A DNA stretch of 32,000 nt from Ferroglobus placidus DSM 10642 (GCF_000025505.1 NC_013849.1:1680001-1712000); one strand, 5' to 3'; positions 1 to 32,000 are shown, counted from the first letter of the stretch. Translations and numbers: made by a program. The notes: a model not told the origin generated them from the letters alone.

Positions 1-45
1 GGCGTTTAAAAAAAGTTATATTTAGGGGGAGCAAATCCTCCTTAA

Positions 46-798
46 ATGATTATAGCGATCGCTTCGGGAAAGGGCGGAGTAGGTAAAACCACTGTATCCG
101 TAAATGCCGCCGTTCTTCTCTCCTTTCTCGGCAGAACAATTCTGGTTGACGGAGATGTGGCTTTACCTAACGTTCACGTGCATTTGAATTTTAATCCGTC
201 GGTGGCTCTTCCAGAGGTTTTGAAGGGAGAGGTTTCGCTTGAAGAAGCGATATACGAGATGCGGTTTAAAGTCGGAAAAAAAGAGACTACTCTCCACGTT
301 CTTCTTTCTTCAGGACCTCTCGAGAAAATTGAGCTCGACGGTTTTCCGGAGATTGTTAAAAAGCTCGAAAGAGATTACGATTTTGTTATAGTTGATGTTG
401 CCGCCGGATTGAACAAGTACGCTTTACTTCCACTCATGGCGTCCGAGAAAATATATGTTGTGGTGAATCCAGAAAGAGCGTCGATAGAGGACGGAAAGAA
501 AGTTACAATGGTTGCTTCCTCGATTGGTAAAGAGGTTAGTGGGGTCATCGTGAACAGGTATAGAGGCGAGAGAGATCTTGTCGAACTCGCACAGAAGGAA
601 ATCAGCGAAAATCTCGCTGGAATCGTAAGGGAGTCGAAACTCGTGAAAAAAGCATGGGAAATCGGTAAGCCGTTTGTGGTTGCTTTTCCATCCTCAGCAG
701 TTTCGAAGGATGTTGCGAAGCTTGCGAAAAACATAGCTGGAATAAAAACCGAAATTAAAAAGTACGGGAAGTTAAAGTACTTTCTGAGGCTGGCATGA
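46..798 (+). CDS. MinD/ParA-family P-loop ATPase (archaeal MinD-like)
   Basis: 250-aa ORF. Deviant Walker A 'IASGKGGVGKTT' at the N-terminus, 'LVDGD' switch region and Walker B-like 'DFVIVDVAAG'. The basic/hydrophobic C-terminal tail KKYGKLKYFLRLA resembles an amphipathic membrane-targeting helix. An AT-rich TATA-like run (tttaaaaaaa) lies ~35 nt upstream. Confidence 0.8.
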   Translation: MIIAIASGKGGVGKTTVSVNAAVLLSFLGRTILVDGDVALPNVHVHLNFNPSVALPEVLKGEVSLEEAIYEMRFKVGKKETTLHVLLSSGPLEKIELDGFPEIVKKLERDYDFVIVDVAAGLNKYALLPLMASEKIYVVVNPERASIEDGKKVTMVASSIGKEVSGVIVNRYRGERDLVELAQKEISENLAGIVRESKLVKKAWEIGKPFVVAFPSSAVSKDVAKLAKNIAGIKTEIKKYGKLKYFLRLA

Positions 799-998
799 AG
801 GAAAGTATAGATGTTTTGATGGAAGATGGAGAAGTTCCGGAACTAAAGGGCGGAAAAGTAGATGAGAAGAGAGTAGTTTCTTCAGTTGATCTCGAAGAAA
901 TAGTGTCTTCCGAGAACTCCTTTGTCGTCAGAGTTATAGACGTCCTTATAGTGCTTGTAGCGATTACCGTATTTTTACTATTGGCTGGAATTTTATAA
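795..998 (+). CDS. small tail-anchored membrane protein, translationally coupled to the MinD-like gene
   Basis: 67-aa ORF whose ATG overlaps the MinD stop (ATGA), with GAGG ~8 nt upstream. Acidic N-terminal half, then a single strongly hydrophobic C-terminal helix (VVRVIDVLIVLVAITVFLLLAGIL). No family recognised. Confidence 0.45.
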   Translation: MKESIDVLMEDGEVPELKGGKVDEKRVVSSVDLEEIVSSENSFVVRVIDVLIVLVAITVFLLLAGIL

Positions 999-1011
999 AA
1001 ATAAAAATAGT

Positions 1012-1968
1012 TTATCCCTTGATCTTCTGGAGCTTTTCGATCAGAACCGGGACTATCTCGAATAAGTCTCCGACTACTCCGTAGTGAGCAACTCCAAATA
1101 TCGGAGCCTCCGGGTCTTTGTTTATAGCAATTATTAGCTCGCTGTCTTTCATACCCATAACGTGCTGGAATGCACCGCTTATTCCTAAAGCCAAATACAG
1201 CTTTGGCTTTACGGTTTTTCCTGAGATTCCGACCTGCCTGTCCTTCGGCAGCCATCCGTTGTCTATTACCGGACGACTTCCGGCAACGACTCCTCCAAGA
1301 AGCTTAGCGAGCTCTTCAGCAAGCTCTATGTTGGATGCGTCTTCGATTCCCCTTCCCACTGAAACTATTATGTCAGCTTGGGAAATGTCCACTTCCCCAA
1401 CTTCAGGCTCGATAATTCCGACGAACTCTCTTCTTGGCGTTACTTTCGGTTTAATTCCGGCGTCAACGATTTCCCCATTCGTCTCTTCTCCCTCTTTGAA
1501 CACTCCCTGCCTGACGGTGAGGACGTAGCATTCGGCTTTTTTGAGCATTATATCTACCATCAGCTTCCCTTGGAATATGTACCTGCTTACCTTGATTCCG
1601 TCCTTCACATCAACTCCAACGACATCAGTGGCGATTGGAGCGTTTAGCTTCGAAGCCACGAGCGGAGCGAGCTCTGCTCCTCTCGAAGAGTTCGGGAACA
1701 AGATCAAATCCGGTTTTTCTTTCTCGAACAGCTGCAAGAGAACGTCAGCGTATAGCTCTGGATTGTAATTTTCCAAAGAATCGTCTTCTATCTTCCACAC
1801 AACGTCCGCATATTTGGCAAGCTCTTCCGCAAAGCTTCCAACGTCTTTGCCAATCACAACCGCTTCGCTTTTTCCGTCACCCTTCACAGAGTTCGCTAAG
1901 TTCAGCAGCTCGACGCTAACCGGATCGAGTTCTCCAAGTCTAATTTCGGCTACAGCAAAAACCCTCAT
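1012..1968 (-). CDS. etfA: electron transfer flavoprotein, alpha subunit
   Basis: 318 aa. C-terminal FAD-binding signature 'PKLYLALGISGAFQHVMGM' and full-length ETF-alpha-like sequence. ATGA overlap with the upstream etfB stop. Confidence 0.9.
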   Translation of the reverse strand: MRVFAVAEIRLGELDPVSVELLNLANSVKGDGKSEAVVIGKDVGSFAEELAKYADVVWKIEDDSLENYNPELYADVLLQLFEKEKPDLILFPNSSRGAELAPLVASKLNAPIATDVVGVDVKDGIKVSRYIFQGKLMVDIMLKKAECYVLTVRQGVFKEGEETNGEIVDAGIKPKVTPRREFVGIIEPEVGEVDISQADIIVSVGRGIEDASNIELAEELAKLLGGVVAGSRPVIDNGWLPKDRQVGISGKTVKPKLYLALGISGAFQHVMGMKDSELIIAINKDPEAPIFGVAHYGVVGDLFEIVPVLIEKLQKIKG

Positions 1969-2702
1969 AGCAACCCCCTCTCCTTAAGTATCTGAATAAT
2001 CTTGTCAGCAATTTCATCCGGAGATCCGGTAATCATCTCGGCTTTCTTTACCGGAGGATAGTACATTTTTTCAACTTCGTACACTCCTTCTGGAGCTGAA
2101 ACGCTGACTTCTTTAAGCTCTTTGCTTCTCGCCCTCTTAATCCCCATTATCGACACGTACCTCGGCTCGTTGATACCGCTCTGCACGGTGATTAAGCAAG
2201 GAGTGCTCAAAACAGCCTCCTCCTGATAACCTCCCTCAAGCTCCCTCGTCACTCTAATTTTTCCGTTCTCTACTTTCAGGGAAGTTACCGCCGTTGCGTA
2301 AGGAACGTTGAGCATTCCAGCAAGAAGAGTTCCGACCAGAGCGTTGTTGTAGTCTTGGCTCATCAAACCGGCTATTATCAGATCGAAACCCTCAGCCTCT
2401 ACCACTTCCTTTATCGCAGAAGCAGTTACAAAGGGGTCCATTCCCGCATCTATGGGAATCTTTATAGCTCTGTCCGCACCCATTGCCAAGCACTTCCTTA
2501 GAGTGTCGTCGCTCTTTCCAACCCCTACCACAACAACTTCTCCTCCCAAGTTCTCCTTGATCCTTATAGCCTCTTCGATAGCGTATCTGTCCCAGTCGTT
2601 TATGTCGAAAACCAAACCTCTTTCGTCGAGAGTTTTCTCGTCCTTGAGGTGGATTTCACTCTCCGGATCGGCTGCATGCTTTGCTAATACAATTATCTTC
2701 AC
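1965..2702 (-). CDS. etfB: electron transfer flavoprotein, beta subunit
   Basis: 245 aa. ETF-beta-like N-terminus 'MKIIVLAKHAADPE' and 'DLIIAGLMSQD'. GTG start preceded by GGAGGTGG. Sits directly upstream of etfA. Confidence 0.9.
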   Translation of the reverse strand: MKIIVLAKHAADPESEIHLKDEKTLDERGLVFDINDWDRYAIEEAIRIKENLGGEVVVVGVGKSDDTLRKCLAMGADRAIKIPIDAGMDPFVTASAIKEVVEAEGFDLIIAGLMSQDYNNALVGTLLAGMLNVPYATAVTSLKVENGKIRVTRELEGGYQEEAVLSTPCLITVQSGINEPRYVSIMGIKRARSKELKEVSVSAPEGVYEVEKMYYPPVKKAEMITGSPDEIADKIIQILKERGLL

Positions 2703-2769
2703 TTAACCACCTCCTGAGAGATTTTTGCAGGAAGTTTAATTATTTTTTCTAAAAAAATTAAATGATTGA

Positions 2770-4728
2770 TTATTTACCTTTGAACTTCGGCTCTCTCTTT
2801 TCGAAGAAGGCTGCAAACCCTTCTTGCACGTCTTCAGTTGAGGCGACAACGCCAAAGTAAGCCGACTCCAAAGCCTGTCCCGCTTCGACAGGCAGTTCGT
2901 ATCCGAAGTTTATAGCGTACTTCGCAAGTCTCAAAGCGATAGGAGCACCTTTGGCTAAAGTTCTTGCCAAGTTCATTACTTCCTCCCAGAACTTCTCCTG
3001 ATCTACAGCTTTGTGAACAAGCCCTATTTCTTCAGCTTCCTCAGCACCAAGCCTCTTAGCGAGCATTATGAGTTCCTTAGCCTTAGCAATCCCCACTATC
3101 TTAGCCATCCTCTGAGTTCCGCCCCAGCCGGGGATTATTCCTAAAGCTGTTTCCGTCAAACCGATCTGAGCTCCTTTTGCCATTATTCTGAAATCACACG
3201 CTAAAGCAAGCTCGCAACCTCCTCCGAAAGCGTATCCGTTTATCGCTGCTATAACCGGCTTCGAGAATTTTTCTATTGCCGTAAACGTCTGCTGACCCTT
3301 CATAGCGAGCATCATAGCTACAGCCGGTTTCAGCATATCCCCTTCGAGAGTTGCTTGCAGATCGAGTCCGGCTGAGAAAGCCCTTCCCTCTCCGGTGATG
3401 ATGAGAACCCTTACGCTTTCATCCTTTTCGAGCTCCTCCAGAGCTCTTACTATTTCGTCGAGGGTTTCTATCGTCAAAGCGTTGAGTCTGTGGGGTCTGT
3501 TTAGGACGAGCTTCGCAATTCCCTCTTCGACCTTCTCGACCTTTATGTTCATGTAAGCTGCTTTCTCGTAATTGTAAAAGCCTGCTCCAGCTTTCTTCCC
3601 AGTTTTTCCTTCAGCTACAAGCTTTTTCAGGTACTCTGAAGGCTTCAGAATTTCGTAACCTTTCTCCTTGTAAAGTTCCTCGACTTTAGCCAGAATGACG
3701 TCCAAGCCTATCTCGTCTCCGAGCTCGCAAGGACCTTTTGGCATGTTCGTTCCGAGTTTCATGGCTGTGTCGATTTCTTCAGCACTCGCAACGCCCATTT
3801 CAATTAGACTTGCGGCTATGTTCACCATAGGAGCTATGAGTCTTAAAGCATCGTACTTTCCAGCCGCCTCCTTCGGAATCTTCGGTCTTCCCTGCCTCCA
3901 GTCGTAGAAGCCCTTTCCAGTTTTCATACCAAGCTCCTTCGCTTTGAACTTCTCCTCAAGAAGCTTAGATTTCGGCACGATGTCCCACTGCTGGGTGGAG
4001 TAATACAGAATGTCCAGTCCTACGAAGTCGGAAAGTTCGATTGGACCCATGGGGAACTTGTAGTTGTAGAGCATAGTGGCGTCTATCTCCTCCTTAGTTG
4101 CTACGCCATTCTCAACATCCTGTATAGCCAAAACAAGATAAGGCACGAGACATCTATTTACGATAAATCCGGTAACGTCCTTTTTCACGACAACAGGGGT
4201 TTTTCCAAGGCTTTTTACGAATTCGACGGCAATCTTAACGGTTTCTTCGCTCGTGTACTCTCCCTTTATAACTTCAACGAGAGCCATCACCGGAACTGGA
4301 TTGAAGAAGTGCATACCAACGAATTTATCCGGTCTGTCCGTCGCTTTCGAAAGCTCGGTAATGCTCAATCCGGAAGTGTTAGTTGCGAGAATTGCTTTCT
4401 TGTTGTACTCACAGATTTCTTTGAAAACCTGCTTTTTGAGATCCATAACCTCAGGAACAGCCTCTATCACGAGATCTGCATCCTCCACAGCTTCTTTCAA
4501 GTCTGTGGTGAAGTGGAGCTTTGCTTCAATTTCCTTAAGCTTCGTTACGCTGATCTTTCCTTTATTTACAGCCTTTCTCAAATTCTTCTCGATCGTTTCT
4601 TTGGCTTTGTTCAGAATTTCCTCGCTTATGTCTCTAACCCAAACTTCGTAGCCAGCCATTGCACAAACCTGAGCTATTCCGCTCCCCATCGTTCCGGCTC
4701 CAACAACAGCCACCTTCTTAATTTCCAT
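2770..4728 (-). CDS. fused 3-hydroxyacyl-CoA dehydrogenase (N-terminal) / enoyl-CoA hydratase (C-terminal)
   Basis: 652 aa. N-terminal Rossmann motif 'VVGAGTMGSGIA'. C-terminal crotonase motifs 'FSAGLDL' and 'GGGCELALACDFRI'. The domain order is the reverse of E. coli FadB, as in archaeal homologs. Confidence 0.9.
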   Translation of the reverse strand: MEIKKVAVVGAGTMGSGIAQVCAMAGYEVWVRDISEEILNKAKETIEKNLRKAVNKGKISVTKLKEIEAKLHFTTDLKEAVEDADLVIEAVPEVMDLKKQVFKEICEYNKKAILATNTSGLSITELSKATDRPDKFVGMHFFNPVPVMALVEVIKGEYTSEETVKIAVEFVKSLGKTPVVVKKDVTGFIVNRCLVPYLVLAIQDVENGVATKEEIDATMLYNYKFPMGPIELSDFVGLDILYYSTQQWDIVPKSKLLEEKFKAKELGMKTGKGFYDWRQGRPKIPKEAAGKYDALRLIAPMVNIAASLIEMGVASAEEIDTAMKLGTNMPKGPCELGDEIGLDVILAKVEELYKEKGYEILKPSEYLKKLVAEGKTGKKAGAGFYNYEKAAYMNIKVEKVEEGIAKLVLNRPHRLNALTIETLDEIVRALEELEKDESVRVLIITGEGRAFSAGLDLQATLEGDMLKPAVAMMLAMKGQQTFTAIEKFSKPVIAAINGYAFGGGCELALACDFRIMAKGAQIGLTETALGIIPGWGGTQRMAKIVGIAKAKELIMLAKRLGAEEAEEIGLVHKAVDQEKFWEEVMNLARTLAKGAPIALRLAKYAINFGYELPVEAGQALESAYFGVVASTEDVQEGFAAFFEKREPKFKGK

Positions 4729-4732
4729 TTCA

Positions 4733-5242
4733 TCACCCCTCTATGGGAACGAGCTCATACATTAAATACCCTTCTTTTCTTCTCGATATCTCAACTCTAA
4801 CTCGCTGCCCCGGTTTAACTTTTCTCGGATCTCCCCTCAGCCAAGCAGTTATTCTTACTCCATCATCGAGTTTGGCTATAGCCACAGTGTAAGGGTCGTG
4901 CATCGCAAAGCTCGGAGGTCTGACGAAGACGACGGTGAGAGTTTCGAGCACTCCCTCTTTCTTCAGCTCAACCCACTCCATCTCGCTCACTCTGCAGTTC
5001 GGACAATCCTTTTGAGGAGGGAAAAACAGCTCGCCGCACCTCTTGCACTTAGTCGTTAAAAGCTTACCCTCCCTCATTCCTTCGAAGAAGGGAGCTATGT
5101 TTTCTATGCAGATCAAGTAGCTAAGCTCGAGCTTCCTCATGTCAACCCACTGCATCGCTCCTGTTTTCTCATCCAAAGCTACCGGAAATCCGTATTCCGC
5201 TATGTTTCTTTCAACAGCCTTTTTAAACTCCTCCACAACCAT
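4733..5242 (-). CDS. DUF35 OB-fold / zinc-ribbon acyl-CoA-associated protein (thiolase partner)
   Basis: Zn-ribbon 'CKRCGELFFPPQKDCPNC' followed by an OB-fold-like C-terminus. I chose the ATG at 5242 (MVVEEFKK...), which overlaps the thiolase stop as TGATG. The track ORF extension to 5314 runs into the thiolase gene. Confidence 0.8.
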   Translation of the reverse strand: MVVEEFKKAVERNIAEYGFPVALDEKTGAMQWVDMRKLELSYLICIENIAPFFEGMREGKLLTTKCKRCGELFFPPQKDCPNCRVSEMEWVELKKEGVLETLTVVFVRPPSFAMHDPYTVAIAKLDDGVRITAWLRGDPRKVKPGQRVRVEISRRKEGYLMYELVPIEG

Positions 5243-6420
5243 CACCTCTTCTCGAGGGAGTATATCGTAACGTAGCTGTAGTGACCCGTCCCACCGACGT
5301 TGTGAGTTAGCCACCTTCCGTTCTTGATTTCAGCCTGTCTGCCAGCTTCTGCCTTGCTCAAAAGCTGCTTGTAAGCTTCGACAGCCTGAGAAACTCCAGT
5401 AGCACCTATCGGATGACCCTTAGCTTTCAAACCGCCGTCCAGATTTACCGGAATTCTTCCACCTATGTAAGTTTGCTCGTTTCTTATCAGCTCAACCCCT
5501 TCTCCTCTCTTAGCGAATCTCAAATCCTCGTAGGCGATAATTTCTGCTGCGGTAAAGCAGTCGTGCACGTTTGCTCCGTCCAGCTGCTTGTAGGGAGCGT
5601 CCATATCGATTCCGGCTTTCTTGTAGGCAAGTTCAGCTGCAAAAGCGGCAGATTTAAGCGATGTGAACGTCTCTCTCTTGCTTAGATTTGCCGTTCCAGT
5701 CCCGACACCCTGACTGAGAATCCAAACCTTCTCCTCTATTCCCCACTCCTTAACCTTCTCCTCGCTCGCCAGAACAACAGCGGCTGCTCCGTCAGTTATC
5801 GGAGAACAGTCGTAGAGCTTAAATGGCCAGGCAATGTAAGGGGAATTCAAAGCTGTTTCGAGAGTTATTTCCTTCTGGAATTGAGCGTTCGGATTCTTGG
5901 CTCCGTAGTAGTGGTTTTTCACAGCCACCCTCGCAAAGTCTTCTTCGGTTGCATTGTACTTAGCCATGTAGGCTGTAGCATGTAAAGCGTAATAAGCCGG
6001 GAAGGTCAAGCCGAAGTTTTCGAATTCCCAGAAGTAACTTCCGAATCTACCAATAATTTCGATCACCGTCGGATTCGGAGATTCCTGCATTTTCTCCACA
6101 CCGAGAACGAGAACGACATCGGCTTCTCCACTCTCTATAGCGGTGTAACCAACTCTAATAGCTGCACTTCCAGTTGCACAAGCCGCCTCAACTCGCATGC
6201 TTCCTACTCCAAGCTTAGCGTATTCCGCCATCAGAGATGGGACTGCAGCTTCGCTACTCCACAAACCGGCTGTTCCGACAACGAAAAAGTCTATATCCTT
6301 CTGTTCAACGTTTGCCGAGTCAAAAGCCTGTTTCATTGCTTCCCAAGCGAGTTCCGGAACGTTAACGTCTCTTCTGTTTCCGAATTTGGTGTGTCCAACC
6401 CCAATAACAGCTACTGCCAT
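5242..6420 (-). CDS. thiolase (acetyl-CoA C-acyltransferase, archaeal SCP-x-like type)
   Basis: 392 aa. Active-site Cys context 'EAACATGSAAIR'; C-terminal 'GHPIGATG' and 'NVGGTG'. Followed by the DUF35 partner, the usual archaeal pairing. Confidence 0.85.
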   Translation of the reverse strand: MAVAVIGVGHTKFGNRRDVNVPELAWEAMKQAFDSANVEQKDIDFFVVGTAGLWSSEAAVPSLMAEYAKLGVGSMRVEAACATGSAAIRVGYTAIESGEADVVLVLGVEKMQESPNPTVIEIIGRFGSYFWEFENFGLTFPAYYALHATAYMAKYNATEEDFARVAVKNHYYGAKNPNAQFQKEITLETALNSPYIAWPFKLYDCSPITDGAAAVVLASEEKVKEWGIEEKVWILSQGVGTGTANLSKRETFTSLKSAAFAAELAYKKAGIDMDAPYKQLDGANVHDCFTAAEIIAYEDLRFAKRGEGVELIRNEQTYIGGRIPVNLDGGLKAKGHPIGATGVSQAVEAYKQLLSKAEAGRQAEIKNGRWLTHNVGGTGHYSYVTIYSLEKR

Positions 6421-6444
6421 ACAATTTCTTTCACGTTCTTTAAT

Positions 6445-6452
6445 TATATAAA
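6445..6452 (-). promoter_or_regulatory. candidate TATA box for the thiolase-DUF35-hbd operon
   Basis: The minus strand reads TTTATATA, centred ~28 nt upstream of the ATG at 6420. That spacing would give a leaderless or near-leaderless mRNA. Confidence 0.35.
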
Positions 6453-6610
6453 CTTTTTCCCGTTCTCGTGGCTTTATTTCTTGAATGGAGATCGAAAAAG
6501 TTAAATCTTCCTAAGATTTGTCATTATTTTTACGAAGTTTGGATTATGTGGTATAAATACCTTTCTTTCTCGAATTAAAGCCTAAAGAATTTTTATCTTC
6601 GCCAAAACAG

Positions 6611-6618
6611 TTTTATAC
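6611..6618 (+). promoter_or_regulatory. candidate TATA box for the acyl-CoA dehydrogenase gene
   Basis: TTTTATAC lies ~39 nt upstream of the ATG at 6654. The short predicted leader contains GAGGTGG. Confidence 0.3.
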
Positions 6619-6653
6619 TTCCTTAGATAGAATTGTATTTCAGAGGTGGTGGT

Positions 6654-7826
6654 ATGCCGATAAGTTTTCAGTTTACCGAGGAGCAGGAAGATATAAGAAG
6701 AGCTGCAAGAGAGTTTGCCGAGAAGGAGTTCACTCCGGAGCTTGCAAGAGAGTGTGACAGGGAAGAGAAGTTCCCCTTCGAGCTATGGAAGAAGTGTGCA
6801 AAACTCGGATTCCATGCCGTGGCGATTCCGGAAGAATACGGGGGAGGAGGATACGGACCGATAGAGCAAATGATAGTAATGGAGGAGTTTTCAGCCGTAA
6901 ACCCCGGCTTGGGATTGGCTTGCTTGATTCCGACCTTCGGAGTTGAGATACTTCTCCTCCACGGAAGTGAGGAGCAGAAGGAGAAGTACGTTACAAAAGT
7001 TGCGAAGGGAGATGCGATAATGGGTATGGCTAACACCGAGCCTGATGCAGGAAGCGATGCGGCAAGCATAAAAACCAGAGCTGTTAGGGACGGCGATGAA
7101 TGGGTTTTGAACGGAACTAAGCAGTTCATCTCGAACGGAAGTATTGCCGACTTCATCCTCGTTACGGCAAGAACCTCCGAGCCGAAGAGCTTCGAAGAGA
7201 GGCACAAGGGAATAAGTTACTTCATCGTTGAGACGGACAGAGAAGGTTACAAAGCCACGAAAATCACCGGGAAGATGGGTATTAGGGCAACCGATACAGC
7301 AGAGGTAAGCTTGAACAACGTTAGGGTTCCAGCTGAGAATCTGGTTGGAGAAGAAGGAAAAGGATTCTACTACATGATGGAGTTCTTCGACATAACGAGG
7401 GTTTGGGTGGCAGCTCAGGCTGTAGGAATAGCGAGGGGAGCATTAAAGCTCGTTGTCGATTACGTAAAGCAGAGAAAAGCTTTCGGAATGCCGCTGGCTG
7501 CTTTCCAGTACGTTCAGTTCAAGATAGCTGAGTTGGCGACGAAAATAGAGGCTGCGAGGACGCTAACTTACAGAGCTGCAGCCGTGCAAGTAGAGACAGG
7601 AAAGCCTGACAACACGCTTTCGGCAATGGCTAAGTGGTACGCAGGAGAGGTGGCTGTCGAGACGTGCAACTGGGCTTTGCAGTTCCACGGAGGTTACGGA
7701 TACATCGACGAATACCCGATAAACCAGTTCTACAGGGATGCGAAGATAACGGAGATCTACGAGGGAGCTAAGGAGATAGAGAAGCTGATAATAGCAAGAA
7801 ACATCTTCGGCTTTAAAGGAAGGTAA
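6654..7826 (+). CDS. acyl-CoA dehydrogenase
   Basis: ACAD motifs 'NTEPDAGSD' and 'QFHGGYGY'. Start placed at the ATG after GAGGTGGTGGT; the track start at 6633 is a non-ATG extension. Confidence 0.9.
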   Translation: MPISFQFTEEQEDIRRAAREFAEKEFTPELARECDREEKFPFELWKKCAKLGFHAVAIPEEYGGGGYGPIEQMIVMEEFSAVNPGLGLACLIPTFGVEILLLHGSEEQKEKYVTKVAKGDAIMGMANTEPDAGSDAASIKTRAVRDGDEWVLNGTKQFISNGSIADFILVTARTSEPKSFEERHKGISYFIVETDREGYKATKITGKMGIRATDTAEVSLNNVRVPAENLVGEEGKGFYYMMEFFDITRVWVAAQAVGIARGALKLVVDYVKQRKAFGMPLAAFQYVQFKIAELATKIEAARTLTYRAAAVQVETGKPDNTLSAMAKWYAGEVAVETCNWALQFHGGYGYIDEYPINQFYRDAKITEIYEGAKEIEKLIIARNIFGFKGR

Positions 7827-9116
7827 TCAAGAATTTTTCCTCAAATCCACAACTCTTTTTGCCTTTCCGCCCGTCCTTTCCAACTCTCCTTTTTTCACGA
7901 GCTCCACGTTAACCCTCACTCCAAGGTCGGATTTCAGAATCTCTTCGATTTTAGCTTTCAGTTTTTCCGAGTTGACTTTATCCTCCGGCACTTCTACTCT
8001 AACAGTTACGTTGTCGAGAGTTTTTCTGTCAACTACTATCTGGAATTCTCCGCAAACTTCTGGAATCTTCATCAAAGAGTGCTCAACCTGAGAAGGATAT
8101 ACGTTCACTCCTTTTACGACTACCATGTCATCAACTCTTCCACTTATTCTCGCTATTTTCGGATGAGTTCTTCCGCAAGAGCACTTTTCGTCGATTAAAA
8201 ACGTTATGTCTCCAGTTCTGTACCTCAAAATCGGCATGGCTTCTTTTGTAAGAGCCGTTAAAACGAGCTCCCCTTTTTCCCCCTCTCCAACCGGGTTTCC
8301 CTCTTCATCAACTATCTCAACGAGGTAGTGATCGATCCATATGTGCAAGCCGTTTTGCTCTTCACACTCAAAAGCAACCCCCGGACCGTTCATTTCGCTC
8401 AATCCGTAGCTGTCGAAAGCTTTTATTCCGAAAAATTCTTCGAGTCTTTTTCTCAGATTTTCGCTCCAAGGTTCAGCTCCGAAGCATCCGATTCTAAGTC
8501 TGCTCCCTTCAAAGTTTAGTCCCCACTCCTCAGAAACTTCCTTAATTCTGAGAGCGTAACTTGGCGTGCAATGAATAGCGGTCGTTCCTAAATCCATCAT
8601 GAGCTCCAGCTGTCTTCTCGTGTTCCCCACGCCGGCGGGGATTGTTGTTGCTCCTATTCTCTCGGCAGCGTAGTGAAAGCCCAGACCTCCGGTGAAGAGG
8701 CTGTAGTTTACCATGTTCTGAAAAACGTCGTCTTTTCTAACTCCCACCATGTAAAGGCATCTCGCCACAAGATTCGTCCAGTTTTCAAGGTCGTTTCTTG
8801 TATAGCCAACGACTTTCGGTTTTCCTGTTGTTCCGCTCGATGTGTGTATTCTCACAACTTCGCTTAAAGGCACAGCGAACAGACCGAAGGGATAATTTGA
8901 CGCGAAATCTTCCTTGGTTGTGAAAGGAAGCTTCTTAACGTCTTCGAGCTTTTTTATGTCGCTCGGATGAACTCCAAGCTCTTTCAATCTCCTTTTATAA
9001 AAGGCAACGTTTCGATAAGCGTGATTAACAACCCATTTCAACCTCTTCAGCTGCAATTCTTCAAGCTCCCTTCTTGGCATTATCTCCTCTTTTTGCCAAT
9101 AGTTGTCAAGTGGCAT
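7827..9116 (-). CDS. paaK: phenylacetate-CoA ligase family adenylate-forming enzyme (PaaK / F390 synthetase-like)
   Basis: 429 aa. AMP-binding loop 'TSSGTTGKPK' and family-typical N-terminus. Its stop codon directly abuts the ACAD stop on the opposite strand. Confidence 0.8.
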   Translation of the reverse strand: MPLDNYWQKEEIMPRRELEELQLKRLKWVVNHAYRNVAFYKRRLKELGVHPSDIKKLEDVKKLPFTTKEDFASNYPFGLFAVPLSEVVRIHTSSGTTGKPKVVGYTRNDLENWTNLVARCLYMVGVRKDDVFQNMVNYSLFTGGLGFHYAAERIGATTIPAGVGNTRRQLELMMDLGTTAIHCTPSYALRIKEVSEEWGLNFEGSRLRIGCFGAEPWSENLRKRLEEFFGIKAFDSYGLSEMNGPGVAFECEEQNGLHIWIDHYLVEIVDEEGNPVGEGEKGELVLTALTKEAMPILRYRTGDITFLIDEKCSCGRTHPKIARISGRVDDMVVVKGVNVYPSQVEHSLMKIPEVCGEFQIVVDRKTLDNVTVRVEVPEDKVNSEKLKAKIEEILKSDLGVRVNVELVKKGELERTGGKAKRVVDLRKNS

Positions 9117-9157
9117 GGTTGAGAGTAATGAAAGCGAAATTTAAAGACATCGCAAAA

Positions 9158-9889
9158 TTACCAAGGAAGGTTGACTCCGGGAAGGTTACCCAAGTATAAA
9201 AGAAGGACGATCCCAAAAATCGGTTGATGGAGAAGATAAATTTTCAGCGTGTGCCTTCCGAGAAAAGCCACGCTCAGAAATGCTTTTGGAAAAGAAAGTT
9301 CGAATTTTCTCTCACCACCGGGATAAATTATCGAAGCCGCTCCAACTCCAAGCAGAAAAACTCCGAACCAGGGAAAAATCGGAAAGTAGTCGAAAGTGAA
9401 GAAATAAGGAGGAGTAATTCCCAGAGGAAGGAGAAGGAGATTTTCGGAGTGTATATTTTCAACAACGAATTTCCCGGCGAAAAATACCGGAGCTATTAGA
9501 ACGTTCTTCTCTCCAAATCTAAGGAAAGGAATAACTAAGATGCTCGCCACTCCGAGGAAGTGAAGAACTCCGAAGTATATCGTCCCCTCTTTAAGGAAGA
9601 GCTTCGTAAAGACAGTTATCATCAAACCCAAACCGAAAAGTTTGACAAAACGCTTGAAAAATTTCGTGTAATTCCACCTAAAGTGTGACAACCACACGGA
9701 AACTCCAGAGATGAAAACGAACATAGAGGCAGTTAATAAAGCGAAGAATCTCCAAAAAAGTTCAAAGTTGTTGTATCCTGCGAAGTACTGTAAGTCGGTT
9801 ACGAAGTTGGAAATCAGCATCATTATAAGTGCCACTCCCCTGAAAAAGTCCACTTCAACGTATCTTAACTTTTGAGCACTCATTTTCAA
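9158..9889 (-). CDS. polytopic membrane protein, DUF1624 (heparan-alpha-glucosaminide N-acetyltransferase-like)
   Basis: 243 aa with multiple TM helices. N-terminal 'VEVDFFRGVALIMM' matches the R-x-x-x-D-x-x-RG signature of DUF1624. Confidence 0.6.
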   Translation of the reverse strand: MKMSAQKLRYVEVDFFRGVALIMMLISNFVTDLQYFAGYNNFELFWRFFALLTASMFVFISGVSVWLSHFRWNYTKFFKRFVKLFGLGLMITVFTKLFLKEGTIYFGVLHFLGVASILVIPFLRFGEKNVLIAPVFFAGKFVVENIHSENLLLLPLGITPPYFFTFDYFPIFPWFGVFLLGVGAASIIYPGGERKFELSFPKAFLSVAFLGRHTLKIYLLHQPIFGIVLLLYLGNLPGVNLPW

Positions 9890-9962
9890 AGCGGAACCGA
9901 GTGTTACTTTAAAACATTTACGAGAGAAAGGTTATTTAGTCTCGTCAAATGAAAACTTGCTC

Positions 9963-11366
9963 ATGGTTAAGGTAAAGCTCTTTGCAAACTTTAGAGAGGT
10001 CGTAGGGAAGAAAGAAATTGAAGTTGAAGCAAAAAATCTCAACGAACTTCTTGAAAAGCTTTCTCAAGATTATCCGGGAATTGAAAAGCTTTACGATTAC
10101 ATGATAGTCGTCGTGAACGGAAGGATATTGAAAGAGAACGTTGAACTAAAAGATAACGATGTCGTTGCTTTAATGCCTCCCGTCAGCGGAGGAGAGCTTT
10201 TTTCCGAATTAACTCCAGTAAAAGAGGCACAGAAAATCTTTCTTAACAATATCAAAGAGATCACGCCTGAGATAGTTCCGCTGGAAGATGCTTTTATGAG
10301 GGTGGCTGCCGAGGACATTAAAGCTGAAATAGACATTCCCCACTACAACAGAGCAGCAATGGACGGTTTCGCTGTTGTAAGCGAAGCTGTGAGGAACGCA
10401 AGCAAAAGCAATCCGGTTATTCTAAAAAAAGCCGATTTCGTTGATTTTGAACACGCTAAGTGGGTACACACGGGAGATTCTTTGCCTGAAAATGCTGACG
10501 CTGTCGTAAAAGCTGAAGATGCTGAAGAGCTCGGAGAGTTCGTGGCGATATACAAAGCCGTGAGAAAATACGAAAATGTGGGGCTGAAAGGAGAGGACGT
10601 TAGAAAGGGAGAAGTTATAGTAAAAAAGGGAGAAGTTCTAAAGCCGCAACACCTCTCACTTCTGAGGAGTGCTGGAGTTGAGGAGATAAGGGTTTTTAGA
10701 AATCCGAAAGTTCTCGTCGTTCCTACTGGAGACGAACTCCTCCCACCAAAAAGCGAGCTCGTTGAGGGGAAGGTTTACGAGAGCAACAGCATTCTCGTAG
10801 GAGGATTGGCAAAATTATGGGGGTGCGAAGTCGATGCGAGAGGAATTGTTAGAGACAGCGAAGAAGATCTCAGGAGAATTTTCGAAGACCTTGACGGCTA
10901 CGACTTAGTAGTCACGCTTGGGGGAACTTCTGTCGGTAAGAGAGATTACGTTTACAAAGTTCTTAACGAAATCGGTGAGGTTCTGTTCAGAGGAGTTGCC
11001 CTTCGCCCGGGAAAGCCCACGATAGCTGCTTTAGTAAATGAAAAACCCGTTTTAGCTCTCCCCGGATTTCCCGCAGCTTGTTTTGCCTCAGCTTACCTGT
11101 TCCTCAAACCGGCTGTAGAGAAGATGTTCGGAATGAAGGGAGATGAGGGGTTCAAAGTCGTGCTTGAGGACAAAATTTACTCGAAAGTAGGTTTCACGAG
11201 CTTCGTCAGGCTGAAGGTGAGCTTTCCGGAAATGAAAGCTAAGGTGATATCCTCCTACGGTTCCGGGATACTCTCTTCGATAACGAAAGCTAACGCTTAC
11301 ACGCTTGTTGAAGAGAACGTCGAGGTCGTGGAGAAGGGGGAAGAGGTAGTTGCTTACAGAATTTAA
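9963..11366 (+). CDS. moeA: MoaD-like beta-grasp domain fused in frame to molybdopterin molybdenumtransferase MoeA
   Basis: The N-terminal ~77 aa (MVKVKLFANFREVVGKK...VALMPPVSGG) are a MoaD/ThiS-type fold ending in a di-glycine. MoeA follows immediately, with 'AAMDGFAV', 'VVPTGDEL', 'TLGGTSVGKRDY' and 'RPGKP'. The ATG at 9963 is preferred over the TTG at 9957. Confidence 0.8.
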   Translation: MVKVKLFANFREVVGKKEIEVEAKNLNELLEKLSQDYPGIEKLYDYMIVVVNGRILKENVELKDNDVVALMPPVSGGELFSELTPVKEAQKIFLNNIKEITPEIVPLEDAFMRVAAEDIKAEIDIPHYNRAAMDGFAVVSEAVRNASKSNPVILKKADFVDFEHAKWVHTGDSLPENADAVVKAEDAEELGEFVAIYKAVRKYENVGLKGEDVRKGEVIVKKGEVLKPQHLSLLRSAGVEEIRVFRNPKVLVVPTGDELLPPKSELVEGKVYESNSILVGGLAKLWGCEVDARGIVRDSEEDLRRIFEDLDGYDLVVTLGGTSVGKRDYVYKVLNEIGEVLFRGVALRPGKPTIAALVNEKPVLALPGFPAACFASAYLFLKPAVEKMFGMKGDEGFKVVLEDKIYSKVGFTSFVRLKVSFPEMKAKVISSYGSGILSSITKANAYTLVEENVEVVEKGEEVVAYRI

Positions 11367-11541
11367 GAAAGCTTACTAAATTCGCCCAACTTTATCGTCA
11401 ATGCAAAAACACTAATTTACAATCGCTGAAGTCAAAAGATTTGCTTAACTACACTCCAGTAAAATTCCGAGATAATGATAGCTGTAACACGGCAAAACGC
11501 ACAATAGAGAACTCATCTAAAAAAGTTTTCATATATGCTTC

Positions 11542-11566
11542 AATTCCGACCGTGCTGTTCGGAATT
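11542..11566. repeat. perfect 8-bp inverted repeat with 9-nt loop (AATTCCGA-n9-TCGGAATT)
   Basis: Read directly from the sequence. It lies in non-coding DNA ~175 nt downstream of moeA. Function unknown. Confidence 0.5.
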
Positions 11567-11632
11567 TATCAAATCTGGTCGATTTTAAAGCTGTTTTAGG
11601 ATTAATTTACAGTTTACACGATCTCATCTAAA

Positions 11633-12038
11633 TCAGAAATCGGAGAGTAAAAAACCCTTTGCGATCATCTCCTTTAAGATTTGATTTGCTTCCTTTTTAG
11701 AGATTATATTCTTTTCAATGCAGCGAACTAAAACACCGATGGTTCCAGACACGGGAACTCCCAAAATATTTCCTCATTTTCCGCTCTTACCACGTGCATT
11801 TCCCATCTCCCTCAGAGTTGCACAGCTCAACCTTTTCACTTCTTCTAATGCAAACATTAAACCTGTGGCAGCCTCAAACTTGCTCCAACAGGGGGAACAG
11901 AGATAATAAAACAGCTACAGCAATTGATAAGTTTCTGGATTTTTCGTGCATCTTCCCGTATTTTATTAGTATCTTGCCGCAAATTACGTATATCGCAGAG
12001 ACCAGAGGCATCAATATTGTCTCCTGAATCGAACTCTC
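11633..12038 (-). pseudogene. decayed DUF3368 (COG2405) PIN-like toxin-family gene
   Basis: On the minus strand, 11633-11773 translates to GNILGVPVSGTIGVLVRCIEKNIISKKEANQILKEMIAKGFLLSDF*. This fits the conserved DUF3368 C-terminus (G-x-x-V-T/S-G-T-I/L-G-V-L ... GF-x-I/L-S) and is preceded by an in-frame TGA. A different frame (11874-12011) gives an N-terminal-like piece, MPLVSAIYVICGKILIKYGKM.... Total length is ~135 codons, close to family size, so there is at least one nonsense codon and one frameshift. Confidence 0.45.
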
Positions 12039-12161
12039 CACTTACTTCACCTCATAATAAGATCGAACCGAGCAATTGACAGAAAAATTTTTGAAGTCTT
12101 GTCGGGAAGCGGAGTACCTACTGCAATAGTGAGGCTGAAGTGAATTGTTTACAAAAAACAA

Positions 12162-12220
12162 AAATGTCAGAGCCTAAAGCTGTCATCACTCCTCAGCCGA
12201 GAACCGACTCATCATCCGCA
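12162..12220 (-). ncRNA. archaeal C/D box sRNA (2'-O-methylation guide)
   Basis: The minus strand reads gcgg-ATGATGA(C)-gtcggttctcgg(12 nt)-CTGA(D')-gga-GTGATGA(C')-cagctttaggct(12 nt)-CTGA(D)-catttttgttttttg. All four boxes are canonical and both guide spacers are exactly 12 nt. The D'-C' loop is short and an oligo-T tract follows. It is intergenic and divergent from the gene at 12310. Confidence 0.8.
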
Positions 12221-12309
12221 ATTTTCGTCTCGCGCTTTCCAAATAACCCTTGCTATTACTATTTGTAATATTTCGAAAAACCTATATAACTATCGGTTAG
12301 CTTAACTGC

Positions 12310-13791
12310 GTGAAGACTGTTGAGGAGATTAACGAGAAGATTAGGGAAGGAAACGTAAACGTTGTGACGGCTTTGGAAATGAAAGATATCGTGGCTGAGC
12401 TTGGAGCGAAGGAGGCTGCCAAGGAGGTTGACGTCGTCACCACTGGAACTTTTGGAGCGATGTGCTCTTCTGGAGCATTCTTTAACTTCGGTCATTCTGA
12501 CCCGCCGATAAAGATGCAGAAGGTTTGGCTCAACGACGTGGAAGCTTACACCGGAATAGCTGCCGTCGACGCTTATCTCGGAGTTACGCAGCTTTCTGAA
12601 ACTCTCGGAATGGAGTACGGAGGAGCTCACGTAATCGAAGACCTCGTGAGGGGAAAGGAGGTAGAGTTAAGAGCAACAGCTTATGGAACTGACTGCTATC
12701 CGAGGAAAGAAATTGTTACGGAGATAAGCTTGGAAGACGTTAATCAGGCGGTGATGGTGAATCCGAGGAATGCCTATCAGAGGTATAGGGCTGCAACTAA
12801 CTCCTCTGACAGAGTCCTTCGAACATACATGGGAACCCTTTTGCCGAATTTTGGGAACGTCACCTACGCTGGTGTTGGAGAACTCTCTCCGTTGAACAAC
12901 GACCCGGAATACAGAACTATCGGAGTTGGGACGAGGATTTTCCTCGGAGGAGCTAAGGGATACGTTATCGGCGAAGGGACTCAGCACGCTCCACCTTTCG
13001 GAACGCTGATGGTTAAGGGGAATCTGAAGGAGATGAAGCCCGAATACTTGAGGGCAGCCACGTTTCCTGGGTACGGAGTTACTCTCTTCGTTGGAATTGG
13101 AATTCCAATTCCGATACTTGACGAAAACATGGCTAAAGCGACGGCAATAACCGACGATCAGATAGAGACTGTCATAATAGACTTCGGCGTACCGAGAAGG
13201 GACAGACCGATTGTTAGAAAAGTTACTTACGCTGAGCTGAAAAGCGGAAAGGTTGAGATAAACGGAGAAGAGGTAAGAGTTTCTCCCCTTTCAAGTTACT
13301 ACATGTCGAAGAAAATAGCGGAAGAGTTGAAGAAGATGATAGAGAGGGGAGAATTCTTCTTGACGATGCCCGTAGAAAGAATTCCGCAAAAAGAAGTTTT
13401 CAAGCCGATGAGGCAGAAAGAGATAAAAGTCGTTAAGAGCGTGATGTCTTCTCCGCCGATAACTATTTCTCCGGAAGCGAGCATAGAGGAGGCTGCAAAG
13501 ATTCTCATAGAGAACGAGATAGATCACCTTCCAGTCGTTAACGAGAAGGGAGAGCTTATAGGAATCGTTACGAGCTGGGATATAGCAAGAGCGGTTGCGA
13601 GGGGGAAGGTTGGAAAAGTAGAAGACATAATGACGAGGAAGGTCATCACTACGACGATGGAGGAGCCGATAGAAATAGCGGCGAGGAAGATGGAGCAGCA
13701 CAACATCTCAGCCTTGCCCGTTGTTGATAAGGACAACAGAGTCGTTGGGGTTGTGAGCAGCGAAGACTTGAGCAAGCTCCTTGCGAGGTGA
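12310..13791 (+). CDS. COG1900 (DUF39) domain + tandem CBS protein; L-aspartate-semialdehyde sulfurtransferase type (MJ0100/MA1821-like) for homocysteine synthesis
   Basis: 493 aa with a GTG start. The large N-terminal domain matches my recollection of the MJ0100/MA1821 family. The C-terminus has two CBS repeats ('IDHLPVVNEKGELIGIVTSWDI' and 'ISALPVVDKDNRVVGVVSSEDL'). The family's usual NIL-ferredoxin partner follows. Confidence 0.8.
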   Translation: MKTVEEINEKIREGNVNVVTALEMKDIVAELGAKEAAKEVDVVTTGTFGAMCSSGAFFNFGHSDPPIKMQKVWLNDVEAYTGIAAVDAYLGVTQLSETLGMEYGGAHVIEDLVRGKEVELRATAYGTDCYPRKEIVTEISLEDVNQAVMVNPRNAYQRYRAATNSSDRVLRTYMGTLLPNFGNVTYAGVGELSPLNNDPEYRTIGVGTRIFLGGAKGYVIGEGTQHAPPFGTLMVKGNLKEMKPEYLRAATFPGYGVTLFVGIGIPIPILDENMAKATAITDDQIETVIIDFGVPRRDRPIVRKVTYAELKSGKVEINGEEVRVSPLSSYYMSKKIAEELKKMIERGEFFLTMPVERIPQKEVFKPMRQKEIKVVKSVMSSPPITISPEASIEEAAKILIENEIDHLPVVNEKGELIGIVTSWDIARAVARGKVGKVEDIMTRKVITTTMEEPIEIAARKMEQHNISALPVVDKDNRVVGVVSSEDLSKLLAR

Positions 13792-13795
13792 TATA

Positions 13796-14179
13796 ATGCT
13801 TCTAAAACTTAAGTACGATTCCCGTTCGGTAAGAGCTCCGGTCATTTCGAAGGTGGCTATAGAGGAGAACGCGCTGATAAACATAATTGAAGCGAAGGTC
13901 GAGCCGAGGTACGGGGAAATAGTGGTGGAGGTCGACGATGAGATAGCTGAGAGAGTTGCTGAGAAGTTCAAAAAGTACGGAGTAGAGGTTAGAAAGCTCA
14001 CGAAAAGCATAGAGAAGACCGAAAAGTGCGTTGATTGCGGTGCTTGCATTAGCGTCTGCCCCACCGGCGTCTTCGAGAGAGGAGAGGACGACAGAATTGT
14101 TGTAAACGAAGTGAAGTGCATAAGGTGCGGATTTTGCGTAGGAGTATGTCCGCTAAAAGCACTGAGGCTTCCAGAGTGA
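13796..14179 (+). CDS. NIL-domain 2x[4Fe-4S] ferredoxin (MA1822-type partner)
   Basis: N-terminal NIL-like domain (APVISKVAIEENALINIIEAKV...), then 'CVDCGACISVCP' and 'CIRCGFCVGVCP'. The ATG at 13796, 4 nt after the upstream stop, is preferred over the TTG at 13781. Confidence 0.8.
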   Translation: MLLKLKYDSRSVRAPVISKVAIEENALINIIEAKVEPRYGEIVVEVDDEIAERVAEKFKKYGVEVRKLTKSIEKTEKCVDCGACISVCPTGVFERGEDDRIVVNEVKCIRCGFCVGVCPLKALRLPE

Positions 14180-14868
14180 GGAGGTTCAGGTTCAGATATA
14201 AAGAGACGATCGCAACAATCCTTGCGGAAAGCGAGGAGGTTTTCAAAAAAGCCGTGGAACTGATGCTTTACGCGAGGGAGAAAATAGAGGAGAAGATTAG
14301 CCGAGACCCATTTTTTTCAATAACCTATTCTCCCTACGATTGCTCCGAGGAAATCGTTGAGAGAATGTGTCGAGCCTCAAAACTCGCTGGAGTAGGACCT
14401 ATGGCTGCCGTAGCCGGAACTATAGCTGGTTATGCGGTGGAAAAAGTAGAAGCTGATTTTGTTGTCGTGGACAACGGAGGAGATATAGCTCTTAAAACCG
14501 ACCGCGAGCTTCTCGTTGGAATCTATCCTACCAACCTTGCTTTCAAAATCGAGCCGACGGATTTTTTAGCTATCTGCACTTCGAGCGGAAAAATAGGTCA
14601 CTCTGTAAGTTTCGGCTACGCCGACGCGGCAACAGTTATAGCGAAAGATGCGAGCGTAGCCGATGCTTTTGCAACCGCTTTGGGGAATATTGTGGGAGAA
14701 AAAGACGGAAAGAAAGAGATTGAAGAAAAAATTGAAGAGTTCTGGAAAAAAGCTAAAAGTTACGTTGAGGGGTTGCTCGTCGTGAAGGATGAGGTTGTCG
14801 CCTTCGCCGGAAAAATTCCGGAGCTCGTTGTGGCTAAGATAGACCCAGACGTGATAACAAAAGGCTAA
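14176..14868 (+). CDS. UPF0280 / COG2122 ApbE-like protein (MA1715-type)
   Basis: 'GPMAAVAG' and 'VVVDNGGDIAL' motifs. A GTG at 14176 overlaps the ferredoxin stop (GTGA) and gives the family-like N-terminus (M)RRFRFRYKETIATI. The track start at 14116 would overlap the ferredoxin by 64 nt. Confidence 0.7.
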   Translation: MRRFRFRYKETIATILAESEEVFKKAVELMLYAREKIEEKISRDPFFSITYSPYDCSEEIVERMCRASKLAGVGPMAAVAGTIAGYAVEKVEADFVVVDNGGDIALKTDRELLVGIYPTNLAFKIEPTDFLAICTSSGKIGHSVSFGYADAATVIAKDASVADAFATALGNIVGEKDGKKEIEEKIEEFWKKAKSYVEGLLVVKDEVVAFAGKIPELVVAKIDPDVITKG

Positions 14869-15712
14869 CTCTCTCCACCGACTTTTTATCTCTGAAGAAG
14901 GGATCTCCAAGCACTACGTGGTCGCATAAGCTCAAAAGCTCTTTAACGCGATTGGAAACGTCTTCCAACTTTCCTGAGATTGTGAAAAATTCGAGAATTT
15001 TCTCAGCAGCAGCTTTCAGCTTTTCGTATTCGCTGTTGTTTTCCAAGTTCTCCCCTCTCTGCCTCTTTTTTATTAGCTCTTCTATCCTCACTTCTTTGAT
15101 TTTTTCGTAAGATTTGTAGTAGCTGAACTTTTTCAGAAAATCTTTGCTCGTTTGCATAACTATCGAGCAGGCTATAATCAAATCTTGGTAGAACTCGCTC
15201 GGAAGAATTAAAGCCGGTCCGTAAGCTGCTTTAAATCCGTCGTAGTCTTTGAAGACCTCCACGTGCTTGGGATGGACGTGATTCAGCAGAATTCCCGAGC
15301 AGTACTTTTTCGCGATCTCGTAAGATTTCAGCCATGTTACTCCGCAGAGGAATTCATCGAACTTTTCTTTTAACTTTTTTAGAAATTTTTCGTAATCTTT
15401 TAGCTTAAAACCTCCCGAAGCAACGCCGAGAACGAACCTCTCTCCGTAGTCTTTTTCGAGTCTTTTAAAGTTCTCGTAAATTTCCTCCGCTCTCTTCCTC
15501 GGAGTTAACACTCCGAAGCCTACGAGGTGTTCGAAGTTTTCGGCAACTATCTCTGCAACTTTGAAGGGATCTATGAAGAGCGGATTTTCGCCTATCCAGA
15601 TAATCTTCACTCTCTCAGAGAGAAATCTGGAGAGCTCTGCGATCTCTTTCTCCGGAAGGTCTCCGTTTACGTTAACTCCTACTCTACCAGCTTTCGATAA
15701 TTTTTCTAACAT
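14834..15712 (-). CDS. luciferase-like (LLM / Mer-family) TIM-barrel oxidoreductase-like protein
   Basis: 292 aa. The pattern resembles F420-dependent Mer/LLM proteins: 'IIWIGENPLFIDPF', 'VGFGVLTP', 'FVLGVASG', and a C-terminal 'FFTISGKLEDVSNRVKELLSLCDHVVLGDPF'. Its start overlaps the upstream RHH gene by 29 nt, and its 3' end overlaps the convergent COG2122 gene by 35 nt. Confidence 0.45.
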   Translation of the reverse strand: MLEKLSKAGRVGVNVNGDLPEKEIAELSRFLSERVKIIWIGENPLFIDPFKVAEIVAENFEHLVGFGVLTPRKRAEEIYENFKRLEKDYGERFVLGVASGGFKLKDYEKFLKKLKEKFDEFLCGVTWLKSYEIAKKYCSGILLNHVHPKHVEVFKDYDGFKAAYGPALILPSEFYQDLIIACSIVMQTSKDFLKKFSYYKSYEKIKEVRIEELIKKRQRGENLENNSEYEKLKAAAEKILEFFTISGKLEDVSNRVKELLSLCDHVVLGDPFFRDKKSVERVSLLLSRLGLS

Positions 15713-16157
15713 CCTTTATTTCGCCCTTTTCGCTCTTCTTCTTTTCAGGCACGTAGCCGAGTCTGTCTCCGTAGTTTTCTACAACTATCTTTGCAGCCAT
15801 TTTTGCTATTTCTACGATCTCGAAGTTCTCTCTCTTTTTCAGATGTTCCTTTCTTTTATCAACGAAATAAGAACAGAAGAGGCATTTGTAAACGTTTAAA
15901 GGCTCAACCTCAGCCTCTAAATCGGTTAAAGCTTCCAAAGCACAGATTTTTCCGTCGCTGTACTTGCAGTTTCTCATCTTTTCCGTTCCGTACTTCTTAG
16001 CGTACTTTTCGAGTTCTCCGCTGACCTCCTTTTTTCTCTTCAGGAAGTACCACTCGAGGAGTGCTGAGATAAATTCCGAAGGAGATACTCCGAGCTCCTC
16101 GCACTTTTTCAGAAGTTTCTCCTCTATATCTGCCGGAATGTCGACGGAGACCCTCAT
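15684..16157 (-). CDS. ribbon-helix-helix (CopG/ParR-like) DNA-binding protein with a C-terminal four-Cys domain
   Basis: 157 aa. The N-terminus 'MRVSVDIPADIEEKLLKKCEELGVSPSEFISALLEWYF' has a beta-strand/helix/helix RHH pattern. It is followed by C-x7-C ... C-x2-C (NCKYSDGKIC ... KCLFC). Its ATG overlaps the stop of the actin-like gene (ATGA). Confidence 0.65.
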   Translation of the reverse strand: MRVSVDIPADIEEKLLKKCEELGVSPSEFISALLEWYFLKRKKEVSGELEKYAKKYGTEKMRNCKYSDGKICALEALTDLEAEVEPLNVYKCLFCSYFVDKRKEHLKKRENFEIVEIAKMAAKIVVENYGDRLGYVPEKKKSEKGEIKDVRKIIESW

Positions 16158-17134
16158 GACTTCTTTCTACCTTTCTTTTCCTTCGGCTCCTCCTTCTTTT
16201 CTTCCACCTTCTCTTCTACTTCTTTCTCCTCATACAAAAGCTTTGCCAACTTGTAAAATCCTTTTACGTTGCTCGTTAAAGGATTGTCAGGCATGGTTAC
16301 CTCTCCTATTTCGCTGAAATGTCTCTGGAACTCTTCGTAAACTCCCGGAAGCATCGCTCCTCCTCCGCTCAAAACGAAATTCTCCACTATGCTTATGGAA
16401 AGTCCTTCGATCAGCATCTTCACTCTGCTCGATATTCTGTCTATCCAGCTTCTCATCAACCTTTCGTAGTCCTCTTTGATGTCCTCGTAGCTTATGCTTA
16501 TCTTCTTTCCACTCCTTATTCTCCCCACGGTCTTTTTCTCAACTAACAGCTTCGTCATTTCCTCCGGAGTTATGCTAACGCCAGTTTTGTTCCTTATCTC
16601 CAGCTCCAAGCTTTCGTAGATGTTGTCCACGCCTATGAGCAGAGTGTCTCCTTTTAGAAACTCCATGTCAACCAAAACCGCTACGTCAGTCGTGCCAAAG
16701 CCTATGTCCACGCAGACTCCGGTTTCGTAGTTCAGAAAAGCCAGGCTTCCAACTGGCTGAGGAAATATAACGACCTCCTTTTTCAAGCTTTCCTGAAGCT
16801 TGCTTTTAATCTCCTCCCTTTCCTTCCTTGAAGATTTCACGGGAAGTCCCGTTGCTACGAAATCTCCTTCCGCTTTCTTCAAAGCGTATTTCGCAAGCTC
16901 CACGTACGATTCGTGCATGATTCTGCCTTCGTGGAGGGGTCTTAGGATCTCCATGTCCTCGACGTTCTGAAAATGCACAGCTTCTTCTCCCACGTAAACG
17001 TCCTTTTCTTCTCCTTTCAGGCTCCAGTCCCTCTTTTTTCCGTAGGCGACTATGCTCGGAAATACGAAAACGTTCTCTCCGTCGTTCGTAACTTTCGTGT
17101 AGTTGGTTCCGATATCAAGTCCAACGAATTTCAT
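16154..17134 (-). CDS. actin-fold (ASKHA) ATPase, ParM / Ta0583-like, with a Lys/Glu-rich C-terminal tail
   Basis: Phosphate-1 'GLDIGTNYTKV', phosphate-2 'VCVDIGFGTTDVAV' and adenosine motif 'VLSGGGAMLPGV'. The ~25-aa tail is EEKEVEEKVEEKKEEPKEKKGRKKS. The ATG at 17134 is preferred, because the track start at 17149 is a TTG inside a duplicated 11-mer. Confidence 0.75.
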   Translation of the reverse strand: MKFVGLDIGTNYTKVTNDGENVFVFPSIVAYGKKRDWSLKGEEKDVYVGEEAVHFQNVEDMEILRPLHEGRIMHESYVELAKYALKKAEGDFVATGLPVKSSRKEREEIKSKLQESLKKEVVIFPQPVGSLAFLNYETGVCVDIGFGTTDVAVLVDMEFLKGDTLLIGVDNIYESLELEIRNKTGVSITPEEMTKLLVEKKTVGRIRSGKKISISYEDIKEDYERLMRSWIDRISSRVKMLIEGLSISIVENFVLSGGGAMLPGVYEEFQRHFSEIGEVTMPDNPLTSNVKGFYKLAKLLYEEKEVEEKVEEKKEEPKEKKGRKKS

Positions 17135-17148
17135 TGAAACGAATTTCA
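17123..17148. repeat. tandem direct repeat AACGAATTTCA x2 (15-bp period) spanning the actin-like gene start
   Basis: Exact 11-mers at 17123-17133 and 17138-17148, which cause the duplicated 'MKFV' in the ORF track. GAAAC pentamers recur at 17136, 17153 and 17174. Confidence 0.6.
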
Positions 17149-17161
17149 AAGCGAAACAATA

Positions 17162-17169
17162 AAAATTTT
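17162..17169. promoter_or_regulatory. palindromic AT element AAAATTTT, candidate shared bidirectional TATA box
   Basis: It is the only AT-rich element in the ~50-bp divergent gap. It is centred ~31 nt from the ATG at 17134 (minus) and ~24 nt from the in-frame GTG at 17189 (plus). That spacing would make both mRNAs leaderless or nearly so. A second TATA-like run (ctatatattt, ~17195-17204) is an alternative. Confidence 0.3.
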
Positions 17170-18202
17170 GTCGGAAACATTAAGAATCGTGCACCTCTAT
17201 ATATTTCCTGAGAAGGACTCGGAGAAAATTCTTGCGAGTCTGAAGAATCTAAAGCCAGCTTTTAAAGCTGAGAAAAACTACGAGGTTTTTGCTGTGAGCG
17301 ACGACGGAAGAGTTATGGCTGGAAAATACAAGAAAACGTTTTTCGTTCTTTCTGAAGAAGATCTCGTCTTTCCTGTAGAACCGCTTGAGTCTTACCGAAT
17401 AATTTTCGGAGATTACGGCGAAGCAAAGTTTGAGAATAGTACTGTTTACGTTCCTCGGGAAAAGAGCGAAATCGTTTTACGAAATCTCGTCCCCTTTTTA
17501 TCCGAAATAACGGTAGCTAAGATTCTGATTAAAGATGCGAGGCTCAGGGCTGAGCATTTAACTAAAGAGGAGACGAAAATAATCTCGGAGGTTACGAAAA
17601 TTCTTGAAGGGGCGAAAACTCTAAGCGTTTCGAAGCTTGAAGAACTTGCCTATTCGATTTCCTCGCTAAAAGGATCGTTTTTTTCCGCTTACATGCAGTT
17701 TAAAGACGAGCTCGAAGAAATCTCATCTTCTTTGATCAGAGCTGAAGAACATTCGGGAGAACTTGGTTTCGCTGAGCTAATTTCTAGTCTAAGGTCTCAG
17801 CTTCGAGCCCTTCGCCAATACGAATCGAGCTTCGAATCCACTCTCAGCGGCGTGAGGGATGCCCTCGACACGGTTCATTTAAAATTGGAGTCCCTCCACA
17901 GAAAGGAAAATCTTGAGCTTCAGAGGAAAACCTCTTCTCTTCAAGCGGCAGCAGCCGTTATAGAGTTTATCGCCGTCTTCTACTACTCCATGGGAATCTG
18001 GAGCAAATACGCTAATTTAGAAGAGATTCCTAAGTGGATTTCCTTTTCTTTGCTTGCGATTCTCTCGACTTTAGTTGTCATCTGCACGGAAGCTGTCGGA
18101 GAAGTTTTAACGAGTAAGAAGCTAAACGGGAGGTTTTACGTAGTTACGACTCTTTTAATTCTCGTCATCATTGCGATGCTCCTTGTTACTGTCTATTATT
18201 GA
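17168..18202 (+). CDS. coiled-coil protein with three C-terminal TM helices (CorA-like overall shape, no GMN motif)
   Basis: 344 aa. A soluble alpha/beta N-terminal domain is followed by a long heptad-like helical region (residues ~120-250). It ends in TM helices AAAAVIEFIAVFYYSMGIW, WISFSLLAILSTLVVICTEAV and FYVVTTLLILVIIAMLLVTVYY. The start is uncertain: TTG 17168 or GTG 17189, with the first ATG far downstream. Confidence 0.6.
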   Translation: MSETLRIVHLYIFPEKDSEKILASLKNLKPAFKAEKNYEVFAVSDDGRVMAGKYKKTFFVLSEEDLVFPVEPLESYRIIFGDYGEAKFENSTVYVPREKSEIVLRNLVPFLSEITVAKILIKDARLRAEHLTKEETKIISEVTKILEGAKTLSVSKLEELAYSISSLKGSFFSAYMQFKDELEEISSSLIRAEEHSGELGFAELISSLRSQLRALRQYESSFESTLSGVRDALDTVHLKLESLHRKENLELQRKTSSLQAAAAVIEFIAVFYYSMGIWSKYANLEEIPKWISFSLLAILSTLVVICTEAVGEVLTSKKLNGRFYVVTTLLILVIIAMLLVTVYY

Positions 18203-18380
18203 GGAGCTTTAAGGCTTTCAATCGATCTTCTATCATTTTCAGATGTTCCCTCTCCTGAGAAATTAGATAATCGAGAAGCTCCGATGTCAGAGGATCGGCG
18301 TTTTTCTTCATTTCGTTGTACTCCTTAATAGCCTGAACTTCCAACTGCTTAGCTCTTTCTAAAATTTGTTCGGGAGTCAT
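18186..18380 (-). CDS. small two-helix ferritin/rubrerythrin-like protein (single E ... ExxH half-site)
   Basis: 64 aa from the ATG at 18380 (MTPEQILERAKQLEVQAIKEYNEM...SQEREHLKMIEDRL). Helix A has E-x-x-A-x-x-x-Y and helix B has E-x-x-H. The 3' end overlaps the convergent membrane-protein gene by 17 nt. Confidence 0.4.
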   Translation of the reverse strand: MTPEQILERAKQLEVQAIKEYNEMKKNADPLTSELLDYLISQEREHLKMIEDRLKALKLLNNRQ

Positions 18381-18422
18381 GGAGTAAAAATTGGTTTCAA
18401 AAAACAAAAACTTTTTCCAGAA

Positions 18423-19037
18423 TTAAAGCTCTGCCTCGAAATCTTCCACTCTGTAGGGGAATTCCGTGAAACCCCTGTTTCTCAAAACTTCCCTTGCGAG
18501 AATCCAGTAAACCAAGGCTAAGGCTTTCCTTCCTTTGTTGTTCGTCGGGATTACGAAGTCGATGTTGGCTGTGTTGTTGTTTGTATCGCATAAGGCAACC
18601 ACCGGAATTCCCACTTCTGATGCTTCTATAACCGCTTGTTTGTCTATGGCCGGATCCGTAACGATAACGATTTCCGGCTCTTTGTACTCTTTAAGAGCCG
18701 GATTCGTCAAAGTCCCGGGAATGAATCTTCCAACAACGTACTCGGCTCCGGTAACCTTAGCGAACATCATCACAGGTTTTTGACCGTACTGCCTTGCTGC
18801 CACTGCTAAAACTTTGCTCGGCTCGTACCTCGCGAGAAGCTTTCCCGCCAGCTTTAATCTCTCGTCGAGCATTCTTATGTCGAGTATGTATAAACCGTCC
18901 TGCCTGACTTTGTAGATGAACCTCTTCATGTCTCCGGTTTTTATCTGCGTACCTATGTGCACTCCGGCAGCTAAGTACTCGTCTGGAGGAACGAGATATT
19001 CGTAACCTTCATCTTCCCTCATTAACTTCCCTTTCAT
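18423..19037 (-). CDS. rps2: 30S ribosomal protein S2 (uS2)
   Basis: '[11 protein letters not shown]' and full-length uS2-like sequence. The ATG at 19037 overlaps the enolase stop (ATGA); the track start at 19046 is a GTG. Confidence 0.9.
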
Positions 19038-20242
19038 CTCAACCACCTTATCTTGGTCATCGTCATGTAATCTTCATCTTCAATTCTGATTAGTTCGTTC
19101 AACTTGGCAATTCTCTCCCCGCCAACAACTCCGCACTTTATTAATGTTGCGTTGAAAGCTACGCTGAGGTGAGCAATCGTTTCATCTTCAGTTTCTCCGC
19201 TTCTGTGAGAAACTACGATGTCGTAATCGTTATCCTTAGCAACTTTCACAGCTTTGAATGTATCTGTTAAAGTTCCTATCTGGTTTGGTTTGATTAAAAC
19301 CGTGTTTGCAGCTCCGATCTCTATTCCCTTTTCTATCCTCTTAACGTTAGTAACGAAGAGGTCGTCTCCGCATACCATGCAGTTTACACTTTTTGTCAAC
19401 TCAGCGAATCCTTCGAAATCCTCTTCGTGAAGTGGGTCTTCGACGTAGAGGAGGTTATATTTGTCGATTAGTTCGGCTATGTAGGAGATCTGTTCTTCTC
19501 TACTCAACTTCTTGTCTCTGTAAACGTAATGTTCTCCGTCCCAAAGCTCGGTTGCAGCCACGTCCACTCCCATTCTTATCTCGAAACCAACCTCATCTTC
19601 AACAAAGCTTATGGCTTCGCTTAGGATCTCGAAAGCTTCCTCGTCTGTTATCTGAGCTGCCCAAGCCCCTTCATCTCCCTTTGCCGCAAATATTCCCTTC
19701 TTTTTGAAAATCTCTTTCAACTTTCTGTGGACTAATGCATTCGCTCTCTGAGCGTCGAAAAACGTTTCAGCTCCGACTGGAATTACCAAGAATTCCTGAA
19801 TGCTCGTCGAATTTTCCGCGTGAGCTCCTCCTCCGATAACGTTTCCGAGAGGATACGGAAGTTCCTTGGCAAAAGCTCCGCCGAGATATTCGTATAACTT
19901 CAAACCAAGGGAGTTTGCCGCTGCTTTAGCCGCTGCCAAGCTTGCGGCTATGGCAAAATTCCCTCCGATGCTTGAGAAGTTTTCGGTTCCGTCTTCTTCC
20001 CTCAAAGCTTTGTCTATTTCTTGCTGATCGAAAACGTATAAGCCCACTAAAGCTTTAGAAACCCTCTCCTCTATCTCCTCTATTTTGTAAGGGTCAACTG
20101 CAACAGCTTCATTGCTCCCGGTTGAAGCTCCGCTCGGAGCTATAGCTCTGCCGTAAGAGTTTTCGGTAATGACGACGCATTCCACCGTCTCCTTCCCTCT
20201 GCTGTCAAAAACTATTCTGTAGAAAACATCCTCTATTACCAA
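19034..20242 (-). CDS. eno: enolase (phosphopyruvate hydratase)
   Basis: 402 aa with '[18 protein letters not shown]', 'IKPNQIGT' and the N-terminal 'DSRGKETVE'. Confidence 0.9.
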
Positions 20243-20251
20243 GCTATCACC

Positions 20252-20473
20252 TCAGAATAAGTCGTATCTCTGCAGCCAGACAAAAGCACTCCTCCTCCTT
20301 TTAACGGTTATCGGGATAACTCCCCTTTCAAATTCCTCCTTAGCAATTTCGAGAGGATCGGTTTTGTCGGTTTCGATTAAAACGGGAGCGCCCATAGCTA
20401 TTTGTAAAGCCCTCGCTCCGATAATTCTTGCCTTTTCGAACCTCGTGTATTCAAACGGAAACAGCTTTTTCAC
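20252..20473 (-). CDS. rpoK: DNA-directed RNA polymerase subunit K (Rpo6)
   Basis: '[21 protein letters not shown]' core. GTG start with GGGGGGAG ~6 nt upstream. Confidence 0.85.
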
Positions 20474-20499
20474 GAATCTCCCCCCAAATTAAAGGGAAA

Positions 20500-20573
20500 T
20501 GGGGCCGCCGAGATTTGAACTCGGGTCACGGCGCCCCGAACGCCGCAGGATATCCAGGCTACCCTACGGCCCC
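20500..20573 (-). tRNA. tRNA-Pro (anticodon CGG)
   Basis: The minus strand reads GGGGCCG-TA-GGGTAGCCTGGATATCCTG-CGGCG-TTCGGGG-CGCCG-TGAC-CCGAG-TTCAAAT-CTCGG-CGGCCCC-A. This gives a 7-bp acceptor stem, 5-bp anticodon and T stems, a TTCAAAT T-loop, and U33-CGG-G37. CCA is not encoded. Length 74 nt. Confidence 0.9.
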
Positions 20574-20782
20574 TCCTCTTCGAAGCTTATAACTCCTCTA
20601 TACCTCGCCAGCTCCTCAACAACCGATTTGTGGGTGAAGAACATCCTCCTGCAACAATACCTCTCGATGCCGAGAGAGTCTAAAGCCTCCCTCGGCGACT
20701 TACCTTCGGAAAGCAGCCTCTTATACTCCTCCCACTTATGAGCTATTACGGCTCCGCAGGTGAAGCACCTTACGGGAAACAT
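20564..20782 (-). CDS. rpoN: DNA-directed RNA polymerase subunit N (Rpo10)
   Basis: 'MFPVRCFTCG' and 'RYCCRRM' zinc-binding motifs. The ORF reads into the first 10 nt of tRNA-Pro before its TAG stop. Confidence 0.85.
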   Translation of the reverse strand: MFPVRCFTCGAVIAHKWEEYKRLLSEGKSPREALDSLGIERYCCRRMFFTHKSVVEELARYRGVISFEEEGP

Positions 20783-20789
20783 TAAAAGG

Positions 20790-21188
20790 TCACCTGTAAG
20801 AAGTTTGCCTCCTCTTTCTCGCTCCTCTTCCTCCCTGCTTCTTCGGCTCCTTTCTCCTCGTGTCGTTCACGAGCAGAGTTCTGTCGTATTCGAGGAACGC
20901 TCTCTTCAACTCTGGATCCTGGCTAAATTCCAGTAAAGCTCTCGCTATCGCCGTTCTTGCCGCTTCAGCCTGACCCATGAATCCTCCTCCTTCCACTTTC
21001 ACGTCGATGTCTACTTGCTTCGCAAGCTCCTTAGCTATTAGCAACGGCTCCATTATCTTCATTCTCGCCATTTCTGGCTGGTAGATTTCGATCGGTATCT
21101 TGTTAATCCTTACTCTTCCCTTTCCCGGCTTTATCGTCGCTCTCGCCACCGCTGTCTTTCTCTTGCCGCTCGTAACTATCACCTTCAT
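20790..21188 (-). CDS. rps9: 30S ribosomal protein S9 (uS9)
   Basis: 132 aa with '[10 protein letters not shown]', '[19 protein letters not shown]' and a C-terminal basic tail ending in YR. Confidence 0.9.
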
Positions 21189-21658
21189 TTTCTCACCTCG
21201 AATCCCAGATACCTACTGACATCCTCAAGGTATACGTATTTATCGGTCTTACAAACGTTTTCGAAATAAGCCGAATCAACTTTTTCGAATTCCACGCCTT
21301 CCAACTCCTTAGGAACTCCCATGAAAACTCTCAGCCTTCTGTAAGCTTCCCTTCCTCTCCTCGTTTTCCACGGGAGCATGCCTCTTACGGTCCTCTTGAA
21401 TATCTTCTCCGGATGTCTCGGGAAGTAAGGTCCTTTCTCCTTGCTTCCTCTGTCGTACTTTTCTTTATACCTTTTGAAAACCATGTCTCTGTCTCCAGTT
21501 ATAATCGCTTTCTCCGCGTTGACGACAACTATTTTCTCTCCGTTGAGCAGTCTTTTAGCTATAACGCTTGCCAATCTACCAAGCACGTGGTTTGAAGCGT
21601 CTATAACCTTGAAATCGTCTCCAAGGGTTTTCAGAACTCTCTTAACGCTTACACTCAT
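21185..21658 (-). CDS. rpl13: 50S ribosomal protein L13 (uL13)
   Basis: 157 aa with '[21 protein letters not shown]' and '[12 protein letters not shown]'. It overlaps the rps9 start by 4 nt. Confidence 0.9.
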
Positions 21659-21667
21659 ACTACCACC

Positions 21668-22051
21668 TCACACGAGAATTCGCACGTTGCTACCCTTCGG
21701 GTTCTCTTTGATTAATTCTTCTATGCTCATGCACCTTCCTCCAGCTTCCTCGATTTTTCTCTTAGCGCTCTCCGAGAATTTGAACGCTGCAACCTTCACA
21801 GCTCTGCTGATCTCTCCGGCTCCGAGCACTTTGCCCGGAATCAACGCTATCTCATTATCCTTTAGATGCCTCTCGATCTTTCCTACGTTCACTTCCGCCA
21901 TGTGTTTTGTCGGCTTAGCCAGTCTCTCGGCTACGTCCTTCCAAATCTTCGCTTTGTTTTCAGCCGAGGCTTTAAGCAATGTATCGATCAGCCTTACGAG
22001 ATTCGGATTCGTCTTCCTTCTGACGACTTTTCTAATCTTGCTCATAACCAC
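21668..22051 (-). CDS. rpl18e: 50S ribosomal protein L18e
   Basis: 127 aa with 'RRKTNPNLVRLI', 'VNVGKIERH' and 'IPGKVLGAGEI'. It is the first gene of the L18e-L13-S9-RpoN cluster. Confidence 0.85.
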   Translation of the reverse strand: MVMSKIRKVVRRKTNPNLVRLIDTLLKASAENKAKIWKDVAERLAKPTKHMAEVNVGKIERHLKDNEIALIPGKVLGAGEISRAVKVAAFKFSESAKRKIEEAGGRCMSIEELIKENPKGSNVRILV

Positions 22052-22085
22052 TCACCGGCGATTAGAATTTACCGAAATGGGAGGA

Positions 22086-22093
22086 TATTTAAA
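22086..22093 (-). promoter_or_regulatory. candidate TATA box of the L18e ribosomal/RNAP operon
   Basis: The minus strand reads TTTAAATA, centred ~39 nt upstream of the ATG at 22051. The predicted short leader contains GGTGAG. Confidence 0.4.
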
Positions 22094-22625
22094 GCTAACT
22101 CACGGTATTTAAGTGTTGCACCTTTTTGTTCCGTTAATTTATTGTTGGTGGGAATGAAAAATTATCGAGTATTCGCTTTCACACTACTGGAAAAAATGAA
22201 TCTTAAGTAAATTTAGTCCGATTAGTTTTCGAGTTAATTCCACAAACTTGCAGAACAGATTCCAGTTTACAATCGGATTCTCAGCTGTAATCGAGCAGAA
22301 GAAGATGAGAGAGCTGAACACGGATTCAACCAAGTTCCTTCTTTGCATCACTATAGGAGGCTTTGTGGGATTCGGAGAGAATCTTAGTTATCCTCCTGAC
22401 CTCCTGAAAGATACTGTCTGAAAGTAAACGGCTGTGCTAAGAACTCTTCTTCAGAAATCTTATTTCTCTCAAATATTGTTAGTTATTTGACTAGATATAT
22501 TATCATAATCTTAAGTATATTTATCTTTATAAAATTATTAGTATATACTATCACGCTATGCTCTAAACAGAAAATTTTTTAAGGAAAGAAGTAATGAAAG
22601 CTGAGTAAAAGTGTAAGGTGTGTGA

Positions 22626-23540
22626 ATGAAGAAAGCACTTGTGATTGGAATATGCTTGTTGATAGTAGTAGGAATAGTAGGAGTGGTCTCGGGGGAAACT
22701 AATAAGGAAAATAAGAATGAAATTATCGAATTGAAGCGTTTGTTTCAGCCAATAGATTCTGAAGCACGCAGGTATTTAGTGGACGAGCGTTCTTCAGAAG
22801 AACTAAATATCTTTGCCAAATATTTGGTGAAAAAGTACGATAAGTGTCTAGATGTCATTACAGATAAATTAGAGAAAATTGCTGGAAAGAGTTTAACACA
22901 AAAAGAGAAAGAGAAATTTAAGTATCTACTGATAAGGGAGTATTTAAGTAAGATAGATCAGGAACTGGGACTTAAACTTACTAATACCTCCAAAGAAATA
23001 GTGAAACTGGTTCCAATTGGTACTTTCAGAGATTCTCAATATAGTTATAAAATCTATTATGCACCATTAAGTAGTAGCGTACCTTATCCGATATATTATT
23101 GGATACAAGTTTATCCAGATGTTTACGGAGGTAAAGGAACCGATGATGCTGGAAATAGATATGACGTTAATGGAGACAATAATTTATACCAAGTTTCTGC
23201 CGAGTATACAACAAATTATGTAAAATATACCTTGTATTTCAAAGATGAAGACCATCCAGATCCAACATGGGATGCAATCTACGATGCTTGGAGAAAACTA
23301 TGGTACGGCAGAATTGAGGACATAGAAAGCTTCACTGTAGAAAATGGTGTAATAAACTTTGATGATATATGGGATAATGATAAAACATATGCAGAATGGT
23401 GGGGACAGCACGGTGATAAAACGCGCGATTATACCAGTAATACTGCAGTATATATTAGTAATGTATGGAACCATGCTATGGATACCTTAGACAAAAATCC
23501 AAGTATGAATAAAGTCTGGTGGTATATATCTTGGTCTTAA
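22626..23540 (+). CDS. orphan secreted or membrane-anchored protein with a W/Y/D/N-rich C-terminal domain
   Basis: 304 aa. N-terminal signal/anchor MKKALVIGICLLIVVGIVGVVSG. AGGTG lies 5 nt upstream of the ATG. AT-rich codon usage. No family recognised. Confidence 0.6.
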   Translation: MKKALVIGICLLIVVGIVGVVSGETNKENKNEIIELKRLFQPIDSEARRYLVDERSSEELNIFAKYLVKKYDKCLDVITDKLEKIAGKSLTQKEKEKFKYLLIREYLSKIDQELGLKLTNTSKEIVKLVPIGTFRDSQYSYKIYYAPLSSSVPYPIYYWIQVYPDVYGGKGTDDAGNRYDVNGDNNLYQVSAEYTTNYVKYTLYFKDEDHPDPTWDAIYDAWRKLWYGRIEDIESFTVENGVINFDDIWDNDKTYAEWWGQHGDKTRDYTSNTAVYISNVWNHAMDTLDKNPSMNKVWWYISWS

Positions 23541-23585
23541 TCTTTATTTAATTTTTATTAATTATTTTTAATTTAGGTGTAAAAC

Positions 23586-23930
23586 ATGAAAATTTATAAA
23601 GTACTAAGCTTGTTGCTGATAGCTGTACTTGGAATTTCGTTTATAAGTAAGATTTTTATAGCTTATTTAAATCCTGAAATTTTCTTTTTTGGTGAAAAAT
23701 TGGGTGGTGACAAAGCAAGAATTTATCTGTTAGCAAATGCTTTGGTTGGTATTTTTTTGGTAGCGTTGCTTTTAAAAAAGGATTATTGGAAAGGTACAGT
23801 TTTAGCCATCTTATATTTCGGGTATAATGCATGCGAAGGATACATATCTTACCAAACAGTAACACCATTTACGCTACTCTCACTTCTTCTACCAATCTTA
23901 ACATTAATACTCCTTAAGCTCGACATATAA
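23586..23930 (+). CDS. small polytopic (~4 TM) membrane protein, orphan
   Basis: 114 aa with four hydrophobic segments. AGGTG lies 6 nt upstream of the ATG. Same AT-rich composition as the upstream gene. Confidence 0.5.
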   Translation: MKIYKVLSLLLIAVLGISFISKIFIAYLNPEIFFFGEKLGGDKARIYLLANALVGIFLVALLLKKDYWKGTVLAILYFGYNACEGYISYQTVTPFTLLSLLLPILTLILLKLDI

Positions 23931-24084
23931 AATCAAATAGCTAGTTCGCAAATCTTTGCCTTGCTTCGGTGATATCTAGTTCGGACAACAGGCAACAATC
24001 TGCCACAGTTTTAATTCGTCTAAATTCTCGCCTTACGACTTGGACTTCAGAATCTTTTTATATTAATCCAAAGGAAAGGCATGC

Positions 24085-24462
24085 ATGAAATACGAGATCG
24101 TGTCGAAGCCGAGTTATTCCCTACTGAACATCACCCTCGAGAGAGGGGAAGAAGTTCTCGCTGAAGCTGGAGCGATGGTTTACATGAGAGGTGTCGAGCT
24201 AAAAACTGAAACAAGAGGTGGATTTTTCGGAGGAATTCATGAAGTGCAGGTTGAGGGAAGACTTGTTGTCGATACCGGACATATTGTCGCTTTTGAGGAC
24301 ACGCTGGACTTCAAAGTTAGAAAAGCTGGAAGTTTGAAGGCGACAATACTCAGCGGAGAGGGATTGGTGGCTGAGTTTAGCGGAGTTGGAAGAGTTTGGA
24401 TTCAGACGAGATCTATAGCTGATTACGTAGGCTGGTTATCCTCTTTAATGCCTTCGAAGTGA
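24085..24462 (+). CDS. AIM24/DUF124 (TIGR00266) family protein, apparently internally deleted
   Basis: 125 aa. The N-terminus (MKYEIVSKPSYSLLNITLERGEEVLAEAGAMVYM...) and C-terminus (VVDTGHIVAFEDTLDFKV...SGEGLVAEFSGVGRVWIQTRS) match the two ends of ~220-230-aa family members. The central ~100 aa are absent. Confidence 0.6.
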   Translation: MKYEIVSKPSYSLLNITLERGEEVLAEAGAMVYMRGVELKTETRGGFFGGIHEVQVEGRLVVDTGHIVAFEDTLDFKVRKAGSLKATILSGEGLVAEFSGVGRVWIQTRSIADYVGWLSSLMPSK

Positions 24463-24466
24463 TAGC

Positions 24467-25027
24467 ATGAGCGAAATAATAGTTGGTTCGGCTATAAGAG
24501 CAACTTACGTAGTTAGGGGAACGAGAGGAGCTCTGCTATGTCCACCTCACCCTCTAATGGGTGGAAGCAGGTTCGACGTTAGGCTCGAGAGAATTGCGGC
24601 GGAACTTCACAAGATCAATTATTCAACGCTGGCTTTCGACTACAGAACCCCCTTCAGAGGGGGTGTTGGTGAAATAGAGGATGCGAGAAGCTGTTTACTT
24701 TATTTAAAAGAGAGGCACGACTTCGTTGCTTTGATAGGCTACTCCTTCGGAAGCGTCGTAGCCTCTAACATAGCTGATGAAGCTGACGCCCTCGTTTTGA
24801 TATCGCCTCTCAAAAAAGTTAACGAAATAGAGTTGAAGGACAGTAGCGTTCCAAAACTGATAGTCATTGCAAGGTACGACGAAATCGTGAGTTTCAAAGA
24901 GTCTGAGGAAATAGCGGAAAGCCTTTCAGAGCCTAAAAAGGTTGTCATCTTGGATACCGACCACTTTTACACCGGAATGTACGTTGAACTCGCTAAGGAG
25001 GTGGCGAAGTTTTTGAGTGAAGTTTAA
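24467..25027 (+). CDS. alpha/beta hydrolase (COG2945-like)
   Basis: 186 aa with 'PPHPLMGG', the nucleophile elbow 'GYSFGS' and C-terminal 'DTDHFY'. It starts 4 nt after the AIM24 stop. Confidence 0.75.
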   Translation: MSEIIVGSAIRATYVVRGTRGALLCPPHPLMGGSRFDVRLERIAAELHKINYSTLAFDYRTPFRGGVGEIEDARSCLLYLKERHDFVALIGYSFGSVVASNIADEADALVLISPLKKVNEIELKDSSVPKLIVIARYDEIVSFKESEEIAESLSEPKKVVILDTDHFYTGMYVELAKEVAKFLSEV

Positions 25028-25072
25028 TACAAAAGGGATGGAATTCAGCAAAGTAAAAAATAGGCTTCTCAA

Positions 25073-25444
25073 TCACTTCAGTTCAGTCTCGTTCATCCAT
25101 AAACCGTGGATGTTGCAGTAGGAGAAGGCGATTAACTTTCCTCCTTTTTCCGTTTTGAACGTAAAATGAGCTACAGGTTCTGTATATACTCCGCTTGTAT
25201 TGGGTCCCTCTACTGAGGCTCCATGAGCTGCAAATTCAGTTCTACCTACCACATATGGGAATTTCTCCCCCTCTGGGTGGAAGATGAGTTCGATCCAAGC
25301 AATATGGTGTTCTGTAGTATTCGGATGGGGGATTTCCTTCCCAACGCTCACTTTGACTTCCACAACTCCGTTATCCCATTTTAAAACTTCTATAACAGGA
25401 ACATGCTTTTCTTTCTTCCAATCCGCTGTCTGAAGCAGCTCCAT
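25073..25444 (-). CDS. sor: superoxide reductase, 1Fe neelaredoxin type
   Basis: 123 aa with 'EKHVPVI', 'HPNTTEHHIAWIEL' and 'CNIHGLW'. Very close to my recollection of A. fulgidus neelaredoxin but not identical. AGGAGGTGATGAT precedes the ATG. Confidence 0.9.
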   Translation of the reverse strand: MELLQTADWKKEKHVPVIEVLKWDNGVVEVKVSVGKEIPHPNTTEHHIAWIELIFHPEGEKFPYVVGRTEFAAHGASVEGPNTSGVYTEPVAHFTFKTEKGGKLIAFSYCNIHGLWMNETELK

Positions 25445-25558
25445 ATCATCACCTCCTGCACAACTAAGAAGCAGTAATTAGTTATTAAATTAAAAATTTT
25501 GTGTTCGAATTTCGTATTGGAAAGTTTTATTAATGTCCTAACAAAAACAAGATTTGAA

Positions 25559-27445
25559 ATGGCAAACAGGTTGGAAAAGGCAAGAAGCCCTTACCTTAGA
25601 AAGGCGGCAAATCAGCCTGTGGATTGGTTTGAGTGGAGTGAAGAAGCATTTAAAAAGGCTAAAGAAGAGGATAAACCCATTCTTCTTTCTGTAGGTGGCG
25701 TGTGGTGTCACTGGTGCCACGTTATGGCGAAAAAATGTTTTGAGAACGAGGATATTGCAAAAATCATCAATGAAAACTTCGTTGCAGTTAAAGTGGATAG
25801 GGATGAGCGTCCCGATATAGACAGAAGGTATCAGGAGTTTGTTTTTGCAACTACTGGCACTGGAGGCTGGCCTTTAACAGTTTTCCTCACACCTGATGGA
25901 GAACCATTCTTTGGAGGGACGTATTTCCCTCCAGAGGACGGTTTCGGGATGATAGGTTTCAAAACTCTGCTTTTAAAAATCTCCGAAATGTGGGAGAAAG
26001 ACAGGGAGAGTCTGTTGAAATCCGCAAAGCAGATCGTAGAATCTTTAAAAAAATTCAGTGAAAGGGATTTCAGTTCGAATTTTGATTTTACCCTGATAGA
26101 AAAGGGAATAAAAGCCGTGCTGGATAATATGGACTACGTGAACGGTGGTATCGGCAGAGCCCCAAAATTCCATCACGCAAAGGCTTTTGAGCTTCTTTTA
26201 ACACATTACTACTTTACAAAGGATGAGGATCTGATTAAAGCTGTAGAGCTTACCCTTGACGCAATGGCTAAGGGGGGCGTTTACGATCAGCTTATTGGTG
26301 GCTTCTTCCGCTATTCAACTGATGATAGATGGCATGTACCTCATTTCGAGAAGATGCTCTACGATAACGCTGAACTTTTAAAGCTCTACACAATAGCCTA
26401 TCAGATCACCAAGAAGGAGCTTTACAGAAAAGTTGCTAAGGGGATTGTGGATTACTACAGAAAATTCGGAGTAGATGAGAGAGGAGGATTCTACGCTTCT
26501 CAGGATGCGGATATCGGCGAGCTTGAGGAGGGTGGATATTATATTTTTAGCTTGGAGGAAATTAAAGAGGTTCTAAACGATGAAGAGTTCAGGATTGCTT
26601 CTCTCTACTTCGGGTTAAGGGAGGGGAAGAACGTTCTTCACGTATCCTTAGATGAGAACGAGATTTCAGAAATTCTCGGAATCCCCGTTCGGAGAGTTAA
26701 GGAAATTATTGAATCTGCCAAGGAGAAATTACTGGAGGTTAGGGAAAGAAGGGAGACACCCTTCATAGATAAGACAATATACACGAATTGGAACGGATTG
26801 ATGATTGAGGCGATGTGTGATTATTACAAATCCTTTAACGATCCTTGGGCTGTTGAAGTGGCGGAAAAGTCAGGTGAGAGATTGTTGAAGTTTTGGGACG
26901 GGGATGTGCTTTTACACACGGATGACGTTGAAGGTTTTTCAGAAGACTACATTTTCTTCGCAAAGGGTTTAATTGCGTTATTTGAGATCACTCAAAAAGG
27001 TAAGTATTTAAATGCTGCAGTTGAAATAACTAAGAGAGCTGTGGATTTGTTCTGGGATCATAAGAGAGGAGGATTTTTCGACAGGAAAAGTAGTGGCAAC
27101 GGCTTATTGAGTCTGAAGGTGAAGGATATTCAGGATTCTCCTCAGCAATCGGTTAACGGCATCGCTCCTCTACTTCTTACAACACTTTCATCTGTAACCG
27201 GAACGGAAGAATTTGGGGCATTAGCTAAAAAATCTCTGAGAGCTTTTGCGGGAATTTTGGAGAAATACCCTCTAATCTCTCCCTCGTACATGATAAGCCT
27301 CTACGCGTATATTAGGGGAATTTACCTTGTCAAAACCAGACGCCATTTTGAAGAAATGCTCAGAACTTTCAGACCGTTTAAGTTTGTGATTAGAGATGAT
27401 TCGGAATTGGTTTGCGAGGGAAACGTATGTAGGAGCTTAAAGTAA
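25559..27445 (+). CDS. DUF255 thioredoxin-domain protein (YyaL/SSP411-like, with an (alpha/alpha)6-barrel-type C-terminal region)
   Basis: N-terminus 'SPYLRKAANQPVDWFEWSEEAF...WCHWCHVM'. The ATG at 25559 is preferred over the 20-codon non-ATG extension in the track. Confidence 0.85.
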   Translation: MANRLEKARSPYLRKAANQPVDWFEWSEEAFKKAKEEDKPILLSVGGVWCHWCHVMAKKCFENEDIAKIINENFVAVKVDRDERPDIDRRYQEFVFATTGTGGWPLTVFLTPDGEPFFGGTYFPPEDGFGMIGFKTLLLKISEMWEKDRESLLKSAKQIVESLKKFSERDFSSNFDFTLIEKGIKAVLDNMDYVNGGIGRAPKFHHAKAFELLLTHYYFTKDEDLIKAVELTLDAMAKGGVYDQLIGGFFRYSTDDRWHVPHFEKMLYDNAELLKLYTIAYQITKKELYRKVAKGIVDYYRKFGVDERGGFYASQDADIGELEEGGYYIFSLEEIKEVLNDEEFRIASLYFGLREGKNVLHVSLDENEISEILGIPVRRVKEIIESAKEKLLEVRERRETPFIDKTIYTNWNGLMIEAMCDYYKSFNDPWAVEVAEKSGERLLKFWDGDVLLHTDDVEGFSEDYIFFAKGLIALFEITQKGKYLNAAVEITKRAVDLFWDHKRGGFFDRKSSGNGLLSLKVKDIQDSPQQSVNGIAPLLLTTLSSVTGTEEFGALAKKSLRAFAGILEKYPLISPSYMISLYAYIRGIYLVKTRRHFEEMLRTFRPFKFVIRDDSELVCEGNVCRSLK

Positions 27446-27486
27446 CTCAGGCAAAACTTATATTCTTCTTATTCACTGACATCTTT

Positions 27487-28368
27487 ATGATACGTAAAAT
27501 CCTCCTACCCGTAGATTTCTCTGAATACTCTCTCATGTCAGTTGAATGTGGAAGGGACCTTAAGGACCTCGGAGCTGAGGAGATAGTTTTACTTCACGTA
27601 ATAGACGAGAAATTTACGGATCCTCTTCGATATTCAAAACCGGAAATAATTCAGACAATTGTAGAGAGTTACAGGAGAGAAGTTGAGAAAAAACTCAGAG
27701 AAATTGAAGAAAAACTGTCGGACTTCAAAGTAAAGATTAGAATAGAGTTCGGAGAGCCTGCAGAAGAGATTCTGAGAGTTGCTGAAGAAGAGAAAGTTTC
27801 CTTGATCTATATGAGCGGTAGAGGTGAAAGCTGGCTTCTACCAAGGATGTTTGGAGGTGTTGCAGAGGTTATTGCTGCATCTTCATTTGTCCCCGTTCTA
27901 TTCACGAAATTTGAAGTTGTTCAGGAAGCTGGAAAAAATTATTGCAAGATAACATTTTCAAGAATTTTTGATAAAATCTTATACGCAACTGATTTCTCGG
28001 AGACGGCTGAGAGGTTGAAAGACTGGATAGAAAGGATTGGAGAGGTTAGTAAGAGGGTAGACATTGTTATAGCTACTGGAGACTTGAAACCTGAGGAAGG
28101 GGAGAGTTTTGAAGATGCTTTAAAGAGGATTGAAGGAAAAGCATTAGATCTTAAAGAAGATTTGGAGAGTAAATTAAACGTTCCTGTCAACGTATTCATA
28201 ATCCCGGAAGAGGCGGGAAGAGCGATAATTGAGGTTGCTGAAAGAGAAAAACCAACTCTTATTGCAATTGGGGCTAACGGTATCGGTAAGGCGAAGGGTA
28301 TCGGAAGGACAGCTGACGAAGTTTTGAGAAGATCCAGATATCCCGTACTACTTTTCAAAGCGACATGA
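27487..28368 (+). CDS. tandem universal stress protein (2 x UspA domain)
   Basis: 293 aa with two Usp-like halves: 'ILLPVDFSEYS...LLHVID' and 'ILYATDFSETA...', ending 'VLRRSRYPVLLFK'. A TATA-like CTTATATTC lies ~20 nt upstream. Confidence 0.8.
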   Translation: MIRKILLPVDFSEYSLMSVECGRDLKDLGAEEIVLLHVIDEKFTDPLRYSKPEIIQTIVESYRREVEKKLREIEEKLSDFKVKIRIEFGEPAEEILRVAEEEKVSLIYMSGRGESWLLPRMFGGVAEVIAASSFVPVLFTKFEVVQEAGKNYCKITFSRIFDKILYATDFSETAERLKDWIERIGEVSKRVDIVIATGDLKPEEGESFEDALKRIEGKALDLKEDLESKLNVPVNVFIIPEEAGRAIIEVAEREKPTLIAIGANGIGKAKGIGRTADEVLRRSRYPVLLFKAT

Positions 28369-29152
28369 AAAATGCTTTTTACGAAATTTTAATTTAAGGC
28401 TGTGCTACTTTTTATACGCATATTTTTGAAGAAGGATTTCCCAATCTAGATAAGTTTGAACTTGCAGTAAAGGCAGCATATTCATCTCACCATCTATGGT
28501 TTATTAGAATGGGCGCGAAATAAATTACCGGTTTTTCTAGGCTTTACTGTAAAAAATAATAATTATGTAAAAAATCCTTGAAGCTTTTAAATTTGTTGTT
28601 GAAGATTATGTAGCTAAACATAAATCTGCTAAAAACTTTACTTTTTTGCACCCGGAGCAAGGAAGATTTATACAGAACTAAAAAGTGGAAAAACTAAATA
28701 TCAGGATTCACCAATTTTCAAGTTGAAAGGTGAAATAGTTATCGTGCCCGTTCCAGAAACGAGAGGAAGAGGGCTCGTGAAATTCAGGAGGAAGCTCAGC
28801 GAAATACTCGCAGAGTACAAAAGAGAGGAAAAGATGAAGGAGATTGAAATTGGAGATGTTAACATCCAGCGACAAGGGAAAACTAGAACTTATAGGTGTT
28901 AAGGAGGAATTATTGTTAAGGGATGGTTGTTAGAAGCAGCGAATAGAATCTTCTTTTTGATGTGAAGATGTGCAGTTAAATAAAAACAATTTATCTCTAT
29001 TAAATCTCGAAGTGTGCAAATCTGTGTTTAGGGAGAAAAAGAAATGTCGAAAGGGATCGAAAATTTTAACGTTATCTTCTTGAATCAGACTCATATTTAT
29101 AAGCTACGCGAAGACGCAAACGATATTAATTGCTCGAAATTTTAAACATTTC

Positions 29153-29836
29153 GTGAAAGCTTTCTTAGGCTCTCTCGGCTTTCTATCGACTCTACCCTTC
29201 GGAAGAGATCGGGAAAGTTTTGAAGCTTTTTTGGGAAATTTATGGGTGATGCCCTTAACCGGAGCGTTTTTGGGATTTTTAATTTGGGTTTTCGCTGAGA
29301 TTATGAAACTTGCCGGATTAAAACCTTTGATATTTTTGTCATACTTCTTCATCGAGGGGATAAACCACGTTGACGGTTTGTCTGACTTCTTCGATTCCGT
29401 TTTTGCGAGGGATAAAGCGAGAGCTTTGAAAGACACGAAAATCGGTGTCGGAGGAGTTGTTGCGGTTTCCTCTTACGTTGTAATCCTTTACGCTTTCATT
29501 CCGAAAGCTGAGCTAATTCATTTGATTTTAGCTCAGAGCTTTGCAAAGGCTTCCATGCTTCTGCTGCTTTTAAGAAACGATGCGGCTTGGGAAGGTATGG
29601 CAAAGGTTTTCAGAGATAACGTTAGGAGGAAGGATTACGCCGGTTTGATATTCCCTCTTCTACTTCTCTTCCCTTCTTTTAACTGGAAATACCTTTTGAC
29701 GATTTTCTCTTTTTTAGCTGTGACACTTTTAATTGAATCCTACTCGAAGAAACATTTCGGAGGAATCAGCGGAGATTTGCTCGGGGCTGCTAACTGCTTA
29801 ACGTTTTCTTCGGTGATCGTATGCTTGCAGTTGTGA
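29153..29836 (+). CDS. cobS: adenosylcobinamide-GDP ribazoletransferase (cobalamin synthase)
   Basis: 227 aa polytopic membrane protein with 'INHVDGLSDFFD' and 'IGVGGVVAV'. GTG start. Confidence 0.85.
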   Translation: MKAFLGSLGFLSTLPFGRDRESFEAFLGNLWVMPLTGAFLGFLIWVFAEIMKLAGLKPLIFLSYFFIEGINHVDGLSDFFDSVFARDKARALKDTKIGVGGVVAVSSYVVILYAFIPKAELIHLILAQSFAKASMLLLLLRNDAAWEGMAKVFRDNVRRKDYAGLIFPLLLLFPSFNWKYLLTIFSFLAVTLLIESYSKKHFGGISGDLLGAANCLTFSSVIVCLQL

Positions 29837-30360
29837 TGTGCGGAGGAAAGGGGAGCAGATTGAATTTCGTTGAAAAGCCTATGATAGAAGTTGGGGGTAA
29901 AAAGCTGATAGATTTTGCTTTGAAAGAGGTTGAAGAGGCTGGTTTGGAAGCGATTTTCGTTACTTCCAAATTCACGAAAAAGACAGAGAGCTACCTGAAA
30001 AATCTGGGATGCGAGGTTGTTAGAGGAACGGGAAGAGGGTACATGGAAGACTTGTTTTTTGCGATCGAAGAGTACTCGATCTCCAAACCTTTTCTTGCGT
30101 TGAACTCGGATCTTTACTACTATAAAAAAGGGTTTGTTTCCGAGGTAATTGCTGAGTACTTTAAAATAACATCTCCGGCTTTAAGCGTTAGATACGAGGA
30201 CGGAAGACCCGTTGGAATAAACGTATTCGATCCTTTTTTTGGTGAGCAGGAAGAGGAAATTTTTATTACAAGCGAAAAAGTAGTTCTTAACGTAGACACT
30301 TTCGAGGACTTAAAGGTGTTGGGATGGACGAGTACTTTGAAAGAAGGAGGAGGATGGTAG
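29821..30360 (+). CDS. cobY: adenosylcobinamide-phosphate guanylyltransferase, archaeal CobY type
   Basis: 179 aa with the N-terminal NTP-transferase loop '[11 protein letters not shown]'. It overlaps cobS by 16 nt. Assignment rests on motif plus context. Confidence 0.65.
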
Positions 30361-30971
30361 AGAAATTGAAGGAGGAGCTGAACATAAGCGATAGGGTAGC
30401 TGAAGCTATGCTAAAAGTTCCTCGCCACCTTTTTGTTCCGCCCGAATACAGAAGAGAAGCTTACAACGACTATCCTTTGCCGATAGGCTACGATCAGACT
30501 ATAAGCGCTCCTCACATGGTTGCGATAATGTGCGAGCTTCTTGATTTGAAAGAAGGAATGAAGGTGCTTGAGATCGGCACAGGAAGCGGATATCATGCGG
30601 CTGTCGTTGCCGAGCTCGTGGGAAAGAGGGGAAAGGTAATAACCGTAGAGAGAATTCCCGAGCTCGCTAAGAGAGCTGAAAAAACGCTTAAAGAGCTCGG
30701 ATACGATAACGTTATCGTTGTTGTTGGGGATGGGAGCGAAGGTTACGAAAAAGAAGCTCCCTACGACAGAATTTACGTTACAGCCACAGCCCCAGACGTT
30801 CCTCCTCCGCTCATCGAGCAGCTTAAGGAAGGAGGAAAGATGGTGATTCCCATCGGCAACTTTAGCCAGTACTTGTATTTGATCGAAAAGAAAAAGGGGA
30901 AAATAGAGAAGAGGAACATGGGTCCTGTTAGGTTCGTTCCCCTCATAGGCAAGTTCGGTTTCAAGGATTGA
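30324..30971 (+). CDS. pcm: protein-L-isoaspartate O-methyltransferase
   Basis: 'VPRHLFVP', 'ISAPHMVA' and SAM motif I '[14 protein letters not shown]'. An alternative ATG at 30354 sits just after GGAGGAGGA and would cut the overlap with cobY from 37 nt to 7 nt. Confidence 0.9.
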
Positions 30972-31010
30972 ATCAGTAGGATTTATAAACTTTGAACTTA
31001 AAAAAGCTTT

Positions 31011-31967
31011 ATGGAAACGCTAATTCTCACGAAAAGAGACGTCGAGAGTCTTTTAACGATGGAAGAGACGATAGCTGCTGTAGAGACTGCTTTTAGACTC
31101 CACGGAGAGAAAAAAGTTCAAATGCCTCCGAAGATGTATCTAACTTTTGAAGAGGGAGATTTAAGGGCGATGCCAGCTCAGGTTGGAAATTGGGCTGGAA
31201 TAAAGTGGGTGAATTCCCATCCGAAAAATCCGGAGAAAGGTTTGCCGACGGTTATGGCAGTTTTTATCCTCAACGACCCCTCTACTGGTTTTCCTCTCTC
31301 TATAATGGACGCGACTCACCTAACAAACATGCGCACCGGTGCTGCTGGGGCTGTGGCTGTGAAATATCTCGCGCCAAAAAATGCTGAGAGCGTCGGTTTT
31401 ATCGGGTGCGGAGTCCAAGCGAGATTTCAGTTTCTGGCTTTGAAAGAAGTTATGGACGTTTCTTTCGTCAGAGCTTACGATATAAGAAGTGAGACTACTG
31501 AAAACTTCGTCAACTTCGTCAAATCCTTTGGAGTCGATGCTGAAGTAGCTGAGGCTGAAAAAGTTTGCAAATGCGACGTCCTCGTAACTACCACCCCGAG
31601 CAGAAAGCCGGTGGTAAAGGATGAGTGGATCGAAGCTTTGCACATCAACGCCATAGGCGCTGACGCTCCCGGGAAACAGGAATTGGAGGAAAAAACGCTT
31701 CTAAGGGCGAAGATAGTCGTTGATGACATGGAGCAAGCTTTGCACAGCGGAGAAATCAACGTGGCGATATCCAAGGGAATCTTAAAGCCGGAAGACATCT
31801 ACGCAACTCTTGGAGAAATTGTGGCTGGTAAAAAGAAGGGGAGAGAGAATGATGAGCTGACGATTTTCGATTCCACGGGCTTGGCGATACAAGATGTTGC
31901 GACAGCTTCGGTTGTTTACGAGAAGGCTATTAAAGAAGGTTACGGAATCAAGCTGAGGATGTTTTGA
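31011..31967 (+). CDS. ornithine cyclodeaminase/mu-crystallin family NAD(P) enzyme (archaeal alanine dehydrogenase-like)
   Basis: 318 aa with 'RTGAAGAVA' and Rossmann 'GFIGCGVQARFQ'. The A. fulgidus alanine dehydrogenase belongs to this family; substrate cannot be inferred from sequence alone. A TATA-like ATTTATAAA lies ~25 nt upstream. Confidence 0.75.
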   Translation: METLILTKRDVESLLTMEETIAAVETAFRLHGEKKVQMPPKMYLTFEEGDLRAMPAQVGNWAGIKWVNSHPKNPEKGLPTVMAVFILNDPSTGFPLSIMDATHLTNMRTGAAGAVAVKYLAPKNAESVGFIGCGVQARFQFLALKEVMDVSFVRAYDIRSETTENFVNFVKSFGVDAEVAEAEKVCKCDVLVTTTPSRKPVVKDEWIEALHINAIGADAPGKQELEEKTLLRAKIVVDDMEQALHSGEINVAISKGILKPEDIYATLGEIVAGKKKGRENDELTIFDSTGLAIQDVATASVVYEKAIKEGYGIKLRMF

Positions 31968-32000
31968 TGAGGCTCGCGGCTTTCGTTTCTGGCGGGAAAG
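31967..32000 (+). CDS. 5' end of a PP-loop ATPase (Dph6/MJ0570-like N-type ATP pyrophosphatase), truncated by the window edge
   Basis: The ATG overlaps the upstream stop (TGATG). The first codons MRLAAFVSGGK match the start of the SGGKDS PP-loop. Only 11 codons are visible. Confidence 0.35.
   Translation, partial: MRLAAFVSGGK

What the first reader, a model, noticed from the sequence alone, without database searches (positions are those of the whole stretch)
15684..18202. Chromosomal actin-like ATPase coupled to an RHH+Cys4 protein (ParM-ParR-like synteny), divergent from a CorA-shaped membrane coiled-coil protein
Seen in the sequence:
- A 326-aa protein carries all three actin/ASKHA nucleotide-binding signatures (GLDIGTNYTKV, VCVDIGFGTTDVAV, VLSGGGAMLPGV). 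It also has an unusual ~25-aa Lys/Glu tail.
- Its stop overlaps (ATGA) the start of a 157-aa protein. That protein has an N-terminal ribbon-helix-helix fold pattern and a C-terminal C-x7-C...C-x2-C cluster.
- An LLM/Mer-like gene follows with a 29-nt overlap.
- About 50 bp upstream, on the other strand, is a 344-aa protein. It has a soluble N-domain, a ~130-aa heptad-rich stalk and three TM helices. The first TM ends in YYSMGIW, at the position where CorA channels carry YGMN.

Established knowledge:
- Type II plasmid partition loci are ordered parC-parM-parR, with an actin-like motor followed by an RHH centromere-binding adaptor.
- Ta0583 and other archaeal actins share the same motifs.

Inference:
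- This is a chromosomally encoded ParMR-like filament/adaptor pair, possibly tethered to or regulating a membrane protein.
- I know of no characterised equivalent in Archaeoglobales.
Basis: partly seen in the sequence, partly recalled or inferred. Interest (0 to 1): 0.72.

Follow-up and report, generated by a model that had tools for sequence, protein, structure and literature searches.

The report
Archaeal actin-like protein with adaptor partner
Ferroglobus and its relatives (class Archaeoglobi) carry a chromosomal gene pair, never studied experimentally, for an actin-like filament protein and a small probable DNA-binding, cysteine-rich partner; it resembles bacterial ParM-ParR plasmid-segregation machinery but lacks its centromere repeats and has no conserved link to the neighbouring membrane protein.

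Summary
The genes are real and match the public models of Ferroglobus placidus DSM 10642 (ADC66093/66092/66091).

- **Actin-like protein (326 aa).** It is a filament-type actin-fold ATPase. It passes the Pfam cut-offs for MreB_Mbl, ALP_N, MreB-like_C and Actin. By profile against the PDB, MamK and MreB rank first, then ParM, then Ta0583 and actin. No kinase or Hsp70 matches appear. It defines an Archaeoglobi-restricted family.
- **Partner (157 aa).** It follows the actin gene in 18 of 18 cassettes, with a 4-nt stop/start overlap in 14, although flanking genes differ between genera. It has a probable ribbon-helix-helix N-terminus, four invariant cysteines, and a variable acidic linker. It ends in an amphipathic helix with an invariant terminal Trp.
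- **Third gene.** A Mer/luciferase-like gene follows in 15 of 18 cassettes.
- **What fails.** No centromere-like repeats were found. The family is not on plasmids or viral contigs, and no curated ParM, MreB or salactin model is reached.
- **Membrane protein.** It does have a CorA/Mrs2-like fold, but it lacks the GMN motif and is absent from all 17 other loci. It is not part of the system.

Best reading: a chromosomal ParMR/CorMR-like filament-adaptor module. This is a new archaeal variant of a known kind, and its function is untested.

The parts
16154..17134 (-). Actin-like ATPase (ACT), 326 aa (ADC66093.1). Actin core is about residues 1-297. An alternative TTG start at 17149 would add 5 aa.
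   Evidence: ORF. Exact match to the public protein. Pfam MreB_Mbl 7e-17, ALP_N 6e-12, MreB-like_C 1e-9, Actin 1e-8, all above cut-off. PDB profile: MamK 2e-12, MreB 4e-12, ParM 3js6 1e-8, Ta0583 3e-6. PHROG 691 'partition protein' 3e-33. 133 homologs, essentially all Archaeoglobi.
16157..16243 (-). Disordered C-terminal tail of ACT (residues ~298-326): Glu-rich linker ending in a basic tip (KEKKGRKKS).
   Evidence: Alignment A3. Family statistics: length 22-57 aa, acidic body, 5.2 of the last 8 residues are K/R. A 15-nt tandem repeat at 16188-16217 encodes the EEK repeats.
15684..16157 (-). Partner/adaptor protein, 157 aa (ADC66092.1). Its start overlaps the ACT stop (ATGA).
   Evidence: ORF. 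52 homologs, all Archaeoglobi, none with a precomputed Pfam domain. Immediately downstream of ACT in 18/18 cassettes, with a 4-nt overlap in 14/18.
16032..16157 (-). Probable ribbon-helix-helix DNA-binding domain of the partner (residues 1-42).
   Evidence: Pfam RHH_1/RHH_5 E~0.08 for this protein; RHH_1 in 10/53 family members, best 0.0025. PHROG 582 'Arc-like repressor' 8.4e-4 on residues 2-44. hhalign against CopG gives 82% probability, E 1e-5, in register over 39 columns. AlphaFold secondary structure: extended 1-8, helices 9-22 and 26-41.
15873..15968 (-). Cys4 module of the partner (C64-x7-C72 ... C92-x2-C95), a presumed metal site (Zn or Fe-S not resolved).
   Evidence: The four Cys, plus S67/D68/G69 and F94, are invariant in 53 sequences. 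The motif is kept in the most divergent partners. No family or PDB match.
15687..15722 (-). Conserved C-terminal amphipathic helix of the partner (…IKDVRKIIESW) with an invariant terminal Trp. It is tethered by a linker of variable length that is acidic in most homologs.
   Evidence: W is invariant in 53/53. Hydrophobic positions sit at -8, -5, -4 and -1. Mean hydrophobic moment is 0.72 against 0.35±0.17 for shuffles. Alignments A1/A2. AlphaFold helix at 148-156, low confidence.
14834..15712 (-). Luciferase-like/Mer-like TIM-barrel protein, 292 aa (ADC66091.1). It overlaps the partner gene by 29 nt and is the third cassette gene.
   Evidence: Profile of 13 orthologs hits F420-dependent Mer structures at 9e-12. 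Pfam Bac_luciferase in 10/13 members, best 1.6e-16. Present directly downstream in 15/18 cassettes.
17135..17167 (-). Short promoter region of the cassette. A TATA-like box (minus strand TTTTTATT, + strand 17158-17165) lies about 24-31 nt upstream of the ATG. No repeats.
   Evidence: Sequence. The same AAAnTTTTTTAT-type box sits at the same distance in the 14 other upstream regions compared. No iterons.
17168..18202 (+). Neighbour only, NOT part of the conserved unit. CorA/Mrs2-like-fold membrane protein (344 aa from the TTG start; a 337-aa version is on public record). No GMN motif; three TM helices.
   Evidence: 100% identical to the F. placidus protein; family of 32, all Archaeoglobi, including AF_2239. 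AlphaFold pLDDT 85. Foldseek top hits: MRS2 2.7e-4 and T. maritima CorA ~1e-2. No CorA Pfam in 0/26 and no PDB hit by profile. Absent from all 17 other cassette loci.

Best explanation
This is a chromosomal cassette restricted to, and widespread in, Archaeoglobi. It encodes a filament/adaptor pair built on the same logic as ParM-ParR, and most like the chromosomal, centromere-less derivatives such as cyanobacterial CorM-CorR.

(1) ACT is an actin-fold ATPase with an intact nucleotide site. I infer that it polymerises. Its disordered tail, acidic with a poly-Lys tip, could contact membrane lipids, DNA or the partner's acidic linker.

(2) The translationally coupled 157-aa partner is inferred to be a dimer formed through an N-terminal ribbon-helix-helix. 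It carries a four-Cys metal site. After a flexible linker (acidic in most homologs) it ends in an amphipathic helix with an invariant terminal Trp. I infer that this helix inserts into the hydrophobic groove between ACT subdomains IA and IIA. The ParR, CorR and arcadin-2 C-termini do the same with ParM, CorM and crenactin. This would either couple filament ends to whatever the RHH/Cys4 body binds (most likely DNA) or cap and depolymerise the filament.

(3) A Mer/luciferase-like protein is usually co-translated as a third component, of unknown role.

**Shown:** gene models; family assignments; conservation of the motifs and tails; 18/18 synteny in shifting genomic contexts; absence of local centromere repeats; absence from plasmid and viral collections.

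**Inferred:** polymerisation; the tail-groove contact; DNA binding; metal binding; the cellular role (chromosome or nucleoid positioning, or cell organisation).
For: - ACT is filament-type. All significant family and PDB matches are MreB, MamK, ParM/Alp, Ta0583 and actin; none are kinases or Hsp70. The nearest plasmid relatives are annotated ParM/StbA, at 26-29% identity over 90% of the length. PHROG 'partition protein' scores 3e-33. The phosphate-1, phosphate-2 and adenosine motifs are invariant. A Q/E sits in the P(Q/E)P motif at the position that aligns with MamK's Glu (Ser-Glu-Pro); by my recollection this is the position of the catalytic Glu/Gln of actin-like ATPases.
- Pairing. The partner is immediately downstream in 18/18 cassettes, with an ATGA overlap in 14/18, while flanking genes differ in every genus.
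- Partner architecture. RHH is supported by three profile methods. Cys4 is invariant. The linker varies in length. The C-terminal helix is strongly amphipathic (muH 0.72 against 0.35) with Trp in 53/53.
- Precedents for exactly this tail-in-groove mode. CorR helix H5b/CorM: chromosomal, no parC, RHH protein with an IDR-tethered C-terminal peptide (10.1101/2025.06.27.661541). Arcadin-2/crenactin: a C-terminal helix with a key Trp in the hydrophobic groove, with ParR/ParM cited alongside (PMC5173319). Chromosomal ParMs that polymerise (PMC12270681).
Against: - No direct evidence of polymerisation or of ACT-partner contact. AlphaFold-Multimer could not be run.
- The partner monomer model is poor (pLDDT 49), and its fold search is uninformative.
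- RHH scores are sub-threshold for the window protein itself (13 bits against the 20.5 cut-off).
- No centromere-like repeats or conserved operator lie upstream, within or near the cassette, or anywhere in the 32-kb window.
- ACT does not reach any curated ParM model (64 bits against 417). By profile it is slightly closer to MamK/MreB than to ParM.
- The conserved LLM-like third gene has no place in any ParMR precedent.
Confidence: 0.5

Rival explanations
1. The partner is simply an RHH transcription factor with a metal- or redox-sensing Cys4 domain (NikR-like logic). It regulates the operon, including the LLM-type oxidoreductase. ACT acts independently, and the two proteins do not touch.
For: RHH proteins are typically repressors, and the RHH signal matches CopG/Arc-type repressors. 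Four invariant Cys suggest a sensor site. There is no parC. A few loci show short repeats or palindromes at the promoter: the L004 palindrome around TATA, and 15-nt repeats spaced 23 nt apart in L016 and L003.
Against: No operator motif is conserved across the 18 promoters. A plain repressor does not explain a C-terminal amphipathic Trp-helix conserved behind a variable linker. It also does not explain strict 18/18 adjacency with 4-nt translational coupling to an actin-like gene while all other neighbours change.
Confidence: 0.2
2. The partner is an arcadin-2-like sequestering or depolymerising factor rather than a cargo adaptor. Its C-terminal helix blocks the ACT groove to keep ACT monomeric, and the RHH/Cys4 body serves only for dimerisation or regulation.
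For: Arcadin-2 is encoded next to crenactin. It uses a conserved C-terminal helix with a critical Trp in the hydrophobic groove and depolymerises filaments (PMC5173319). Cb-cParR acts as a depolymerisation factor for mature filaments (PMC12270681). The partner's terminal Trp is invariant.
Against: The conserved RHH-like N-terminus and Cys4 module imply an additional ligand, which is not needed for sequestration. The sequence gives no way to distinguish this from the adaptor mode.
Confidence: 0.13
3. ACT is an MreB orthologue that determines cell shape, as public annotation says ('rod shape-determining protein'), and the downstream genes are incidental.
For: MreB_Mbl is the best single Pfam hit, at 7e-17. 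MreB structures score ~4e-12 by profile. Public names are shown.
Against: NCBIfam MreB models are missed by a wide margin (61 bits against 293; 45 against 366). No mreC, mreD or rodA-type neighbours appear in any context, unlike the true MreB-MreC locus L015. Archaeoglobi are irregular cocci without peptidoglycan (my own knowledge). The conserved partner is unexplained.
Confidence: 0.06
4. The three genes form a metabolic complex. ACT is a non-polymerising ASKHA-type activase or chaperone for the LLM/Mer-like enzyme, and the Cys4 protein carries an Fe-S cluster for electron transfer.
For: The LLM-like gene is conserved in 15/18 cassettes and overlaps the partner gene. The Cys4 module could bind Fe-S in these anaerobes. 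There are weak Radical_SAM touches in 11/53 partners.
Against: No similarity to BcrAD/BadFG activases, sugar kinases or Hsp70 at E<0.001. The pair persists without the LLM gene in A. profundus, A. sulfaticallidus and L017. The RHH and tail features are unexplained.
Confidence: 0.06
5. It is a genuine type II (ParMRC) partition locus of an integrated plasmid or provirus.
For: The gene order is actin-like then RHH adaptor. The nearest plasmid hits are ParM/StbA. The PHROG match is 'partition protein'.
Against: The family is restricted to Archaeoglobi: one cluster at 50% identity in 1.84 billion proteins, with a steep gap to the next relatives. It is embedded among housekeeping genes such as rpS2, enolase and exosome genes. 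No close relatives occur on plasmids, phages or viral contigs. There are no parC repeats. The cassette's GC content is like its flanks.
Confidence: 0.04

Closest known systems
CorM-CorR of Anabaena (chromosomal ParMR repurposed as a cortical cytoskeleton; bioRxiv 10.1101/2025.06.27.661541)
   Same: Chromosomal and vertically conserved in a clade, with no parC repeats. An actin-like protein with a disordered extension is followed by a ~160-aa RHH-containing protein. That protein's short C-terminal helix, tethered by an IDR, binds the filament protein. The partner's ribosome-binding region lies inside the 3' end of the actin-like gene.
   Different: CorMR is bacterial; this cassette is archaeal. 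CorR has an N-terminal membrane-binding amphipathic helix and does not bind DNA. Here the RHH strand starts at residue 2, and there is an added invariant Cys4 module. CorM's IDR is N-terminal, whereas ACT's is C-terminal with a poly-Lys tip. CorMR has no LLM-like third gene. No detectable sequence relationship was tested beyond superfamily level.
ParMRC type II plasmid partition (R1, pSK41, pB171) and chromosomal cParMR (Desulfitobacterium, Clostridium; PMC12270681)
   Same: The order is actin-like ATPase then a small RHH adaptor. A C-terminal adaptor peptide is expected to bind the ATPase groove. The nearest plasmid-borne relatives of ACT are annotated ParM/StbA.
   Different: There is no parC and no plasmid context. 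ACT fails the curated ParM model and is equidistant from, or slightly closer to, MamK/MreB. The partner has a Cys4 module unknown in ParR. ParM's closed beta-barrel hallmark could not be examined.
Crenactin-arcadin-2 (Pyrobaculum arcade cluster; PMC5173319)
   Same: An archaeal actin homologue with a neighbouring gene product whose conserved C-terminal helix, with a critical Trp, inserts into the hydrophobic groove.
   Different: Crenactin is a close actin relative, whereas ACT is MreB/MamK/Alp-like. The arcadin-2 paper mentions no RHH or Cys4 features, and arcadin-2 acts as a depolymeriser. The arcade cluster has different further members (arcadin-1, -3, -4).
Ta0583 (Thermoplasma) and the Pfam ALP_N + MreB-like_C architecture
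   Same: ACT passes both Pfam domains. It shares the FPS…W N-terminal motif with its archaeal sister proteins.
   Different: Only 3e-6 by profile to Ta0583. I know of no conserved adaptor described for Ta0583 (my own knowledge).
Salactin (Halobacterium; PMC10746226)
   Same: An actin homologue of Methanotecta, said to have homologs in Archaeoglobi and to be nearest to MamK. ACT's best PDB hit is also MamK.
   Different: ACT scores 15.8 bits against the 27.1 cut-off on Pfam Salactin, and 20.9 against 400 on NCBIfam salactin, over the C-terminal 50 aa only. Salactins are not among ACT's top neighbours. Salactin has poor synteny and no conserved partner.
CorA/Mrs2 Mg2+ channels (for the neighbouring membrane protein only)
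   Same: Overall shape: an N-terminal alpha/beta domain, long stalk helices continuous with TM1, and full-length Foldseek top hits to MRS2 and T. maritima CorA.
   Different: No GMN motif (YYSMGIW, with the Gly not conserved). Three TM helices instead of two. No CorA Pfam hit in 0/26 members. TM-scores are only 0.3-0.45. It is not linked to the actin cassette in other genomes.

Membership tests
ParMRC (type II partition system) | Actin-like ATPase belonging to the ParM family | tested here: not met
   NCBIfam ParM PRK13917 scores 64 bits against a 417 cut-off, covering the C-terminal half only. PDB ParM 3js6 scores 1e-8, weaker than MamK/MreB, and R1 ParM is not hit. Pfam ALP_N is passed, and plasmid ParM/StbA proteins are 26-29% identical. 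ACT is therefore ParM-like at superfamily level, not a member.
ParMRC (type II partition system) | Small RHH DNA-binding adaptor gene immediately downstream in the same operon | tested here: met
   Adjacent and co-directional in 18/18 cassettes, with a 4-nt overlap in 14/18. RHH is probable.
ParMRC (type II partition system) | Centromere-like parC repeats next to the operon | tested here: not met
   No iterons in 14.7-18.5 kb of the window. No tandem arrays in the 32-kb window. Upstream regions of 18 cassettes show 8-mer iteration no higher than shuffles.
ParMRC (type II partition system) | Adaptor C-terminus binds the ATPase; nucleotide-dependent polymerisation | not testable with these tools
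   A conserved amphipathic Trp-helix is compatible with this. No complex prediction or biochemistry is available.
ParMRC (type II partition system) | Carried by a plasmid or other mobile element | tested here: not met
   Chromosomal, among housekeeping genes. No close relatives in the plasmid, phage or viral-contig collections.
MreB | Reaches curated MreB family models; associated mreC/mreD | tested here: not met
   NCBIfam PRK13927 scores 61 bits against 293, and TIGR00904 scores 45 against 366. No mreC or mreD appears in any of six annotated contexts. Contrast the true MreB-MreC locus L015.
Actin-like (Actin_ATPase clan) filament-type proteins | Actin fold with phosphate-1, phosphate-2 and adenosine motifs; best matches to polymerising members | tested here: met
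   Four Pfam families are passed above cut-off. The motifs are invariant. The 60 PDB profile matches listed (of 66 at E <= 0.001) are MamK, MreB, ParM, Ta0583, actin and Arp.
Salactin | Reaches the Pfam PF25229 or NCBIfam NF053533 thresholds | tested here: not met
   15.8 bits against 27.1, and 20.9 against 400, over a partial C-terminal match only.
Ribbon-helix-helix (CopG/Arc/MetJ) superfamily (partner N-terminus) | Beta-strand/helix/helix motif recognised by RHH profiles | tested here: inconclusive
   The window protein is below the Pfam cut-off (13.3 against 20.5). However, RHH_1 hits 10/53 members (best 0.0025), PHROG Arc-like scores 8.4e-4, and hhalign against CopG gives 82%. The secondary structure fits. 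No dimer model was made.
Luciferase-like monooxygenase / F420-dependent Mer (third gene) | LLM TIM-barrel profile match; Mer equivalog threshold | tested here: inconclusive
   The superfamily level is met: Bac_luciferase hits 10/13 orthologs (best 1.6e-16), and Mer structures score 9e-12 by profile. The Mer equivalogs are not met (28.9 bits against 276). F420 binding was not tested.
CorA/Mrs2 metal ion transporters (neighbouring membrane protein) | GMN signature at the end of TM1; CorA Pfam; two TM helices; CorA fold | tested here: not met
   There is no GMN, no CorA Pfam hit (0/26), and three TM helices. Only the overall fold resembles CorA/Mrs2 (Foldseek 2.7e-4, TM 0.34-0.45).

The most novel reading that the evidence does not exclude
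Archaeoglobi use an actin-based machine to position or segregate chromosomal DNA, rather than a ParA/SegAB-type one. A polymerising actin-like protein would be coupled to the chromosome by an RHH adaptor. That adaptor's invariant Cys4 site (Zn or Fe-S) and the co-translated F420-type LLM protein would make filament-cargo coupling responsive to metal or redox state. This would be a class-wide, vertically inherited archaeal counterpart of ParMRC, with a regulatory layer that has no bacterial precedent.
Probability: 0.15. Interest if true: 0.85.

Novelty: new variant of a known kind. Interest (0 to 1): 0.6.

Why it matters
How most Euryarchaeota organise and segregate their chromosomes is poorly understood, and few archaeal actin homologues have a known partner.

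This cassette offers a defined two-protein system, often three, from a hyperthermophile. It makes clear, testable predictions: filament formation, a tail-in-groove contact through one invariant Trp, DNA binding by an RHH, and a metal site.

It would extend the ParMR/CorMR principle (an actin-like filament plus an RHH adaptor with a C-terminal docking peptide) from bacterial plasmids and cyanobacterial chromosomes into Archaea. It also corrects a systematic mis-annotation, since these coccoid, wall-less organisms carry the label 'rod shape-determining protein MreB'.

Finally, the conserved Mer-like third gene hints at an unexplored link between a cytoskeletal element and F420/redox metabolism.

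Tried and rejected
1. **AlphaFold of the partner with a 53-sequence alignment.** The model reached only pLDDT 49, and its Foldseek search was meaningless. This is expected for a monomer of an obligate-dimer RHH with a metal site.
2. **Profile of the partner family against the PDB.** No hits, even at E <= 10.
3. **Context of the nearest non-Archaeoglobi sister actins (P0174-P0178).**
   - The alignment was too divergent for the search for related loci.
   - The single metagenome scan with P0174 returned only an ordinary bacterial MreB-MreC locus.
   - Viral-contig scans with P0175 and P0178 found nothing.
   - So it remains unknown whether the sisters also have a partner. Source records only show that they come from rare thermophilic archaeal MAGs.
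5. **Salactin orthology.** The paper's supplement held no Archaeoglobi identifiers. Family thresholds and neighbour composition argue against membership.
6. **Defence-system idea.** PADLOC gave nothing for the three cassette proteins.
7. **PHROG 'partition protein' as functional evidence.** Rejected as decisive, because the family also holds phage MreB-like proteins and the name is annotation only.
8. **Centromere or operator search.** Only locus-specific short repeats were found, none conserved.
9. **ACT-partner complex prediction.** I did not try to submit an artificial ACT-partner fusion to the structure tool, because it accepts only native window or database sequences.
10. **ACT structure.** ACT itself was not modelled. 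The second structure slot went to the membrane protein, to settle the 'CorA-shaped' claim.

Full report
**What is there.** The window is from Ferroglobus placidus DSM 10642. The three minus-strand ORFs match public proteins exactly:
- 16154-17134, 326 aa: ADC66093.1, named 'actin/actin family protein' or 'rod shape-determining protein'.
- 15684-16157, 157 aa: ADC66092.1, hypothetical.
- 14834-15712, 292 aa: ADC66091.1, hypothetical.

The plus-strand ORF 17168-18202 is 100% identical to a 337-aa F. placidus protein. The divergent membrane gene lies 33 bp away from its TTG start, or 54 bp from the start implied by the 337-aa public homolog.

**The ATPase (ACT).**
- It passes the Pfam cut-offs of MreB_Mbl (7e-17), ALP_N (6e-12), the Ta0583-type MreB-like_C (1e-9) and Actin (1e-8).
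- It reaches no curated NCBIfam model: ParM 64 bits against 417, MreB 61 against 293, MamK 52 against 400, salactin 21 against 400.
- A profile of 37 family members ranks solved structures as MamK 2e-12, MreB 4e-12, pSK41-type ParM 1e-8, then Ta0583 and actin at about 3e-6. The 60 matches listed (of 66 at E <= 0.001) are all MamK, MreB, ParM, Ta0583, actin or Arp, which are filament formers or their close actin-related kin; no sugar kinase, Hsp70 or BadF/BcrAD protein appears.
- The strongest single score is to PHROG 691 'partition protein' (3e-33, full length). That family also contains phage MreB-like proteins, so the name is only annotation.
- On plasmids the nearest relatives are ParM/StbA proteins, at 26-29% identity over 90% of the length.
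- The phosphate-1, phosphate-2 and adenosine motifs are invariant. A Gln or Glu sits in the P(Q/E)P motif at the position aligned with MamK's Glu; by my recollection this is the catalytic Glu/Gln position of actin-like ATPases.

In an exhaustive HMMER scan of 1.84 billion representatives, the whole family collapses into one 50%-identity cluster (1e-162). A steep gap follows, down to a handful of 270-345-aa sisters at 1e-40 and below. These sisters share the FPS…W, GLP and SGGG motifs. They come from rare thermophilic archaeal MAGs labelled Desulfurococcales, Thermoplasmatales and Thermococci.

ACT is therefore a distinct actin-like family confined to Archaeoglobi.

**The partner.** It has 52 homologs, all Archaeoglobi, none with a precomputed Pfam domain. 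Alignments show four parts.
- *An N-terminal strand-helix-helix.* The window protein is sub-threshold on RHH_1/RHH_5 (E about 0.08). But RHH_1 is hit by 10 of 53 members (best 0.0025), and PHROG 'Arc-like repressor' scores 8.4e-4 on residues 2-44. AlphaFold secondary structure agrees, though the monomer model is poor (pLDDT 49).
- *Four invariant cysteines,* within conserved CKYSDGxxCA and YKCLFC motifs.
- *A conserved helix,* IAKLAAKxVVELYGDKLGY.
- *A linker of variable length, acidic in most homologs, ending in a conserved C-terminal tip,* VKKLLExW. Its terminal Trp is invariant in 53 of 53. Its hydrophobic moment is 0.72 against 0.35±0.17 for shuffles.

ACT for its part ends in a 22-57-aa acidic tail with a basic tip.

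**Is the pairing conserved?** Yes. The evidence comes from 11 loci in the species-representative genome collection and six further contexts. Those six include complete genomes of A. profundus and G. acetivorans, and assembled contigs carrying the A. veneficus and A. sulfaticallidus proteins.
- The partner gene lies immediately downstream of ACT in 18 of 18 cassettes, counting the window.
- A 4-nt ATGA overlap is present in 14 of 18 (plus coordinates).
- The genes on either side differ in every genus. Upstream neighbours include rpS2 and enolase, an amidohydrolase, LysE, multihaem cytochromes, a CarS-like gene and a TnpB gene.
- So the pair travels as a unit.

**The third gene.** The LLM-like gene follows in 15 of 18 cassettes, usually overlapping the partner gene. 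It is absent in A. profundus, A. sulfaticallidus and L017. Its profile matches F420-dependent Mer structures at 9e-12, and Bac_luciferase is hit in 10 of 13 orthologs. It does not reach the Mer equivalog thresholds.

**What is not conserved: the membrane protein.** It, and the 73-aa rubrerythrin-like ORF beside it, occur in none of the other 17 loci. In L001 (83% ACT identity) rpS2 ends 40 bp before ACT. The protein belongs to its own Archaeoglobi family, which includes AF_2239.

The 'CorA-shaped' description is correct at fold level. The AlphaFold model (pLDDT 85) has a beta-rich N-domain and three long helices, the last continuous with TM1, plus two more TM helices. The best full-length Foldseek hits are human MRS2 (2.7e-4, probability 1.0) and T. 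maritima CorA. However, no member hits the CorA Pfam, and the profile finds nothing in the PDB. The 'YYSMGIW' Gly is Lys or Gln in most homologs, so there is no GMN motif. Its position next to ACT in F. placidus is a lineage-specific accident.

**Is there a centromere?** None was found.
- Repeat searches of the locus and tandem-repeat search of the whole window find no iteron array.
- The 15 upstream regions compared share only a TATA-like box (AAAnTTTTTTAT) about 25 nt before the ATG, which suggests a near-leaderless transcript.
- An 8-mer iteration test on 300 nt upstream of all 18 cassettes gives 3-6 copies, against 3-4 (maximum 5) in shuffles.
- A few locus-specific repeats or palindromes exist (L004, L016, L003) but are not conserved.
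- The family is absent from viral contigs, apart from 24-26% relatives on large phages. PADLOC finds nothing.

**Interpretation.** The anatomy matches the recurring design in which a neighbour-encoded protein docks a short C-terminal helix into the hydrophobic groove of an actin-like protein.
- ParR-ParM is the founding case.
- Arcadin-2-crenactin is an archaeal case in which a Trp in the peptide is critical (PMC5173319).
- CorR-CorM of Anabaena is the closest parallel. It is a chromosomal ParMR without parC, whose RHH protein carries an IDR-tethered C-terminal helix that binds CorM (10.1101/2025.06.27.661541).
- Polymerising chromosomal ParMs are also known in Firmicutes (PMC12270681).

I therefore read the cassette as a chromosomal ParMR/CorMR-like filament-adaptor module of Archaeoglobi. 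The partner is probably a DNA-binding, metal-containing dimer that couples to or regulates ACT filaments through its Trp-helix. Polymerisation, the contact, DNA binding and the metal are all inferred, not shown.

**Rivals.**
- The partner is a plain RHH repressor or sensor.
- The partner is an arcadin-2-like sequesterer.
- ACT is a true MreB. This is contradicted by thresholds, by context and by the coccoid, wall-less biology of the group, which I state from my own knowledge.
- The three proteins form a metabolic complex with the LLM enzyme.
- The cassette is an integrated plasmid partition locus.

**Relation to salactin.** The salactin paper mentions homologs in Archaeoglobi and a MamK affinity. 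ACT's best PDB hit is also MamK. But ACT fails the salactin family thresholds, salactins are not among its nearest neighbours, and salactin has no conserved partner. Orthology is unproven, and membership is not met.

**Novelty and limits.** Full-text searches found no paper treating this family or its partner. It is best filed as a new archaeal variant of a known kind, with two unprecedented additions: the invariant Cys4 module and the co-translated Mer-like gene.

Limits:
- No complex prediction, no ACT structure model and no biochemistry.
- The sisters' gene contexts could not be retrieved.
- It was not established whether A. fulgidus has the cassette. It did not appear among the named hits.

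Noticed in passing
window 22200-24000: A low-GC stretch (0.33-0.35, against about 0.45 elsewhere). It holds two ORFs without any Pfam match (22626-23540+, 304 aa; 23586-23930+, 114 aa) and a 400-bp AT-rich intergenic region (22210-22625). It may be a horizontally acquired islet.
   Followed up: partly
window 17120-17149: A 15-nt direct duplication at the 5' end of the actin-like gene (GAAATTCGTTTCAAT GAAATTCGTTGGA). Read from the upstream TTG it would give 'MKFVSMKFVG'. The public model and the homolog alignment favour the ATG at 17134.
   Followed up: partly
window 18186-18407 (-): A 73-aa rubrerythrin/ferritin-like mini-ORF (Pfam Rubrerythrin 1e-6). It is convergent with the membrane gene and overlaps its 3' end by 17 nt. 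Both are missing from the close relative L001, so the two look like one lineage-specific insertion between rpS2 and the actin cassette.
   Followed up: partly
L004 about 5950-5985 (Geoglobus sp. UBA235): A perfect 8-bp palindrome, TGCAAACA-N8-TGTTTGCA, brackets the TATA-like box upstream of the actin-like gene. Only the left half-site is kept in the other Geoglobus loci L005 and L014. It could be an operator.
   Followed up: no
L016 3888-3960 and L003 5907-5960: Pairs of ~15-nt AT-rich direct repeats spaced 23 nt apart upstream of the cassette promoter (TTAAAAACAyTGnGG; ATyAAAAATTkTTGG). L016 also has three copies of AGGyTTTTTGCwTAAA. They are not conserved across loci.
   Followed up: no
L016 3790-3885: A GC-rich segment between the CarS-like gene and the cassette looks like a tRNA gene on the minus strand. 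It was not checked with ARAGORN.
   Followed up: no
L018 2580-3908 (A. sulfaticallidus): An IS605 OrfB/TnpB-type gene lies directly upstream of the actin-like gene in this genome, one of the three cassettes that lack the LLM-like third gene.
   Followed up: no
partner family (alignment A2): Eleven of 53 partner homologs give weak Pfam Radical_SAM hits (best E 0.012). This is probably noise driven by the Cys-rich motifs, but it keeps an Fe-S reading of the Cys4 site open. A fifth Cys (C19, in RHH helix 1) is invariant in the 53-sequence alignment but is lost in the divergent L016 partner.
   Followed up: no
window 14116-14868 (+): A conserved protein of the PRK04334 family (NCBIfam 3.8e-93, 'hypothetical protein'; weak ApbE-like touch). 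It is convergent with the LLM-like gene and overlaps its 3' end by 35 nt. This arrangement is also present in L001 but not in the other loci.
   Followed up: no
window 16188-16217: A 15-nt tandem repeat (2 copies) inside the coding region of the ACT tail encodes the repeated EEKVE units. This suggests the tail evolves by short duplications, consistent with its 22-57-aa length variation.
   Followed up: partly
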